Virus genome (UHGV): UHGV-0117955
DNA length: 11,395 nucleotides
Reading direction: 5' to 3' (one strand)
From: a virus
Made by a program: the position numbers and the translations under genes
Shown here: positions 1 to 11,395 of the stretch, one piece after another
Layout: the number at the start of each line of letters is the position of its first letter
Numbering within the stretch: the first letter of the stretch is position 1
Notes under the pieces: model-generated
Told to the model about the DNA's origin: nothing
Seen by the model: only the letters and a program-made list of their open reading frames with translations
The model's database searches: none

Positions 1-6
1 ATAGCC

Positions 7-702
7 ATGTTATATGCATTTAAGCTGGGCAGAAAACTGCGCGGCGAGGAACCTTGGTGCCCTGAAAAAGGCGGGAAAGGTGGTAGCTCTGATAAAAGTG
101 CAAAGTATGCCGCAGAAGCTCAGAAGTATGCAGCAGACCTGCAAAATCAGCAGTGGCAGACGATCATGAAAAACCTTGCTCCGTTCACGCCTCTTGCGGA
201 GCAGTATGTTAACCAGCTTCAGAACCTTTCCAGTTTAGAAGGGCAGGGGCAGGCACTTAACCAGTATTACAACTCTCAGCAGTACAAAGACCTTGCTGGT
301 CAGGCGCGCTATCAGAGTCTGGTGGCAGCGGAAGCAACAGGTGGATTAGGTTCCACCGCAACCAGTAATCAGTTAGCAACAATCGCACCAACTCTTGGCC
401 AGCAATGGCTATCTGGACAAATGAACAACTACCAGAATCTGGCAAATATTGGTCTTGGCGCTCTTCAGGGACAGGCAAACGCCGGGCAAACATATGCCAA
501 CAACATGAGCCAGATTTCACAGCAAAGCGCGGCACTGGCGGCGGCAAACGCTAATAGACCTTCCGGCCTTCAATCTGCAATAGGCGGGGCTGCCTCTGGA
601 GCAATTGCTGGAGCACAACTTGGCAGCATTGTTCCTGGTATTGGTACTGGTATTGGTGCCGCTGTTGGTGGCGGTCTTGGTCTGCTTGGCTCGTTGTTTT
701 AA
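7..702 (+). CDS. P22-type ejection (injection) protein, gp7-like
   Basis: ATG at 7; the frame is open to the window edge, so the true start could lie upstream. 231 aa, Gln/Asn/Ala-rich with a Gly-rich hydrophobic C-terminus (…GIGTGIGAAVGGGLGLLGSLF). Stop TAA at 700-702. Size and position directly upstream of the gp20/gp16-like genes match the first of the three P22 ejection proteins (about 229 aa in P22, from memory). Confidence 0.6.
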   Translation: MLYAFKLGRKLRGEEPWCPEKGGKGGSSDKSAKYAAEAQKYAADLQNQQWQTIMKNLAPFTPLAEQYVNQLQNLSSLEGQGQALNQYYNSQQYKDLAGQARYQSLVAAEATGGLGSTATSNQLATIAPTLGQQWLSGQMNNYQNLANIGLGALQGQANAGQTYANNMSQISQQSAALAAANANRPSGLQSAIGGAASGAIAGAQLGSIVPGIGTGIGAAVGGGLGLLGSLF

Positions 703-711
703 GGGGTAATC

Positions 712-2178
712 ATGGCTACTTGGCAAGGAACAAATGGCGGATTGTTGGCTGGTATCGGTGGGGTCAACTCAAACGCTCCGAGCGTAAATGAGATCGGCAA
801 TACGCTTCAGCTTATCAGGCAGAACAATGATATTGAGCGCTCAGGCGCTAACAATGTTGGACTGACGGCCTTGCAAGGTCTTTCAGGTATTGCTGGTGTT
901 TTTCAGCAGGAAAAGCAGGCTCAGCGGCAGAAAGAATTTCAGCAGGCATACGCTAATGCTTATGCGTCTGGTGATCGCGGTGCTTTGCGTCAGTTGGCTA
1001 CTCAATATCCAGACCAGATTGAATCCGTTCGTAAAGGCATGGGATTCATTGATGAAGACCAGCGCAATTCTATCGGCACCTTAGCGGCTGGCGCACGCCT
1101 TGCGGCCTCGTCTCCAGAAGCAATGCAATCATGGCTGCAAAACAACGCCAAGGAACTGACTCGCGTCGGTGTTGACCCTAACAGCGTTGCTCAGATGTAT
1201 CAGCAGAACCCTTCAGGATTTGGTGAGTTTGTTGATCACCTTGGGATGGCTGCTCTTGGTCCGATTGATTACTTCAATGTTCAGGACAAGATGGCTGGTC
1301 GTGAAATTGACCGAGGCAGGCTGGCAGAGACAATCCGCAGCAATCAGGCCGGCGAAGCACTTCAGGCGAGAGGGCAGGATATTAGCCGAGCAAATGCGTT
1401 AACGTCAGCATATGCACCAACAGCCGCAATGCAGAATTACAATCAGTACGCGCAAATGTTAAAGGCAGATCCAGATGGTGCAGCGGCATTTGCGGCAGCG
1501 GCGGGAATTAATCCCAATGCTAAGAAATTACTTAAGGTTGAAACCAATCCTGATGGCTCGGTAACTAAGTATTACACCGATGGCAGCGAGGAAGCCGGAA
1601 AACTAAACCAACCTATATCTGGTGATGGCATTAAACCAATTAGCTTGCCACAAGCGCAAAGCATCATAGATAAGGCTAATGAGGGTTCCAAGAAGGCGGC
1701 GGGATTTGCTTTGCGATTAAAAGATTCAATGGACTCAATGAATCAGCTTAGTAAAAGCATTGACCCTAAGCGAGTTGCATTAATAAATCGCTCTCTTGGT
1801 GATGGGACTATTGCAAATTTAAGCCTATCACCAGCGGAGCAGCAATATATGGTAAATGCGAGAGACGCCTTGTATGCAATTTTGCGCCCAGAAACAGGTG
1901 CAGCAATTACTCTGCCAGAGATGCAGGAGTATTCCAAAATGTACCTGCCTCAGCCCGGTGATTCCAAGGCTGCTACTGAAACAAAAATGCGAAAAATGCA
2001 GGGCCAATATAACTCATTACGTGGTCAGTCTGGTCGCGTTTATGATGCTTTGGTGGTTTCAAGTGCTGCAAATAGTCAACAACAGAGCAATAGCCAACAA
2101 CCGACAAATACCCAACAGAAGCAGAGTCAATCCGGATCATATACCTCAAAATCAGGCATTCAATTTACGGTGGAATGA
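712..2178 (+). CDS. P22-type ejection protein, gp20-like
   Basis: ATG at 712 preceded by AAGGGG (701-706). 488 aa, Ala/Gln-rich, with a Q/S-rich low-complexity C-terminus. Its stop overlaps the next start as ATGA (2175-2178), indicating translational coupling. Order and size fit the P22 7-20-16 ejection-protein trio. Confidence 0.6.
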
Positions 2179-4007
2179 TGAAAGTAACTGCAAACGGTAA
2201 GACATTTACCTTCCCTGATGGTACGAGCACGGAAGATATTGGCACCGCCATTGATGAGTATTTTGCTGGTCAGGCTGTTCAGCAACAAACAGTTAATCAG
2301 GCCAATAATGCACCAACACAGGAAGAACCATCATTGATGCAACAAGCTGGCGATTGGCTCACTGGTGGTCAAAGTGCAGGGCAAATTGCAGAACAGGCTG
2401 GTCGTGGTCTGGTAAACATACCATTTGACGTATTGCAGGGTGGCGCAAGTCTGATTAATGCAATCAGTCAGGGGCTTGGTGGGCCAAAAGTATTGGATGA
2501 TGTCTATCGTCCAGTCGATCGACCGACAGACCCTTATGCGCAAGCTGGAGAAACAATTGGCGGGTATTTAGTTCCAGGAGTTGGAACGGCAGGAAGCATG
2601 GCTATTGGATCACTGGCAGAGGCCGCAAATCAGAAAGGCGATTTCGCACAAAATGCAGCTAAAAATGCCGGAGTTAACCTTGCCGCTCAGGGTGTTCTTT
2701 CCGCAGCAGCAAAGGGAATAGGGCGTGGAATTACTGCTGTTCGTGGCGAAATATCACCAGCAGATCAGCAATTGCTCAAGCGTGCCGCTGCGGCAGATGT
2801 ACCAGTTATGACATCGGATGTAGTTCCTCCAAAAACAAAACTTGGCAATCAACTGCAGGGTTACTCAGAAGGAGTCATAGCTGGTACTGGACCAATGAGA
2901 GCCGCACAGCAGGATGCCAGAACCAAGCTTGTTAATCGCTTCACCGAAAAATACGGCGACTACGATCCATCTGTAGTCGTTGATAGTCTAAAGTCAGGCG
3001 TTGCAAGGGAAAAATCGTTAGCCAAGTCAAAACTAAACAACCTGTCAGGAAGAATGGTTGGAAAGCCAGTTGATACAAGTGGCGCCATAAGAGCCATCGA
3101 CGGAGCAGTAAACGAACTTGGGAAACTTAAAGGTGTTTCTGACACCCAGACCATTTCTGCGCTTAATGATTATAAGAATGCCATTCAGGAGATAACAAAT
3201 GGAGATGATGCCTTTGAGTTACTTGATAAGCTGAGAACTCAGTTCCGCATTGACGTAAAAGGCGATCGCACAGTTCTGCCATCAATGTCGCAAACAATGA
3301 TCAACAGGGTCTACAACTCGCTAACCAATAGCCTTAGTAAATCTATAGCGAAAGGACTTAGCCCAAAAGATGCTTCAGCATGGAGAGCGGGAAAAGCTGA
3401 TTATGCAAAAATGGCAACACATGCAACTCAAACGCGCCTTAAAAACGTTCTAAACAAAGGAGATTTAACTCCCGAGGCTGTAAATACCATTGTGTATGGA
3501 CAATATGGGTCAGATATAGCTCGATTGTACGGGAAACTCGATCAAAAAGGTAAAGACATGCTAAGGGCGGCATATATCAGCAAAATAGCTGACAAGGTAG
3601 GTGACAGCCCTCAGAAAATGATGACCGAGCTTGGCAAGCTGCAAAAACAAGCAAATGGTCAGGTGTTTAAAACTGTATTTGGTGGGAAGAACGGAAAAGA
3701 GATAGAGGGGATGTTATCTATTCTCGATGCTACCAAAAGAGCATCTGAGGCTAATGTTGTGACGAAGACTGGCATGACACTCGCGCCTTTGGTAAGGGTT
3801 ATTGGTAACCTAAAAACCGGAGGCGCGCTATTGGCTGGGGAAACAGGGATTGGCCTTATGTCGAGGGTTTATGAAAGCCCTATGGCTAGGAATGCGCTCT
3901 TACGTCTGGCAAACACTAAAGCTGGAACGCCAGCTTATGAAAGAGCGCTGAATAACGCCGCAAATGCCATCAGACCAATACTTGCCAATGATGCAACTGA
4001 TCGCTAA
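2175..4007 (+). CDS. P22-type ejection protein, gp16-like
   Basis: ATGATG start at 2175 overlapping the upstream stop. 610 aa, against about 609 aa for P22 gp16. Last gene of the ejection-protein trio, directly before the immunity region as in P22. Stop TAA at 4005-4007. Confidence 0.65.
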
Positions 4008-4028
4008 GGGTTGATGTCATGGATGTTG

Positions 4029-4667
4029 TTAATTGCGAATGGAATCGCGGAACTCTTTACTTGATAGAAAAGGATCTGTTCTCCTTAACTCATCATAGTT
4101 TTTATTAAACTTTCTTGCTTCACCTGGGTATCTGTTGAACAAAACATTGCAGAAAAAAGAGAGCAATAACTCACATATGAATGCTAATACCCTGAAAAAT
4201 AAAGGTATAAAAAGAAGGGAAGGTTCATTGAAGTCTCTATTCCAAACAAAATAGACAATCATCCCGACATACCAAATTGATATCCCTATACTGATGATTG
4301 TTCCAACAGAGGTAACTACGACCCCGATTAAGTCGGACAGTCTGTTTGCCAGTAACTCATTTGAGTATCTTGCAATCATATACCGCCAACATTTTGCAAT
4401 ATCATCCTGATCTGTAGAGTCTTCTGGAATAGCTAGGCTTCTACATATTGAAGTAGCTCTTTTTTTCTCAACTCTTTTTGAGAGCCATCCATTAAAGAGA
4501 TACATCAACACCTGCGTTGCTATTCCTGCACCAAGTGATATCAAAGACATCCCAAAAAATCGCCATCCTGGAGATAGCGACTGGTACTGCCAAACAAAAA
4601 AAATTAAAAAACCCAATGAGCCTATGACATAGGCTGATGTATCGCTATATATATCTATTTTTTTCAT
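4029..4667 (-). CDS. Integral membrane protein (four predicted TM helices) in the sieA position; candidate superinfection-exclusion protein
   Basis: The track ORF 4029..4700 begins with GTG and has no Shine-Dalgarno sequence. The in-frame ATG at 4667 is preceded by AAGGAG (4677-4681 on the - strand) and is the preferred start, giving 212 aa. Four long hydrophobic segments (YVIGSLGFLIFFVWQY; FFGMSLISLGAGIATQVLMYLF; LIGVVVTSVGTIISIGISIWYVGMIVYFVW; LLFIPLFFRVLAFICELLLSFFCNVLF) separated by charged loops. Markedly AT-rich compared with the flanking structural genes. It lies directly downstream of, and on the same strand as, the Mnt-like gene, where P22 carries sieA. The functional call is positional only. 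Confidence 0.45.
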   Translation of the reverse strand: MKKIDIYSDTSAYVIGSLGFLIFFVWQYQSLSPGWRFFGMSLISLGAGIATQVLMYLFNGWLSKRVEKKRATSICRSLAIPEDSTDQDDIAKCWRYMIARYSNELLANRLSDLIGVVVTSVGTIISIGISIWYVGMIVYFVWNRDFNEPSLLFIPLFFRVLAFICELLLSFFCNVLFNRYPGEARKFNKNYDELRRTDPFLSSKEFRDSIRN

Positions 4668-4717
4668 TGAGTAGCCACTCCTTAGTTTTGAGCAGAACAC
4701 CGGATGATAATGTTTTG

Positions 4718-4969
4718 TTATGTGTCTTTTGGGATTCTATCCAGTAACTCGTTGGAAATTTTATCAAGTAAAGATTTTATTTGTTTAAGATCTAATGATT
4801 TGTCTACTGATGAGACGTCAGATGATAACGCATCCTCAAGAATTTGAACTATCTCTGAGTTCATAGATCGACCGTTTCGTTTAGCCCTTTCCGCAATAGC
4901 ACTACGCATGCCGTCAGGCATTCTAACCGTAAATCTTTCTATGAAATTTGATTCGTCTTTTTCTGACAT
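4718..4969 (-). CDS. Mnt-like ribbon-helix-helix repressor (copy 1)
   Basis: The translation contains FTVRMPDGMRSAIAERAKRNGRSMNSEIVQILEDALS, closely matching the N-terminal ribbon-helix-helix region of P22 Mnt/Arc (FNFRMP…ANGRSMNSELLQIVQDALS, recalled). The track ORF starts at 5017 with a hydrophobic leader that would overlap the promoter; the preferred start is the internal ATG at 4969, giving 83 aa (P22 Mnt is 83 aa). Stop TAA at 4718-4720. Confidence 0.7.
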   Translation of the reverse strand: MSEKDESNFIERFTVRMPDGMRSAIAERAKRNGRSMNSEIVQILEDALSSDVSSVDKSLDLKQIKSLLDKISNELLDRIPKDT

Positions 4970-5018
4970 TTTCTTATTCGCAAGGCATATGAGCAATAAA
5001 AAACACAGTAGCATCATA

Positions 5019-5079
5019 TTGACATTATGAGCAATGGCATCATAATGGTGTCATGACATCATGGTGATGTCATTATGAC
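5019..5079. promoter_or_regulatory. Divergent overlapping promoters with palindromic operator-like sites (Pant/Pmnt-like)
   Basis: Rightward promoter: -35 TTGACA (5019-5024), 16-bp spacer, -10 CATAAT (5041-5046). Candidate leftward promoter on the - strand: -35 TGACAC (5053-5048), 17-bp spacer, -10 CATAAT (5030-5025). Perfect 10-bp palindrome TGTCATGACA (5049-5058) at the predicted rightward transcript start. Perfect 11-bp palindrome GTCATtATGAC (5069-5079). Repeated TGACAT/ATGTCA half-sites at 5020, 5054 and 5067. The architecture mirrors the overlapping Pant/Pmnt and operators of P22 immI. Confidence 0.55.
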
Positions 5080-5089
5080 GGAGATATTG

Positions 5090-5266
5090 ATGATGAGCGA
5101 TGTTCTTTACAGTGGTCGTAAAAGTCAGAGTTTCCAGCTTCGTTTGCCAGCGCGAATGAAGGAGGAGATCAGACGCGTAGCTGAAATGGATGGAATTTCT
5201 ATCAACTCTGCGATTGTGCAGCGACTGGCTAAAAGCCTGAGAGAGGAAAGAGCTAATGCCCAGTAA
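5090..5266 (+). CDS. Arc-like ribbon-helix-helix repressor
   Basis: 58 aa from ATG 5090, with GGAG (5080-5083) 6 nt upstream; the track ORF start at 5075 has no Shine-Dalgarno sequence. The motif SFQLRLPARMKEEIRRVAEMDGISINSAIVQRLAKSL matches the Arc/Mnt fold (P22 Arc is 53 aa, with FNLRWP…NGRSVNSEIYQRV). It sits directly downstream of the TTGACA/CATAAT promoter. Confidence 0.7.
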   Translation: MMSDVLYSGRKSQSFQLRLPARMKEEIRRVAEMDGISINSAIVQRLAKSLREERANAQ

Positions 5267-5339
5267 AAATAGTGAAGCCCGGAAGTGCGCGAACACAAAC
5301 CGGGCCTCTATGTCAGTAACCGTACCCAAGGAAACTAAC

Positions 5340-5978
5340 ATGAATATTGTAGCAAAATCAGATTATAACTTCCAAGGATTCACTTTTAACCCTGTAACAG
5401 AGGGCGGGTCTATCTGGTTCACCTCCGCCGAACTAGCTAAGGCTCTCGGCTATAAAAAAACTGATGCCATCAGCCAAATTTATGCCCGTAATGCTGACGA
5501 ATTTTCCGACTCAATGTCATTGACCCTCAATATGAAGGTCAACGGAATAAACAATAGCTTACGTAACAAATCGGTCAGAGTTTACTCGCTCCGAGGCGCT
5601 CACTTGGTGGCGATGTTTGCTTCTACGCCCAAGGCCAAAGAGTTCCGCCGCTGGGTGCTGGATATTTTGGATCGGCAGGCAGAATGCTCACCGATTGCAA
5701 AACAGTTTACTGACGAAGAACTGGTTAATCTCTGCTACTTACAATTGTGGATGGAGAAGAGTCAACAAATGTGCAAACACATCTACCCAGGAATGAAGCA
5801 AATTGGTTCTGAGCTTTCAGGAAGGATTTACGATATTGCATATGAGACTCGCTACATGTCAGAAGAAACCAAGAAATCACTTCTTCGTGAAATGAAGAAT
5901 CTTGATACCAACAATTTTGTCGTAAAGAACGCTCAGCCAATGCTGGCAAAACTGCGCGGCGAGGAATGGATTCATTGA
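5340..5978 (+). CDS. Bro-N domain antirepressor-like protein
   Basis: ATG at 5340 preceded by AAGGAA (5327-5332). The N-terminus (FQGFTFNPVTEGGSIWFTSAELAKALGY) looks like a Bro-N/antirepressor N-terminal domain. An alternative upstream ATG at 5256 overlaps the arc stop and is considered less likely. Stop TGA at 5976-5978. Confidence 0.6.
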   Translation: MNIVAKSDYNFQGFTFNPVTEGGSIWFTSAELAKALGYKKTDAISQIYARNADEFSDSMSLTLNMKVNGINNSLRNKSVRVYSLRGAHLVAMFASTPKAKEFRRWVLDILDRQAECSPIAKQFTDEELVNLCYLQLWMEKSQQMCKHIYPGMKQIGSELSGRIYDIAYETRYMSEETKKSLLREMKNLDTNNFVVKNAQPMLAKLRGEEWIH

Positions 5979-5982
5979 TTGG

Positions 5983-6028
5983 TGCGCCGGACGGCGCAAA
6001 AAGAAAACCGCCAGTGTGCTGCTGGCGG
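5983..6028. other. Two GC-rich intercistronic stem-loops
   Basis: Hairpin 1: TGCGCC-ggac-GGCGCA (5983-5998). Hairpin 2: CCGCCAG-tgtgctg-CTGGCGG (6008-6028), a 7-bp stem with a 7-nt loop. An A-rich run (5998-6007) lies between them, so on the - strand hairpin 2 is followed by TTTTCTTTT and resembles an intrinsic terminator facing leftward. Confidence 0.5.
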
Positions 6029-6066
6029 CCTATGTCACACCCTTACTACCACATAAGGAATGCCTA

Positions 6067-6795
6067 ATGACTTTTAAGAATGTAGCAAACATCGGATCCG
6101 TTGTCACGGATAAAACCATTGATAGCCAGTACCTGTTAGAGATGGTCAATCATGCTCGTAGACATTGCGGGGAAAAAGAAGTCCGCAATAACGACTTTAT
6201 TGCACGCATTAAGGATGAACTTGAAGGTGAGCACTACGAAATTTTCGTAGTTCAAAAATCAAACAAGACAACTTCTGAAAAAGTTGTTATGTCAATTAAG
6301 CAAGCCCTTCGAGTGGCTGCTCGTGAATCTAAAGCTGTTCGCCGCTCACTTGTAGACCAACTTGAAAGTATGCAAGAAGCGCACATTAAAAGCGGTAAAT
6401 CGTCGAGTGGACTTGTTGAGTATCGCCAGGCGCGAACATTGAAAATGACGGTTGAAGCTGTTACCAATCTGTTCGATTTGATGCCAAATCTTGCGCCGGA
6501 AGCAAAGCAGACTGCGGCAGCAAGCATAATCAACCCGATCGTTGGTTTTAATGCAATACCTCTTCCAGCAATAGAAGAGCATTACTACTCAGCAGGGGAG
6601 GTTGCAGAGCAGCTTGGAGTAACGGCCAACAAGATTGGTCGCATTGCTAACGCAAACAACCTCAAAACTGAGCAGTACGGTAAGTTCTTCCTGGATAAAT
6701 CTGCGCATTCCAGCAAACAGGTGGAAGCATTCCGCTACAATGCGGAAGGTGTTAAAGCACTACAACACCTGATTCATGGGAGTAATGTTGCATAA
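6067..6795 (+). CDS. Antirepressor-like protein (possible AntA-like N-terminus and KilA-C/ANT-like C-terminus)
   Basis: ATG at 6067 preceded by AAGGAA (6055-6060); the track ORF begins at a GTG at 6016. 242 aa. The C-terminal segment YYSAGEVAEQLGVTANKIGRIANANNL resembles the helix-turn-helix-like core of phage KilA-C/ANT domains, and the N-terminal part (…NDFIARIKDEL…) loosely resembles AntA-type domains. Domain calls are from memory and need an HMM search. The gene sits where ant sits in P22 immI. Confidence 0.4.
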   Translation: MTFKNVANIGSVVTDKTIDSQYLLEMVNHARRHCGEKEVRNNDFIARIKDELEGEHYEIFVVQKSNKTTSEKVVMSIKQALRVAARESKAVRRSLVDQLESMQEAHIKSGKSSSGLVEYRQARTLKMTVEAVTNLFDLMPNLAPEAKQTAAASIINPIVGFNAIPLPAIEEHYYSAGEVAEQLGVTANKIGRIANANNLKTEQYGKFFLDKSAHSSKQVEAFRYNAEGVKALQHLIHGSNVA

Positions 6796-7016
6796 TGGCA
6801 AAGAAAAAATATGGCATTATGCCGCCAAGAATCAAAGGAAGAGCCAGGGTAAAAGGCGATGCTGGAAGGTATCACATTCTTGGAGTTCTGTGGCATGAGA
6901 GAGCTTTAATTTTAAGTAGACCTCATGGGTACATTGAAAAGGTATCTATAGATAGAGTAGAGATTCTTCCCCTTACACCTGAAGAAGAAGAAACGTACGG
7001 ACTTTTTGATAACTAA
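6795..7016 (+). CDS. Hypothetical small protein (73 aa), translationally coupled to the upstream gene
   Basis: TAATG stop/start overlap at 6793-6797. GGGAG at 6778-6782. Basic N-terminus (MAKKKYGIMPPRIKGRARVKGD) and acidic C-terminus (TPEEEETYGLFDN). No recognisable motif. Ends just before the terminator at 7024. Confidence 0.5.
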   Translation: MAKKKYGIMPPRIKGRARVKGDAGRYHILGVLWHERALILSRPHGYIEKVSIDRVEILPLTPEEEETYGLFDN

Positions 7017-7023
7017 CCAACTA

Positions 7024-7047
7024 AACCCGCTTAATCGCGGGTTTTTT
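7024..7047. terminator. Intrinsic terminator between convergent genes
   Basis: AACCCGC-ttaatc-GCGGGTT stem-loop (7024-7043) followed by TTTTTT on the + strand. It lies between the stop of the 73-aa ORF (7016) and the convergent mnt-like gene, whose last codons and stop (7031-7033) are encoded within the stem. Confidence 0.7.
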
Positions 7048-7288
7048 CTTTTCTAAGGATATCAGCCACAACTTCTTTTACTCGTTCCGAGATTAATGAG
7101 GCCAGCCTCTCTTCTTCATCGCGATGCCCGCTTACAGGTGATGGTTTGGAGAGTGATTCTTCCATCGTAGCCACAATTTCGGAATTGATAGACCTGTTAT
7201 TCATTTTTGCACGTTGCTTAATCTTAGCGTGCAACTCGTGCGTAAGCCTCAAGTGGAACTGCGCCTCATCGTATTTGCTGTACATCAT
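7031..7288 (-). CDS. mnt: Mnt-like ribbon-helix-helix repressor (copy 2; the closer match to P22 Mnt)
   Basis: The translation MMYSKYDEAQFHLRLTHELHAKIKQRAKMNNRSINSEIVATMEESLSKPSPVSGHRDEEERLASL… aligns along its length with P22 Mnt as recalled (…FNFRMP…ANGRSMNSELLQIVQDALSKPSPVTGYRNDAERLA…). 85 aa from ATG 7288, with GAGG 5 nt upstream on the - strand. The track ORF (7031..7684) extends 132 codons further upstream across the tailspike start and is treated as a spurious extension. Confidence 0.8.
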   Translation of the reverse strand: MMYSKYDEAQFHLRLTHELHAKIKQRAKMNNRSINSEIVATMEESLSKPSPVSGHRDEEERLASLISERVKEVVADILRKEKTRD

Positions 7289-7420
7289 CAATGCCTCACC
7301 AAATGGGTGGAATGGCATCGTAAAACCTACTGTACAAATCAACAATCGTACCATTTCGGTATGCAATAAACGCCAACCGTAGCCATGCTGCGGCGATTCC
7401 TTGTATCTGGAGCAAATTAA

Positions 7421-10153
7421 ATGACAGACATTACAGCTAATGTTGTAGTGAGTATGCCTTCGCAACTCTTCACTATGGCTCGTTCTTTTAAAGCCGTAGC
7501 TAATGGCAAAATTTATATCGGTAAAATTGACACTGACCCTGTAAATCCTGAAAACCAGATTCAGGTTTATGTGGAGAACGAAGACGGTTCTCACGTTCCT
7601 GTTGCACAGCCAATCGTCATTAATGCTGCTGGATATCCGGTATATAACGGGCAGATTGCCAAATTCGTAACTGTGCAAGGCCATTCTATGGCTGTATATG
7701 ATGCGTATGGCACGCAGCAGTTCTATTTCCCTAATGTGCTGAAGTATGACCCGGATCAGTTACGGCAGCAATTAGAAGATCCTGATGGTGCTAAAAAATA
7801 CCCTGAATTACAGATTGCACGATGGCGGGATGATAAAGACGTTCGCGGGTGGGGGGCGGATGACTCTGGGAATAGAGATTCAACACAGGCTTTTCTTGAC
7901 GCCGCATCTAGCGCAGGAAAGAGTGGTTTGGTTCATGTGCCTTCTGGTGAGTTTATAGTTGATGCATCGAAAATAGATATTTCACGCTTCTCCGGTGATG
8001 GTGTTCTAATCAGTAATGGTGTTCGCATTTCTGTTAATCCGCCGATGCAAAGTTTCTCCATTGGACAAAGAAAACTTGCGACCCTGAATTTTGGTGATGA
8101 TATCAATGCGCCAACTATATATGCGAATGCACAAAATGCATTGCAGGGAATAGCTTGTGTAAGGCATGAAGGTATTGAGAAGGTTTTTATCACTCAACAG
8201 GTTGGAGGTTCTAACTGGGGAAAGGACACCCTCACAAGGATCAGTGAGTGGCACTATACAAGCGATGGTTCAACTCTTTATGTTGTGACATTTACAGAGC
8301 CATTGCCTCTTGGTCACGGTTCAGATCTTTCTGCCACAATAGAGAACGGTGAACTATATCTGTTTACAACAACAATTGCTGAGACTGGTTCCTCTCTAGG
8401 AGGGAAGGGGTATTCAAAGACAAAATGGAAAGGGGCATCAACATCTGCTGAAGATATAACTCATTACCGAGTATTTGGTGAGCCGGGTGATAATAATCTG
8501 ATTAACCTTGCGCAGCGGGCAAGTATTTGTGTATCTAATGATGGGCGATATGTCATATTAATTGCGACATCAAACGCTGGGACTGGCCGCTTTTTATACG
8601 TATATGATCGCAAAGAAGTGGAATCTTCTTCTAACCCAATGAAAGTTAGACCGATTAATGGTCCTGTTCCACTTGTCCGTGGTAAAGGTCAGTATGGTGC
8701 AACACTTCAGGGTATTACATCAGATAGCAGATATATTTACACAATTTGGGGTGGCGTTCCTGCAAGATGCGTAAGGACAGTACAGATTTATGATATGGGT
8801 GGTACGCTAATACGTTCATTTCCTGTATCACTTGCCGCATCACTTTATACAGAGACTCAGTTAAATGGTTCTGACTCTAAAATCGGAGTTCCGGTTAGCT
8901 TTGAGCCTGAAGGGCTGGCAATAAGAGGTGATGAACTTGTCTGTGGTGCTATGGATGTATGGAAAAGCGCAGGGGATGTTGTAAGCCATCGTGGTAAAAA
9001 TTGGGTAAGTATTGTTACTGGTGATAACAAGGGAAATCTTCCGACAAACAGGTCTTATTGGTTAAAAACATCGCTTGCAGCGACAAGTGGTGAATGGGAT
9101 TCAGGCGCAACATATAAATCAGGTGATTATACTCGCAGAAATAAGCATCTGTTTGGAATAGCAAACCTGTCTGATATTCTTGGCAACCATCCAGTGCATG
9201 GTGCAGAATCCGATCCGTATACCGGAACCGCGCATCAATATTATGCTGGAACTGATATCGCCTTTAACCGTGAGCACGGTTCATTTACTATTGCGATATT
9301 TGACGAAGCCATTGGAGAGTATACCAAATCCCTCGAGTTGAATTATGGAAATAACCTTAACCTGTTTGATACAGATTACGGACATGACAATAATTCATGG
9401 GTAAGTACGAAAGCAGTATTCGACTCAAACTTTCGAGGTATGCAGTTCCGTTCTAAAGATGGGAATACTGCGGGTGGTGCTTATATTGATATCCATGCTG
9501 CTGATTGTCCATCTGCGGCTGGTGAGTTGATACTTGCCTCTACAGATGGAGGTGTCGTCAGACTTAAGCAGGGGAATGTAACAGTATTTTCTGCGACTAA
9601 AGATACTACATCGACATGGGCGACGACGACATTAAGGCCAACAACTGATAACCAGGTATCACTTGGAAGGTCCGTTAACCGCTTTTCTCAGGTCTACGCA
9701 GGGACTGCAACTATAAATACATCTGATGCAACAGAGAAAACGGAAGTCAGAACTCTTTCCGATAAAGAGCAGGCGGTTGGGTTAGCTCTTGTTGATGAAA
9801 TTGGTTTTTATCAATGGCTTGATAGTGTAAAAAATAAGGGAGCTGATGCCAGACTTCATGCCGGACTTACGGTGCAACGGGCAATGGAAATATTCAGAGA
9901 GAATGGACTTGATCCATTTAAATACGGAGCGATCTGCTATGACAGATGGGATGCATATGCAGATACAGATCCTGCTATTTATGATGATAAAGGTAACCTT
10001 GTTCGTGAGGCTATAACTATTACGCATGAAGCAGGAGAACGCTATGCATTCAGAAATGATGAATTACAGTATCTAATGATTGCTGCATTAGGTATACGTC
10101 AGAAAAATATTATAAAGAGGATTGAAGAACTGGAAAATAAGCTTGCAAATTAA
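7421..10153 (+). CDS. Tailspike protein: P22-type N-terminal head-binding domain fused to a divergent receptor-binding/depolymerase body
   Basis: GGAG at 7409-7412, ATG at 7421. The first ~115 aa ([11 protein letters not shown]…[39 protein letters not shown]…[13 protein letters not shown]…NVLKYDPDQ) are near-identical in pattern to the N-terminus of P22 gp9 as recalled. The rest (about 795 aa, against 667 aa total in P22) is unlike the P22 endorhamnosidase body. The last ~142 aa resemble a C-terminal intramolecular chaperone module: a TSD motif at Ser768 (nt 9722-9724), then [20 protein letters not shown] and a terminal coiled-coil-like [14 protein letters not shown]. Confidence 0.85.
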
Positions 10154-10235
10154 CTATTTTACTGACACCTTAAGTCTCAATATTACCAATTGAAGTCTAT
10201 GTTTTTTGGGTGTTTTAGTAATTTGTTATAGATAA

Positions 10236-10274
10236 ATGTCACTCCTTAAAGATATCGCATTCTAGGAGTGACAT
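10236..10274. repeat. Perfect 11-bp inverted repeat (stem-loop) between convergent genes
   Basis: ATGTCACTCCT (10236-10246) and AGGAGTGACAT (10264-10274) flank a 17-nt loop containing GATATC. It lies between the tailspike stop (10153) and the acetyltransferase stop (10309). No clean T-tract on either side, so it is not a canonical intrinsic terminator. Confidence 0.6.
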
Positions 10275-10308
10275 GTGATTTACTTGTCGTTCAATATATG
10301 GTGTGTTT

Positions 10309-11019
10309 TTATTGTTTTTCTTTTGTTAGGTTCCAATATTCACTTGTGGTTTTTATGGAGTCCTTATTAGGCTTTACATAAGGTTTATGTATGGAGAGAT
10401 GAGGTCTTTCCCAGGCAATGTCTTTTTTTATTACTCTTGCTGGAACTCCTGCTGCAATAGAGTTATTTGGGACGTGTCCTTTAACAACAGCTGCATAGCC
10501 AATAACACTACCACTTTCGATTTCTGCACCACCAAGTATTGCCGCTCGGCGGCCAACCCAGACATGACTTCCAATATAAATAGATTTTGGCATATTTATA
10601 CGTTCACCTGTTACTACACTAAAAATAGGGTGGGAGTCATCAGTTTTAACTTCATTTCCACTTGAAAACATGCAGTCATCGCCAATAATTATGCTTGAGT
10701 TTTCTACAGCAGAAATCATACCTTTACCAGTGCAAGTGAAATCAGAGCCTATTTTTATGGAGGAATTCTCACCCACTCTTATATGGGCTTGTATACCTTT
10801 GTTTGCGATATGGCATGGGCCAATTTCAAAATACCCATTGTTGCAGTCAAAATATATCTCAAAATATTTTAATGATGCATCTTTATGAATGATAAGTTTA
10901 TTATTAGATCCTCTAAACTGAATTAGTTTGACGTCACAACTACCTTCGTACTGGATCTCATTACCCATTTCATCAGAATACTTCTCTGCTTTTGTTAAAA
11001 CAACTTTTCTAATTTTCAT
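10309..11019 (-). CDS. Hexapeptide-repeat (left-handed beta-helix) acyl/acetyltransferase; candidate lysogenic-conversion enzyme
   Basis: The C-terminal half carries typical hexapeptide-repeat motifs (IGDDCMFSSGNEV…IYIGSHVWVGRRAAILGGAEIESGSVIGYAAVVKGHVPNNSIAAGVPARVI). Strongly AT-rich relative to the structural genes. The track ORF begins at a TTG (11043); the first ATG is at 11019 (MKIRKVVL…), and neither has a strong Shine-Dalgarno sequence, so the start is uncertain. Stop TAA at 10309-10311. Confidence 0.75.
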   Translation of the reverse strand: MKIRKVVLTKAEKYSDEMGNEIQYEGSCDVKLIQFRGSNNKLIIHKDASLKYFEIYFDCNNGYFEIGPCHIANKGIQAHIRVGENSSIKIGSDFTCTGKGMISAVENSSIIIGDDCMFSSGNEVKTDDSHPIFSVVTGERINMPKSIYIGSHVWVGRRAAILGGAEIESGSVIGYAAVVKGHVPNNSIAAGVPARVIKKDIAWERPHLSIHKPYVKPNKDSIKTTSEYWNLTKEKQ

Positions 11020-11091
11020 ATTATCAATAAGTAAAAAATGCAAATGAAAATTTCAAATTTACATTATCTGGCGAGGTAATGCAACACGGAT

Positions 11092-11147
11092 GATTGGGGG
11101 GGCAGTATAATCACAATATCAACTAAAACATACCAGATGGGGGGGCA
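11092..11147. repeat. Two homopolymeric G7 tracts in a repeated GAT(T)GGGGGGGCA motif
   Basis: GATTGGGGGGGCA (11092-11104) and GATGGGGGGGCA (11136-11147), with the G7 runs at 11096-11102 and 11139-11145. TATAAT at 11106-11111 lies between them. Located 50-130 bp upstream of the acetyltransferase start, on the opposite strand. Confidence 0.6.
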
Positions 11148-11263
11148 TGCCTCATCGAAGTAAGGCAATTTTGGACACTGTCAAATAGAATGGTGCAATC
11201 ACTACTTTTTTGGTGTTACCATGATTTTAATGGATGAAAAACTTGCTGTGTCAGTTTTTCATC

Positions 11264-11284
11264 TGTGTACCAGATTGTGTACCA
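11264..11284. repeat. Tandem direct repeat TGTGTACCA x2
   Basis: TGTGTACCA at 11264-11272 and 11276-11284, separated by GAT. It lies in the AT-rich non-coding region upstream of a gene start at the window edge (AAGGA at 11381-11385, ATG at 11391). Confidence 0.5.
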
Positions 11285-11395
11285 ATTTAGCGATTGTTGG
11301 CTAGATGGTATCGTAATCAACTGTAAATAAACAAGTTTTCTCTTTGTATGTGATCTTTCGTGTGGGTCACCACTGCAAATAAGGATATAAAATGC

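Follow-up and report, generated by a model that had tools for sequence, protein, structure and literature searches.

The window (the whole stretch of DNA analysed, 11,395 nucleotides of UHGV virus genome UHGV-0117955) is, by sequence, the right end of the late operon together with the immI region of a P22-like (Lederbergvirus-type) E. coli prophage. Its 3900-5100 segment was 99.9% identical to E. coli EN-1077 by megablast, and the complete segment was present in 13 complete genomes. The ORF map and family scan placed a gp7 homologue at 7-702 on the plus strand, followed on the same strand by two ejection-protein genes. The first, a gene 20 homologue of 488 aa (712-2178), shares 49% identity with P22 gp20 over the N-terminal half and is named ‘phage DNA ejection protein’ in an identical prophage. 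The second, a gene 16 homologue of 610 aa (2175-4007), matched PHROG 770 DNA transfer protein (E=7e-246) and is 55% identical to P22 gp16; a residue check found the equivalent of P22 gp16 G532 to be retained. These are the ejection-protein classes in which SieA-escape mutations arise in P22.

Convergent with the gene 16 homologue, on the minus strand at 4029-4667, lies a 212-aa gene identified as sieA (type B) through PHROG 7745, BLASTP to P22 SieA and its identity to the SieA of prophage HS1. An 83-aa Mnt-like RHH gene (4718-4969, minus strand; Pfam Arc, E=1.4e-17) stands upstream of it. Beyond this are an Arc-like gene (5075-5266) and two antirepressor genes (5256-5978 and 6016-6795) on the plus strand, a second RHH gene of Mnt length on the minus strand (~7031-7288), the tailspike gene, a gene 9 homologue (7421-10153, plus strand), and a hexapeptide acetyltransferase gene (10309-11043, minus strand). 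The position of sieA, between gene 16 and the tailspike and convergent with gene 16, matches that of sieA in P22, as a reading of the letters alone (the sequence-only reading) had proposed, and the locus between these two genes is common to P22, HS1, EN-1077, H22, Z1322 and 30 of 36 IMG/VR loci.

The sieA frame is intact and begins at an ATG at 4667. Although the ORF list gives a longest form of 223 aa that starts at a GTG at 4700, the ATG is the RefSeq start in identical prophages and agrees with the conserved MKKIDI N-terminus of homologues. The GC content of sieA (36.6%) is below that of the genes for gp16 (46.4%), gp20 (47.8%) and gp7 (51.3%) and of the entire window (43.5%), confirming the compositional contrast with the flanking structural genes that had first drawn attention to the gene (36.6% versus 46-51% in the ejection genes); the AT-rich island extends over the adjacent RHH gene (GC 36.1%). 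A Shine-Dalgarno sequence, AAGGAG (4678-4683, minus strand), lies 10 nt ahead of the sieA ATG. It had been singled out as the only strong ribosome-binding site of its kind, and it is indeed the sole copy ahead of a gene start, but the hexamer itself is statistically unremarkable, occurring six times in the window against a chance expectation of 5.0 ± 2.3.

Relationship to the SieA proteins of HS1 and P22

The protein matched PHROG 7745, ‘superinfection exclusion SieA-like’, at E=2.1e-20 with 145 of 164 profile positions covered. When a phage collection was searched using tblastn, the only matches were the sieA genes of P22 and of closely related Salmonella phages (27% identity; E=3e-11 for P22), and pairwise BLASTP against P22 SieA gave 28% identity over 148 residues (E=2e-24), with the alignment beginning at residue 44. 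The family motif FxRYPxEAxxFNK is intact just after the last TM helix (FNRYPGEARKFNK, residues 177-189), where the P22 counterpart reads FGRYPGEANGFNK. At 27-28% identity, the window protein is thus on alignment evidence a true though distant homolog of P22 SieA.

Three types of SieA have been described, approximately 25% identical to each other (Leavitt et al., mBio 2024, PMC10883804). Type B has one more TM helix, at the N-terminus, and its tested representative is sieA from the HS1 prophage of E. coli HS (PMC10883804). The window protein is identical to this HS1 protein (EcHS_A0321 = ECHS_RS01600, WP_000717773.1) at 209 of 212 residues, with the same length and start and the same position within a P22-like prophage, and the three differences (F38L, L62I and V116I) are conservative substitutions at sites where type B homologs vary. 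Because of this near identity, the gene is an allele of a published and experimentally characterized gene. Hydropathy and an AlphaFold2 model also point to the type B architecture, predicting three core TM helices and an N-terminal extension with a fourth. In contrast, P22 SieA belongs to type A and has 164 aa: the homology covers the cytoplasmic loop, the FxRYPxEAxxFNK motif and the three C-terminal TM helices, while type B adds an N-terminal extension of ~45 residues, which contains the fourth TM helix, and its C-terminal tail is longer. The tblastn search found the type B gene in no record of the phage collection, in agreement with the statement that the sequenced sieA-bearing phages are all type A (PMC10883804).

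The window protein had no match in local Pfam, NCBIfam or PADLOC models (DUF3918, at E=0.052, was subthreshold), and in PADLOC neither the membrane protein nor the RHH protein matched any profile at E<=0.01. A homologue table lists Pfam accession PF26849.1 as precomputed for all type B proteins. We conclude that the window gene is almost certainly a type B sieA allele and, judging from its sequence, very likely a functional one carried by a P22-like E. coli prophage. The earlier proposal of a superinfection-exclusion factor at the P22 sieA position is therefore upheld by the PHROG 7745 match, the homology to P22 SieA and the 99% identity to the tested HS1 protein, whereas its remark that the sequence was not recognized no longer applies, since this is a near-exact copy of the published HS1 type B SieA and hence already known.

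The exclusion phenotype has been described for both types. A single copy of HS1 sieA with 106 bp of upstream DNA, placed in Salmonella, fully excluded P22, L, MG40, MG178 and LP7 (PMC10883804). It also excluded P22 hybrids carrying the ejection proteins of L, Sf6 or CUS-3, and an HK620 hybrid plated at ~10% (PMC10883804). The exclusion spectrum published for P22 SieA is that of type B. Single-copy P22 sieA was sufficient to lower P22 plating at least 10^7-fold and lysogenization 10^5-fold and to abolish the K+ efflux seen when DNA enters, with no growth cost and with other phage types unaffected (PMC10883804). Under P22 SieA, adsorption and release of the ejection proteins proceed while K+ efflux and DNA entry stop, and the FLAG-tagged protein fractionates with the inner membrane (PMC10883804).

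The leader, the neighbouring repressor-type gene and the mosaic module

As the sequence-only reading had it, a repressor-type gene lies co-oriented upstream of sieA: the Arc/Mnt-type RHH gene at 4718-4969 (minus strand) ends 50 bp before the sieA ATG. Its product consists of an RHH domain and a C-terminal extension and aligns end to end with P22 Mnt at 35% identity; the protein of the second RHH gene (~7031-7288) is closer to P22 Mnt, with 44% identity and an SKPSPV motif, so that either of the two may act as Mnt. Two promoter-like sites overlap face to face at 5013-5046. One (TTGACA-16-CATAAT, 5019-5046, plus strand; 11 of 12 consensus matches) points to the arc/ant genes, and the other (ATGCCA-16-TATGAT, 5040-5013, minus strand; 9 of 12) points to the Mnt-like gene and sieA. 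As far as consensus matches go, the arrangement mirrors Pant/Pmnt of P22.

Between the two genes is a conserved sieA leader of 46 bp (4668-4713, minus strand), identical in the window, HS1 and EN-1077 as far as 4713, beyond which the sequences are unrelated. The stretch CAAAACTAAGGAG around AAGGAG also precedes P22 sieA and occurs in all four aligned type B contexts, so that P22 shares with the window the locus, the orientation and the conserved leader and ribosome-binding site. The leader contains a -10-like TATCAT (4709-4704) that, by analogy, sits where the putative P22 PsieA has its -10; upstream of it no convincing -35 was found in the window. A consensus scan of the window for a sieA promoter yielded weak candidates only, among them a 9 of 12 match inside the RHH gene (4787-4758). 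Scanning and RNA folding detected neither a terminator-like site nor a stable hairpin between the RHH gene and sieA, and the folded leader RNA showed no significant structure (z=-1.3). Here the window differs from P22, where orf59a, a terminator and a putative promoter of its own separate sieA from mnt.

Because no terminator or stable structure intervenes, and given the face-to-face promoter-like sites, read-through from the RHH promoter into sieA is plausible. Co-transcription with the Mnt-like gene is thus a plausible, although not obligatory, arrangement on this sequence. In the lysogen, sieA would probably be expressed at a low level, its transcript most likely coming from read-through from the promoter of the Mnt-like gene, from a weak promoter in the leader, or from both.

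Comparison across prophages shows that the RHH gene is a frequent but not an obligate partner of sieA. In HS1 the upstream neighbour is a 213-aa HTH-domain gene, in contrast to the Mnt-like RHH gene of the window; in H22 it is a LexA-family gene, and in Z1322HEC0003 there is only a divergent P63C gene. In a set of 17 near-identical IMG/VR loci, the co-oriented upstream gene is this RHH gene in six and the HS1 HTH gene in six, and the other loci have no such neighbour or a divergent one. Most contexts place a repressor-type gene, of one fold or another, immediately before sieA, which fits expression of sieA in the prophage state.

The sieA allele belongs to a mosaic module shared with HS1 (3885-4713; 99.0% identity by blastn against E. 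coli HS), comprising the last ~41 codons of gene 16, a 21-bp spacer, sieA and the 46-bp leader. HS1 DNA is accordingly 99% identical to the window from the last 41 codons of gene 16 to 46 bp upstream of the ATG, whereas outside the module the HS1 gp16 body is of a different type, with only ~55% identity to that of the window. The idea that sieA is tied to one gp16 type was rejected, as the same allele pairs both with window-type gp16 (~99%) and with P22-type gp16 (~75% to P22); the only part of gene 16 that travels with sieA is its conserved last ~41 codons. A weak terminator-like hairpin for the minus strand (3936-3919) lies inside the module. Of 5,426 complete E. coli genomes searched, 21 carry full-length sieA at >=98% nucleotide identity, two of the copies being on 39.9-kb ‘plasmid’ records, and RefSeq labels it ‘hypothetical protein’ in all 21 genomes.

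Predicted topology and the wider superfamily

The Kyte-Doolittle profile of SieA has peaks at residues 8-26 (weaker, 1.35), 40-58, 113-131 and 151-169, and an AlphaFold2 model built with 11 homologues contains helices at 6-26, 33-77, 104-143 and 149-177 (pLDDT 75, pTM 0.56). The predicted cytoplasmic segments (N-terminus, loop 61-112 and tail 177-212) hold 21 K and R residues and the two short predicted periplasmic loops hold two. Because of this 21 versus 2 split, an N-in/C-in topology with four TM helices fits the window SieA, at the level of prediction; a distant family member with a C-terminal DnaJ J-domain agrees with a cytoplasmic C-terminus. The hydropathy peaks, the modelled helices and the charge distribution together support the original description of a small polytopic membrane protein with a charged loop and tail. 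The predicted TM helices would place the window SieA in the inner membrane, and in the topology model its periplasmic exposure amounts to two loops of ~6-8 residues, with almost no periplasmic mass. A Foldseek search of the AlphaFold2 model against PDB and BFVD returned nothing better than E=0.5 or a TM score of 0.3, an uninformative outcome.

To place the protein among its relatives, a profile of 11 type B proteins was compared with 1.84 billion cluster representatives (clusters at 50% identity). This search returned 176 clusters at E<=1e-3, 31 of them at E<=1e-10, with proteins mostly of 160-180 aa; named members come from Serratia, Yersinia, Salmonella, Vibrio and Aeromonas. Scanning a genome collection with a narrower alignment gave eight loci, and the genome scan revealed a distant branch with three TM helices in Polaromonas, Variovorax, Rubrivivax, Pseudomonas and other Gammaproteobacteria, next to genes that are not evidently of phage origin. 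Most IMG/VR members keep the place convergent with gene 16, and four loci lie directly behind a CI-type repressor. Fused domains occur in a few superfamily members, namely a C-terminal J-domain, Sel1 repeats or an N-terminal trypsin-like domain. These results suggest a SieA-like superfamily that extends far beyond the three published types.

In a superfamily alignment of 37 sequences, R179, P181 and A184 are invariant. The full set of invariant or nearly invariant positions comprises N108, R109, D112, G115, R179, P181, A184 and a Trp aligned with window residue 153, where the window SieA has Phe. In the model, all of these except the Trp map to the cytoplasmic ends of TM3 and TM4, with the Trp near the periplasmic end of TM4, suggesting that the conserved site of the superfamily faces the cytoplasm.

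The block to DNA entry and how it may be imposed

For P22 to escape SieA, changes are needed in gp16 (G532W, P546S) and in gp20 (residues 338-350) (PMC10883804). In the ejection conduit, gp16 appears as density spanning the cytoplasmic membrane, against whose outer face the C-terminal domain of gp20 (residues 256-435) rests as a plinth (bioRxiv 10.64898/2026.09.03.749273); the gp20 escape positions fall inside this domain. As published for the HS1 and P22 proteins, the window SieA would be made from the prophage and placed in the inner membrane, where it would stop incoming P22-like phages from delivering DNA across that membrane and leave other phage types unaffected. At the conduit step, the C-terminal ‘club foot’ of gp20 docks on the membrane and gp16 forms the channel through it, and SieA would keep the gp20-gp16 junction at the cytoplasmic membrane from being completed or from opening. 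Because almost nothing of the protein is exposed to the periplasm in the topology model, SieA would act within the bilayer, in the membrane plane, with gp16 or the gp16/gp20 junction as its target, and would not extend into the periplasm. From the published genetics together with the predicted topology, direct interference with the gp16/gp20 conduit is the reading that we favour, with some reserve. Counting against it, the best-conserved residues (N108, R109, D112, R179, P181 and A184) are all predicted to be on the cytoplasmic face, away from the first membrane contact of the periplasmic conduit.

HK97 gp15, Tuc2009 Sie2009, TP-J34 Ltp and T4 Imm are analogous membrane proteins, encoded by prophages or phages, that keep the genomes of related phages from crossing the cytoplasmic membrane, and escape from blockers of this type maps to conduit or tape-measure proteins. 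Unlike SieA, they target long-tailed or T-even phages and not P22-like podophages. No sequence kinship between the window SieA and these proteins was found, PHROG 7745 being the sole PHROG match and PADLOC giving none.

Alternatively, type B SieA could work indirectly, by masking or altering a component of the host inner membrane on which the conduit depends; YajC, a requirement for P22 DNA entry, would be one example. Leavitt et al. raised host-factor occlusion as an alternative and noted that contacts between SieA and ejection proteins are hard to reconcile with the great diversity of both (PMC10883804). Types A and B are 24-28% identical yet indistinguishable in specificity against very divergent ejection proteins, and a conserved host partner explains this equal specificity more easily. 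The cytoplasmic-face location predicted for the invariant residues of the superfamily and the occurrence of some members in genomes without an evident P22-like context point the same way. However, the escape mutations sit in phage gp16 and gp20 and not in the host, a high multiplicity of infection titrates the block, and P22 SieA is active in both Salmonella and E. coli. On balance we regard an indirect, host-directed action as rather unlikely. Similarly tentative is the broader proposal of a SieA membrane superfamily that extends beyond P22-like prophages to Vibrio, Aeromonas, Pseudomonas and Betaproteobacteria, with some members directly behind CI-type repressors of other temperate phages, and in which exclusion would depend on a conserved activity or host partner at the cytoplasmic side and not on phage-specific recognition of gp16 or gp20.

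The sequence-only reading had also offered abortive infection, and a membrane toxin forming a toxin-antitoxin-like pair with the RHH gene and killing the infected cell might be imagined from a small polytopic membrane protein in AT-rich cargo adjoining a gene of a common antitoxin fold, whose product gives weak FitA/HicB/CopG-type Pfam matches. This was rejected: the block described in the literature falls at DNA entry, with K+ efflux absent and lysogenization down 10^5-fold, and the same sieA allele is found without the RHH gene. In addition, PADLOC gave no match, the 99%-identical HS1 protein alone was not toxic enough to block strain construction, P22 SieA carries no growth cost, and the RHH gene has the Mnt-like length and divergent-promoter layout of immI, leaving a toxin-antitoxin or abortive-infection role highly improbable. 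It is equally improbable that the gene is an inactive relic or a housekeeping membrane protein placed here by chance, as the uniform ‘hypothetical protein’ label in RefSeq and the lack of matches in local Pfam, NCBIfam and PADLOC models might suggest, for the frame is intact, the family-invariant residues and motif are all present, the gene is >=98% conserved across 21 E. coli genomes, each time within a P22-like prophage, and its presence in just 0.4% of complete E. coli genomes argues that it is not a housekeeping gene.

As a single locus, the window finding matters little, the gene being almost identical to an exclusion gene that has already been published and tested. Because RefSeq/PGAP, NCBIfam, PADLOC and local Pfam leave SieA unnamed, automated censuses of defence systems will miss exclusion of the SieA type. 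Where P22-like coliphages (HK620, CUS-3 and Sf6 relatives) are used in typing or therapy, resistance at DNA entry is to be expected in lysogens of the window prophage. If the tentative superfamily proposal is true, a cytoplasmic-side activity or host partner would explain the equal specificity of SieA types that are only 25% identical. For the question of how SieA stops completion of the gp16/gp20 conduit, the conserved residues predicted on the cytoplasmic face offer concrete mutagenesis targets.

Breadth and settings of the SieA-like superfamily

The SieA-like superfamily (window 4029-4667; proteins P0013-P0162) reaches far beyond the three types described so far (A, B and C; Leavitt et al. 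2024), with 176 clusters at 50% identity recovered in the profile search. Alignments A5 and A6 identified six near-invariant residues (N108, R109, D112, R179, P181 and A184, numbered as in the window protein), and all six are predicted to lie on the cytoplasmic face. Across the superfamily the SieA motif takes the wider form [TF][GN]R[YFW]PG[EQ]A[KR]xxRK. The precomputed Pfam accession PF26849.1 was attached to every type B homologue (P0001-P0012); as this model was not part of the Pfam copy used for our scans, a SieA family may already be present in a newer release.

Some superfamily members are fused to other domains: a DnaJ J-domain at the C-terminus of P0040, Sel1 repeats at the C-terminus of P0072, and a trypsin-like peptidase at the N-terminus of P0079. 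Fusion to a J-domain, as in P0040, supports a cytoplasmic C-terminus.

On four IMG/VR viral contigs a CI-type repressor gene (phrog_4) is followed immediately, on the same strand, by a SieA-like gene. The loci are L032 6210-7567, L033 6156-7501, L040 5972-7300 and L041 40-1173, and on L040 the SieA-like gene adjoins lambdoid replication genes. These loci represent an immC "repressor plus exclusion gene" arrangement, not the site between gene 16 and the tailspike. Distant SieA-like proteins with three transmembrane segments are encoded in genomes of Polaromonas, Variovorax, Rubrivivax, Pseudomonas, Woeseiaceae and Ectothiorhodospiraceae (L042-L049). No phage Pfam matches were found among the neighbours of these distant genes, one of which has GST and GrpB genes next to it.

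The sieA leader and early coding region

Type A SieA of P22 and the type B protein are only ~27% identical, yet ~25 nt of the sieA 5′ leader, including CAAAACTAAGGAG, is common to both (window 4668-4700, minus strand; P22 locus L001 3430-3461). The conservation could reflect a signal for translation or transcription, or mark a recombination joint.

Within the first 25 sieA codons, in the Phe-rich part encoding TM1, a 7-bp hairpin with a terminator-like score (4619-4635, minus strand) is followed by a long T-rich run extending to ~4590. This element could act as an attenuator of expression, a reading in keeping with the weak transcription reported for sieA, or it may be a mere by-product of TTT codons.

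Closely related E. coli records

The genome nearest to the window is that of E. coli EN-1077, with DNA 99.9% identical over window positions 3950-5100. Despite this identity, its sieA-adjacent ribbon-helix-helix (RHH) gene (L002 7918-8070) is labelled by PGAP as a partial pseudogene. The EN-1077 tailspike is truncated beside an IS5 transposase (L002 10313-11848), and this prophage is therefore probably defective, with sieA retained. The gp16-sieA-RHH region is also found, at 99.4% identity, in NZ_CP146561.1 and NZ_CP146567.1, E. coli records from hospital wastewater that were submitted as plasmids. Their length of 39.9 kb matches that of P22-like phage genomes, and each probably represents phage DNA in circular or excised form, not a plasmid.

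Regulatory and acetyltransferase genes of the window

The window locus carries three Arc/Mnt-family genes. P22 Mnt is 35% identical to the product of the sieA-adjacent RHH gene, versus 44% to that of a second Mnt-length RHH gene adjoining the tailspike (7031-7288, minus strand), with which it shares an SKPSPV segment. Any of the three may fill the Mnt role. A 217-aa ORF at 7031-7684 was rejected as an over-extension running into the tailspike start. Downstream of the Arc-like gene lie two tandem, mutually unrelated antirepressor genes on the plus strand, one of Bro-N/P22AR_C type (5256-5978) and one matching phrog_1726 (6016-6795), whereas P22 has a single ant gene.

Downstream of the tailspike, an AT-rich gene (10309-11043, minus strand; 35.5% GC) encodes a hexapeptide-repeat acetyltransferase. 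This protein shares 38.5% identity with NeuO, the enzyme of phage CUS-3 that O-acetylates the K1 capsule, and it is also related to WbbJ/maltose O-acetyltransferases. The gene probably provides a second lysogenic-conversion function, the modification of a surface polysaccharide.

What the first reader, a model, noticed from the sequence alone, without database searches (positions are those of the whole stretch)
4718..7288. Composite immunity-I-like region with two Mnt-like repressors bracketing an expanded arc-ant operon
Canonical P22 immI is mnt(leftward)-arc-ant(rightward). Here the Arc-like gene is followed by three rightward genes (a Bro-N protein, a second antirepressor-like protein and a coupled 73-aa ORF) and the locus is closed by a second, convergently oriented Mnt-like gene (7031-7288). 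The copy just upstream of arc (4718-4969) shares only the ribbon-helix-helix core with P22 Mnt, while the distal copy matches along its length. This suggests a mosaic insertion or duplication, with two repressors of possibly different operator specificity controlling antirepressor output.
Basis: partly seen in the sequence, partly recalled or inferred. Interest (0 to 1): 0.6.

Follow-up and report, generated by a model that had tools for sequence, protein, structure and literature searches.

The report
Composite antirepressor region, P22-like prophage
Between the DNA-ejection and tailspike genes of an E. coli P22-like prophage, a complete antirepressor control module of the kind found in long-tailed phages sits beside a separate, self-contained Mnt repressor cassette; this is a recurring mosaic of known parts, not a new kind of system.

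Summary
The window has three ribbon-helix-helix (RHH) genes: 4718-4969(-), 5093-5266(+) and 7031-7288(-). They surround three rightward genes: a Bro-N/P22AR_C antirepressor, a 242-aa antirepressor-like protein and a coupled 73-aa ORF.

- The two Mnt-like genes are not duplicates (about 27-30% identity).
- I found no sign that they jointly control the antirepressor promoter.

The left unit is one cognate set. It comprises the 83-aa RHH, Pant with two 21-bp operators, an Arc-like gene, a candidate sar-like antisense RNA and ant. The regulator-operator part recurs in Hafnia/Obesumbacterium long-tailed prophages, and related versions occur in Salmonella ones (SPN3UB).

The distal gene is a true Mnt homologue. 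It keeps its own Pmnt-like promoter and a conserved palindrome, TACC-N5-GGTA, at the position of the P22 mnt operator. That palindrome occurs once in the window and once in each of two whole phage genomes. The same cassette stands alone next to the tailspike gene in Sf101, and phages L and ST64T carry a similar one.

One natural genome carries the exact deletion 4868-7189, which fuses the two genes.

The layout is in 25 of 5426 complete E. coli genomes and in a Citrobacter. The region is the published, fast-changing 'ant moron', and CUS-3 already has two annotated mnt genes. Interest is modest.

The parts
4029..4700 (-). SieA-like superinfection-exclusion gene (context). It lies 51 nt downstream of the proximal RHH gene on the same strand. 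PGAP places the start at 4667.
   Evidence: PHROG 7745 'SieA-like', E=2.4e-20. PGAP gene in UTAK-1.
4718..4969 (-). Proximal 83-aa RHH repressor, the positional analogue of Mnt. It has an RHH domain plus a C-terminal heptad helix. Its recognition strand is ERFTVRM.
   Evidence: Pfam Arc 1.4e-17. A conserved family of 81-84 aa. AF2 helices at 21-32, 36-49 and 61-77. Hafnia homologues with the same recognition residues carry the same operators. PGAP's pseudogene call is probably an artefact of comparison with longer relatives.
5013..5040 (-). Leftward promoter-like site for the proximal RHH gene (ATGCCA-16-TATGAT), back to back with Pant.
   Evidence: Consensus scan, 9 of 12 matches. This is a consensus match only.
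5019..5046 (+). Pant-like rightward promoter, TTGACA-16-CATAAT.
   Evidence: 11 of 12 matches to consensus. It has the same layout as P22 Pant.
5034..5054 (.). Operator O1, a 21-bp imperfect palindrome (ATGGCATCA-TAA-TGGTGTCAT) overlapping the -10 hexamer. This is the position of P22 Oarc.
   Evidence: Two mismatches to the O2 pattern. Two matches in the window against 0.01 expected. Conserved in Hafnia and Obesumbacterium loci.
5053..5073 (.). Operator O2, a perfect 9-3-9 palindrome (ATGACATCA-TGG-TGATGTCAT) over the predicted transcription start. This is the position of P22 Omnt.
   Evidence: In Hafnia the arms are conserved and the spacer differs. Loci with a different divergent repressor have a different palindrome at this position.
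5093..5266 (+). Arc-like 57-aa RHH gene, first gene of the rightward operon. Its recognition strand is SFQLRL.
   Evidence: Pfam Arc 1.1e-11. Alignment with P22 Arc and SPN3UB gp20.
5266..5389 (-). Candidate sar-like antisense RNA unit. It comprises a promoter TTAAAA-16-TATAAT (5389 to 5362), an RNA of about 90 nt crossing the ant start codon and Shine-Dalgarno sequence, and a terminator hairpin at 5277-5305 followed by a U-run.
   Evidence: Promoter scan, 10 of 12. Fold -32.8 kcal/mol, z=-5.0. SPN3UB and CUS-3 have a hairpin of different sequence at the same place. No Rfam match. This unit is inferred.
5340..5978 (+). Antirepressor Ant (Bro-N plus P22AR_C domains).
   Evidence: Pfam. PHROG 245, 2.9e-50. 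About 95% nucleotide identity to SPN3UB gp21.
5994..6107 (-). Possible second antisense unit over the ribosome-binding site of the 242-aa gene. It comprises a promoter-like site GTGACA-17-TACATT (6107 to 6079) and a terminator-like hairpin at 6031 to 6005 with a T-run.
   Evidence: The fold z-score is only -2.1. Weak and speculative.
6067..6795 (+). 242-aa antirepressor-like protein. The model has an N-terminal alpha/beta domain, long helices and a C-terminal MerR-like winged helix.
   Evidence: PHROG 1726, 4.5e-100. AF2 pLDDT 72.9. PDB hits to RacA, BldC and MerR DNA-binding domains, best E=0.07 and therefore weak. BFVD 'Antirepressor/KilAC' hits to 4e-10. 2102 homologues in Enterobacterales, none with a Pfam domain.
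6795..7016 (+). 73-aa ORF translationally coupled to the 242-aa gene; function unknown.
   Evidence: PHROG 4977 over the full length, 5.5e-54. ATG overlaps the upstream stop.
7023..7044 (+). Intrinsic terminator of the rightward operon. It overlaps the 3' end of the convergent mnt gene.
   Evidence: 8-bp G+C-rich stem followed by TTTTTCTTTT.
7031..7288 (-). Distal Mnt, a true homologue of P22 Mnt. Its recognition strand is AQFHLRL.
   Evidence: 1MNT residues 7-79, E=4.6e-16. PHROG 795 over the full length, 1.4e-32. GGTGAGG Shine-Dalgarno sequence 5 nt before the ATG. dN/dS 0.028 against VSe13 and 0.063 against the Citrobacter copy.
7317..7345 (-). Pmnt-like promoter, TTGTTG-17-TACGAT, at the position of P22 Pmnt (TTGAGA-17-TATCAT).
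   Evidence: Alignment A2 with the P22 mnt-arc control region. Sequence read. The scan threshold was not reached, so this is inferred from positional homology.
7348..7362 (.). Candidate operator of the distal Mnt, GTACCATTTCGGTAT (TACC-N5-GGTA core), at the position of P22 Omnt.
   Evidence: Unique in the window and in the whole JEP4 and VSe13 genomes. The full TACC-N5-GGTA core is intact in 8 of the 9 class-C (Q-H-R) loci across E. coli, Shigella, Salmonella and Serratia, and the Citrobacter copy has one arm mismatch. H-N-R and Q-N-R Mnt classes carry GGTCCAC and AGACCAC palindromes at the same place.
7367..7420 (+). Conserved 'boundary sequence' upstream of the tailspike gene, shared by P22, CUS-3, HK620 and epsilon34.
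   Evidence: CUS-3 annotates it as bsq1.
7421..10153 (+). Tailspike gene (context): P22-type head-binding domain plus a C-terminal endosialidase-chaperone domain.
   Evidence: Pfam Head_binding 1.1e-66 and Peptidase_S74 1.9e-7.

Best explanation
The 4.7-7.4 kb stretch is one variant of the 'ant moron' of P22-like phages. It is built from two independent regulatory units.

Unit 1 (about 4718-7044) is a self-sufficient antirepressor module.
- A divergently transcribed 83-aa RHH repressor acts as the maintenance repressor, as Mnt does in P22. It most likely binds the 21-bp palindromes O1 and O2, which cover the -10 hexamer and the start site of a strong Pant-like promoter.
- The first rightward gene is an Arc-like RHH, the likely autoregulator.
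- A short antisense RNA, made from a promoter inside the 5' end of ant, probably damps ant translation as sar RNA does in P22.
- The operon then encodes a Bro-N/P22AR_C antirepressor, a second antirepressor-like protein and a coupled 73-aa protein. It ends at the terminator at 7023-7044.

Unit 2 (7031-7366) is a 'solo mnt' cassette.
- It holds a true Mnt homologue with its own Pmnt-like promoter and its own operator, TACC-N5-GGTA. The cassette is what a P22-type mnt/Pant control region looks like with arc and ant missing.
- This Mnt most likely acts only at its own site, either autoregulating or modulating rightward transcription into the tailspike gene. It probably does not act on Pant, 2.3 kb away.

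Because the two mnt-like genes lie in direct orientation and share a conserved core, they can recombine. That deletes Unit 1 and leaves a chimeric solo mnt.

Shown: gene content, homologies, conservation of the palindromes, the natural deletion derivative and purifying selection. Inferred: who binds where, the promoters, the antisense RNAs and what the distal Mnt regulates.
For: Unit 1 is a cognate set.
- Hafnia and Obesumbacterium prophages carry an 82-aa RHH with the same recognition strand (ERFTVRM), an Arc-like protein with SFQLRL, and the same two operators. The arms are conserved (CATCA-N3-TGATG) and the spacer is free.
- Salmonella long-tailed prophages and SPN3UB have the same gene order: RHH(-), Arc, Bro-N Ant, a second gene and a small ORF.
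- The palindrome at the Omnt position changes whenever the divergent repressor changes. It is TTGGTTCTAGAACCAA with a 127-aa RHH although the Arc-like protein is the same. It is AAGGCAATTTGCCTT in Citrobacter.
- Promoter and operator geometry matches the annotated P22 Pant, Oarc and Omnt.
- The proximal protein is under purifying selection, including its C-terminal helix. Synonymous sites are saturated against the Salmonella homologue, while dN is 0.11 for the RHH part and 0.34 for the C-terminal part.
- Antisense unit.

Unit 2 is independent.
- Alignment A2 shows homology of 7289-7366 to the P22 mnt-arc control region.
- Three recognition-residue classes go with three palindromes at one position.
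- The motif is unique in the window, in JEP4 and in VSe13.
- The cassette occurs alone in Sf101 and L018. It sits beside an unrelated 140-aa gene in 720R6 and beside a truncated antirepressor remnant in VSe13. ST64T and ST160 also carry a solo mnt.
- It stays unchanged beside three different left regulators.
- dN/dS is 0.03-0.06.

Recombination: locus L011 equals window 4678-4867 joined to window 7190-7762.

Literature: the region is the 'ant moron', with ten types in sixteen genomes (PMC2629481). A solo mnt in phage L is discussed as a remnant or as a gene with a new function (PMC8022706).
Against: - No binding, transcript or phenotype data exist for any component here.
- L008 and L009 keep an identical Arc-like protein with a different operator set. 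The target of the Arc-like protein, and the assignment of O1 and O2 to the two proteins, are therefore unresolved.
- The Pmnt-like promoter and the relic rightward promoter at 7312-7336 are weak by consensus and fell below the scan threshold.
- The class-C palindrome is imperfect in the window (5 of 8 symmetric pairs in the 17-bp frame).
- PGAP calls the proximal gene a pseudogene.
- Rfam finds no sar homologue.
- A distal Mnt site that is degenerate or non-palindromic within Pant cannot be excluded by motif search.
Confidence: 0.62

Rival explanations
1. Dual control. Both Mnt-like repressors act on the antirepressor operon, through different operators or by heteromeric or looping interactions, giving two inputs to Ant output.
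For: - Both genes are intact and conserved together in 25 complete E. coli genomes, and the same layout occurs in a Citrobacter, though its distal mnt carries a stop codon.
- Both have Mnt-like architecture with C-terminal helices.
- A natural chimera shows that the C-terminal domains are interchangeable.
- The Pant region holds at least two operator-like sites, and possibly three.
Against: - The distal class-C palindrome has no copy in Pant.
- O1 and O2 travel with the 82/83-aa RHH plus Arc pair in Hafnia prophages that lack any distal mnt.
- The distal cassette is unchanged beside three unrelated left regulators and operators, and it also occurs without ant.
- A strong terminator separates the operon from the mnt control region.
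- Strain 980-2 lacks distal mnt and the 73-aa ORF but keeps the left unit.
Confidence: 0.12
2. The distal mnt is a functionless relic of a degraded P22-type immI region. It is carried along because it lies between the moron insertion slot and the tailspike gene.
For: - The phage L paper raises this possibility for solo mnt (PMC8022706).
- The Citrobacter copy has TAC to TAG at codon 5.
- E. coli 980-2 has lost the gene.
- The relic rightward promoter is degenerate.
- In the Kapi1 lysogen, mnt was not detectably expressed, although Kapi1 has a P22-type layout (PMC12922286).
Against: - dN/dS is 0.028-0.063 with synonymous sites near saturation.
- The ORF is intact in E. coli, Shigella, Salmonella and Serratia.
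- The Shine-Dalgarno sequence, the Pmnt-like hexamers and the palindrome are conserved at the same spacing even where the flanks have diverged, as in Serratia L017.
Confidence: 0.15
3. The two Mnt-like genes arose by tandem or segmental duplication within this phage lineage and then diverged.
For: Same fold, same length (83 and 85 aa), same strand, and a shared NGRS(M/I)NSEIV core.
Against: - They are only about 27-30% identical.
- Each has much closer relatives elsewhere. The proximal is 55-79% identical to RHH proteins of long-tailed prophages. The distal is 88-96% identical to solo mnt genes and 47% identical to P22 Mnt.
- Their flanking control regions are unrelated.
Confidence: 0.03

Closest known systems
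P22 immunity I region (mnt / Pmnt-Pant-Oarc-Omnt / arc / sar / ant)
   Same: - Same genomic slot between gene 16 and gene 9.
- A divergent RHH repressor.
- A strong rightward promoter with one palindrome between -35 and -10 and another at the start site.
- An Arc-like first gene.
- An antisense promoter and terminator pair at the ant ribosome-binding site.
- A terminator before the tailspike gene.
   Different: - The divergent repressor is not the Mnt orthologue.
- The true Mnt orthologue lies 2.3 kb away, convergent with the operon, and has its own operator.
- Ant has a Bro-N domain instead of the P22_AR_N domain.
- There are two extra downstream genes.
- No Rfam sar match.
SPN3UB gp19-gp23 and related antirepressor modules in the tail regions of long-tailed enterobacterial prophages
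   Same: - Same gene order: RHH(-), Arc(+), Bro-N Ant, a second gene and a small ORF.
- Ant is about 95% identical at nucleotide level to SPN3UB gp21.
- The Hafnia and Obesumbacterium versions share the repressor recognition residues and both operators.
   Different: - These modules lie in long-tailed phage genomes and lack any distal mnt.
- The second gene there is ORF6N-type rather than PHROG 1726.
- SPN3UB gp19 is 108 aa with different recognition residues and different operators.
'Solo mnt' ant morons of phages L, ST64T and ST104, and of Sf101, 720R6 and VSe13
   Same: The distal cassette (mnt, Pmnt, an Omnt-position palindrome and the boundary sequence) lies directly upstream of the tailspike gene and is transcribed divergently from it (PMC2629481; PMC8022706).
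   Different: Here an entire antirepressor module lies just downstream of the 3' end of mnt. L and ST64T belong to another recognition class, Q-N-R with an AGACCAC palindrome.
E. coli HS-1 prophage and phage JEP4 ant morons
   Same: The right-hand part is near-identical (94-97% nucleotide identity): ant, the 242-aa gene, the 73-aa ORF, the terminator, mnt(-) and the tailspike gene. HS-1 is drawn in Fig. 3 of PMC2629481.
   Different: Their left regulator is a helix-turn-helix (C2-like) repressor with a different small first gene. They therefore have one RHH 'Mnt-like' gene, not two. HS-1 also carries an IS3 insertion.
Phage CUS-3 ant moron
   Same: It holds two annotated mnt genes in one ant moron. 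One is P22-Mnt-like and the other is divergent.
   Different: In CUS-3 the two genes are tandem neighbours on the same side of ant. They do not bracket the operon, and its ant is a different gene.

Membership tests
P22 Mnt repressor family (distal gene 7031-7288) | RHH N-terminal domain plus similarity to P22 Mnt through the C-terminal tetramerisation region | tested here: met
   PDB 1MNT aligned over residues 7-79, E=4.6e-16. PHROG 795 over the full length, 1.4e-32. 46.6% identity to P22 Mnt.
P22 Mnt repressor family (distal gene 7031-7288) | Gene divergent from arc-ant, with the operator overlapping the Pant start site | tested here: not met
   The gene is convergent with the ant operon. Its control region faces the tailspike gene. 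No operator copy lies at Pant.
P22 Mnt repressor family (distal gene 7031-7288) | Palindromic operator next to its own promoter that co-varies with the N-terminal recognition residues | tested here: met
   Three classes were found: H-N-R with GGTCCAC, Q-N-R with AGACCAC, and Q-H-R with TACC-N5-GGTA. All lie at the same aligned position across 15 loci.
P22 Mnt repressor family (proximal gene 4718-4969) | Sequence similarity to Mnt beyond the RHH core | tested here: not met
   1MNT aligned only over residues 12-52. 33% identity to P22 Mnt. Best PHROGs are 1287, 3178 and 7906, although PHROG 795 also scores 9.7e-21 over residues 2-75.
P22 Mnt repressor family (proximal gene 4718-4969) | Mnt-like architecture: RHH, linker and a C-terminal helix able to oligomerise | tested here: inconclusive
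   AF2 gives a helix at 61-77 after a low-confidence linker. The heptad pattern and conservation hold across an 81-84-aa family. A natural chimera joins it to the distal N-terminus. Oligomeric state cannot be tested here.
P22-type immI circuit (Unit 1, 4718-7044) | Divergent maintenance repressor, an Arc-like first gene, and two operators at Pant | tested here: met
   The geometry matches the annotated P22 features. Binding itself is not testable here.
P22-type immI circuit (Unit 1, 4718-7044) | sar antisense RNA homologous to the Rfam sar family | tested here: not met
   No Rfam match at E<=1. A positional analogue exists: promoter, hairpin and U-run, fold z=-5.0.
P22-type immI circuit (Unit 1, 4718-7044) | Antirepressor of the P22 Ant family (P22_AR_N plus P22_AR_C) | tested here: inconclusive
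   P22AR_C is present (2.6e-13), but the N-terminal domain is Bro-N and not P22_AR_N. PHROG 245 'Ant' scores 2.9e-50. Inactivation of a C2-type repressor was not tested.
'ant moron' of P22-like phages (Villafane et al. 2008) | Variable, independently expressed gene set between the gene 16 and gene 9 homologues inside the late operon | tested here: met
   gp16 homologue at 2175-4007 and tailspike gene at 7421-10153. Definition taken from PMC2629481.

The most novel reading that the evidence does not exclude
The solo-type Mnt cassette, conserved across genera, may not be a relic. It could be a dedicated regulator of transcription entering the tailspike gene, acting as a roadblock or by promoter interference between the operon terminator and gene 9. 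In addition, the direct-repeat arrangement of two mnt-like genes could make the whole antirepressor module a recombination-excisable cassette. Lysogen populations would then carry both ant-plus and ant-minus prophage forms.
Probability: 0.15. Interest if true: 0.5.

Novelty: new variant of a known kind. Interest (0 to 1): 0.3.

Why it matters
Antirepressor modules decide whether a prophage can be induced, or cross-induced by another phage, without the SOS route. This locus shows how such a module moves as a complete unit between long-tailed and P22-like short-tailed phages. The unit includes its repressor, operators, Arc-like gene and candidate antisense RNA.

It lands beside an older Mnt cassette, and it can be lost again by recombination between the two repressor genes.

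Two practical results follow. The three-class table of Mnt recognition residues against operator sequences gives a ready set of natural specificity variants for the well-studied Arc/Mnt DNA-recognition problem. The PGAP 'pseudogene' label on the proximal repressor is probably wrong.

None of this changes current understanding of the P22 immunity I region, and the region was already known to be hypervariable.

Tried and rejected
- Rfam search of 3900-7600 at E<=1 found nothing, so there is no sar family member.
- Pfam, NCBIfam and PDB sequence searches gave nothing usable for the 242-aa and 73-aa proteins.
- Foldseek against the PDB gave only weak hits to MerR-like winged-helix domains, best E=0.07.
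- The scan of genome contigs with the Mnt alignment returned only 6 loci, too few for statistics.
- I looked for the distal operator motif in Pant, in the 5979-6066 spacer and across two whole phage genomes. No copies were found beyond chance.
- I tried to assign O1 and O2 to the Arc-like and the 83-aa protein using the L008/L009 recombinants. This failed: they share the Arc-like protein but not the operators, which left the Arc-like target unresolved.
- A rightward 'relic Pant' driving the tailspike gene was considered. Its hexamers (ATGGCA-15-TACAAA) are too poor to assert this.
- My first dN/dS run against the Citrobacter copy was out of register and was discarded. It was redone.
- Duplication origin was rejected on identity and on nearest relatives.
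- The upstream extensions of the ORFs at 4718-5017, 5256-5978, 6016-6795 and 7031-7684 were rejected. The grounds were Shine-Dalgarno positions, PGAP calls and homologue lengths.

Full report
**What the window is.** The window carries P22-type ejection genes (gp7, gp20 and gp16 homologues at 7-4007). A SieA-like gene follows on the minus strand at 4029-4700. The region in question comes next, followed by a tailspike gene with a P22 head-binding domain (7421-10153) and a hexapeptide acyltransferase gene (10309-11043, minus strand). Near-identical DNA (99%) occurs in E. coli chromosomes. The window is therefore part of a P22-like (Lederbergvirus) prophage of E. coli. The finding lies in the slot between gene 16 and gene 9. 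Villafane et al. named this slot the 'ant moron' and described it as being in rapid flux, with ten types in sixteen genomes (PMC2629481).

**Observation check.** Three genes score as Arc-family RHH proteins:
- 4718-4969(-), E=1.4e-17
- the first rightward gene, E=1.1e-11
- 7031-7288(-), E=9.8e-15

The three rightward genes after the Arc-like gene are:
- an antirepressor with Bro-N and P22AR_C domains (PHROG 245 'Ant', 2.9e-50)
- a 242-aa protein matching PHROG 1726 'anti-repressor' over its full length (4.5e-100)
- a 73-aa ORF (PHROG 4977, unknown function) whose ATG overlaps the preceding stop codon

The 242-aa protein has no Pfam or NCBIfam domain. Its AlphaFold model has mean pLDDT 72.9. 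The model matches BFVD proteins named Antirepressor or KilAC down to E=4e-10. It also matches, weakly, MerR-like winged-helix domains in the PDB. 'Antirepressor-like' is therefore fair at the level of fold and annotation only.

The distal RHH protein aligns with P22 Mnt (PDB 1MNT) over residues 7-79, E=4.6e-16. The proximal one aligns only over residues 12-52, E=2.5e-7. Shine-Dalgarno positions, PGAP annotation of near-identical genomes and homologue lengths shift three starts. The Arc-like gene starts at 5093, ant at 5340 and the 242-aa gene at 6067.

**The left unit is a complete, cognate immI-like module.** Between the proximal RHH gene and the Arc-like gene lies a near-consensus promoter, TTGACA-16-CATAAT, at 5019-5046. 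Two adjacent 21-bp palindromes follow:
- O1 at 5034-5054, with two mismatches, over the -10 hexamer
- O2 at 5053-5073, a perfect ATGACATCA-TGG-TGATGTCAT, over the predicted start site

The window holds two matches to this pattern, against 0.01 expected by chance. This is the geometry of the annotated P22 Pant, Oarc and Omnt.

The proximal protein is not a truncated pseudogene, although PGAP labels it 'missing C-terminus' in strain UTAK-1. It belongs to a family of 81-84-aa proteins found in Salmonella, Citrobacter, Hafnia, Obesumbacterium and Cronobacter. These share a conserved C-terminal amphipathic helix. AF2 predicts RHH helices at 21-32 and 36-49 and a third helix at 61-77. Against the Salmonella homologue, synonymous sites are saturated. 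dN is 0.11 for the RHH part and 0.34 for the C-terminal part.

These relatives sit in the tail-gene regions of long-tailed prophages. There the order is RHH(-), Arc(+), Bro-N antirepressor, a second gene and a small ORF. The Hafnia and Obesumbacterium loci are the most informative. They have the same recognition strands (ERFTVRM and SFQLRL) and the same two operators, with conserved arms (CATCA-N3-TGATG) and a different spacer.

Where the divergent repressor differs, the palindrome at the O2 position differs too:
- TTGGTTCTAGAACCAA beside a 127-aa RHH in E. coli MB06231 and MDR_56
- AAGGCAATTTGCCTT in a Citrobacter prophage
- GTTAAC-containing repeats in SPN3UB

I therefore assign O1 and O2 to this module's own repressors. 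How they divide between the 83-aa protein and the Arc-like protein is unresolved. MB06231 and MDR_56 keep an identical Arc-like protein yet lack O1 and O2.

**Candidate antisense RNA.** Inside the first 50 nt of ant, on the minus strand, there is a promoter-like site, TTAAAA-16-TATAAT (5389 to 5362). The arc-ant spacer holds a hairpin that, read on the minus strand, is followed by a U-run. The predicted RNA of about 90 nt covers the ant start codon and Shine-Dalgarno sequence. It folds at -32.8 kcal/mol, z=-5.0. SPN3UB and CUS-3 have a hairpin of different sequence (GAAGCCC...GGGCTTC) at the same place. This copies the position and logic of P22 sar, as annotated. It is not a member of the Rfam family. 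A weaker promoter and terminator pair brackets the ribosome-binding site of the 242-aa gene.

**The distal gene is a separate, self-contained Mnt cassette.** The 80 bp upstream of distal mnt align with the P22 mnt-arc control region (alignment A2). TTGTTG-17-TACGAT on the minus strand (7345 to 7317) corresponds to P22 Pmnt, TTGAGA-17-TATCAT. At the place of the P22 mnt operator lies GTACCATTTCGGTAT (7348-7362).

Across 15 loci the palindrome at this position tracks the recognition residues of the adjacent Mnt:
- H-N-R (P22) with GGTCCAC-G-GTGGACC
- Q-N-R (720R6, ST64T, ST160) with AGACCAC-N-GTGGTCT
- Q-H-R (the window, JEP4, HS, VSe13, Sf101, L011, L018, and Serratia and Citrobacter prophages) with TACC-N5-GGTA; the Citrobacter copy has one arm mismatch

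The strict motif occurs once in the window and once in each of the complete JEP4 and VSe13 genomes, always beside mnt. It is absent from Pant.

The cassette lies directly upstream of the tailspike gene in several phages:
- Sf101 and Escherichia sp. E1V33 (L018) have no ant gene.
- 720R6 has an unrelated 140-aa gene beside it.
- VSe13 has a truncated antirepressor remnant beside it.

It is also unchanged in JEP4 and E. coli HS, where the left regulator is a helix-turn-helix protein. dN/dS is 0.028 against VSe13 and 0.063 against the Citrobacter copy. The gene is therefore maintained by selection. However, the Citrobacter copy has a fresh stop at codon 5, and strain 980-2 has lost the gene.

The phage L paper already notes a solo mnt that 'could have acquired another function or be a remnant' (PMC8022706). 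Villafane et al. note that Mnt and Arc may influence read-through into the tailspike gene. My reading is that the distal Mnt acts only at its own site. The rightward 'relic Pant' there is too degenerate to call a promoter.

**A natural deletion derivative.** One database protein, P0015, has the distal N-terminus joined to the proximal C-terminus. Its contig reads gp16, a 62-aa ORF, the chimeric mnt and then the tailspike gene. At the DNA level it equals window 4678-4867 joined to window 7190-7762. The crossover lies in the short homology within the codons of the shared RS(M/I)NSEI core. This matches the product expected from recombination between the two directly oriented mnt-like genes. It removes 4868-7189, which is the whole antirepressor operon and its control region. 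The event shows that the two genes are recombination partners. It also gives one route from composite to solo-mnt morons.

**How common, and how new.** Twenty-five of 5426 complete E. coli genomes carry at least 80% of 4700-7420. In 23 of these the annotation lists three Arc-family genes. The other two (MB06231, MDR_56) also have three, but their proximal repressor is the 127-aa RHH, outside the matched stretch. Many more genomes carry the right-hand part with other left regulators. A Citrobacter prophage has the same layout at about 65% protein identity.

None of P22, ST64T, HK620, epsilon34 or Kapi1 has this layout. Sf6 is reported to lack an ant moron altogether (PMC2629481). The components, however, are all described:
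- the hypervariable ant moron (PMC2629481)
- solo mnt (PMC8022706)
- the HS-1 version of the right-hand part (drawn in Fig. 3 of PMC2629481)
- CUS-3, whose GenBank record annotates two mnt genes in one moron, as tandem neighbours rather than bracketing the operon

**Verdict.**
- The 'mosaic' reading is right.
- 'Duplication' is wrong.
- 'Two repressors jointly controlling antirepressor output' is not supported by the comparative evidence, although only binding experiments can exclude it.

This is a new variant of a known kind and is of modest interest. The most useful by-products are the table of Mnt recognition residues against operators, the natural deletion junction, and the likely mis-annotation of the proximal repressor as a pseudogene.

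Noticed in passing
window 5994-6107 (-): A second antisense promoter-like site (GTGACA-17-TACATT) and a terminator-like hairpin with a T-run bracket the ribosome-binding site of the 242-aa gene. This mirrors the sar-like unit at ant. The fold z-score is only -2.1.
   Followed up: partly
L004 5318-5470 (E. coli UTAK-1) and L010 2318-2470, equivalent to window 4817-4969: PGAP annotates the proximal RHH gene as a pseudogene 'missing C-terminus'. The 83-aa form is a conserved family with a selected C-terminal helix, so the call is probably an artefact of comparison with longer relatives.
   Followed up: yes
L011 5001-5246 (GCA_050033335.1 contig JBAOXA010000007.1): A chimeric mnt gene with the distal N-terminus and the proximal C-terminus. 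It marks an exact deletion of window 4868-7189 and leaves a solo mnt next to the tailspike gene.
   Followed up: yes
L016 6001-6255 (Citrobacter sp. Res13-Sevr-PEB04-36): The distal mnt homologue carries TAC to TAG at codon 5 in an otherwise well-conserved gene (dN/dS 0.06). This is either a recent inactivation or a sequencing error.
   Followed up: partly
L023 3506-3987 (CUS-3 'bsq2 boundary sequence'): The region annotated only as a boundary sequence holds three features ahead of ant. They are an unannotated Arc-like ORF (MKVKTLRMPEKLEKILEEKAKEECRSFSAEVIKRVL...), a Cys-rich small ORF, and the same GAAGCCC...GGGCTTC hairpin as in SPN3UB. The 2008 statement that CUS-3 lacks arc may therefore need revision.
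   Followed up: partly
L001 7159-7400 (phage JEP4): Homology to the P22-type tailspike gene stops 12 nt after the conserved ATG. The annotated tail spike starts 190 bp further on with an unrelated, AT-rich 5' region. JEP4 therefore seems to lack the standard head-binding domain at this position.
   Followed up: no
L007 3179-3469 (phage VSe13): The 97-aa 'antirepressor protein' is a C-terminal fragment of an SPN3UB gp22-like (ORF6N-type) gene lying next to mnt. An antirepressor module was probably once present there and has since decayed.
   Followed up: partly
window 7421-10153 and 10309-11043: The tailspike protein combines the P22 head-binding domain with a C-terminal endosialidase-type intramolecular chaperone domain (Peptidase_S74). 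A hexapeptide-repeat acyltransferase gene follows on the opposite strand in low-GC DNA (32-37%). It is likely a surface-polysaccharide modification (lysogenic conversion) gene.
   Followed up: no
L002 4495-4715 (P22, between ant and gene 9): The boundary sequence ATTCACCGTAGCCA(C/T)GCT occurs twice in P22, flanking about 100 bp that contains a hairpin. The window has a single copy at 7367-7420.
   Followed up: no
L008 2400-2530 and L009 2373-2505: These loci encode an Arc-like protein with the same recognition strand, near-identical to the window's (two N-terminal differences), but behind a completely different promoter and operator region. The crossover with the window lies at about 5070-5099. 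The DNA target of this Arc-like protein is therefore unexplained.
   Followed up: partly

What the first reader, a model, noticed from the sequence alone, without database searches (positions are those of the whole stretch)
5019..5079. Back-to-back promoters overlapped by two perfect palindromes
A consensus -35 TTGACA with a CATAAT -10 faces the arc-like gene, and a mirror-image TGACAC/CATAAT pair faces the mnt-like gene. The palindromes TGTCATGACA (5049-5058) and GTCATtATGAC (5069-5079), with further TGACAT half-sites, cover the predicted start region. This is the arrangement expected for mutually exclusive Arc/Mnt-type switch control, but the operator sequences differ from the P22 operators as I recall them, implying a distinct specificity.
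Basis: seen in the sequence. Interest (0 to 1): 0.5.

Follow-up and report, generated by a model that had tools for sequence, protein, structure and literature searches.

The report
Prophage antirepressor promoter with repressor boxes

Summary
The motifs are at the stated coordinates. TTGACA-16-CATAAT (5019-5046) is the only match of 11/12 or better to the sigma-70 consensus in the window, and TTGACA is kept in nearly all of 97 related loci. The two quoted palindromes have 5-bp arms, which is the shuffle average, and the 13 other lineages with the same Mnt-like recognition strand lack them.

Those lineages keep rCATCA-N3-TGATGy instead. In the window this is a perfect 21-bp palindrome (5053-5073). 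Its centre lies 44 bp from the -35, against 43 bp for P22 Omnt. They also keep two direct boxes: TAGCATCATA (5009-5018) and ATGGCATCATA (5034-5044, over the -10).

The box core follows the Mnt-like beta-strand. Thr14 goes with GCATCA, and Asn goes with GCACCA. The Arc-like strand (SFQLRLP) is the same across six box classes, so its operator stays unassigned.

An extended -10 (TGnTAnnnT, 5013->5005) is invariant in 39/39 distinct sequences.

A sar-like antisense RNA is also present.

Verdict: a real immI-type switch and a new specificity variant of a known kind. The operators were mis-delimited. All binding is inferred.

The parts
4718..4969 (-). Mnt-like RHH repressor gene, 83 aa. Recognition strand is E-R12-F-T14-V-R16-M-P. 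A short helical C-terminus follows.
   Evidence: ORF list. Pfam Arc PF03869, E=1.4e-17. Aligns to solved Mnt 1mnt with R12/T14/R16 matching H6/N8/R10. A homologous short C-terminus occurs in L065/L067, so the gene looks intact despite the PGAP pseudogene flag on the identical locus.
4619..4635 (-). Terminator-like hairpin downstream of the Mnt-like gene.
   Evidence: Consensus scan only. P22 has an annotated mnt terminator in the equivalent place.
5005..5013 (-). Best-conserved candidate leftward (Pmnt-like) promoter: extended -10 TGc-TACTGT. It overlaps box A.
   Evidence: TGnTAnnnT at this offset (-14 from the -35) in 39/39 distinct sequences of the RFTV, RFNI and RFNV classes. T1, A2, T6 and TG are invariant while positions 3-5 vary. 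The same scan recovers the annotated P22 Pmnt position (offset +5) in the P22-like class, which serves as a positive control. The start site is not mapped.
5009..5018 (+). Box A, TAGCATCATA, abutting the -35.
   Evidence: Invariant in all 15 distinct sequences of the class, while the flanks vary. Matches TRRCATCAW.
5019..5046 (+). Pant-like sigma-70 promoter: TTGACA, 16 nt, CATAAT. Predicted start about 5053.
   Evidence: 11/12, the only such match in the window. TTGACA is kept in all but one distinct related sequence across all classes. Same layout as the annotated P22 Pant. The start site is inferred.
5023..5047 (.). Inverted repeat CATTATGA-N9-TCATAATG, centred 16 bp from the -35, at the position of P22 Oarc (15 bp). 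Weak candidate Arc-like site.
   Evidence: I4. Only the 5-6 bp arms CATTA/TAATG are kept in most class members, and they are absent in other classes that carry the same Arc-like protein. The assignment is speculative.
5034..5044 (+). Box B, ATGGCATCATA, overlapping the -10 hexamer.
   Evidence: CAATGrCATCATAATG is invariant in the class. It forms a direct repeat with box A at 26-bp spacing (D1).
5053..5073 (.). Boxes C and D: a perfect 21-bp palindrome, ATGACATCA-tgg-TGATGTCAT, over about +1 to +21. Proposed main Mnt-like operator.
   Evidence: I3. 9-bp arms, P=0.012. The core rCATCA-N3-TGATGy is kept in 14 of 15 class sequences (one has TGGTG). The centre is 44 bp from the -35, against 43 bp for P22 Omnt.
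5049..5058 (.). A lineage-specific by-product of a 1-bp insertion next to box C.
   Evidence: Most relatives read TGTCAGGCAT here, which is not palindromic. A 5-bp arm equals the shuffle mean.
5069..5079 (.). It consists of the end of box D plus the junction with the arc module.
   Evidence: Not conserved in the class. The recombination breakpoint with loci of the other box class lies at about 5070.
5093..5266 (+). Arc-like RHH gene, 57 aa. Recognition strand is S13-F-Q15-L-R17-L-P.
   Evidence: Pfam Arc, E=8e-12. Aligns to Arc 1arq/1par with S13/Q15/R17 matching Q9/N11/R13. PGAP annotation of the identical locus.
5264..5339 (-). Predicted sar-like antisense RNA across the ant ribosome-binding site. 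Terminator hairpin at 5275-5308.
   Evidence: The hairpin aligns with the annotated P22 sar terminator and has 4 pairs with compensatory changes among 11 loci. Fold z = -3.9. No Rfam match. The RNA ends are inferred.
5346..5375 (-). Psar-like promoter: TTGGAA, 18 nt, TGc-TACAAT.
   Evidence: The -10 sits at the same place relative to the ant ATG as the annotated P22 sar promoter.
5340..5978 (+). Antirepressor (ant) gene.
   Evidence: Pfam Bro-N and P22_AR_C. PGAP annotation.

Best explanation
The 123-bp gap between the divergent Mnt-like and Arc-like genes is the control region of a P22 immI-type antirepressor module in an E. coli P22-like prophage.

A strong rightward sigma-70 promoter (TTGACA 5019, CATAAT 5041) drives arc-like and ant.

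It is covered by four copies of one box, T-r-r-CATCA-w:
- Box A (5009-5018) abuts the -35 and overlaps the best-conserved leftward extended -10 (TGcTACTGT, 5013->5005).
- Box B (5034-5044) overlaps the -10.
- Boxes C and D form a 21-bp palindrome (5053-5073) over about +1 to +21.

Proposed mechanism (inferred): in a lysogen the Mnt-like repressor, as a dimer of dimers, binds C/D and B. This blocks RNA polymerase at the ant promoter, so no antirepressor is made. Occupancy of box A autoregulates mnt.

Specificity is set by the Mnt-like beta-strand. Thr14, the equivalent of P22 Mnt Asn8, goes with GCATCA. Relatives with Asn go with GCACCA.

The Arc-like protein and a sar-like antisense RNA add negative feedback on ant, as in P22, but the Arc-like binding site is not identified.

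For: Module identity:
- Gene order and Pfam domains fit immI.
- The P22 annotation provides the comparison.
- The literature describes this slot between genes 16 and 9 as the variable 'ant moron' (PMC2629481).

Promoter:
- It is the only 11/12 match in the window.
- TTGACA with a 16-17 nt spacer is kept across 54 distinct sequences from 97 loci.

Boxes:
- Blocks TAGCATCATA+TTGACAT, CAATGrCATCATAATG and rCATCA-N3-TGATGy are conserved in 15 distinct sequences of the class, which include genome hits from Klebsiella, Yersinia, Hafnia and Lonsdalea. The neighbouring bases vary.
- The 9-bp-arm palindrome has P=0.012.
- TRRCATCAW is clustered.
- The palindrome centre is 44 bp from the -35, against 43 bp for P22 Omnt.

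Co-variation:
- CATCA occurs 3-6 times per promoter in the RFTV class and 0-2 times in every other class. Each of the other classes has its own repeated motif.
- Natural domain swaps exist. The same Mnt C-terminal domain is joined to three different N-terminal strands (L011, L050, L018), and the boxes follow the N-terminus each time.
- On the other side, the arc module is exchanged at about 5070.

Recognition principle:
- The RHH beta-strand is the principal DNA-specificity determinant (PMC3413123, citing Knight & Sauer 1989).
- Residue equivalence comes from the 1mnt alignment.
Against: - No binding, footprint or transcript data exist. Every protein-DNA assignment rests on co-variation and position.
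- The boxes and the Mnt N-terminus are physically adjacent. Part of the co-variation could therefore be linkage. The breakpoints on both sides argue against this but do not exclude it.
- Box spacings are not whole helical turns (A-B 26 bp; B-C 19 bp in the window and 18 bp in most relatives). Box orientations also differ from the Asn class, so the binding geometry is unclear.
- If one protein binds all four boxes, the Arc-like repressor is left without a site. That departs from the P22 paradigm.
- Three different leftward -10 candidates exist (5029->5024, 5018->5013, 5010->5005).
- TAGCA in box A could be conserved as part of the box rather than as a promoter element.
Confidence: 0.68

Rival explanations
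1. TGTCATGACA (5049-5058) and GTCATtATGAC (5069-5079) are the Arc-type and Mnt-type operators. A mirror-image leftward promoter (TGACAC / CATAAT) overlaps the rightward one, exactly as in P22.
For: - The strings exist.
- The minus-strand CATAAT 5029->5024 sits at the same offset (+5) as the annotated P22 Pmnt -10.
- Palindrome 1 lies where the other box class has its palindrome TTGGTTCTAGAACCAA.
Against: - Neither palindrome is present in the 13 other lineages of the same class.
- 5-bp arms equal the shuffle mean.
- TGACAC matches the -35 consensus at 1/6. The in-register ATGACA needs a 19-nt spacer.
- The offset +5 hexamer passes in fewer than 60% of class sequences, with A2 lost in the TTGACATTACC-type lineages.
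Confidence: 0.08
2. A P22-like division of labour. The Arc-like protein binds the upstream boxes A and B (or the CATTATGA-N9-TCATAATG repeat in the spacer). The Mnt-like protein binds only the C/D palindrome.
For: - P22 Oarc lies in the -35/-10 spacer and Omnt lies downstream.
- The window has a palindrome centred 16 bp from the -35, against 15 bp for Oarc.
- CAT-N8-ATG in the spacer recurs in many loci that carry the SFQLRLP Arc-like strand.
Against: - Boxes A and B share the core of C and D and change together with them between classes. The Arc-like recognition strand stays identical across six Mnt classes, and the whole protein differs at only two residues between the window and 55989/MS1657.
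- Changes in the Arc-like strand within one box class (L088, L086, L010, L016) come with no change in the spacer.
- The spacer palindrome is not kept in the other classes.
Confidence: 0.17
3. The 21-bp palindrome acts as an RNA hairpin at the 5' end of the arc-ant mRNA, affecting stability or translation, rather than as a protein-binding site.
For: - If transcription starts near 5053, the palindrome is the first 21 nt of the mRNA and folds as a 9-bp stem.
- Some relatives have G/T at the sixth arm position, which RNA would tolerate as a G-U pair.
Against: - The fold energy is ordinary (z = -0.22; 73 of 200 shuffles fold as well).
- The same core occurs in boxes A and B, which are upstream of the start and not palindromic.
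- The position matches P22 Omnt.
Confidence: 0.04
4. The repeats are chance features, or duplication remnants, of an AT-rich intergenic region with no regulatory role.
For: The short palindromes taken alone are at chance level.
Against: - The boxes are conserved across genera while the flanks diverge.
- Repeats are class-specific in every class.
- The clustering statistics argue against chance.
Confidence: 0.03

Closest known systems
Phage P22 immI region (Pant/Pmnt, Oarc, Omnt, arc-ant operon, sar RNA)
   Same: - A divergent mnt faces arc-ant in the late operon, between the DNA-transfer genes and the tailspike.
- Pant has a perfect TTGACA.
- A palindromic operator is centred about 43-44 bp from the -35.
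- A sar-type antisense hairpin and promoter lie at the arc-ant junction.
   Different: - The operator sequences are unrelated (GGTCCACGGTGGACC in P22, ACATCA-N3-TGATGT here).
- One box type is present four times here. P22 has two different operators.
- No co-varying Arc operator is found.
- The best-conserved leftward -10 lies 14 bp upstream of the -35, instead of inside the Pant spacer.
- Ant is a Bro-N/P22_AR_C protein of 212 aa, not the 300-aa P22 Ant.
Sister 'DRFN' class of the same module (E. coli 55989 and MS1657 prophages, Salmonella phage vB_SosS_Oslo, Klebsiella phage KP12)
   Same: - In the E. coli loci (55989, MS1657) the Arc-like protein is nearly identical (two residues differ) and arc DNA is 92-93% identical from about 5070 on; Oslo and KP12 share the recognition strand at 84-86% protein identity.
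- The -35 and spacer length are the same.
- Box arrays occupy the same three places.
   Different: - The Mnt-like strand has Asn where the window has Thr.
- The boxes are TAGmACCA instead of TrrCATCA.
- The main palindrome, TTGGTTCTAGAACCAA, is centred at about +1 with the opposite half-site polarity.
Ribbon-helix-helix operator arrays in general (MetJ, CopG, ParG, omega, AmrZ)
   Same: Several short core boxes are bound cooperatively by dimers, with specificity carried by positions 2, 4 and 6 of an 8-residue strand (PMC3413123). AmrZ is the best solved-structure match of the Mnt-like protein.
   Different: Those systems are metabolic, plasmid or virulence regulators. The irregular spacing and mixed box orientations seen here are not the regular arrays typical of ParG or omega.

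Membership tests
P22-type immI (ant moron) module | Sits in the late operon between the ejection/DNA-transfer genes and the tailspike gene. | tested here: met
   ORFs 712-4007 and tailspike 7421-10153. PGAP names on the identical E. coli locus. PMC2629481 describes this slot.
P22-type immI (ant moron) module | A divergent Mnt-type RHH gene faces an Arc-type RHH gene followed by an antirepressor gene. | tested here: met
   Pfam Arc for both RHH genes; Bro-N plus P22_AR_C for ant. Best solved-structure relatives include 1mnt and 1arq/1par.
P22-type immI (ant moron) module | Strong rightward promoter with a palindromic Mnt operator over the start region. | tested here: met
   By sequence, position and co-variation only. 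Binding was not tested.
P22-type immI (ant moron) module | A separate Arc operator between -35 and -10 that matches the Arc protein's specificity. | tested here: inconclusive
   A spacer palindrome exists in the window (I4). No spacer element follows the Arc-like strand across classes.
P22-type immI (ant moron) module | The leftward mnt promoter almost fully overlaps Pant, with its -10 abutting the Pant -35 (offset +5). | tested here: inconclusive
   The window has CATAAT there, but fewer than 60% of class lineages keep a -10-like hexamer. An extended -10 at offset -14 is invariant.
P22-type immI (ant moron) module | sar antisense RNA across the ant ribosome-binding site. | tested here: met
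   Conserved terminator hairpin with 4 compensatory pairs, aligned with the annotated P22 sar, plus a promoter at the same place. Not detected by Rfam. The transcript has not been observed.
P22-type immI (ant moron) module | Operators identical or similar to P22 Oarc and Omnt. | tested here: not met
   P22 sequences share nothing with 5009-5073 beyond TTGACAT.
Sigma-70 promoter | -35 and -10 hexamers with a 16-18 nt spacer, and a mapped start site. | tested here: inconclusive
   The hexamers and spacing are met at 11/12. The start site cannot be tested with these tools.
Ribbon-helix-helix repressor/operator pair | Operator core changes together with strand positions 2, 4 and 6 of the cognate protein. 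| tested here: met
   Met for the Mnt-like protein: R-T-R goes with GCATCA; R-N-R and K-N-R go with CACCA. Not met for the Arc-like protein.

The most novel reading that the evidence does not exclude
Two linked readings are not excluded.

(a) The widespread SFQLRLP Arc-like repressor is independent of operator class. It may work with at least six different Mnt/operator modules because it reads something common to all of these promoters, for example the -35-proximal CATT-N6-AATG. Alternatively, it may not act through a dedicated operator at all. Either would be a different logic from P22 Arc.

(b) The Thr14/Asn difference in the Mnt-like strand, matched by a single T/C difference in the box core (GCATCA against GCACCA), is a natural one-residue, one-base-pair specificity switch in a ribbon-helix-helix protein.
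Probability: 0.25. Interest if true: 0.55.

Novelty: new variant of a known kind. Interest (0 to 1): 0.38.

Why it matters
immI-type antirepressor modules decide whether a P22-like prophage stays silent, and they mediate cross-talk between co-resident prophages.

This analysis gives three things:
- A testable operator set and recognition rule for a module class found in at least 24 complete E. coli genomes and in several other enterobacterial genera.
- Evidence that the exchangeable unit is the Mnt N-terminal domain together with its boxes.
- An open question: what does the conserved Arc-like partner bind?

The family, with six natural strand/box classes on one scaffold, is also a ready-made data set for ribbon-helix-helix recognition rules and for orthogonal repressor/promoter pairs. 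It does not reveal a new kind of system.

Tried and rejected
- A megablast of 4000-6100 against phage records found only the ant part, so no annotated phage carries this mnt/operator block. E. coli genomes and a distant search were needed.
- An Rfam scan of the whole window at E<=1 found nothing, not even for the sar-like region.
- I tried to assign an Arc-like operator by sorting 54 distinct promoters by Arc-like strand class. No element follows that strand. Only a weak CAT-N8-ATG / AATGG pattern is shared by modules carrying SFQLRLP, and it persists when the Arc-like strand differs.
- I tested the RNA-hairpin reading of the palindrome. Its stability is ordinary.
- I looked for an operator upstream of the second Mnt-like gene (7270-7430). 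No convincing palindrome was found.
- I rejected the PGAP pseudogene call for the Mnt-like gene, because a homologous 82-aa form exists in another lineage.
- Two minus-strand -10 candidates are kept only as alternatives: TATGAT 5018->5013 and CATAAT 5029->5024.
- The Kapi1 lysogen RNA-seq paper (PMC12922286) concerns a different immI locus and gives no start sites.

Full report
**What is at the coordinates**

The window reads ...CAGTAGCATCATA TTGACA TTATGAGCAATGGCAT CATAAT GGTGTCATGACATCATGGTGATGTCATTATGACGGAG....
- TTGACA at 5019-5024.
- CATAAT at 5041-5046, with a 16-nt spacer.
- TGTCATGACA at 5049-5058.
- GTCATTATGAC at 5069-5079.
- Minus-strand CATAAT at 5029->5024.

The segment lies in the 123-bp gap between two divergent ribbon-helix-helix (RHH) genes. 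One is Mnt-like (4969->4718, 83 aa). The other is Arc-like (5093-5266, 57 aa). Both match Pfam Arc PF03869. Downstream of the Arc-like gene is an antirepressor gene with Bro-N and P22_AR_C domains (5340-5978). DNA-transfer genes lie upstream, and a tailspike gene lies downstream at 7421-10153.

The 601 bp around the site are at least 99.5% identical in 24 complete E. coli genomes, where they sit in a P22-like prophage next to intS. The slot between genes 16 and 9 is the known, highly variable 'ant moron' or immI region of P22-like phages (PMC2629481; PMC8022706).

**Is it more than chance?**

The rightward promoter is. It is the only match of 11/12 or better to the sigma-70 consensus on either strand of the 11.4-kb window, against 0.28 expected.

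The two palindromes are not, taken individually.
- In 2000 dinucleotide-preserving shuffles of the intergenic region, the longest perfect arm averages 5.07 bp. Theirs are 5 bp.
- Four palindromes have arms of 5 bp or more, against 1.3 +/- 1.3 expected (P=0.07).

- A perfect 21-bp palindrome, ATGACATCA-tgg-TGATGTCAT, at 5053-5073. Its 9-bp arms have P=0.012 in the shuffles.
- An 8-bp inverted repeat, CATTATGA/TCATAATG, at 5023-5030 and 5040-5047.
- A direct repeat of GCATCATA at 5011 and 5037.

The in-register ATGACA (5054->5049) leaves a 19-nt spacer, and the scan did not report it.

**Comparative evidence**

No annotated phage carries this mnt/operator block at high identity. I therefore collected 97 loci that encode a relative of the Arc-like protein:
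- 13 from bacterial genomes.
- 80 from IMG/VR viral contigs.
- 4 from annotated phage and E. coli genome records.

In almost all of them a divergent Mnt-like gene lies 70-125 bp upstream. Anchoring on the -35 gives 54 distinct promoter sequences.
- TTGACA is present in all but one of them (that one has TTGACT).
- The spacer is 16-17 nt.

This is strong support for a real promoter equivalent to P22 Pant.

**What is conserved in the window's own class**

Fifteen distinct sequences share the window's Mnt-like strand (ERFTVRMP/LP/FP). They include genome hits from Klebsiella, Yersinia, Hafnia and Lonsdalea. These blocks are conserved (the first two invariant; one sequence has TGGTG in the third), while neighbouring bases vary:
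- TAGCATCATA + TTGACAT.
- CAATGrCATCATAATG.
- rCATCA-N3-TGATGy.

The window lineage has a 1-bp insertion there. Palindrome 2 is not conserved at all.

So the functional units are four copies of a box, T-r-r-CATCA-w:
- Box A at 5009-5018, abutting the -35.
- Box B at 5034-5044, overlapping the -10.
- Boxes C and D, inverted, at 5053-5073.

TRRCATCAW has 5 matches in the whole window against 1.5 expected, and 3 of them fall within 5009-5062. Box D is a fourth copy ending in C.

**Which protein the boxes belong to**

The loci fall into classes by the Mnt-like recognition strand, and each class has its own repeated motif at the same three places in the promoter:

| Mnt-like strand | Repeated motif |
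|---|---|
| ERFTV (window class) | CATCA, 3-6 copies per promoter; 0-2 in every other class |
| DRFN(I/V) | TAGmACCA, including TTGGTTCTAGAACCAA |
| DKFN | AATGGTGTTAA |
| DKFM | GTCACnGTGAC, twice |
| APFG | CACnGTG, three times |
| PVFN (P22-like) | CCCCACGGTGGGG |

Aligning the window protein to solved Mnt (1mnt) puts R12, T14 and R16 at Mnt H6, N8 and R10. Positions 2, 4 and 6 of the RHH strand are the established base-contacting positions (PMC3413123, citing Knight & Sauer 1989 and Raumann et al. 1994/1995).

The window class and the DRFN class differ at the central position (Thr against Asn). Their box A sequences differ essentially by one base, TAGCATCA against TAGCACCA. The K-N-R class also uses CACCA.

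Recombination breakpoints flank this unit on both sides:
- The same Mnt C-terminal domain is fused to three different N-terminal strands (L011, L050, L018). The boxes follow the N-terminus each time.
- E. coli 55989/MS1657-type prophages share 92-93% identical arc DNA from about 5070 onward, but have an unrelated mnt/operator block upstream.

The Arc-like recognition strand (S13-F-Q15-L-R17, matching Arc Q9/N11/R13) is identical in loci of six Mnt classes. Changes of that strand within a class (L088, L086, L010, L016) come with no change in the spacer.

I conclude two things. All four boxes most likely belong to the Mnt-like repressor. The Arc-like operator cannot be identified from these data. 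Part of the co-variation could still reflect linkage, and no binding was tested.

**Comparison with P22 itself**

The annotated P22 record gives these positions:

| Element | P22 | Distance from the first base of the -35 |
|---|---|---|
| Pant | TTGACA-17-TATATT | 0 |
| Oarc | ATGATAGAAGCACTCTACTAT | centre at 15 bp |
| Omnt | GGTCCACGGTGGACC | centre at 43 bp |
| Pmnt -10 | TATCAT | starts at +5, abutting the Pant -35 |

In the window the C/D palindrome is centred at 44 bp, so it is the positional equivalent of Omnt. The CATTATGA-N9-TCATAATG repeat is centred at 16 bp, the Oarc position. Only its 5-6 bp arms are kept within the class, and it is absent from other classes that carry the same Arc-like protein.

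A scan of minus-strand -10-like hexamers across classes gave these results:
- The +5 position is recovered in the P22-like class (3/3) and the APFG class (5/6). This is a positive control for the method.
- The +5 position passes in fewer than 60% of the window's class.
- An extended -10, TGnTAnnnT at offset -14 (window 5013->5005, TGcTACTGT), is present in 39/39 distinct sequences of the three largest classes. TG, T1, A2 and T6 are invariant and positions 3-5 vary.

This extended -10 is my preferred Pmnt candidate. It overlaps box A, which would give autoregulation. TATGAT 5018->5013 and CATAAT 5029->5024 remain alternatives. The caveat is that TAGCA is also part of the box consensus.

**Proposed mechanism (inferred)**
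- In the lysogen, Mnt-like protein made from the leftward promoter binds C/D and B. It covers the -10 through about +21 of the ant promoter and prevents antirepressor synthesis.
- At higher concentration it occupies box A and limits its own promoter.
- On infection or derepression the strong promoter fires. Arc-like protein and the antisense RNA then curb ant.

The RNA-hairpin alternative for the palindrome is weak. The 5' leader folds no better than shuffles (z = -0.22).

**Other findings**

A sar-like antisense RNA is present.
- The arc-ant spacer hairpin (5275-5308) aligns with the annotated P22 sar terminator.
- It shows 4 pairs with compensatory changes among 11 loci.
- The minus-strand promoter TTGGAA-18-TGcTACAAT (5375->5346) sits where P22 Psar does.
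- Rfam finds nothing.

The Mnt-like gene is flagged as a pseudogene by PGAP in the identical locus. However, a homologous 82-aa form exists elsewhere, and P22 Mnt is also 83 aa. I therefore treat the gene as intact.

**Verdict**

This is a P22 immI-type switch with a new operator specificity and a somewhat different layout: one box type used four times, a shifted leftward promoter, and no identifiable Arc operator. It is a new variant of a known kind. Interest is moderate-to-low, and rests mainly on the natural residue/base co-variation and the unexplained portability of the Arc-like protein.

Noticed in passing
window 5264-5375 (- strand): A sar-like antisense RNA lies opposite the ant ribosome-binding site. 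The terminator hairpin (5275-5308) is conserved with 4 compensatory pairs and aligns with the annotated P22 sar. The promoter is TTGGAA-18-TGcTACAAT at 5375->5346. Rfam gives no match.
   Followed up: partly
window 7031-7318 (- strand): A second Mnt-like RHH gene lies just upstream of the tailspike. Its strand is AQFHLRLT and its C-terminus resembles P22 Mnt (SKPSPV...). No clear operator palindrome lies upstream (7270-7430), although ATGGCATCG at about 7313-7321 resembles box B. In the otherwise identical E. coli AR_0058 locus (L001), an HNH endonuclease gene is inserted between this gene and the tailspike.
   Followed up: partly
window 4718-4969; L001 6118-6270: PGAP annotates the Mnt-like gene in the identical E. 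coli locus as a C-terminally incomplete pseudogene. The 83-aa ORF is intact, and its short helical C-terminus has homologues (82 aa) in L065 and L067. The flag probably reflects the mosaic C-termini of this family.
   Followed up: yes
L011, L050, L018 (Mnt-like genes upstream of position 1501): Mnt-like proteins are mosaics. One C-terminal domain (...EEFDAVNEKVDWLIDKLMEKID...KKPT) is joined to three different recognition strands (ERFT, DRFN, PVFN). Many unrelated C-termini end in KKPT.
   Followed up: partly
L016 (Pectobacterium polonicum), about 1330-1520: The Arc-like and Mnt-like proteins of this locus carry the same strand core (KFMLR). They may therefore compete for the same GTCACnGTGAC boxes.
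   Followed up: no
L057, L089, L007, L097 promoters (about 60-64 bp upstream of position 1501): Loci of the APFG class keep TTGACATGATAGA. This is identical to the P22 -35 plus the left half of P22 Oarc, although their Arc-like strand is N-F/I-M/L-L-R rather than P22's Q-F-N-L-R.
   Followed up: no
window 4029-4700 (- strand): A 223-aa ORF with hydrophobic stretches and no Pfam match occupies the position that sieA holds in P22. PGAP calls only a 122-aa hypothetical protein there.
   Followed up: no
NZ_CP146561.1 and NZ_CP146567.1 (hits H30, H31): The locus also occurs on 39.9-kb E. coli replicons filed as plasmids. Their size matches a whole P22-like phage genome, so they may be circular phage DNA or a phage-plasmid.
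   Followed up: no

Follow-up and report, generated by a model that had tools for sequence, protein, structure and literature searches.

The analysed stretch (hereafter, the window) comprises 11,395 nucleotides of the UHGV virus genome UHGV-0117955. It represents the 'ant moron', the hypervariable region between the ejection-protein and tailspike genes of a P22-like phage. This region is a known hot spot with other uncharacterised genes, and late transcription crosses it into the tailspike gene (PMC2629481; phage L preprint). Within the window, an operon of an arc-like gene and two antirepressor-type genes, ant1 and ant2, lies between two mnt-like genes and ends in a 73-aa open reading frame, ORF73 (Table 1). 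The ATG of ant1 was placed using gene lengths in phage JEP4 and RefSeq, and the start of the divergent mnt-like gene was set at an internal Met (MSEKDES...). The ATG of ant2 is preceded by AAGGA 7 nt upstream.

Table 1 Features of the ant operon and its surroundings (window coordinates).
Feature	Coordinates	Strand	Evidence or remark
mnt-like gene for a ribbon-helix-helix repressor, divergently oriented to the operon	4718..4969	-	Pfam Arc, E 2.1e-17
Promoter-like site in operator-like direct and palindromic repeats	5006..5074	+	Presumed Pant equivalent
arc-like gene for a ribbon-helix-helix repressor, opening the operon as its first cistron	5075..5266	+	Pfam Arc, E 1.1e-11
ant1, P22-type antirepressor with Bro-N and P22_AR_C domains	5337..5978	+	Domain/profile matches
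ant2, antirepressor-like ('KilA protein' in JEP4)	6067..6795	+	PHROG 1726, E 5.8e-100
Optional ~300-nt cassette (last ~20-30 ant2 codons and ORF73)	6700..7018	+	Present/absent between near-identical phages
Shine-Dalgarno-like GGGAG within the final ant2 codons	6779..6783	+	11 nt 5' of the ATG; invariant in 43/43 loci
TAATG overlap of ant2 stop and ORF73 start (translational coupling signal)	6793..6797	+	Kept in 43/43 loci
ORF73 CDS (73 aa and TAA)	6795..7016	+	PHROG 4977 profile match; purifying selection
Intrinsic operon terminator (hairpin 7023-7044 and T-run)	7023..7052	+	Fold and sequence scan
Second mnt-like ribbon-helix-helix gene, convergent with ORF73	7031..7288	-	Arc, E 9.8e-15

The repeats upstream of the arc-like gene contain a promoter-like sequence, TTGACA-16-CATAAT (5019-5046), with 11 of 12 matches; by analogy with P22 immI, this site presumably acts as the equivalent of Pant. 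A consensus scan, which weak promoters could escape, detected no other sigma-70-like site on the plus strand between these repeats and ORF73, and the first plus-strand terminator-like site after the promoter is the hairpin at 7023-7044. ORF73 lies on the operon strand 3' of the Arc-family and antirepressor genes, no promoter or terminator was seen in between, and it closes the arc-ant1-ant2 operon as a translationally coupled final cistron. An Rfam scan of positions 4000-7600 returned no sar-like or other RNA.

The last A of the ant2 TAA (6793-6795) serves as the first base of the ORF73 ATG. The Shine-Dalgarno sequence arises through synonymous codon choice and is found solely in ORF73-bearing alleles; ant2 alleles that lack ORF73 encode the identical Gly-Ser as GGC TCA, which leaves no Shine-Dalgarno sequence. 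By inspection, no slippery site was seen that could give an ant2-ORF73 fusion by programmed frameshift. The ORF73 stop codon (7014-7016) is separated by 7 nt from the terminator, whose hairpin has 8 bp (5 GC), a loop of 6 and an RNAfold dG of -12.4 kcal/mol, followed by the T-rich tail TTTTTTCTTTTC. A terminator lies 3' of ORF73 in all 43 related loci, the hairpin being a different one in 9 of them, and the terminator of the window also serves alleles without ORF73. The stop codon of the second mnt-like gene, called 'regulatory protein mnt' in JEP4, falls inside the terminator loop, and the gene occupies the same position with at least 96% identity in 31 of the 43 loci. The coordinates thus bear out the original prediction of a 73-aa frame that overlaps the upstream stop through TAATG and ends at the operon terminator.

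Since 65 ORFs in the window reach 40 aa or more, the size of ORF73 is by itself not above chance, and we judge the gene to be real because it is conserved, not because of its length. The E. coli clade shows 23 variable sites, 15 of them in the third codon position and 6 of them non-synonymous, and dN/dS is 0.10-0.32 where dS is unsaturated. A frame that is not conserved in related phages would have spoken against the original prediction; the frame is clearly kept from Met1 onward, even in homologues of 31-49% identity. The abundance of short ORFs, together with a few database homologues that have frameshifted N-termini, would fit a frame that is open by chance within 3' sequence that is not translated. 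That reading is effectively refuted, and its likelihood negligible, given purifying selection, the conservation of the start context, a fold predicted with confidence and ~90 homologous clusters spanning two proteobacterial classes. The frameshifted variants (P0003, P0004 and P0006) are single-contig assemblies with shifts at A6 and G3 homopolymer runs; they contradict the N-terminal motif of distant homologues and are therefore most likely assembly errors. A coding region that begins only at the core VKGDAG, as these variants would imply, was rejected because distant homologues keep the N-terminal motif. Judged by these sequence comparisons, ORF73 is a genuine, conserved phage gene.

Together with the 3' end of ant2, ORF73 forms an optional cassette, the left edge of which is approximate (6690-6745). 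Between 6067 and ~6690, phage phiKp_30 and the window share ~99.5% identity; phiKp_30 then diverges and becomes identical again from 7019, lacking ORF73 though its Ant2 is 98.5% identical at the protein level. E. coli GF4 likewise carries the ant2 gene and the same flanks without ORF73. The composition of ORF73 (GC 39.6%, GC3 30%) deviates from that of ant2 (44.2% and 41%). This ant2 type is found in ~76 E. coli genomes but ORF73 in only 54, and among 209 phage records with ant2 homologues it occurs in one, with just 1 of 50,697 phage records containing it at all. Where present in E. coli-type loci, ORF73 is directly 3' of ant2 (43/43) while every other module swaps; in one of them (L035), an IS element interrupts ant2 and leaves ORF73 intact. 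ORF73 is therefore an optional, horizontally mobile single-gene accessory cassette, and the original prediction of a small phage accessory protein is supported.

The absolute linkage to ant2 in the E. coli clade fits a functional ant2-ORF73 pair equally well, as does the distinct version of the ant2 3' end that travels with the cassette.

ORF73 belongs to PHROG 4977 and shows no difference from the family: it matches the phrog_4977 profile with E 5.5e-54 and 181 bits, residues 1-73 aligning to positions 1-73 of 73, and 75 of the 76 family members that we collected also match it. PHROG 4977 has no annotation, Pfam or NCBIfam model, or solved structure. ORF73 is labelled a hypothetical protein in JEP4 and in RefSeq E. 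coli genomes, and the literature on JEP4, the 'ant moron', phrog_4977 and small proteins encoded with antirepressors yielded no functional work on it. The exact window protein is present on at least 1000 public contigs, and E. coli 55989 carries a 99.5% identical copy of ORF73. A word-indexed single-sequence search, which reached no relatives below 80% identity, had suggested an orphan restricted to E. coli and Salmonella; exhaustive HMMER and profile searches overturned this, placing the family in enterobacterial, Pseudomonas, Burkholderia and Vibrio elements.

We sampled the contexts of distant members in about 12 independent settings, which include podovirus prophages, a plasmid-like Salmonella contig, Pseudomonas megaplasmids and ICE/phage-like gene strings. 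All-versus-all BLASTP of the neighbouring proteins found nothing in common except the ORF73 family gene. In the Serratia/Klebsiella branch, an antirepressor is close by in only 1 of 19 loci, and members on plasmids, in ICE-like regions and in Klebsiella podoviruses have none within 4-5 kb. One Serratia prophage has a family member two genes 5' of a further antirepressor, the N-terminal domain of which matches PHROG 1726. Several members adjoin DNA methyltransferases, an SprT-like gene, GmrSD_N or Fic genes. With a Pseudomonas member as query, no viral contigs were found.

The ORF73 protein has a mass of 8.4 kDa and a pI of 9.4. Residues 1-25 contain 9 K/R and 1 D/E (net +8), while residues 59-73 contain no K/R and 5 D/E (net -5). 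The bipolar charge noted in the original prediction, a basic N-terminus and an acidic C-terminus, holds across the family, with a net positive N-terminal part in 74 of 76 members and a net negative C-terminal tail in 70 of 76. The basic N-terminal peptide carries the conserved motif K-Y-G-x-M-P-P. Structure prediction had been proposed as a follow-up; in the MSA-based AlphaFold model, the protein is predicted to form a five-stranded SH3-like beta-barrel (residues ~16-58) followed by a short acidic C-terminal helix. A single-sequence AlphaFold model was discarded as weak (pLDDT 73, remaining models 45-55). The fold class is that of an SH3-like barrel, and the best fold matches include the retroviral integrase C-terminal domain, NusG/Spt5 KOW, KIN17 and ribosomal eL14/eL27. 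Searches of Pfam, NCBIfam, PDB with phmmer, and PDB with the family profile gave no match for ORF73, in keeping with its description as unrecognised; we regard the one Pfam line obtained (DUF6552, E 0.24) as noise.

Known SH3-like small beta-barrels (PHF19 Tudor, the retroviral integrase C-terminal DNA-binding domain, NusG/Spt5 KOW and canonical SH3) share 4-17% identity with ORF73, which matches none of the Pfam models of the Tudor, integrase CTD, KOW and SH3 families. The KYGxMPP N-terminal peptide and the acidic tail set the ORF73 family apart from these other barrels. We rejected assignment as a KOW domain (NusG/Spt5/ribosomal L24), as neither a KOW motif nor a Pfam KOW match was found. 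Type B dihydrofolate reductases (DfrB/R67), for which phage homologues exist, are marked by a VQIY active-site motif, K32, W38 and an SH3-like core, and act as homotetramers around a central active-site pore (PMC9835603). ORF73 lacks VQIY, its family profile finds no DfrB chain in PDB at E <=10, and this candidate was also dismissed. A type II antitoxin, with a DNA-binding N-terminal part and an acidic tail that binds the toxin, was rejected as well: no adjacent cognate toxin was found, since no neighbour is conserved across the sampled contexts and those in the window are ant2 and the convergent Mnt-like gene. A parallel is CarS of Myxococcus (Leon et al. 2010, as cited in PMC9835603), which is described there as an SH3-like mimic of operator DNA and is likewise small, of SH3 topology and part of a repressor/antirepressor circuit.

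ORF73 fits an operon of the P22 immI type (arc-ant under Mnt/Arc control), lying on its strand after the Arc-family and antirepressor genes and ending at its terminator. It is, however, no constant component of the immI circuit (mnt, arc, ant and sar), being absent from GF4 and phiKp_30. Under the Juhala/Hendrix definition of a moron, as quoted in PMC2629481, ORF73 fits by the presence or absence of ~300 nt and by its deviant GC3, but a consensus scan that weak promoters could escape gave it no promoter or terminator of its own. Unlike a classical moron, it rides on the antirepressor operon. ORF73 occupies the same slot as the 'ant moron' genes hkcB, hkcC, 59a and orf62 (Villafane et al. 2008, PMC2629481; phage L preprint), which are small, optional and uncharacterised and lie between the last ejection-protein gene and the tailspike gene.

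We favour, with a probability of roughly 55%, the reading that ORF73 is a stoichiometric binder, portable between elements, captured as a mobile cassette and expressed along with the antirepressors, and not their dedicated partner. In this P22-like phage it has been acquired as the final coupled cistron of the Mnt/Arc-controlled arc-ant1-ant2 operon. Lacking a promoter of its own, ORF73 should be made together with the antirepressors: following the P22 immI paradigm, this would occur in a burst after DNA entry or upon lifting of immI repression, possibly with extra expression by late-operon read-through. Because the protein is too small and its fold too generic for an enzyme, and because it has no fixed partner gene, it is most likely a stoichiometric binder, a mode of action that we infer from size, fold and portability. 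SH3-like barrels do occasionally become enzymes through oligomerisation, for example DfrB (PMC9835603). The target would be a host protein or nucleic acid conserved across its hosts, probably not an antirepressor, and binding may occur through the aromatic-rich barrel face (Y26, W33 and R42) and the conserved N-terminal peptide.

The original prediction had suggested that ORF73 may modulate the antirepressor. In its strongest form, ORF73 would be a dedicated Ant2 partner (chaperone, specificity subunit or inhibitor) held at a fixed ratio by translational coupling. The invariant TAATG coupling in the E. coli clade while other modules swap, the travel of the final ant2 codons within the cassette and the Serratia antirepressor with its PHROG 1726-like domain all point in this direction. 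Yet ant2 occurs without ORF73 in phiKp_30, in GF4 and in more than 200 other phage records, L035 keeps ORF73 intact despite its split ant2, and distant members have no common neighbour and mostly no antirepressor in reach. This makes a dedicated partnership quite improbable, and the suggestion of antirepressor modulation is not upheld. It is very unlikely that ORF73 is instead a small third antirepressor that inactivates a phage repressor, an idea prompted by the two antirepressor-type genes already in the operon, by the precedent of CarS and by small proteins known to inactivate prophage repressors (PMC10432266). A nucleic-acid-binding regulator, acting on tailspike read-through or mRNA through the basic arm and the KOW-/integrase-CTD-like barrel, would suit the charge of the N-terminal part and the pI of the protein, the DNA-/RNA-binding domains among the best fold matches, and the location just 5' of a terminator that late transcription passes toward the tailspike gene (PMC2629481); we nevertheless regard this as distinctly unlikely.

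A specific sub-case of the stoichiometric-binder explanation, in line with the anti-defence role raised in the original prediction, is that ORF73 is a candidate anti-defence or host-takeover effector, which would inhibit a conserved immune or housekeeping factor right after DNA entry. Several circumstantial features suit such a role: probable expression from an immediate-early, transiently active antirepressor promoter (by the P22 immI paradigm), small size with bipolar charge and a conserved terminal peptide, single-gene presence/absence polymorphism, and residence in the accessory DNA of phages, plasmids and ICE-like elements, in several cases beside methyltransferase, SprT-like, GmrSD_N and Fic genes. 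Against it, PADLOC, which models defence systems, matched ORF73 to 0 families, structure comparisons gave no specific match to a known inhibitor, and unrelated roles are common among such small phage genes. We consider this sub-case possible at best and on the unlikely side. Similarly tentative, and rather doubtful, is a broader proposal that PHROG 4977 constitutes a new family of portable mini-effectors, in which an SH3-like barrel with an N-terminal docking peptide neutralises a conserved host factor. ORF73 would then be released in the immediate-early antirepressor burst, and its target, for example a component of a defence system or a core protein in transcription, replication or proteolysis, would be conserved in gamma- and beta-proteobacteria; P22-like and other podoviruses, megaplasmids and ICE-like elements would have captured the gene independently.

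ORF73 is a fairly ordinary uncharacterised phage accessory gene, one of very many, and as such will be no surprise to specialists. Natural pairs with and without the cassette (the window or JEP4 versus phiKp_30 or GF4), together with the lytically propagated JEP4, make its role cheap to address experimentally. A defined target for ORF73 would give a function to the catalogued but blank PHROG 4977. Such a target would likewise give the classical P22 immI paradigm a fourth kind of player and show how accessory genes piggy-back on antirepressor operons for immediate-early expression.

The window covers the end of the late operon in a P22-like (Lederbergvirus) genome. A scan for promoter-like sites found no other + strand site between position 5046 and ORF73, the 73-aa reading frame behind ant2; ORF73 is therefore the last cistron of an arc–ant1–ant2–orf73 operon. 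Villafane et al. named this region, between gene 16 and the tailspike gene, the 'ant moron' (PMC2629481). It is a slot of very high genetic flux (PMC2629481), several genes of unknown function are already described there in other P22-like phages, and late transcription reaches the tailspike gene only by traversing it (PMC2629481; phage L preprint).

Features of the ORF73 locus (positions in the window)
Feature	Position	Strand	Remarks
Three ejection-protein genes	7–4007	+	
sieA-like membrane protein gene	4029–4700	−	
mnt1, Arc/Mnt ribbon-helix-helix gene	4718–4969	−	divergent from arc
Promoter-like site TTGACA-16-CATAAT	5019–5046		strong; between the divergent Arc/Mnt pair, inside operator-like repeats
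arc, Arc/Mnt ribbon-helix-helix gene	5075–5266	+	divergent from mnt1
ant1	5337–5978	+	Bro-N plus P22_AR_C domains
ant2	6067–6795	+	PHROG 1726 'anti-repressor'; named KilA in phage JEP4
TAATG overlap	6793–6797	+	A of the ORF73 ATG shared with the ant2 TAA stop; translational coupling signal
ORF73	6795–7016	+	ATG 6795, 73 codons, TAA 7014–7016
Terminator hairpin	7023–7044	+	8 pairs, 5 G-C, dG −12.4 kcal/mol, then T-run
mnt2, second Mnt-like gene	7031–7288	−	convergent, after ORF73 and terminator
Tailspike gene	7421–10153		

Several other features of the locus were observed. The two antirepressor-type genes, arranged in tandem in one operon, are of different types (Bro-N/P22_AR_C for ant1, PHROG 1726 for ant2); the ant2 type resembles the N-terminus of P1/P7 Ant1 and is common to about 110 Stx2-converting phages at about 62–66% identity. 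The promoter-like site sits among direct and palindromic operator-like repeats (5006–5074); one half-site, AATGGCATCATAA, is found again as AATGGCATCGTAA 5′ of mnt2 (7311–7323), which hints at cross-regulation of both ends of the locus. The TAA stop of mnt2 falls in the hairpin loop of the + strand terminator. Because that hairpin has a tail of only TTTAG when read on the − strand, and a strong − strand intrinsic terminator lies between ant1 and ant2 (6005–6031, dG about −19 kcal/mol), mnt2 transcripts might extend antisense across ORF73 and ant2. Downstream of the tailspike gene, a hexapeptide-repeat acyltransferase gene (10309–11043, − strand; GC 35.5%; Pfam Hexapep, E = 7e-7) is probably an O-antigen-modifying lysogenic-conversion moron.

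Read from the sequence, the coordinates of ORF73, its overlap with the upstream stop and its end at the operon terminator are all as the original prediction had them. GGGAG lies within the final ant2 codons, 11 nt 5′ of the ATG, and the terminator hairpin starts 7 bases past the stop. In length alone ORF73 is unremarkable, the window having 65 ORFs of 40 codons or more, and the argument for a gene is a comparative one. Among 5,426 complete E. coli genomes, 54 encode a protein 97–100% identical to ORF73, as do 42 IMG/VR contigs and, out of 50,697 phage records, only JEP4, where it is labelled hypothetical; overall, at least 1000 contigs carry the protein. The 43 loci compared yielded 17 nucleotide haplotypes with 23 variable sites, 15 at third, 6 at first and 2 at second codon positions, and only six are non-synonymous (K5R, P10S, R18M, A37S, V50I and V55I). 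The GGGAG...TAATG start context is invariant in all 43, and each has an intrinsic terminator no more than about 10–15 nt past the stop, including nine in which both the hairpin and the downstream genes differ from those of the window.

When 1.84 billion representatives were scanned exhaustively with HMMER and 5.8 billion proteins were searched with a profile, more distant relatives came to light as about 90 clusters at 31–49% identity. Their sources are Pseudomonas, Stutzerimonas, Serratia, Burkholderia, Klebsiella, Salmonella, Citrobacter, Vibrio and Aeromonas; none carries a name or a Pfam domain. Loss of the reading frame in relatives, which had been named as the outcome that would count against the gene, is not seen: the frame is kept from Met1 at this distance. 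The family consensus reads M-A-R-K-S-K-Y-G-N-M-P-P-x-P ... A-x-V-K-G-D-A-G-x-Y-x-V-W-G-I-D-W ... V-L-x-D-R-A-G-x-E-W-x-P-I-x-K-V, with P10 and W33 invariant in the distant-relative alignment, and dN/dS is 0.10–0.32 for pairs with unsaturated dS. Given the close relatives, the substitution pattern, the start and stop context and the distant relatives, ORF73 is almost certainly a real gene, and a chance ORF is scarcely credible.

The bipolar charge noted earlier also held and is a family-wide trait. Residues 1–25 carry a net charge of +8, residues 26–58 are neutral and residues 59–73 carry −5, in a protein of 8.4 kDa and pI 9.4; the N-terminus is basic in 74 and the tail acidic in 70 of 76 family members. 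ORF73 and 75 of 76 collected homologs match the profile of PHROG 4977 (function unknown) end to end. PHROGs is the only library that recognises ORF73, and searches of Pfam, NCBIfam, PADLOC and PDB sequences gave no match to it or to the family profile. Membership is established for PHROG 4977 only.

Some family members deviate in length or frame. Three single-contig assemblies (P0003, P0004 and P0006) encode the first ~20 residues in other frames and regain the frame at VKGDAG, with breaks at the A6 run (6804–6809) and the GGG run (6841–6843). The conserved N-terminal motif contradicts reading these N-termini as genuine variants, so we take them to be assembly errors at homopolymers; the variants exaggerate apparent cluster diversity and may mislead automated start-site calls. 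Two proteins of 153–164 aa (P0011 and P0017) have a ~90-residue C-terminal extension without a PHROG or Pfam match, and P0014 (192 aa) carries an additional PHROG 9154 domain, of unknown function, at its N-terminus, which may have arisen by fusion of neighbouring small genes.

ORF73 directly follows ant2 in 43 of 43 E. coli-clade loci, while mnt1, arc, ant1, sieA, mnt2 and the tailspike gene swap freely around the pair; protein identity across loci is 86–100% for ant2 alleles and 97–100% for ORF73. This linkage is one-way. Of 209 phage records with ant2 homologs, including about 110 Stx2 phages, only one has ORF73, and about 76 E. coli genomes carry this ant2 type versus 54 with ORF73. Two clean natural 'deletions' of ORF73 were found, in E. 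coli GF4 and Klebsiella phage phiKp_30. The mobile unit comprises about 300 nt, the final ~20–30 ant2 codons plus ORF73, because phiKp_30 matches the window at about 99.5% identity over ant2 as far as about 6690–6745, then diverges, lacks ORF73 and is identical again from exactly the terminator at 7019. The ant2 C-terminus is a nearly identical peptide (...GSNVA*) in carriers and non-carriers, encoded by different codons: Gly-Ser is GGG AGT in carriers, creating the GGGAG Shine–Dalgarno sequence, and GGC TCA in non-carriers. GC content is 39.6% in ORF73 (GC3 30%) versus 44.2% in ant2 (GC3 41%). In one of the 43 loci, an IMG/VR prophage (L035), an IS3-family element (2540–3745 of that locus, − strand; OrfA 112 aa, OrfB 272 aa) interrupts ant2, with ORF73 and the downstream mnt-like gene intact.

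The contexts of distant members vary. Among 19 loci of the Serratia/Klebsiella branch, most phage-derived ones have the gene right after the last large ejection-protein gene of temperate podoviruses, a slot equivalent to that of the window; an antirepressor (PHROG 4792) and an Ash-like regulator are nearby in only one of the 19. One Salmonella member shares its plasmid-like contig with RelB/ParE, Hha, ProQ/FinO, PilO and TIR-domain genes. In Pseudomonas, Stutzerimonas, Burkholderia and Vibrio, partly on P. aeruginosa megaplasmids, the gene belongs to co-directional strings of small hypothetical genes, with DNA methyltransferase, SprT-like, GmrSD_N, Fic, DUF2786 and HigB genes among its neighbours. 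All-against-all BLASTP of the neighbours found none shared apart from the family gene itself. With no common neighbour in such varied contexts, the family therefore acts as a cassette of one gene that mobile elements carry with no fixed partner, portable across elements and genera. Four loci (L003 and L004 of Stutzerimonas, L073 on P. aeruginosa plasmid pF076, L007 of Burkholderia), near DNA or SAM-dependent methyltransferase, SprT-like, GmrSD_N and Fic genes amid long runs of small co-directional hypothetical genes, may be ICE or plasmid establishment or anti-restriction-type regions.

A single-sequence model of ORF73 was mediocre (pLDDT 73). With the 76-sequence alignment, five AlphaFold models converged (pLDDT 88–90, pTM 0.73) on a confidently predicted SH3-like fold: a 15-residue N-terminal peptide, five strands (16–19, 26–32, 37–41, 47–51 and 55–58) and a short C-terminal helix (62–71). 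A BFVD structure search returned only uncharacterised proteins, none with an E-value below 0.007.

We consider ORF73 to be an independent accessory binder, with a probability of roughly 0.55. In the P22 paradigm, the antirepressor promoter fires transiently just after infection, or when repression within immI (the mnt, arc, ant and sar circuit) is lifted. As ORF73 has no promoter of its own, it would be made alongside the antirepressors from the promoter that Mnt/Arc control, and read-through of late transcription toward the tailspike gene may add to this. A 73-residue barrel without a cofactor or catalytic signature most plausibly works by binding, and the putative interface would be formed by the best-conserved elements, the N-terminal KYGxMPP peptide with Y26, W33 and R42. 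Since the protein moves without companion genes and is conserved in hosts as far apart as E. coli and Burkholderia, its target would be conserved across hosts, either a host protein or a nucleic acid; a phage-specific antirepressor or repressor is an unlikely target.

An anti-defence effector, as first suggested, or a host-takeover effector would be a special case of such a binder, and we hold it only tentatively. The constant position behind ant2 would fit a dedicated Ant2 partner, which the one-way linkage makes improbable. The original prediction of an accessory gene stands, and ORF73 is probably not a dedicated antirepressor modulator. A regulator that binds nucleic acid and acts, for instance, on read-through into the tailspike gene is doubtful. 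In the predicted model, only the fold is common to ORF73 and KOW, Tudor, SH3 and integrase C-terminal domains. Least likely among the functional readings, ORF73 would itself be a small antirepressor. CarS, an acidic DNA mimic, shares only topology and circuit type with it, without a sequence match, and ORF73, unlike CarS, is basic overall. Identity with DfrB was rejected, as ORF73 lacks the VQIY motif and any sequence signal (PMC9835603).

ORF73 works within the P22 immI circuit, yet is not a constant member of it. Like a moron, it is optional and deviant in composition, but it lacks a promoter of its own. It is a somewhat better-described example of the small uncharacterised accessory genes in the P22-like ant moron, and experiments on it should be easy, given the natural plus/minus pairs and JEP4, a carrier phage that can be cultured.

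Follow-up and report, generated by a model that had tools for sequence, protein, structure and literature searches.

The tailspike gene and its surroundings

The window, that is the whole stretch of DNA that was analysed (11,395 nt from the virus genome UHGV-0117955), carries an open reading frame at 7421..10153 on the plus strand, which starts with ATG and encodes 910 aa; its coordinates are the same as in the preliminary description. The gene is named "phage tailspike protein" by RefSeq in five E. coli genomes, and NCBIfam gave no family for it. The genes for P22_gp7 and Inj_translocase lie upstream, followed by the Arc and antirepressor genes of the immI region. With this position downstream of gp7/gp20/gp16 (ejection) and of the immI region, the tailspike gene fits the order of P22-like virion genes. 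Among the unannotated reading frames of the immI region PADLOC gave marginal matches only, and a promoter and terminator scan around the tailspike gene found fewer promoter-like sites than the shuffle expectation.

Convergent with the tailspike gene is a gene encoding a NeuO-like hexapeptide-repeat O-acetyltransferase of 236 aa (10309..11019, minus strand; PF00132 Hexapep). The protein is 38.5% identical to NeuO of prophage CUS-3 over 74% of its length, and its matches to sugar O-acetyltransferases in NCBIfam are sub-cutoff. Upstream of its start, within 11096..11145, there are two poly-G tracts (11096–11102 and 11139–11145) whose lengths vary between strains. The first tract is G7 in the window and in strain MS 16-3, G8 in E4 and G6 in GMF065; the second is G7 in the window, E4 and MS 16-3, and G6 in GMF065. 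When the window, E4 and MS 16-3 are compared, the first tract contains the sole indel of the 4-kb module. No tandem (heptanucleotide) repeats were found in 10150–11395.

The tailspike gene was matched in five of 5,426 complete E. coli genomes, and these five hosts represent at least two lineages. The 910-codon reading frame is intact in the window and in four genomes, with all residues of the S74 site and all family-invariant residues (see below) kept. In GMF065 only a remnant truncated by ISEc31 is left, together with an intact acetyltransferase gene. The acetyltransferase is 99.2–100% identical in all five hosts, and the 90% cluster that contains the tailspike has 264 member sequences. Complete P22-like structural modules surround the tailspike gene in E4 and MS 16-3. 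The housekeeping DNA of these two strains differs by 1.5–3%, their prophages are mosaic, and the tailspike-acetyltransferase module is 99.3% identical between them.

Domain organisation of the tailspike

The head-binding (particle-attachment) domain occupies residues 1–113 (7421..7759, plus strand), where Pfam Head_binding (PF09008) scores 222.6 bits against a cut-off of 24. The solved chains of Sf6 gp14 (7sg7, E 7.5e-64) and P22 gp9 (1lkt/2xc1, E 1e-44 to 5e-51) align to this N-terminus, and their alignment is confined to residues 1–118; beyond residue 118 the solved chains revealed no likeness to P22 gp9. This bears out the preliminary description, which had likened the first ~115 aa, but not the rest, to gp9. 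A gp9-type body, i.e., a right-handed parallel beta-helix (gp9 ~125–666), was considered and rejected, as nothing aligns past residue 118 and the model described below is a propeller. On the DNA level, the first ~340 nt of the gene recur at 85–93% identity in P22-like phages and in upwards of 1,100 E. coli prophages. The linker or neck that follows (residues 114–139, 7760..7837, plus strand) is a recombination junction common to many tailspikes. This segment alone is 65–80% identical across dozens of otherwise unrelated tailspikes, endosialidases included, and DNA identity with the tailspikes of the Gally type extends as far as nt 437 of the gene.

The body is colinear with the neck appendage gp12 of Bacillus phage GA-1 (29% identity over residues 153–890, BLASTP E 4e-77; Foldseek E 1.8e-39, TM 0.59). 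Structure prediction, which the preliminary description had proposed for the body, yielded a beta-propeller. The AF2 model, which is that of a monomer (pLDDT 75.5, pTM 0.71), contains five four-stranded blades. Its alignment was shallow, with 14 sequences, because a second word-indexed homologue search with the body profile added few. All parts of the body lie on the plus strand. Ahead of the propeller is a small alpha/beta cap domain (residues 140–222, 7838..8086; pLDDT 78–89) with a vestigial N-terminal motif of the pectate-lyase type: PF12708 matches residues 141–186 at 16.3 bits, which is below its cut-off, and in the same region the family profile also matches the N-termini of polygalacturonase and glucanase in the PDB. 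The propeller or "platform" comprises residues ~223–514 (8087..8962). It is followed by a CBM5/12-like insertion of ~50 residues (515–565, 8963..9115; PF02839 at 19.5 bits, cut-off 26.2), for which W514, G525, P541 and W547 are kept in Gram-negative relatives, and by an all-beta distal "tower"-like domain (residues 566–732, 9116..9616).

The best structural matches of the body are phi11 Gp45, the NF5 RBP and the P68 fibre, and the five-bladed platform can be superposed on platforms of the phi11, P68 or NF5 kind. The family profile likewise matches the RBP of Brochothrix phage NF5 (E 2.3e-5), with the motifs GHG, QG and EPEG in common. Pfam Phage_RBD_prop (PF21311) reaches 11.7 bits on the body and stays below its threshold of 23.7. 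In searches of the body against Pfam (E 10, isolated domains) and NCBIfam no hydrolase or lyase family was matched, and the hints obtained were sub-threshold. The family to which the body belongs comprises 159 clusters of 50% identity at E below 1e-30, and Kayfunavirus and N4-like phages have homologues too. Its invariant propeller residues Q242, H299, T341, Q430, E495 and E497 would line a central pocket, judging from the strand positions in the model. H299, E495 and E497, which the model places in the inner blade strands or immediately ahead of them, are kept in 97–100% of 143 diverse relatives. The pocket is a likely candidate for the site that engages the capsule repeat unit. Alternatively, the invariant H/E/E/Q residues could coordinate a metal in a structural role and be neither ligand-binding nor catalytic; structural metal sites occur in other five-bladed propellers.

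A triple-beta-helix stalk (residues 733–767, 9617..9721, plus strand) carries D743 and R754, matches the C-terminal part of PF12219 (25.2 bits) and aligns to the stalks of T5 pb1, endoNF and the phi92 endosialidase. This kind of stalk always stands ahead of an S74 domain, and here a Peptidase S74 intramolecular chaperone follows (residues 768–910 and the stop codon, 9722..10153, plus strand). Peptidase_S74 (PF13884) scores 31.7 bits at residues 768–829 against a cut-off of 22, and residues 723–905 align to the PDB chains 7y5s, 4uw8 (T5 pb1), 3gud (GA-1) and 3gw6 (endoNF) with E values of 9e-36 to 7e-16. A chaperone of this type had been proposed earlier from an "S-D…K" pattern, which corresponds to S768-D769…K773, and the domain matches agree with this. 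The position given for the nucleophile, Ser768, was also correct: S768, K773, D743 and R754 are in register with Ser1264, Lys1269, Asp1239 and Arg1250 of T5 pb1, so that by alignment all four residues of the site are conserved. The last ~30 residues are helical and heptad-like. In S74 proteins the arginine of the cleavage site is supplied by a neighbouring subunit. Cleavage is predicted at T767|S768, with S768 as the nucleophile and K773 as the base, following the mechanism and cleavage position described for S74 domains (PMC4690869). The S74 domain would drive trimerisation of the distal stalk and then remove itself, with K773-activated S768 attacking the T767–S768 bond and leaving an 83-kDa mature spike (predicted masses: precursor 99.3 kDa, mature protein 83.1 kDa, chaperone 16.3 kDa).

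The host capsule as candidate receptor

Three genes, namely the tailspike, the acetyltransferase and a capsule GT8 gene, occur in exactly the same five of the 5,426 genomes. Assuming independence, the chance probability is 2.6e-17. The K locus of these hosts is a rare group-2 locus consisting of kpsMT, a cytidylyltransferase, a TagF-like CDP-glycerol glycerophosphotransferase, GT8 and kpsSCUDEF. Strain SE15 carries this locus, but without GT8. TagF-like polymerases in Gram-negative bacteria, including E. coli, make teichoic-acid-like capsules (PMC8262930). The O antigen is O7 in E4 and EC24, and O4 in MS 16-3. As the co-occurrence with the rare K locus is perfect in hosts of different O serogroups, the capsule is most likely the receptor rather than a P22-type O antigen, as the preliminary description, which left room for another polysaccharide, had also suggested. 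The receptor is probably the rare glycerol-phosphate ("teichoic-acid-like") group-2 capsule, an assignment based on co-occurrence in five genomes, one of which (GMF065) contributes the IS-truncated remnant. The prophage and the capsule could also be linked for another reason, for example if this capsule background alone selects for the acetyltransferase.

An assignment of the host capsule to K2 found no support: the gene content of region 2 in the K2 strain CFT073 differs, and the cytidylyltransferases are 79% and the TagF-like enzymes only 24% identical. A paper on the K2 capsule and phages contains nothing on K2 depolymerases (PMC12488582). Phage depolymerases that could be used to analyse the linker of teichoic-acid-like group-2 capsules have not been identified (PMC11666461). 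In the literature outside subscription journals we found no prior link of this spike family to glycerol-phosphate capsules.

What the analysis shows is the domain composition, the homologies, the conservation of the catalytic residues and the genomic co-occurrence. The gene is best read as encoding the receptor-binding spike of a P22/Sf6-like E. coli prophage integrated beside thrS, a mosaic of three parts that are set by Pfam, PDB sequence and PHROG matches. Taken as a whole, we regard the following explanation as probable. The head-binding domain would plug the trimer into a P22-type tail. The body would fold as a "platform plus tower", like the receptor proteins with which Gram-positive phages bind wall teichoic acid, and each subunit would carry one five-bladed propeller. 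The capsule would be a teichoic-acid-like poly(glycosyl-glycerol-phosphate) made by the glycerol-3-phosphate cytidylyltransferase, the TagF-like CDP-glycerol glycerophosphotransferase and the GT8 glycosyltransferase, and the spike would recognise this polymer. The acetyltransferase is a probable lysogenic-conversion partner of the tailspike and, in the lysogen, would add O-acetyl groups to this capsule. We put the odds at about even that the capsule polymer is not only bound but also cleaved in the pocket, by a phosphodiesterase or a glycosidase activity. The characterised capsule-specific podovirus spikes are usually depolymerases.

A rival reading takes up the sialidase-like propeller for which the preliminary description had seen weak support, and regards the body as an endosialidase-like six-bladed sialidase propeller, with which the spike would depolymerise polysialic acid or another sialic-acid capsule in the manner of CUS-3 and K1F. 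CUS-3 indeed has the same head-binding domain, S74 layout and NeuO-like neighbour, the C-terminal stalk gives a match to the end of PF12219, and an endosialidase propeller is among the weak BFVD matches (E 1e-9, TM 0.23). The three Asp-box-like strings from which this reading had been derived are present where they had been located (TSDGSTLY at residue 280, nt 8258; SNDGRYV at residue 372, nt 8534; STDGGVV at residue 707, nt 9539). Two of them are conserved hairpin turns of propeller blades and the third lies outside the propeller. However, a regular-expression search for the Asp-box consensus S-x-D-x-G-x-T-W found none in the tailspike, only S/T-x-DG turns. The propeller itself stands, but it has five blades and the fold of the phi11/P68/NF5 type. 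The endosialidase families PF12217, PF12218 and PF12195 gave no match in the tailspike even at E 10, endosialidase structures are absent among the best 50–60 PDB fold matches, and the only endosialidase-like piece is the short stalk at residues 733–767. A sialidase-like propeller is thus largely refuted, and we give this reading hardly any credence. Most P22-like tailspikes target the O antigen or LPS, and this spike might do the same, the capsule link then being a by-product of clonal descent. Most characterised tailspikes with this head-binding domain (P22, Sf6, HK620) are O-antigen endoglycosidases, and lineage effects are possible for a gene seen in only five genomes. Nevertheless, spikes that are ~99% identical reside in hosts with different O-antigen clusters (O7 in E4 and EC24, O4 in MS 16-3), the backbone genes of E4 and MS 16-3 are 1.5–3% apart, and O7 clusters occur in 99 genomes, with the spike present in only two of the 60 that were listed. 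A related spike, PGN829.1 RBP1, is reported from prophages that cover four O serogroups (PMC10408124), which weakly argues in the same direction. This RBP could not be equated with the Gally-type prophage spike module, to which it is only 46% identical, so the statement on serogroups concerns other prophages. On balance, an O-antigen receptor appears unlikely.

The remnant in GMF065, with its ISEc31-truncated tailspike beside an intact acetyltransferase gene, and the near identity of the acetyltransferase in all five hosts (99.2–100%) would suit a decaying tailspike gene without current function, in which case maintenance of the acetyltransferase alone causes the association. This is very unlikely given that the 910-codon frame is intact in the window and four genomes with its S74-site and invariant residues present, that the tailspike is found in complete P22-like structural gene sets, and that its 90% cluster has 264 member sequences. 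A lectin-like adhesin role has been proposed for phi11 Gp45. Along these lines, the spike may be a non-enzymatic adhesin for the glycerol-phosphate capsule, the phage getting to the outer membrane through gaps in the capsule or with the help of another virion enzyme. Only the catalytic step sets this variant apart from the best explanation, and we see it as a realistic possibility without favouring it. The closest solved relatives, those of phi11, P68 and NF5, have no demonstrated enzymatic activity and are described as binders only (PMC4901313, PMC12917162), the body matches no CAZy-type or hydrolase family, and the CBM5/12-like insertion suggests an extra binding surface. Against this, the capsule-specific podovirus spikes characterised so far are depolymerases, the fold neighbours of the body beyond phage receptor-binding proteins are mostly enzymes, and H299, E495 and E497 are invariant though the glycans of the hosts must differ, which fits a shared chemistry better than variable ligand contacts.

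Implications and comparison with known systems

The architecture alone is ordinary, since other modular tailspikes are already known to combine a P22 head-binding domain with an S74 chaperone. The family of the body is sizeable and uncharacterised, and the only relatives with solved structures are receptor proteins by which Gram-positive phages bind teichoic acid. Two diverged E. coli members almost perfectly track different CDP-glycerol/TagF-type loci, which leads to a concrete receptor assignment. If enzymatic, the spike would provide a tool for group-2 capsules of the teichoic-acid-like type, and it could be considered for capsule typing or against virulence. The pairing of the tailspike with a NeuO-like acetyltransferase suggests that K-antigen modification is driven by a prophage in a second case. 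More speculatively, and with considerable doubt on our part, the propeller family may be a conserved module for recognition and possibly cleavage of polyol phosphates in Gram-positive and Gram-negative phages, recruited here against teichoic-acid-like group-2 capsules; the window would then hold the first such depolymerase and a second CUS-3-like system. Gram-positive phages have the propeller in wall-teichoic-acid receptor proteins and in neck appendages, and in Gram-negative phages it is carried by different adaptors. If this holds, the depolymerase is perhaps a phosphodiesterase that uses H299, E495 and E497, and the NeuO-like enzyme would create O-acetyl K-antigen variants comparable to K2a/K2ab.

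Among the known systems, GA-1 gp12 (UniProt Q9FZW3; chaperone PDB 3GUD) has the cap, propeller, distal beta domain, stalk and S74 domain in the same order as the tailspike, and the same pocket residues and Ser/Lys dyad. It differs at the N-terminus, where a separate region for attachment to a phi29-like collar replaces the P22 head-binding domain, and in pairwise alignment it is without the 50-residue CBM5/12-like insertion at 515–565. The host of GA-1 is Gram-positive, whereas here it is E. coli. We know of no functional characterisation of the gp12 body. The receptor-binding proteins phi11 Gp45 (5EFV), P68 tail fibre (6IAB) and NF5 RBP (9M7X) have an N-terminal coiled-coil stem and no S74 chaperone; the triple coiled-coil stem of the phi11-type proteins, which is a siphovirus baseplate anchor, is absent here, and its place is taken by the P22 head-binding domain. 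The ligand of these proteins is the wall teichoic acid of Gram-positive hosts, to which the phi11 Gp45 propeller binds (PMC4901313), whereas a capsule of a Gram-negative host is the presumed ligand here. The role of the propeller fold in Gram-negative phages has been called unclear (PMC12491483).

P22 gp9 and Sf6 gp14 have the head-binding domain (residues 1–118) and the genomic position after the ejection genes and immI region in common with the tailspike. Their bodies differ, being right-handed beta-helix O-antigen endorhamnosidases without a chaperone domain. The Gally/vB_EcoP-683R2 type of tailspike (P0009; prophages of E. coli 7/2, LF82, NRG 857C and A0 34/86) shares the head-binding domain and the linker, with DNA that is 93% identical over 437 nt, and its propeller body is homologous (36–37% identity); in place of the S74 chaperone it has a different C-terminal knob. 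It was found in 44 genomes, at least 40 of which have a second CDP-glycerol/TagF-type K locus (0.5 expected). This K locus, probably K24, differs from the one described here in its GT29 and TPR genes, and the downstream gene encodes a GDSL esterase and not a hexapeptide acetyltransferase.

A system of the same kind is CUS-3 of E. coli K1, a P22-like prophage whose tailspike likewise combines the head-binding domain with a capsule-specific body and an S74 chaperone. The CUS-3 body is an unrelated GH58 six-bladed sialidase, in contrast to the five-bladed propeller of the GA-1/phi11 type, and its capsule is polysialic acid, whereas a glycerol-phosphate polymer is presumed here. NeuO of CUS-3 is phase-variable through heptanucleotide repeats in the 5′ coding region; here the variable poly-G tracts are located upstream of the gene. 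In both systems a convergent hexapeptide O-acetyltransferase gene follows the tailspike gene, and occurrence is limited to hosts of one K type, which in the present case is a small sample of five genomes.

The prophage end and its tailspike module

The final bases of the window are the start of thrS, and what precedes them is the right end of the P22/Sf6-like Escherichia coli prophage that adjoins this gene. Upstream of the tailspike gene lie ejection genes of the P22 gp7, gp20 and gp16 types and then, at 4029–7016, an immI-like region whose genes, on mixed strands, include Arc and antirepressor types. The related prophages of E. coli E4 and MS 16-3 contain nothing that matches this region at the DNA level, and the prophage is therefore mosaic. 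Its ORFs are found at 4029–4700 (−), 4718–5017 (−, Arc-like), 5051–5341 (−), 5256–5978 (+, a Bro-N/P22_AR_C antirepressor), 6016–6795 (+) and 6795–7016 (+). Three of them have no Pfam family, and PADLOC returned marginal matches only.

The tailspike ORF (7421–10153, +) runs uninterrupted for 910 codons. An antisense ORF of 217 aa that overlaps its start (7031–7684, −) is not in the RefSeq annotation and is probably spurious. The gene is also present in E. coli E4, MS 16-3, TUM10008 and EC24 at 98.8–99.6% DNA identity, and databases already list its uncharacterised product, which RefSeq labels “phage tailspike protein” in these four strains. The copy in E. coli GMF065 is truncated by an ISEc31 insertion at about residue 100, while the neighboring acetyltransferase gene is intact (L013:1–3154), so that the conversion gene outlives the phage.

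This neighbor, convergent to the tailspike gene, encodes a hexapeptide-repeat O-acetyltransferase (10309–11019, −) with 38.5% identity to NeuO, which O-acetylates the K1 capsule and is encoded by prophage CUS-3. The NeuO-like enzyme would presumably acetylate the capsule. Two poly-G tracts lie upstream of its start. Tract 1 (11096–11102) reads G7 in both the window and MS 16-3, G8 in E4 and G6 in GMF065; tract 2 (11139–11145) reads G6 in GMF065 and G7 in the other three. Tract 1 contains the sole indel of the 4-kb tailspike-acetyltransferase module among the window, E4 and MS 16-3, which could reflect either a switch for phase variation or a sequencing error in the homopolymer. The G+C content is 0.43–0.45 in the prophage and spike body and falls across 9722–11019, to 0.39 in the C-terminal S74 domain of the spike and 0.36 in the gene for the acetyltransferase, which fits modules of separate origin.

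Architecture of the tailspike

Residues 1–113 are a Head_binding domain (PF09008, 222.6 bits in Pfam), and in a PDB sequence search the alignment with the solved Sf6 gp14 and P22 gp9 chains is confined to residues 1–118. Only the first 340–437 nt of the gene are common to other P22-like phages and more than 1,100 E. coli prophages. Residues 118–730 gave no PDB sequence match and no Pfam family above threshold. A motif (v.dfGA.gDG.tDdT.AF) characteristic of N-terminal caps in pectate-lyase-type beta-helix tailspikes is seen ahead of the propeller described below (residues 141–186, window 7841–7978), with weak matches to PF12708 and, in the PDB, to a polygalacturonase and a glucanase. It may be a vestige of beta-helix spikes or an adaptor in common with them.

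We modeled the body (residues 118–767) with AlphaFold2 from an alignment of 14 sequences (pLDDT 75.5, pTM 0.71). The model leads from a small alpha/beta cap through five four-strand antiparallel sets, predicted to be a five-bladed propeller, to an all-beta distal domain. Among predicted viral structures the neck appendage protein of Bacillus phage GA-1 (gp12) is clearly the top match (E 1.8e-39, TM 0.59). Residues 153–890, including the S74 domain, are colinear with GA-1 gp12 by BLASTP (29% identity, E 4e-77), except for a CBM5/12-like insertion of 50 residues between the last blade and the distal domain, which is missing in GA-1 (residues 515–565, window 8963–9115). Gram-negative relatives keep W514, G525, P541 and W547 here, and the insertion is a possible secondary carbohydrate-binding site. 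The preliminary description had pointed to Asp-box-like motifs; all three strings are present, yet each departs from the Asp-box consensus, and two are conserved hairpin turns of propeller blades.

When 1.84 billion representative proteins were searched exhaustively with a profile, 882 relatives emerged at E ≤ 1e-3 and 159 at E ≤ 1e-30, bearing many different N-terminal adaptors. The family profile also picks up the NF5 RBP at the sequence level (E 2.3e-5; common motifs GHG, QG and EPEG). PF21311, the Pfam model of the phi11-type platform, scores only 11.7 bits on the tailspike, so that by this criterion the domain is a distant relative and not a member. Among polar residues, conservation across 143 non-redundant members, which are 21–100% identical to the query (median 31%), is highest for E495 (100%), H299 (98%), E497 (97%), T341 (96%), Q242 (93%) and Q430 (90%). 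In the model, blades 4 and 5 carry Q430, E495 and E497 on their innermost strands, and Q242 and H299 come just ahead of the innermost strands of blades 1 and 2. In phi11 Gp45, the proposed GlcNAc cavity is lined by Gln165, Thr211 and Gln330 (PMC4901313); by relative position, the conserved tailspike residues appear to occupy the equivalent place.

A Peptidase_S74 intramolecular chaperone (PF13884, 31.7 bits in Pfam) forms the C-terminus and aligns with the chaperone-containing structures of T5 pb1, endoNF, GA-1 gp12 and 7y5s. All four self-cleavage site residues described for T5 pb1 (PMC4690869) are present (D743, R754, S768 and K773), and both the alignment and that paper bear out Ser768, the cleavage residue first proposed from the sequence. 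Cleavage should thus occur between T767 and S768, predicting a mature protein of 83.1 kDa and a freed S74 domain of 16.3 kDa.

Co-occurrence with glycerol-phosphate capsule loci

The host O antigens differ, with an O7 cluster in E4 and EC24 and an O4 cluster in MS 16-3. E4 carries a group-2 kps locus (L008:21550–36396), whose serotype-specific region 2 encodes a glycerol-phosphate cytidylyltransferase-like protein, a TagF-like CDP-glycerol glycerophosphotransferase, a large KpsS/LipB-family protein and a GT8 glycosyltransferase. In Gram-negative bacteria, enzymes of this type produce capsules of teichoic-acid-like poly(glycosyl-glycerol-phosphate) (Litschko et al., PMC8262930). The GT8 gene occurs in 5 of 5,426 complete E. 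coli genomes, the same five as the tailspike, and the acetyltransferase is limited to these five as well. If tailspike and GT8 gene were independent, the probability of this coincidence would be 2.6e-17.

Descent from a single clone is inadequate to explain the co-occurrence, because E4 and MS 16-3 have diverged in their backbones, with differences of 1.5% in thrS-nlpC and of 3% in the his operon, and their prophages outside the module are mosaic (88–97% identity or unmatched), whereas the module is 99.3% identical. The window prophage departs from both upstream of position 7376. Strains SE15 and SCU-102 have the first three region-2 genes of the E4-type K locus at 94–96% identity and lack both the GT8 gene and the tailspike, which makes them naturally occurring, near-isogenic controls for the receptor. 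CFT073, whose K2 locus has a different gene set, represents a third glycerol-phosphate type.

The pairing of the Gally-type tailspike, from sister E. coli prophages, with a K locus is a second, independent case of co-occurrence. This spike shares the head-binding domain of the window spike and, at 36–37% identity, its propeller body, but lacks the S74 domain. It is found in 44 genomes, at least 40 of which are among the 60 listed of 61 with another CDP-glycerol/TagF-type region 2 (expected overlap 0.5; P about 6e-81). Strain A0 34/86, which has this second locus, is presumably O83:K24:H31, and the locus is therefore probably K24. K24 contains alpha-Kdo (PMC12887879). In E. coli 7/2, region 2 holds a GT29-family gene, a TPR protein and a gene labeled “phage baseplate protein” (L009:9001–14522), and in its Gally-type prophage a GDSL/SGNH esterase gene convergent to the tailspike takes the place of the acetyltransferase gene (L010:6520–7056).

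From the observed architecture, homology, residue conservation and genomic co-occurrence we infer a capsule-specific tailspike that engages a teichoic-acid-like capsule as its receptor, and likewise the binding site.

Proposed mechanism and comparison with known spikes

In the proposed mechanism, the P22-type domain would dock the tailspike, the S74 chaperone would aid folding and trimerisation and then cut itself off, and three five-bladed propellers would contact the teichoic-acid-like capsule. The spike may cleave the polymer as well as bind it, with about even odds. The invariance of H299, E495 and E497 across hosts whose glycans must differ argues for cleavage, although residues of this type could hold a structural metal ion. 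Also in favor of cleavage, the non-phage fold neighbors are mostly enzymes and capsule-specific podovirus spikes are generally depolymerases. Against it, the solved phage relatives are known as binders only and the tailspike matches no hydrolase or lyase family.

In the searchable literature, neither a description of this propeller family from coliphages nor a link between it and glycerol-phosphate capsules turned up. A 2025 paper describes as unclear what propeller folds do in phage depolymerases (PMC12491483), and according to a 2024 paper, K1 and K5 are the only group-2 capsules for which phage depolymerases have been used as tools (PMC11666461). Unlike neuO, the acetyltransferase gene is without tandem repeats. 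The layout is otherwise that of CUS-3, where a head-binding domain and a capsule-specific body with an S74 domain are followed by neuO. Chimeric spikes combining a head-binding domain with an S74 domain are already known from that prophage.

Follow-up and report, generated by a model that had tools for sequence, protein, structure and literature searches.

The low-GC gene that converges on the tailspike gene at the end of a P22-like prophage very likely encodes a polysaccharide O-acetyltransferase of the NeuO/OatWY type. We propose that it serves lysogenic conversion, with the prophage enzyme probably O-acetylating the phage's own receptor, a capsule of the K117 type. The first-pass annotation had already suggested that the gene in the slot behind the tailspike is an acetyltransferase for lysogenic conversion, and comparative genomics supports such a role.

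Location of the gene and assignment of its product

The 11,395-nucleotide stretch of DNA analysed here (the window; features in Table 1) covers the right end of a P22-like prophage; the prophage is integrated directly before thrS, the ATG of which is at 11392. The assignment as P22-like, made in the first-pass annotation, is correct because of the set of upstream genes, which comprises P22 gp7, gp20 (Inj_translocase), a 610-aa ORF, Arc/Mnt-like repressors and an antirepressor; the tailspike carries the P22 head-binding domain (PF09008). The 610-aa ORF stands in the position of gp16 and has no family match; its counterpart in related prophages belongs to PF26808 (Phage_P22_gp16). The accessory slot of this P22-type genome is filled, with the tailspike gene, the acetyltransferase gene, att and thrS following each other in this order. 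At the junction, the phage-borne copy has ~90% identity to the sequence upstream of thrS in 5417 prophage-free genomes. Since these genomes align solely from window position 11106 or 11166 onward, the acetyltransferase gene lies within the inserted DNA. The stretch 11254-11363 recurs beyond the integrase, at the opposite end of the prophage.

Table 1. Positions of the features in the window and composition of region 2 in the kps locus of the lysogen MS 16-3 (nucleotide positions refer to the window, aa positions to the tailspike protein).
Feature	Position	Strand	Description
Tailspike gene	7421-10153	+	910 aa; PF09008 and PF13884
Tailspike head-binding domain, P22-type	aa 1-113		PF09008, E 1e-66
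Tailspike central receptor domain	aa 121-730		nt 7781-9610
Tailspike stalk and S74 intramolecular chaperone	aa ~731-910		endosialidase-type chaperone domain, PF13884
Hairpin between the convergent genes	10236-10274	.	stem of 11 + 3 bp; RNA folds, both strands
Predicted O-acetyltransferase gene	10309-11019	-	ORF and translation; 236 aa, ATG at 11019, stop codon included
Region upstream of the acetyltransferase gene	11020-11165	-	two G7 tracts (C7 on the coding strand)
Prophage-chromosome junction	11106-11395	+	diverged copy, carried by the phage, of the upstream/leader region of thrS; joined to thrS
MS 16-3 region 2, cytidylyltransferase			131 aa; TagD-like (CDP-glycerol synthase); misannotated as pantoate ligase
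MS 16-3 region 2, TagF-like protein			369 aa
MS 16-3 region 2, Capsule_synth protein			701 aa; KpsC/S-type Capsule_synth domain
MS 16-3 region 2, glycosyltransferase			GT8

The gene was described at first pass as a low-GC hexapeptide-repeat acetyltransferase convergent with the tailspike, and each part of this description agrees with our results. Its GC content is 36.1%, compared with 42.7% for the tailspike gene and 43.5% for the window, its ORF runs convergent with that of the tailspike, and its product matches PF00132 (Hexapep) with an E of 5.8e-7, above the curated Pfam cutoff. The form starting at ATG corresponds to the RefSeq entry WP_001313877.1, named 'acyltransferase'; the program-made ORF list prolongs the frame to a TTG at 11043. 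With a pI of 8.7 and neither a transmembrane nor a hydrophobic segment, the protein is predicted to be soluble. PADLOC returned no match for it, and a literature search yielded nothing on the WP_001313877.1 gene or its prophage.

Tandem Repeats Finder detected no tandem repeats in 10100-11395, and therefore the gene has no heptanucleotide tract of the neuO kind at its 5' side, as had been noticed from the letters. Between the convergent genes lies a hairpin with z values of -2.7 and -3.3 on the two strands; no shuffle folded equally well. It has no U-tract and was not called in the terminator scan, and it is possibly a two-way terminator or an RNA-stability element.

On the other side of the gene, the two G7 tracts occupy 11096-11102 and 11139-11145. 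The first of them is G7 in most assemblies, G8 in two independent assemblies and G6 in strain GMF065. Phase variation through these tracts is not supported, there being little variation of their length among assemblies. A promoter scan of 11020-11165 found no promoter, nor do the G7 tracts fit a convincing one, and no Shine-Dalgarno sequence was recognised upstream of the gene. This lack of recognisable promoter and ribosome-binding site would suit a gene that is silent or decaying cargo, as would its low GC content, a mark of foreign DNA, and the degraded state of several of the prophages. We nevertheless consider this explanation quite unlikely, as the ORF is intact in all copies read and the gene outlasts its virion. 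Three remnants (L007, L008 and L014) have lost the virion genes with the tailspike and acetyltransferase genes intact, and GMF065 has kept an intact acetyltransferase gene, at 99.6% DNA identity, beside a truncated tailspike.

Measured against the NeuO, WbbJ and maltose/galactoside families, the enzyme agrees best with NeuO/OatWY, and the others fall far under their cutoffs. Phmmer searches of the PDB gave NeuO (3jqy) as the best sequence match, at an E of 2.7e-32 and with 38.5% identity over aa 33-206; OatWY (2wlc) had an E of 5e-25, and maltose and galactoside acetyltransferases came after it, at 1e-14 or weaker. An AlphaFold model built on 26 homologues (pLDDT 93.8) has a left-handed β-helix with an extended N-terminal part; when this model was submitted to Foldseek, NeuO chains took ranks 1-3 (E 2.7e-9) and OatWY chains ranks 4-8. 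His119 and Trp143 of NeuO are catalytically important, corresponding to His147 and Trp171 in the numbering of the crystal, where Met134 is nearby (PMC3046976). In the prophage enzyme, His130, Trp154 and Met117 align to NeuO His147, Trp171 and Met134, and all three are invariant in 26 homologues.

Maltose, galactoside and similar acetyltransferases have the C-terminal hexapeptide core in common with the enzyme (E 1e-15 to 1e-8), and this common core is what might speak for a cytoplasmic acetyltransferase of small molecules or xenobiotics (maltose, galactoside, Vat or CatB type) that has no role at the surface. However, all scores for such families are 5-10 fold under the curated cutoffs: the NCBIfam models gave 56 bits for maltose acetyltransferase (cutoff 314), 51 bits for galactoside acetyltransferase (cutoff 347) and at most 37 bits for Vat (cutoffs 300-475), with the CatB model likewise far under its cutoff. 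Moreover, similarity over the full length, the N-terminal β-helix included, is found in sequence and fold only with NeuO/OatWY, and the genomic context is one of polysaccharide synthesis. A small-molecule role is highly improbable. The PDB and Foldseek matches, the catalytic residues and the low scores of the small-molecule families are the reasons for our confident assignment to the NeuO/OatWY type.

The enzyme is not, however, a NeuO orthologue, lacking as it does the heptanucleotide tract, an endosialidase tailspike as partner and a host with neu genes. The earlier view of a gene related to neuO and yet distinct from it thus stands, with NeuO being the best PDB match at an identity that is still low. 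NeaT of CFT073 was considered as a relative and rejected; it belongs to another acyltransferase family, with homologues of the Sf6 Oac type.

Receptor domain of the tailspike and capsule genotype of the lysogens

Pfam finds no endosialidase catalytic domain in the tailspike, the one match being a sub-threshold match to the stalk (aa 730-767), and similarity to the CUS-3 tailspike is confined to the N and C termini. For the central domain there is no sequence match in the PDB; aa 153-890 of the tailspike show homology (29%) to gp12, the neck appendage of Bacillus phage GA1. The model of the receptor domain, of moderate confidence (pLDDT 73.8), is a five-bladed propeller. Its nearest neighbours in Foldseek are the staphylococcal phage proteins phi11 Gp45, NF5, 80alpha and P68, at a TM of ~0.33, and after these come generic five-bladed propellers. 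Phage phi11 depends on wall teichoic acid that carries GlcNAc, and its receptor-binding protein, Gp45, contains a propeller (PMC4901313). The modelled receptor domain resembles teichoic-acid-binding proteins, and this resemblance fits a teichoic-acid-like capsule as the receptor.

At pheV, the lysogen MS 16-3 carries a kps locus of group 2, the region 2 of which encodes four proteins. We found no acetyltransferase gene in this locus and no neu genes in its region 2. The cytidylyltransferase, the TagF-like protein and the 701-aa protein are 72%, 44% and 39% identical, respectively, to proteins encoded in the same order in Acidovorax, where a homologue of the acetyltransferase (59% identity) is the next gene after the syntenic trio. 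Because of this synteny, the E. coli locus looks like a locus of the Acidovorax type minus its acetyltransferase, and the prophage would supply one.

The published K117 locus of ~14.8 kb has a region 2 consisting of genes for a GT8 protein, a 701-aa protein (PF05159 at 493-637), a 369-aa TagF-like protein and a 131-aa cytidylyltransferase (kTYPr catalogue, 2026; PMC13171606). MS 16-3 matches K117 in gene content, protein lengths and domain coordinates, the comparison being one of supplementary tables and not of aligned sequences, and we provisionally designate the capsule genotype of the lysogens 'K117'. K2 and K24 were rejected as capsule types, as the K24 region-2 proteins differ and the gene content fits K117. 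K24 is a related type and, according to a structure paper from 1990, is said to be a Kdo-glycerol-phosphate polymer. For the K antigen of the lysogens, a teichoic-acid-like polymer containing glycerol phosphate is the most likely structure predicted from sequence.

Screening 5426 complete E. coli genomes located the prophage in five (MS 16-3, TUM10008, EC24, E4 and GMF065). When the complete kps region 2, the gene for the acetyltransferase and the receptor domain of the tailspike were searched for separately, each turned up in exactly these five of the 5426. SE15 and SCU-102 match region 2 in three of its four genes (94-96% identity) and have neither GT8 nor the prophage; ~55 other genomes share no more of region 2 than its first 389 bp, which are the cytidylyltransferase gene. 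MS 16-3 is of type O4, E4 and EC24 are of type O7, and the thrS-pheT flanks of the five hosts form two haplotypes that are 1.45% apart. With O types and chromosomal haplotypes differing, the five hosts are not one clone. As O4 and O7 differ and the kps region 2 is the same, the O antigen is not the common receptor, and the capsule is indicated in its place. The five genomes represent perhaps two to three independent lineages, and phage host range alone could be the cause of the co-occurrence.

Most conversion genes of P22-like phages target the O antigen. This precedent, along with a weak WbbJ-like match in NCBIfam (54 bits), argues for an enzyme of the Oac or WbbJ kind whose substrate is the O antigen or some other common glycan of the envelope (ECA, colanic acid or LPS core). 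The score is, however, far under the WbbJ cutoff of 243, the same enzyme is present in O4 and O7 lysogens, and the enzyme is predicted to be soluble and belongs to a family that tracks polyol-phosphate polymers of the ABC-transporter type. An envelope glycan other than the capsule is thus an improbable substrate. Given that the O types of the lysogens differ, the sequence evidence indicates a group-2 K antigen of the teichoic-acid type, and not the O antigen, as the very probable target.

Relatives of the enzyme in capsule loci and in other phages

Relatives nearer to the enzyme than NeuO occur in many bacteria, with 42-64% identity over the full length, and a conserved C-terminal 'AWERP...W' tail is common to this subfamily. 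For a scan of gene neighbourhoods, we took one genome per species, kept the best 80 of 187 relatives and used phmmer with five TagF-like seeds to search flanks of up to 10 kb per side, shorter at contig ends, for TagF-like ORFs. Such an ORF is present in the flanks of 35 of these best 80 loci; in 32 of them it lies no more than 3 kb from the gene, and in 14 no more than 0.5 kb. A uniform scatter over flanks of up to 10 kb would not produce such clustering close to the gene. The other 45 of the best 80 have no TagF-like neighbour in flanks of up to 10 kb per side. All ten sampled TagF-like neighbours belong to PF04464, often with a fused GT2 domain.

Eight proteobacterial loci place homologues in a kps context. 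Both Ewingella americana and Rahnella inusitata have the homologue in region 2 of a true group-2 kps locus, and KpsM/T of these loci are 79-83% and KpsS/C/D/E (in Rahnella also KpsF) 66-77% identical to the E. coli proteins. Homologues are also found inside kps loci of Pusillimonas, Acidovorax, Alcaligenaceae and Pseudomonas. Those of Pusillimonas and Acidovorax adjoin genes for a TagD-like cytidylyltransferase and a TagF-like glycerophosphotransferase in a locus of the ABC-transporter (Kps) type. One Pseudomonas strain carries its homologue in a flagellar glycosylation island with TagD- and TagF-like genes, and actinobacterial teichoic-acid clusters also have subfamily members next to TagF-like polymerases. 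Judged from these neighbourhoods, with their TagF-like genes and kps loci, the subfamily is the predicted acetyltransferase companion of TagF-like polyol-phosphate polymerases for ABC-exported glycopolymers. The subfamily appears to have no characterised member so far, and few O-acetyltransferases that modify group-2 capsules are known (PMC8262930).

Within P22-like prophages, tailspike, acetyltransferase and att travel as a unit. In at least four prophages, mosaic or degraded, the stretch 7439-11395 of the window, which holds all three, is kept at 99.2-99.7% identity, and the remainder of the window (1-7438) is mosaic and differs from all other copies. The acetyltransferase protein has one and the same sequence in nine contexts, three IMG/VR contigs and four of the five complete genomes; its cluster at 90% identity comprises 48 member sequences on 358 contigs.

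A comparable pair exists in L015/L016, which are not P22-like. Here an acetyltransferase with 64% identity is convergent with the gene for a 952-aa tailspike, the receptor domain of which is 32% identical over ~780 residues. The L015 module has no match in the complete E. coli genomes or among deposited phages. Several IMG/VR contigs have remoter homologues at a distance of 0.1-3.5 kb from S74-type fibre genes. Behind the closest relative of the tailspike, in L142 (52%), lie two hexapeptide acetyltransferases that are not orthologues, and phage 683R2 has an SGNH esterase-like gene in the equivalent slot. In Pseudomonas (siphovirus-type) and Mu-like relatives of the tailspike, no acetyltransferase gene adjoins.

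These arrangements bear on whether tailspike and enzyme have a common target at all. The linkage might be physical only, the gene being a moron beside the att site, so that either the tailspike or the enzyme acts on the capsule, but not both. Morons do gather at prophage ends whatever their function, the Pseudomonas and Mu-like relatives manage without the neighbour, and host range alone could yield the co-occurrence with the kps type. Yet the pair is kept in a second, unrelated phage type (L015/L016), and the whole block moves as one among mosaic prophages. The homologues of the enzyme are, furthermore, region-2 genes of syntenic capsule loci, and the modelled fold of the tailspike matches teichoic-acid binders. 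We therefore regard a purely physical linkage as unlikely and retain a common capsule target as the preferred explanation.

Proposed conversion of the capsule and comparison with known systems

In the mechanism that we infer, including its substrate, its position of acetylation, expression in the lysogen and effects on adsorption or antigenicity, the prophage would express a soluble, cytoplasmic, acetyl-CoA-dependent O-acetyltransferase. By homology, this enzyme is probably a trimer whose active site is lined by Trp154 and Met117 and uses His130 as the catalytic base. It would O-acetylate the group-2 K antigen at the cytoplasmic face before its export by KpsMT, as NeuO and OatWY do with their substrates. 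The same capsule would be the receptor of the adjacent tailspike, making the two genes a module for recognition and modification analogous to endosialidase and NeuO; and because the capsule is the proposed receptor of the tailspike, lysogeny would alter the phage's own receptor. Possible effects are less adsorption of related phages, less loss of progeny on cell debris and a changed antigenicity. A wider hypothesis, which we offer tentatively and hold at somewhat less than even chances, is that a temperate phage with a staphylococcal-phage-like propeller reads a teichoic-acid-like capsule and carries the O-acetyltransferase which that capsule is missing, that lysogeny sets the K antigen to its acetylated or non-acetylated form, and that the subfamily might be the general O-acetyltransferase of TagF-type polymers.

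To our knowledge, one system of prophage-controlled capsule O-acetylation has been described in E. coli, that of K1, CUS-3 and NeuO, and O-acetylation of the K1 capsule by NeuO affects antigenicity and virulence. If the proposed conversion is true, it would be a second, independent case of this type with a different capsule chemistry; phages would repeatedly pair a capsule-recognising tailspike with a capsule-editing enzyme, and a widespread acetyltransferase subfamily would gain a function. A 2026 study holds that differences in acetylation of the K18 versus K22 type probably come from acetyltransferases outside the capsule locus. The subfamily described here is a candidate class for such outside-the-locus enzymes, K18/K22 included, and could serve as a template for finding their genes. 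K typing from the kps locus alone would then miss prophage-encoded modifications that are relevant to vaccines and phage therapy.

The nearest known counterpart is NeuO of CUS-3 in E. coli K1. Both enzymes have the left-handed β-helix, the extended N-terminal helix and the His/Trp/Met active site, both genes directly follow the tailspike gene of a P22-like (Lederbergvirus) prophage near att, and both tailspikes combine a head-binding N-terminus with an S74 chaperone at the C-terminus. The present case differs from NeuO/CUS-3 in enzyme subfamily, capsule chemistry and tailspike fold and in having no phase-variation tract. The neuO gene of CUS-3 carries 19 copies of (AAGACTC)n, the poly-psi tract, which the present gene lacks. 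In the CUS-3 prophage, neuO and the tailspike gene point the same way and the integrase comes after neuO, whereas here the two genes are convergent and the integrase lies at the other end. The CUS-3 tailspike is an endosialidase and its host is K1 with neu genes, in contrast to the five-bladed propeller modelled for the receptor domain here and the glycerol-phosphate-type kps region 2 of its hosts. The integration sites differ as well, the present one being thrS.

OatWY of N. meningitidis serogroups W and Y is the second-best relative in structure and sequence, and it works in the cytoplasm on a capsule polymer exported by an ABC transporter, much as is presumed for the present enzyme. It differs in being encoded by a capsule-locus gene and not by a phage, in having a substrate that contains sialic acid, and in that its similarity to the present enzyme is limited to the C-terminal 120 residues. 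The in-locus acetyltransferases beside TagF-like polymerases are of the same subfamily, at 42-61% identity over the full length, but chromosomal and within the biosynthetic locus; compared with them, the present gene has moved onto a prophage, and the host locus is without one. The conversion genes gtrABC of P22 and oac of Sf6, finally, lie in the same slot, with the tailspike on one side and the end of the prophage on the other, and presumably also serve receptor modification. Their products are unrelated proteins, membrane glucosyltransferases and an acyltransferase-3, respectively, and act on the O antigen at or beyond the inner membrane, whereas the present enzyme would act on a capsule polymer in the cytoplasm.

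Genes adjoining related tailspikes

The tailspike of phage vB_EcoP-683R2 (ON470594.1), which is P22-like, is 46% identical to the window tailspike across aa 1-721, and the slot following it is filled by an SGNH-type esterase in place of the hexapeptide acetyltransferase. This enzyme, annotated as a "lysophospholipase L1-like esterase", may represent an alternative acetyl-editing enzyme. The closest relative of the receptor domain, P0080 on L142 (52%), is followed by two hexapeptide-repeat proteins, both showing only remote similarity to the window acetyltransferase. On IMG/VR contigs L115-L119 and L124 the acetyltransferase has remoter homologues (36-46% identity), all within 0.1-3.5 kb of ORFs whose C-terminus is of the S74 chaperone type known from tail fibres and spikes; contig L117 additionally carries a TagD-like gene 2.3 kb from its acetyltransferase homologue.

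Coordinates of features in the window and in compared loci
Feature	Locus	Coordinates	Strand	Remark
SGNH-type esterase, 178 aa	L137 (vB_EcoP-683R2)	6520-7056		convergent with tailspike
Hexapeptide-repeat protein	L142	3133-3915	-	after tailspike
Hexapeptide-repeat protein	L142	4890-5639	+	after tailspike
thrS upstream/leader	window	11106-11395		diverged phage copy at prophage end
thrS leader-region sites	L008 (prophage remnant)	9657-9766, 19922-19949, 20078-20186
G7 tract 1 (C7 on coding strand)	window	11096-11102		77-83 nt upstream of acetyltransferase ATG
G7 tract 2 (C7 on coding strand)	window	11139-11145		120-126 nt upstream of acetyltransferase ATG
gtrA/gtrB-like pair (yfdG, yfdH) and 421-aa protein	L021 (MS 16-3)	11101-13656		beside integrase remnant near sbcB
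223-aa ORF	window	4029-4700	-	between gp16-position ORF and Arc/Mnt-like genes

The thrS junction

The prophage integrates in the promoter/leader region of thrS and brings along a diverged copy of that region. This copy matches the normal sequence at about 90% identity, and in lysogens it becomes joined to thrS. A segment of the leader (window 11254-11363) recurs past the integrase at the opposite prophage end, and the final ~45 nt 5' of the thrS ATG are the same in all genomes. Lysogens thus have an autoregulatory thrS leader that derives in part from the phage.

Two G7 tracts lie upstream of the acetyltransferase. Two independent assemblies have G8 at the first tract, and in GMF065 both tracts are G6. 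These length differences are too small to support phase variation, and they may reflect sequencing error.

Prophage remnants and additional modules

Several host genomes (L007, L008, L014 and GMF065) retain only remnants of the prophage, the virion genes having been deleted and the GMF065 tailspike being truncated N-terminally; the acetyltransferase ORF is intact in each of them. The MS 16-3 lysogen also harbours, separately from its thrS prophage, a gtrA/gtrB-like pair near sbcB, and this yfdG/yfdH locus is a second conversion module of the O-antigen type.

Within the window, the 223-aa ORF has a low GC content (about 36-39%), encodes several hydrophobic stretches and returned no match in Pfam or PADLOC. 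It occupies the position of sieA in P22 and is a possible gene for superinfection exclusion.

What the first reader, a model, noticed from the sequence alone, without database searches (positions are those of the whole stretch)
11092..11147. Paired G7 homopolymer tracts upstream of the acetyltransferase: possible contingency (phase-variable) element
Two nearly identical GAT(T)GGGGGGGCA motifs lie about 44 bp apart in an otherwise AT-rich region, with a TATAAT hexamer between them. Runs of seven G are unusual in enterobacterial intergenic DNA and are the classical substrate for slipped-strand mispairing. Length changes here could switch expression of the adjacent conversion gene on and off, or the tracts could form an unusual DNA structure.
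Basis: seen in the sequence. Interest (0 to 1): 0.5.

Follow-up and report, generated by a model that had tools for sequence, protein, structure and literature searches.

The report
Paired slippage-prone G-runs beside prophage acetyltransferase
Two identical runs of seven G lie between a prophage acetyltransferase gene and the host's essential thrS gene; their length does differ between E. coli strains, but no more than an ordinary E. coli G-run, so they look like mutational hot spots, not a proven on/off switch.

Summary
TGGGGGGGCA occurs twice (11095-11104 and 11138-11147), 43 bp apart, in AT-rich non-coding DNA, with TATAAT between the copies. These are the only G/C runs of 7 or more in 47 kb of prophage and flanks.

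The window is the right end of a P22-like prophage inserted in the thrS leader. The tracts sit between a NeuO-like acetyltransferase gene (minus strand, ATG 11019) and a phage-borne replacement thrS promoter.

Tract length does vary. In 29 assemblies tract 1 is G8, G7 or G6, or G6 with the next C lost. Tract 2 is G7, G6 or G5. That is about 22 times more change per base than in the surrounding 1.2 kb.

Three results argue against a true contingency switch:
- The states are stable within lineages.
- Length, spacing and even repeat identity are unconstrained.
- A control G-run in the core genome (chbR-celF) shows the same G5-G8 spread.

A prophage remnant with 99.8% identical integrase lacks the tracts, so they are not integration sites. 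No convincing promoter spans a tract.

Verdict: real, non-random, slippage-prone tracts. They are most likely neutral, or at most a weak expression rheostat. A phase switch is unproven and fairly unlikely.

The parts
11095..11104 (+). Copy 1 of the 10-nt direct repeat TGGGGGGGCA (G7 tract 1 at 11096-11102). It lies at the junction between the acetyltransferase cassette and DNA shared with another thrS-site prophage type.
   Evidence: Homology to the 2452/A26-type element starts at about 11106. Length states G8, G7, G6 and G6-minus-C are seen in other assemblies.
11138..11147 (+). Copy 2 of TGGGGGGGCA (G7 tract 2 at 11139-11145). It is embedded in DNA homologous to other thrS-site elements, which carry TTAGACGATG at this position.
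   Evidence: Length states G7, G6 and G5.
11105..11137 (+). 33-bp AT-rich block between the tracts. It contains TATAAT (11106-11111) and the segment TCACAATATCAACTAAAACA, which is conserved in the second prophage type.
   Evidence: No good -35 element lies upstream of the TATAAT.
10312..11019 (-). Hexapeptide-repeat acetyltransferase of 236 aa, NeuO-like; a low-G+C cargo gene (moron).
   Evidence: Pfam Hexapep. PDB 3jqy polysialic acid O-acetyltransferase E = 2.7e-32. 38.5% identity to CUS-3 NeuO. RefSeq names it 'acyltransferase' WP_001313877.1.
11056..11084 (-). Best sigma-70-like candidate promoter for the acetyltransferase: -35 TTGCAT (11084 to 11079), 17-nt spacer, -10 TAAATT (11061 to 11056). 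Tract 1 would then lie at about -47 to -53. This is a prediction only.
   Evidence: Home-made position-weight scan, score 9.8. The tool's stricter consensus scan did not report it.
11166..11340 (+). Phage-borne replacement for the thrS promoter and leader domains 4 and 3. The presumed -10 is TACCAT at 11217-11222, which puts the presumed start near 11230.
   Evidence: About 90% identity to the thrS upstream region of all 5426 E. coli genomes. Alignment to K-12. The native copy is displaced to attL. The K-12 -10 TAACAT lies 162 nt before the ATG (the 162-nt leader length is from my own knowledge).
11341..11363 (+). 23-bp segment TCTTTGTATGTGATCTTTCGTGT, identical at attL and attR. This is the crossover (core) region, inside thrS operator domain 2.
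   Evidence: the Oslo phage attP is aligned.
11264..11284 (+). Two direct copies of TGTGTACCA, also present twice in the P' arm just before int. These are candidate integrase arm-type sites, and they are distinct from the G tracts.
10238..10272 (.). Hairpin GTCACTCCT...AGGAGTGAC between the convergent tailspike and acetyltransferase genes; a likely bidirectional terminator marking the left edge of the cassette.
   Evidence: by sequence inspection. The terminator scan reported no site.

Best explanation
The two G7 runs are a real, non-random short direct repeat in the non-coding spacer between a prophage cargo gene and the phage-supplied replacement promoter of thrS. The cargo gene is a NeuO-like acetyltransferase transcribed leftward. 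The spacer lies at the attR end of a P22-like prophage.

The runs behave as ordinary homopolymer hot spots. Replication slippage adds or removes single G's at a rate far above the local substitution rate, but slowly enough that each prophage lineage carries a fixed state.

They are not part of the integration machinery, and their length, spacing and sequence identity are not conserved. Their most likely functional status is therefore neutral. At most they act as a weak quantitative modifier. If the acetyltransferase promoter is the predicted TTGCAT-17-TAAATT, tract 1 sits at about -47 to -53. A 1-2 bp change would then rotate the upstream AT-rich block relative to RNA polymerase. That would tune expression rather than switch it.

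The identical 10-mers probably arose when one tract was copied onto the other site as a short templated patch. At site 2 the homologous sequence in related elements has the same length but differs at 9 of the 10 positions.

Shown: the anatomy, the polymorphism, its lineage stability, independence from Int/Xis, and the control tract. Inferred: the promoter position, neutrality or tuning, and the origin by patch copying.
For: 1. Context. P22-type ejection proteins, the immI genes and a tailspike with a P22 head-binding domain identify the phage type. The full prophage map in E. coli MS 16-3 is. thrS starts at the window's end.
2. Non-randomness of the pair.
3. Polymorphism. Across 29 assemblies there are six tract-state combinations, meaning at least 5 tract events in 14 bp against about 20 events in the other 1228 bp. 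That is a 22-fold excess (Poisson P = 4e-6).
4. Lineage stability. G6A/G6 is found in 8 assemblies of haplotype B from different sources, and G7CA/G7 in 14 assemblies of haplotype A.
5. No constraint. The net length change of the spacer ranges from +1 to -4. Haplotype B, whose acetyltransferase allele is on 105 contigs, has lost 'GC' and with it the perfect repeat.
6. Control. The chbR-celF G-run is G8, G7, G6 or G5 in different E. coli lineages, with invariant flanks.
7. Not integration sites. Int is 401/402 identical, the neighbouring small protein carries the same RefSeq accession, and the P' arm is about 99% identical in the 2452-type remnant. That remnant has AGCGAT and AGACGAT where the tracts are. 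The Oslo phage attP (Int 75% identical) also lacks them.
8. No alternative switch and no RNA element. There is no GATC between 10958 and 11351, no tandem or heptad repeats, no Rfam hit and no significant fold.
Against: - A perfect 10-nt repeat built on two G7 runs, in a promoter-bearing divergent intergenic region, is unlikely to arise and persist by chance. The dominant haplotype (intact acetyltransferase allele on 358 contigs) keeps both copies perfect.
- Single-step G8 and G6 variants occur on backgrounds with 0-2 other differences. The tract therefore changes faster than anything else nearby.
- A weak alternative promoter, TTGTGA-N15-AATCAT, has tract 1 in its spacer. It would improve at G8 or G9.
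- No transcription start, expression data or within-culture data were available, so a regulatory effect is not excluded.
- The assemblies were collected through protein look-ups and are not a random or phylogenetically controlled sample.
Confidence: 0.55

Rival explanations
1. Contingency or rheostat locus. Slippage in tract 1, and perhaps tract 2, changes promoter geometry and switches or grades expression of the acetyltransferase. This would give lysogen populations a mix of modified and unmodified surface polysaccharide.
For: - Tract-length polymorphism is present and is the most variable feature of the 1.2-kb region.
- The tracts lie 77-126 bp upstream of the gene, in its only possible promoter region.
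- The candidate promoter TTGTGA-N15-AATCAT gains a better spacer at G8 or G9.
- The homologous NeuO of phage CUS-3 is a repeat-controlled contingency gene.
- In Bordetella fimX, a 1-bp insertion variant of a homopolymer tract in the promoter was associated with 3.8-fold lower transcript abundance (PMC1891110).
Against: - G7 is short, and the variants are lineage-fixed rather than mixed.
- The control G-run shows the same spread.
- The tract-spanning promoter candidate is weak (4/6 plus 4/6 matches, 15-nt spacer). It would be destroyed in the abundant G6A haplotype, which still keeps an intact gene.
- Gene loss occurs through irreversible mutations.
Confidence: 0.2
2. Protein-binding sites. The two TGGGGGGGCA copies, four helical turns apart, are operators or iterons for a phage or host DNA-binding protein. 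That protein would regulate the acetyltransferase or the replacement thrS promoter.
For: - Perfect 10-nt identity, with 43-bp (same-face) spacing.
- In the 2452-type element the two homologous positions also resemble each other: TCAGCGATAT and TTAGACGATGT.
- G7-based iterons do exist in unrelated phages: 12 copies of ATGGGGGGGCA within about 500 bp.
Against: - Spacing varies from 41 to 44 bp, and copy 1 is degraded (G6A) in a widespread haplotype.
- No third copy exists anywhere in the window.
- No candidate binding protein was identified.
- The IMG/VR hits are from unrelated high-G+C contigs and match only the pattern that was searched for.
Confidence: 0.1
3. Element acting on thrS. The TATAAT between the tracts would be a second rightward promoter, or the tracts would act as an upstream insulator, adjusting expression of the essential thrS gene in lysogens.
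For: - A perfect TATAAT lies at 11106-11111, with TATAAA at the same place in the second prophage type.
- The tracts lie at about -85 to -134 from the presumed thrS start.
- Deleting the corresponding attR region in Salmonella gave a growth defect that the authors attributed to the thrS promoter (PMC12074656).
Against: - No acceptable -35 element or extended -10.
- Free variation in tract length is tolerated upstream of an essential gene.
- The native K-12 region has no G-runs.
Confidence: 0.07
4. Part of the attP P arm, as integrase arm-type, excisionase or host-factor sites.
For: - The tracts lie on the P-arm side of the crossover region.
- They flank a conserved block containing TATCAA, a partial IHF-like half-site by my reading of the sequence.
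Against: - Essentially identical Int, neighbouring small protein and P' arm occur in an element that lacks the tracts.
- The tracts are absent from the Oslo attP and from the P' arm.
- They are 200-270 bp from the core.
- TGTGTACCA repeats, present in both arms, fit the arm-site role.
Confidence: 0.03
5. A non-B DNA structure, such as a G-quadruplex or rigid poly(dG) segments, with a structural role.
For: Two G7 runs on one strand could in principle each split into G3-G-G3 and form a quadruplex with a 36-nt central loop. This is inference only.
Against: - No significant folding.
- The canonical quadruplex pattern is not met.
- Haplotypes with G6/G6 and G6/G5, which cannot supply four G3 runs, persist.
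Confidence: 0.05

Closest known systems
neuO mobile contingency locus of prophage CUS-3 (E. coli K1)
   Same: Both have a P22-like prophage with a NeuO-family hexapeptide O-acetyltransferase placed next to the tailspike at the att-proximal end, and a simple-sequence repeat associated with the gene.
   Different: CUS-3 uses AAGACTC heptanucleotide repeats inside the 5' coding region; the record annotates 19 copies. Here there are no such repeats. The repeats here are two short G-runs in non-coding DNA. The gene is antisense to the tailspike. The record shows CUS-3's int directly beside neuO, unlike here. CUS-3 integrates at argW (own knowledge) and this prophage at thrS. The proteins are only about 38% identical.
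Promoter homopolymer tracts of Bordetella fim genes and Neisseria porA, opc and fetA
   Same: A G/C homopolymer in the upstream region of a surface-structure gene, with length polymorphism among strains. For fimX, the longer (1-bp insertion) allele went with 3.8-fold lower transcript abundance (PMC1891110).
   Different: Those tracts are typically longer (own knowledge) and lie between defined promoter elements. Their switching and expression effects have been measured. Here the tracts are G5-G8, the promoter is unmapped, and a control tract is just as variable.
Ordinary polymorphic mononucleotide runs of E. coli (for example the chbR-celF intergenic G-run)
   Same: Same sequence type, even the same G7CAG context. 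Same G5-G8 range across lineages, with invariant flanks.
   Different: The prophage has two such runs, embedded in identical 10-mers 43 bp apart, which the control lacks.
Dam/OxyR epigenetic phase variation of phage gtr O-antigen modification operons (P22 family)
   Same: A P22-family prophage cargo that modifies surface polysaccharide and lies near the att end. The gtr literature surfaced in the paper search (PMC3688519), but it was not read.
   Different: That mechanism needs GATC sites within OxyR sites (own knowledge). There is no GATC between 10958 and 11351.
Mobile elements inserted upstream of thrS (Salmonella wzy locus, Vibrio cholerae Aux3, Salmonella phage Oslo)
   Same: Same chromosomal target, with duplication or replacement of the thrS upstream region (PMC12074656; PMC7721734). 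Oslo's Int is 75% identical and its attP has the same layout.
   Different: No G tract is seen in Oslo's attP (no G/C run of 6 or more in locus L013). The sequences of the Salmonella and Vibrio elements were not examined here.

Membership tests
Simple-sequence-repeat contingency (phase-variable) locus | The repeat tract lies within the ORF or between defined promoter elements of the controlled gene. | tested here: inconclusive
   The tracts are non-coding, 77-126 bp upstream of the ATG. The best promoter candidate places tract 1 at about -47 to -53, outside the -35/-10 spacer. Only a weak candidate, TTGTGA-N15-AATCAT, has the tract in its spacer. No mapped transcription start is available.
Simple-sequence-repeat contingency (phase-variable) locus | The tract is long enough for high-frequency slippage. 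Known G/C homopolymer switches usually have 8 or more repeats (own knowledge). | tested here: not met
   G7 in the window; G5-G8 across all 29 assemblies.
Simple-sequence-repeat contingency (phase-variable) locus | Tract length is polymorphic among closely related isolates. | tested here: met
   Six tract-state combinations; G8 and G6 variants occur on backgrounds with 0-2 other differences. The excess over flanking DNA is 22-fold.
Simple-sequence-repeat contingency (phase-variable) locus | Variability exceeds that of comparable repeats with no known switching role. | tested here: not met
   The chbR-celF G-run shows G5, G6, G7 and G8 among E. coli lineages.
Simple-sequence-repeat contingency (phase-variable) locus | High, reversible switching within a clonal culture, and length-dependent expression. 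| not testable with these tools
   No read-level or expression data. The review in PMC11868660 names high switching rates and reversibility as the twin defining traits.
neuO-type contingency locus (CUS-3) | A NeuO-family acetyltransferase carried on a P22-like prophage beside the tailspike. | tested here: met
   PDB 3jqy E = 2.7e-32. 38.5% identity to CUS-3 NeuO over 74% of the protein. P22-type genes are present.
neuO-type contingency locus (CUS-3) | AAGACTC heptanucleotide repeat array in the 5' end of the coding region. | tested here: not met
   No match to two tandem units with up to 2 mismatches. No tandem repeats in 10100-11395.
Dam/OxyR epigenetic switch (gtr-type) | Paired GATC sites in the regulatory region. 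| tested here: not met
   No GATC between 10958 and 11351.
attP arm-type or excisionase binding sites | The sites are conserved wherever the same recombinase module is present, and they occur in the arms of attP. | tested here: not met
   Int is 401/402 identical, the adjacent small protein has the same accession, and the P' arm is about 99% identical in the 2452-type element, which has no G tracts. The tracts are also absent from the Oslo attP.
Canonical G-quadruplex motif | Four G-runs of 3 or more, separated by short loops. | tested here: not met
   Only two G-runs, 36 nt apart. Haplotypes with G6/G5 exist. No significant fold.

The most novel reading that the evidence does not exclude
The two G-runs could be a genuine two-dial repeat rheostat in the divergent control region of a NeuO-family surface-polysaccharide acetyltransferase. 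I know of no homopolymer-based contingency element described on an E. coli prophage (own knowledge; a limited literature search found none). In this reading each tract state sets a different expression level, and possibly also affects the phage-supplied thrS promoter. It would parallel the heptad-repeat control of neuO in CUS-3 while having evolved independently.
Probability: 0.12. Interest if true: 0.6.

Novelty: new member of a known kind. Interest (0 to 1): 0.3.

Why it matters
If the tracts did tune or switch the acetyltransferase, a phage-borne surface-modification gene in a mismatch-repair-proficient enterobacterium would be using homopolymer slippage. That mechanism is better known from Neisseria, Haemophilus, Campylobacter and Bordetella. 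It would affect how serotype, phage sensitivity or immune recognition vary within lysogen populations.

As the evidence stands, the main value is a caution. Length polymorphism at a G7 run is expected in E. coli and is not by itself a sign of a contingency locus.

The surroundings are arguably more interesting than the tracts. The prophage recombines inside the tRNA-like operator of the essential thrS gene and brings its own replacement promoter and leader.

Tried and rejected
- **attP arm, Int or Xis sites: rejected.** An element with essentially identical Int, adjacent small protein and P' arm lacks the tracts, and so does the Oslo attP.
- **Dam/OxyR switch: rejected.** There is no GATC in the intergenic region.
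- **neuO-like heptad repeats or any tandem repeat: none**.
- **Structured RNA or a known RNA family: none.** No Rfam hit; fold z-scores were +0.5 and -1.3.
- **Coding potential: rejected.** Mini-ORFs and a 34-aa minus-strand ORF (11064-11168) span the tracts. The net frame changes across haplotypes are +1, -1, -3 and -4, with no conservation of frame.
- **A third, degenerate copy of the 10-mer at the left edge of the cassette: none**.
- **Searches for the inter-tract sequence in other collections.** There were no hits in species-representative genomes. The metagenome collection gave one hit, with identical tracts. No IMG/VR contig carries the tracts; a looser pattern found only one contig of the tract-less 2452 type and two unrelated hits. 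The phage collection gave only Oslo, matching the thrS-leader part.
- **Homologues of the acetyltransferase in other species.** Pusillimonas at 61% and Gilliamella at about 43% identity lie in unrelated contexts. Nothing shows whether the tracts travel with the gene.
- **The paired 10-mer pattern across IMG/VR.** It hit only unrelated high-G+C contigs. One has 12 ATGGGGGGGCA copies in 500 bp, about 3 kb from a weak terminase hit, with no informative Pfam matches nearby. I treated this as coincidence.
- **Consensus promoter and terminator scan.** It reported no promoter in 11025-11395 on either strand and no terminator.
- **Literature.** I found no paper describing this prophage, its acetyltransferase or these tracts.

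Full report
**1. The observation**

G7 runs lie at 11096-11102 and 11139-11145 on the + strand. Each sits inside the same 10-mer, TGGGGGGGCA (11095-11104 and 11138-11147). The start-to-start spacing is 43 bp. The longer motifs GATTGGGGGGGCA and GATGGGGGGGCA begin 44 bp apart. TATAAT lies at 11106-11111, and local G+C is 31-35%.

The pair is not a chance event.
- These are the only G/C runs of 7 or more in the window and in 47 kb of the same prophage plus flanks.
- About 75 kb of neighbouring chromosome, sampled from largely the same locus in two strains, holds a single other tract.
- Under a first-order Markov model, a second G7 within 60 bp of a first has a probability of about 0.006, before asking for identical flanks.

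**2. What surrounds the tracts**

The window is a metagenome contig, ENA ERZ1756037 NODE_2580, with about 5x coverage. It holds the right end of a P22-like prophage. The genes present are:
- ejection proteins gp7 and gp20-type, an Ant-like antirepressor and an Arc-like protein;
- a 910-aa tailspike with the P22 head-binding domain and an endosialidase-type C-terminal chaperone domain. Its central part has no solved relative by sequence;
- a hairpin terminator (10238-10272);
- on the minus strand, a 236-aa hexapeptide-repeat acetyltransferase (10312-11019). Its closest solved relative is the polysialic acid O-acetyltransferase NeuO (3jqy, E = 2.7e-32), and it is 38.5% identical to CUS-3 NeuO.

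The last four bases of the window are the start of thrS. In E. coli MS 16-3 the whole 40-kb prophage is present.

Comparing attL with the window shows a 23-bp identical segment, TCTTTGTATGTGATCTTTCGTGT (window 11341-11363). It lies inside thrS operator domain 2. The native thrS promoter and leader are left at attL, in front of int. In the lysogen, thrS is served by a phage-borne copy of the promoter and leader (about 11166-11340). This copy is about 90% identical to the corresponding DNA of a second prophage type and less similar to K-12.

The tracts therefore lie between two divergent genes. They are 77-126 bp upstream of the acetyltransferase ATG. They are also roughly 85-134 bp upstream of the presumed thrS start near 11230 (the 162-nt leader length is from my own knowledge).

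**3. Are the tracts part of the integration apparatus? No.**

Only 5 of 5426 complete E. coli genomes carry this exact right end. Another 71 carry a second element at the same site, the 2452/A26 type. In strain 2452 it is a defective prophage whose cargo gene encodes a P-loop NTPase.

That second element shares nearly the whole integration module:
- its integrase is 401/402 identical;
- the small protein next to int has the same RefSeq accession;
- its P' arm is about 99% identical.

Yet at the two tract positions it reads AGCGAT and AGACGAT. Salmonella phage Oslo has an integrase 75% identical and the same attP layout, and it also lacks the tracts.

The repeats that do recur in both arms of all three elements are pairs of TGTGTACCA. 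These are the better candidates for arm-type sites.

Homology between the two prophage types begins at about 11106. Tract 1 therefore marks the junction between the acetyltransferase cassette and shared DNA. Tract 2 replaces a stretch of equal length within shared DNA. That pattern suggests one copy was written onto the other site as a short patch. This is an inference.

**4. Does tract length vary? Yes.**

I collected 29 assemblies that carry this prophage end: complete genomes, draft genomes and metagenome assemblies. I compared the 1242 bp from the tailspike stop to the thrS ATG.

| Haplotype | Acetyltransferase allele | Tract 1 / tract 2 | Assemblies |
|---|---|---|---|
| A (the window's) | exact protein on 358 contigs | G7CA / G7 | 14 |
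| A | same | G8CA / G7 | 2 |
| A | same | G6CA / G7 | 1 |
| C | S151N protein; DNA differs from B | G7CA / G6 | 2 |
| B | S151N, on 105 contigs | G6A / G6 (2-bp 'GC' loss abolishes the perfect repeat) | 8 |
| D | S151N protein; DNA differs from B | G6A / G5 | 1 |

The one remaining assembly, L012, carries the haplotype A state G7CA/G7 and is counted among the 14.

This amounts to at least five tract events in 14 bp, against about 20 substitution or indel events in the other 1228 bp. The excess is 22-fold (Poisson P = 4e-6). The variants recur in independent assemblies from different sources, so they are not sequencing artefacts.

**5. Is that evidence for a contingency switch? Not by itself.**

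- The states are lineage-fixed rather than mixed among near-identical isolates.
- Nothing about the tracts is conserved. The net length change of the spacer runs from +1 to -4, the repeat spacing from 41 to 44 bp, and the 10-mer identity is lost in haplotype B.
- The control tract behaves the same way. It is the only other G7 in the neighbouring chromosome, an intergenic run between chbR and celF, and it also reads GGGGGGGCAG. It is G8 in O157:H7, G7 in K-12 and strain 2452, G6 in strains PAR and GZM7, and G5 in Nissle 1917, with invariant flanks. In 59 full-length matches among 60 evenly spaced rows of 5406 genomes, the matched lengths were 100, 101, 99 and 98 bases in 36, 3, 11 and 9 rows. 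G5-G8 lineage polymorphism is thus the normal behaviour of such runs in E. coli.
- The acetyltransferase is found inactivated by four different ordinary mutations: 10860delC, 10817delG and two nonsense changes. That sample was biased, because I found it by looking up a truncated product.
- High switching rates and reversibility are the defining traits of phase variation (PMC11868660). Neither could be tested here.

**6. Promoters**

The consensus scan found no promoter in 11025-11395 on either strand. I also ran a home-made weight-matrix scan, with hexamer frequencies taken from memory.
- Its best leftward candidate near the gene is TTGCAT (11084 to 11079), 17 nt, TAAATT (11061 to 11056). This puts tract 1 at about -47 to -53. 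There, a length change would only rotate upstream DNA relative to the polymerase.
- A weaker candidate, TTGTGA-N15-AATCAT, has tract 1 in its spacer. It would improve at G8 or G9, but it would be ruined in the G6A haplotype.
- The + strand TATAAT has no usable -35 element.

Other switch types and RNA elements are absent. There are no GATC sites, no tandem or heptad repeats, no Rfam family and no significant fold.

**7. Verdict**

The tracts are real, non-random and slippage-prone. The polymorphism is of the generic, slow, lineage-level kind, however, and no feature of the tracts is under visible constraint.

| Reading | Probability |
|---|---|
| Neutral hot spots, or at most a weak quantitative modifier of the acetyltransferase promoter | about 0.55 |
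| True repeat-based switch or rheostat | about 0.2 |
| Protein-binding repeats | about 0.1 |
| Action on thrS | about 0.07 |
| Structural role | about 0.05 |
| Integration sites | about 0.03 |

**8. Comparison with known systems and novelty**

The closest named system is the neuO contingency locus of CUS-3. It shares the protein family and the position on a P22-like prophage. It differs in repeat type, repeat location, gene orientation and integration site, so this is not a member of that family.

The tracts resemble promoter homopolymers of Bordetella and Neisseria in kind. They fail the tract-length test and the test of being more variable than a control.

Insertion of mobile elements upstream of thrS has precedents: the Salmonella wzy locus (PMC12074656) and Vibrio Aux3 (PMC7721734).

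I rate the finding as a new member of a known kind, namely polymorphic homopolymer tracts, with modest interest.

Noticed in passing
window 11166-11395; L007 6300-6610: The prophage recombines inside the thrS 5' leader. The 23-bp core TCTTTGTATGTGATCTTTCGTGT (11341-11363) is the 5' half of operator domain 2, the tRNA-Thr anticodon-arm mimic. The phage carries a replacement thrS promoter and leader. In the lysogen the native thrS promoter ends up pointing at int. In the excised phage the phage-borne copy would point at int.
   Followed up: partly
window 11264-11284; L007 6559-6581; L013 2588-2610 and about 2815-2835: Pairs of TGTGTACCA occur in the P arm, inside the copy of thrS leader domain 4. 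They also occur in the P' arm 25-50 nt before the int ATG, in this prophage, the 2452-type remnant and phage Oslo. They are candidate arm-type sites for a 402-aa integrase. One RefSeq annotation labels the N-terminal fragment of this int an 'Arm DNA-binding domain'.
   Followed up: partly
L075 20328-25032 (E. coli GMF065) and loci L065-L069: In one lineage the prophage is deleted from the int N-terminus to mid-tailspike, next to an ISEc31 insertion. The acetyltransferase (allele S151N, on 105 contigs) and the replacement thrS promoter are retained. This suggests that the right end of the phage has become fixed in the host.
   Followed up: partly
window 10817, 10860, 10874, 10959 (loci L053-L056): Four independent inactivating mutations of the acetyltransferase, two frameshifts and two nonsense changes, occur in otherwise near-identical prophages.
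   Followed up: yes
L064 14444-14450 (between chbR and celF) and L080-L083: A core-genome G-run in the context CCGGGGGGGCAGAT is G8, G7, G6 or G5 in different E. coli lineages (O157:H7, K-12, PAR/GZM7, Nissle 1917), with invariant flanks. I used it as a control. Whether it affects celF expression is unknown.
   Followed up: partly
L076 2404-2916; L077 319-669: Unrelated high-G+C IMG/VR contigs carry clusters of (A)TGGGGGGGCA on both strands, 12 copies within about 500 bp, about 3 kb from a weak terminase hit. The arrangement looks like iterons or packaging sites. It is probably a coincidence with the window's 10-mer.
   Followed up: partly
window 7421-10153: The 910-aa tailspike has the P22 head-binding domain (residues 1-118) and an endosialidase-type C-terminal chaperone domain. 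Its central part (about residues 118-705) has no solved relative by sequence, so its receptor specificity is unknown.
   Followed up: partly
window 10238-10272: A 9-bp-stem hairpin, GTCACTCCT...AGGAGTGAC, lies between the convergent tailspike and acetyltransferase genes. It is a likely bidirectional terminator, although the terminator scan did not report it.
   Followed up: no
window 11090-11110, 11137-11163 and minus strand from 11148: Each tract is preceded by an ATG and followed shortly by an in-frame stop, giving MIGGAV* and MGGHASSK*; on the minus strand the reading is MPPHLVCFS*. No ribosome-binding sites are evident, and frame is not conserved across haplotypes. This is probably chance.
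   Followed up: partly
L064 30576-48280 (E. coli 2452) and L004: A second cargo occupies the same thrS site in 71 complete genomes: a P-loop NTPase-fold protein of about 580 aa, on a defective prophage in strain 2452. Its integrase is 99.8% identical to that of the acetyltransferase-carrying prophage (MS 16-3). Its P-arm region is only 78-90% identical.
   Followed up: partly
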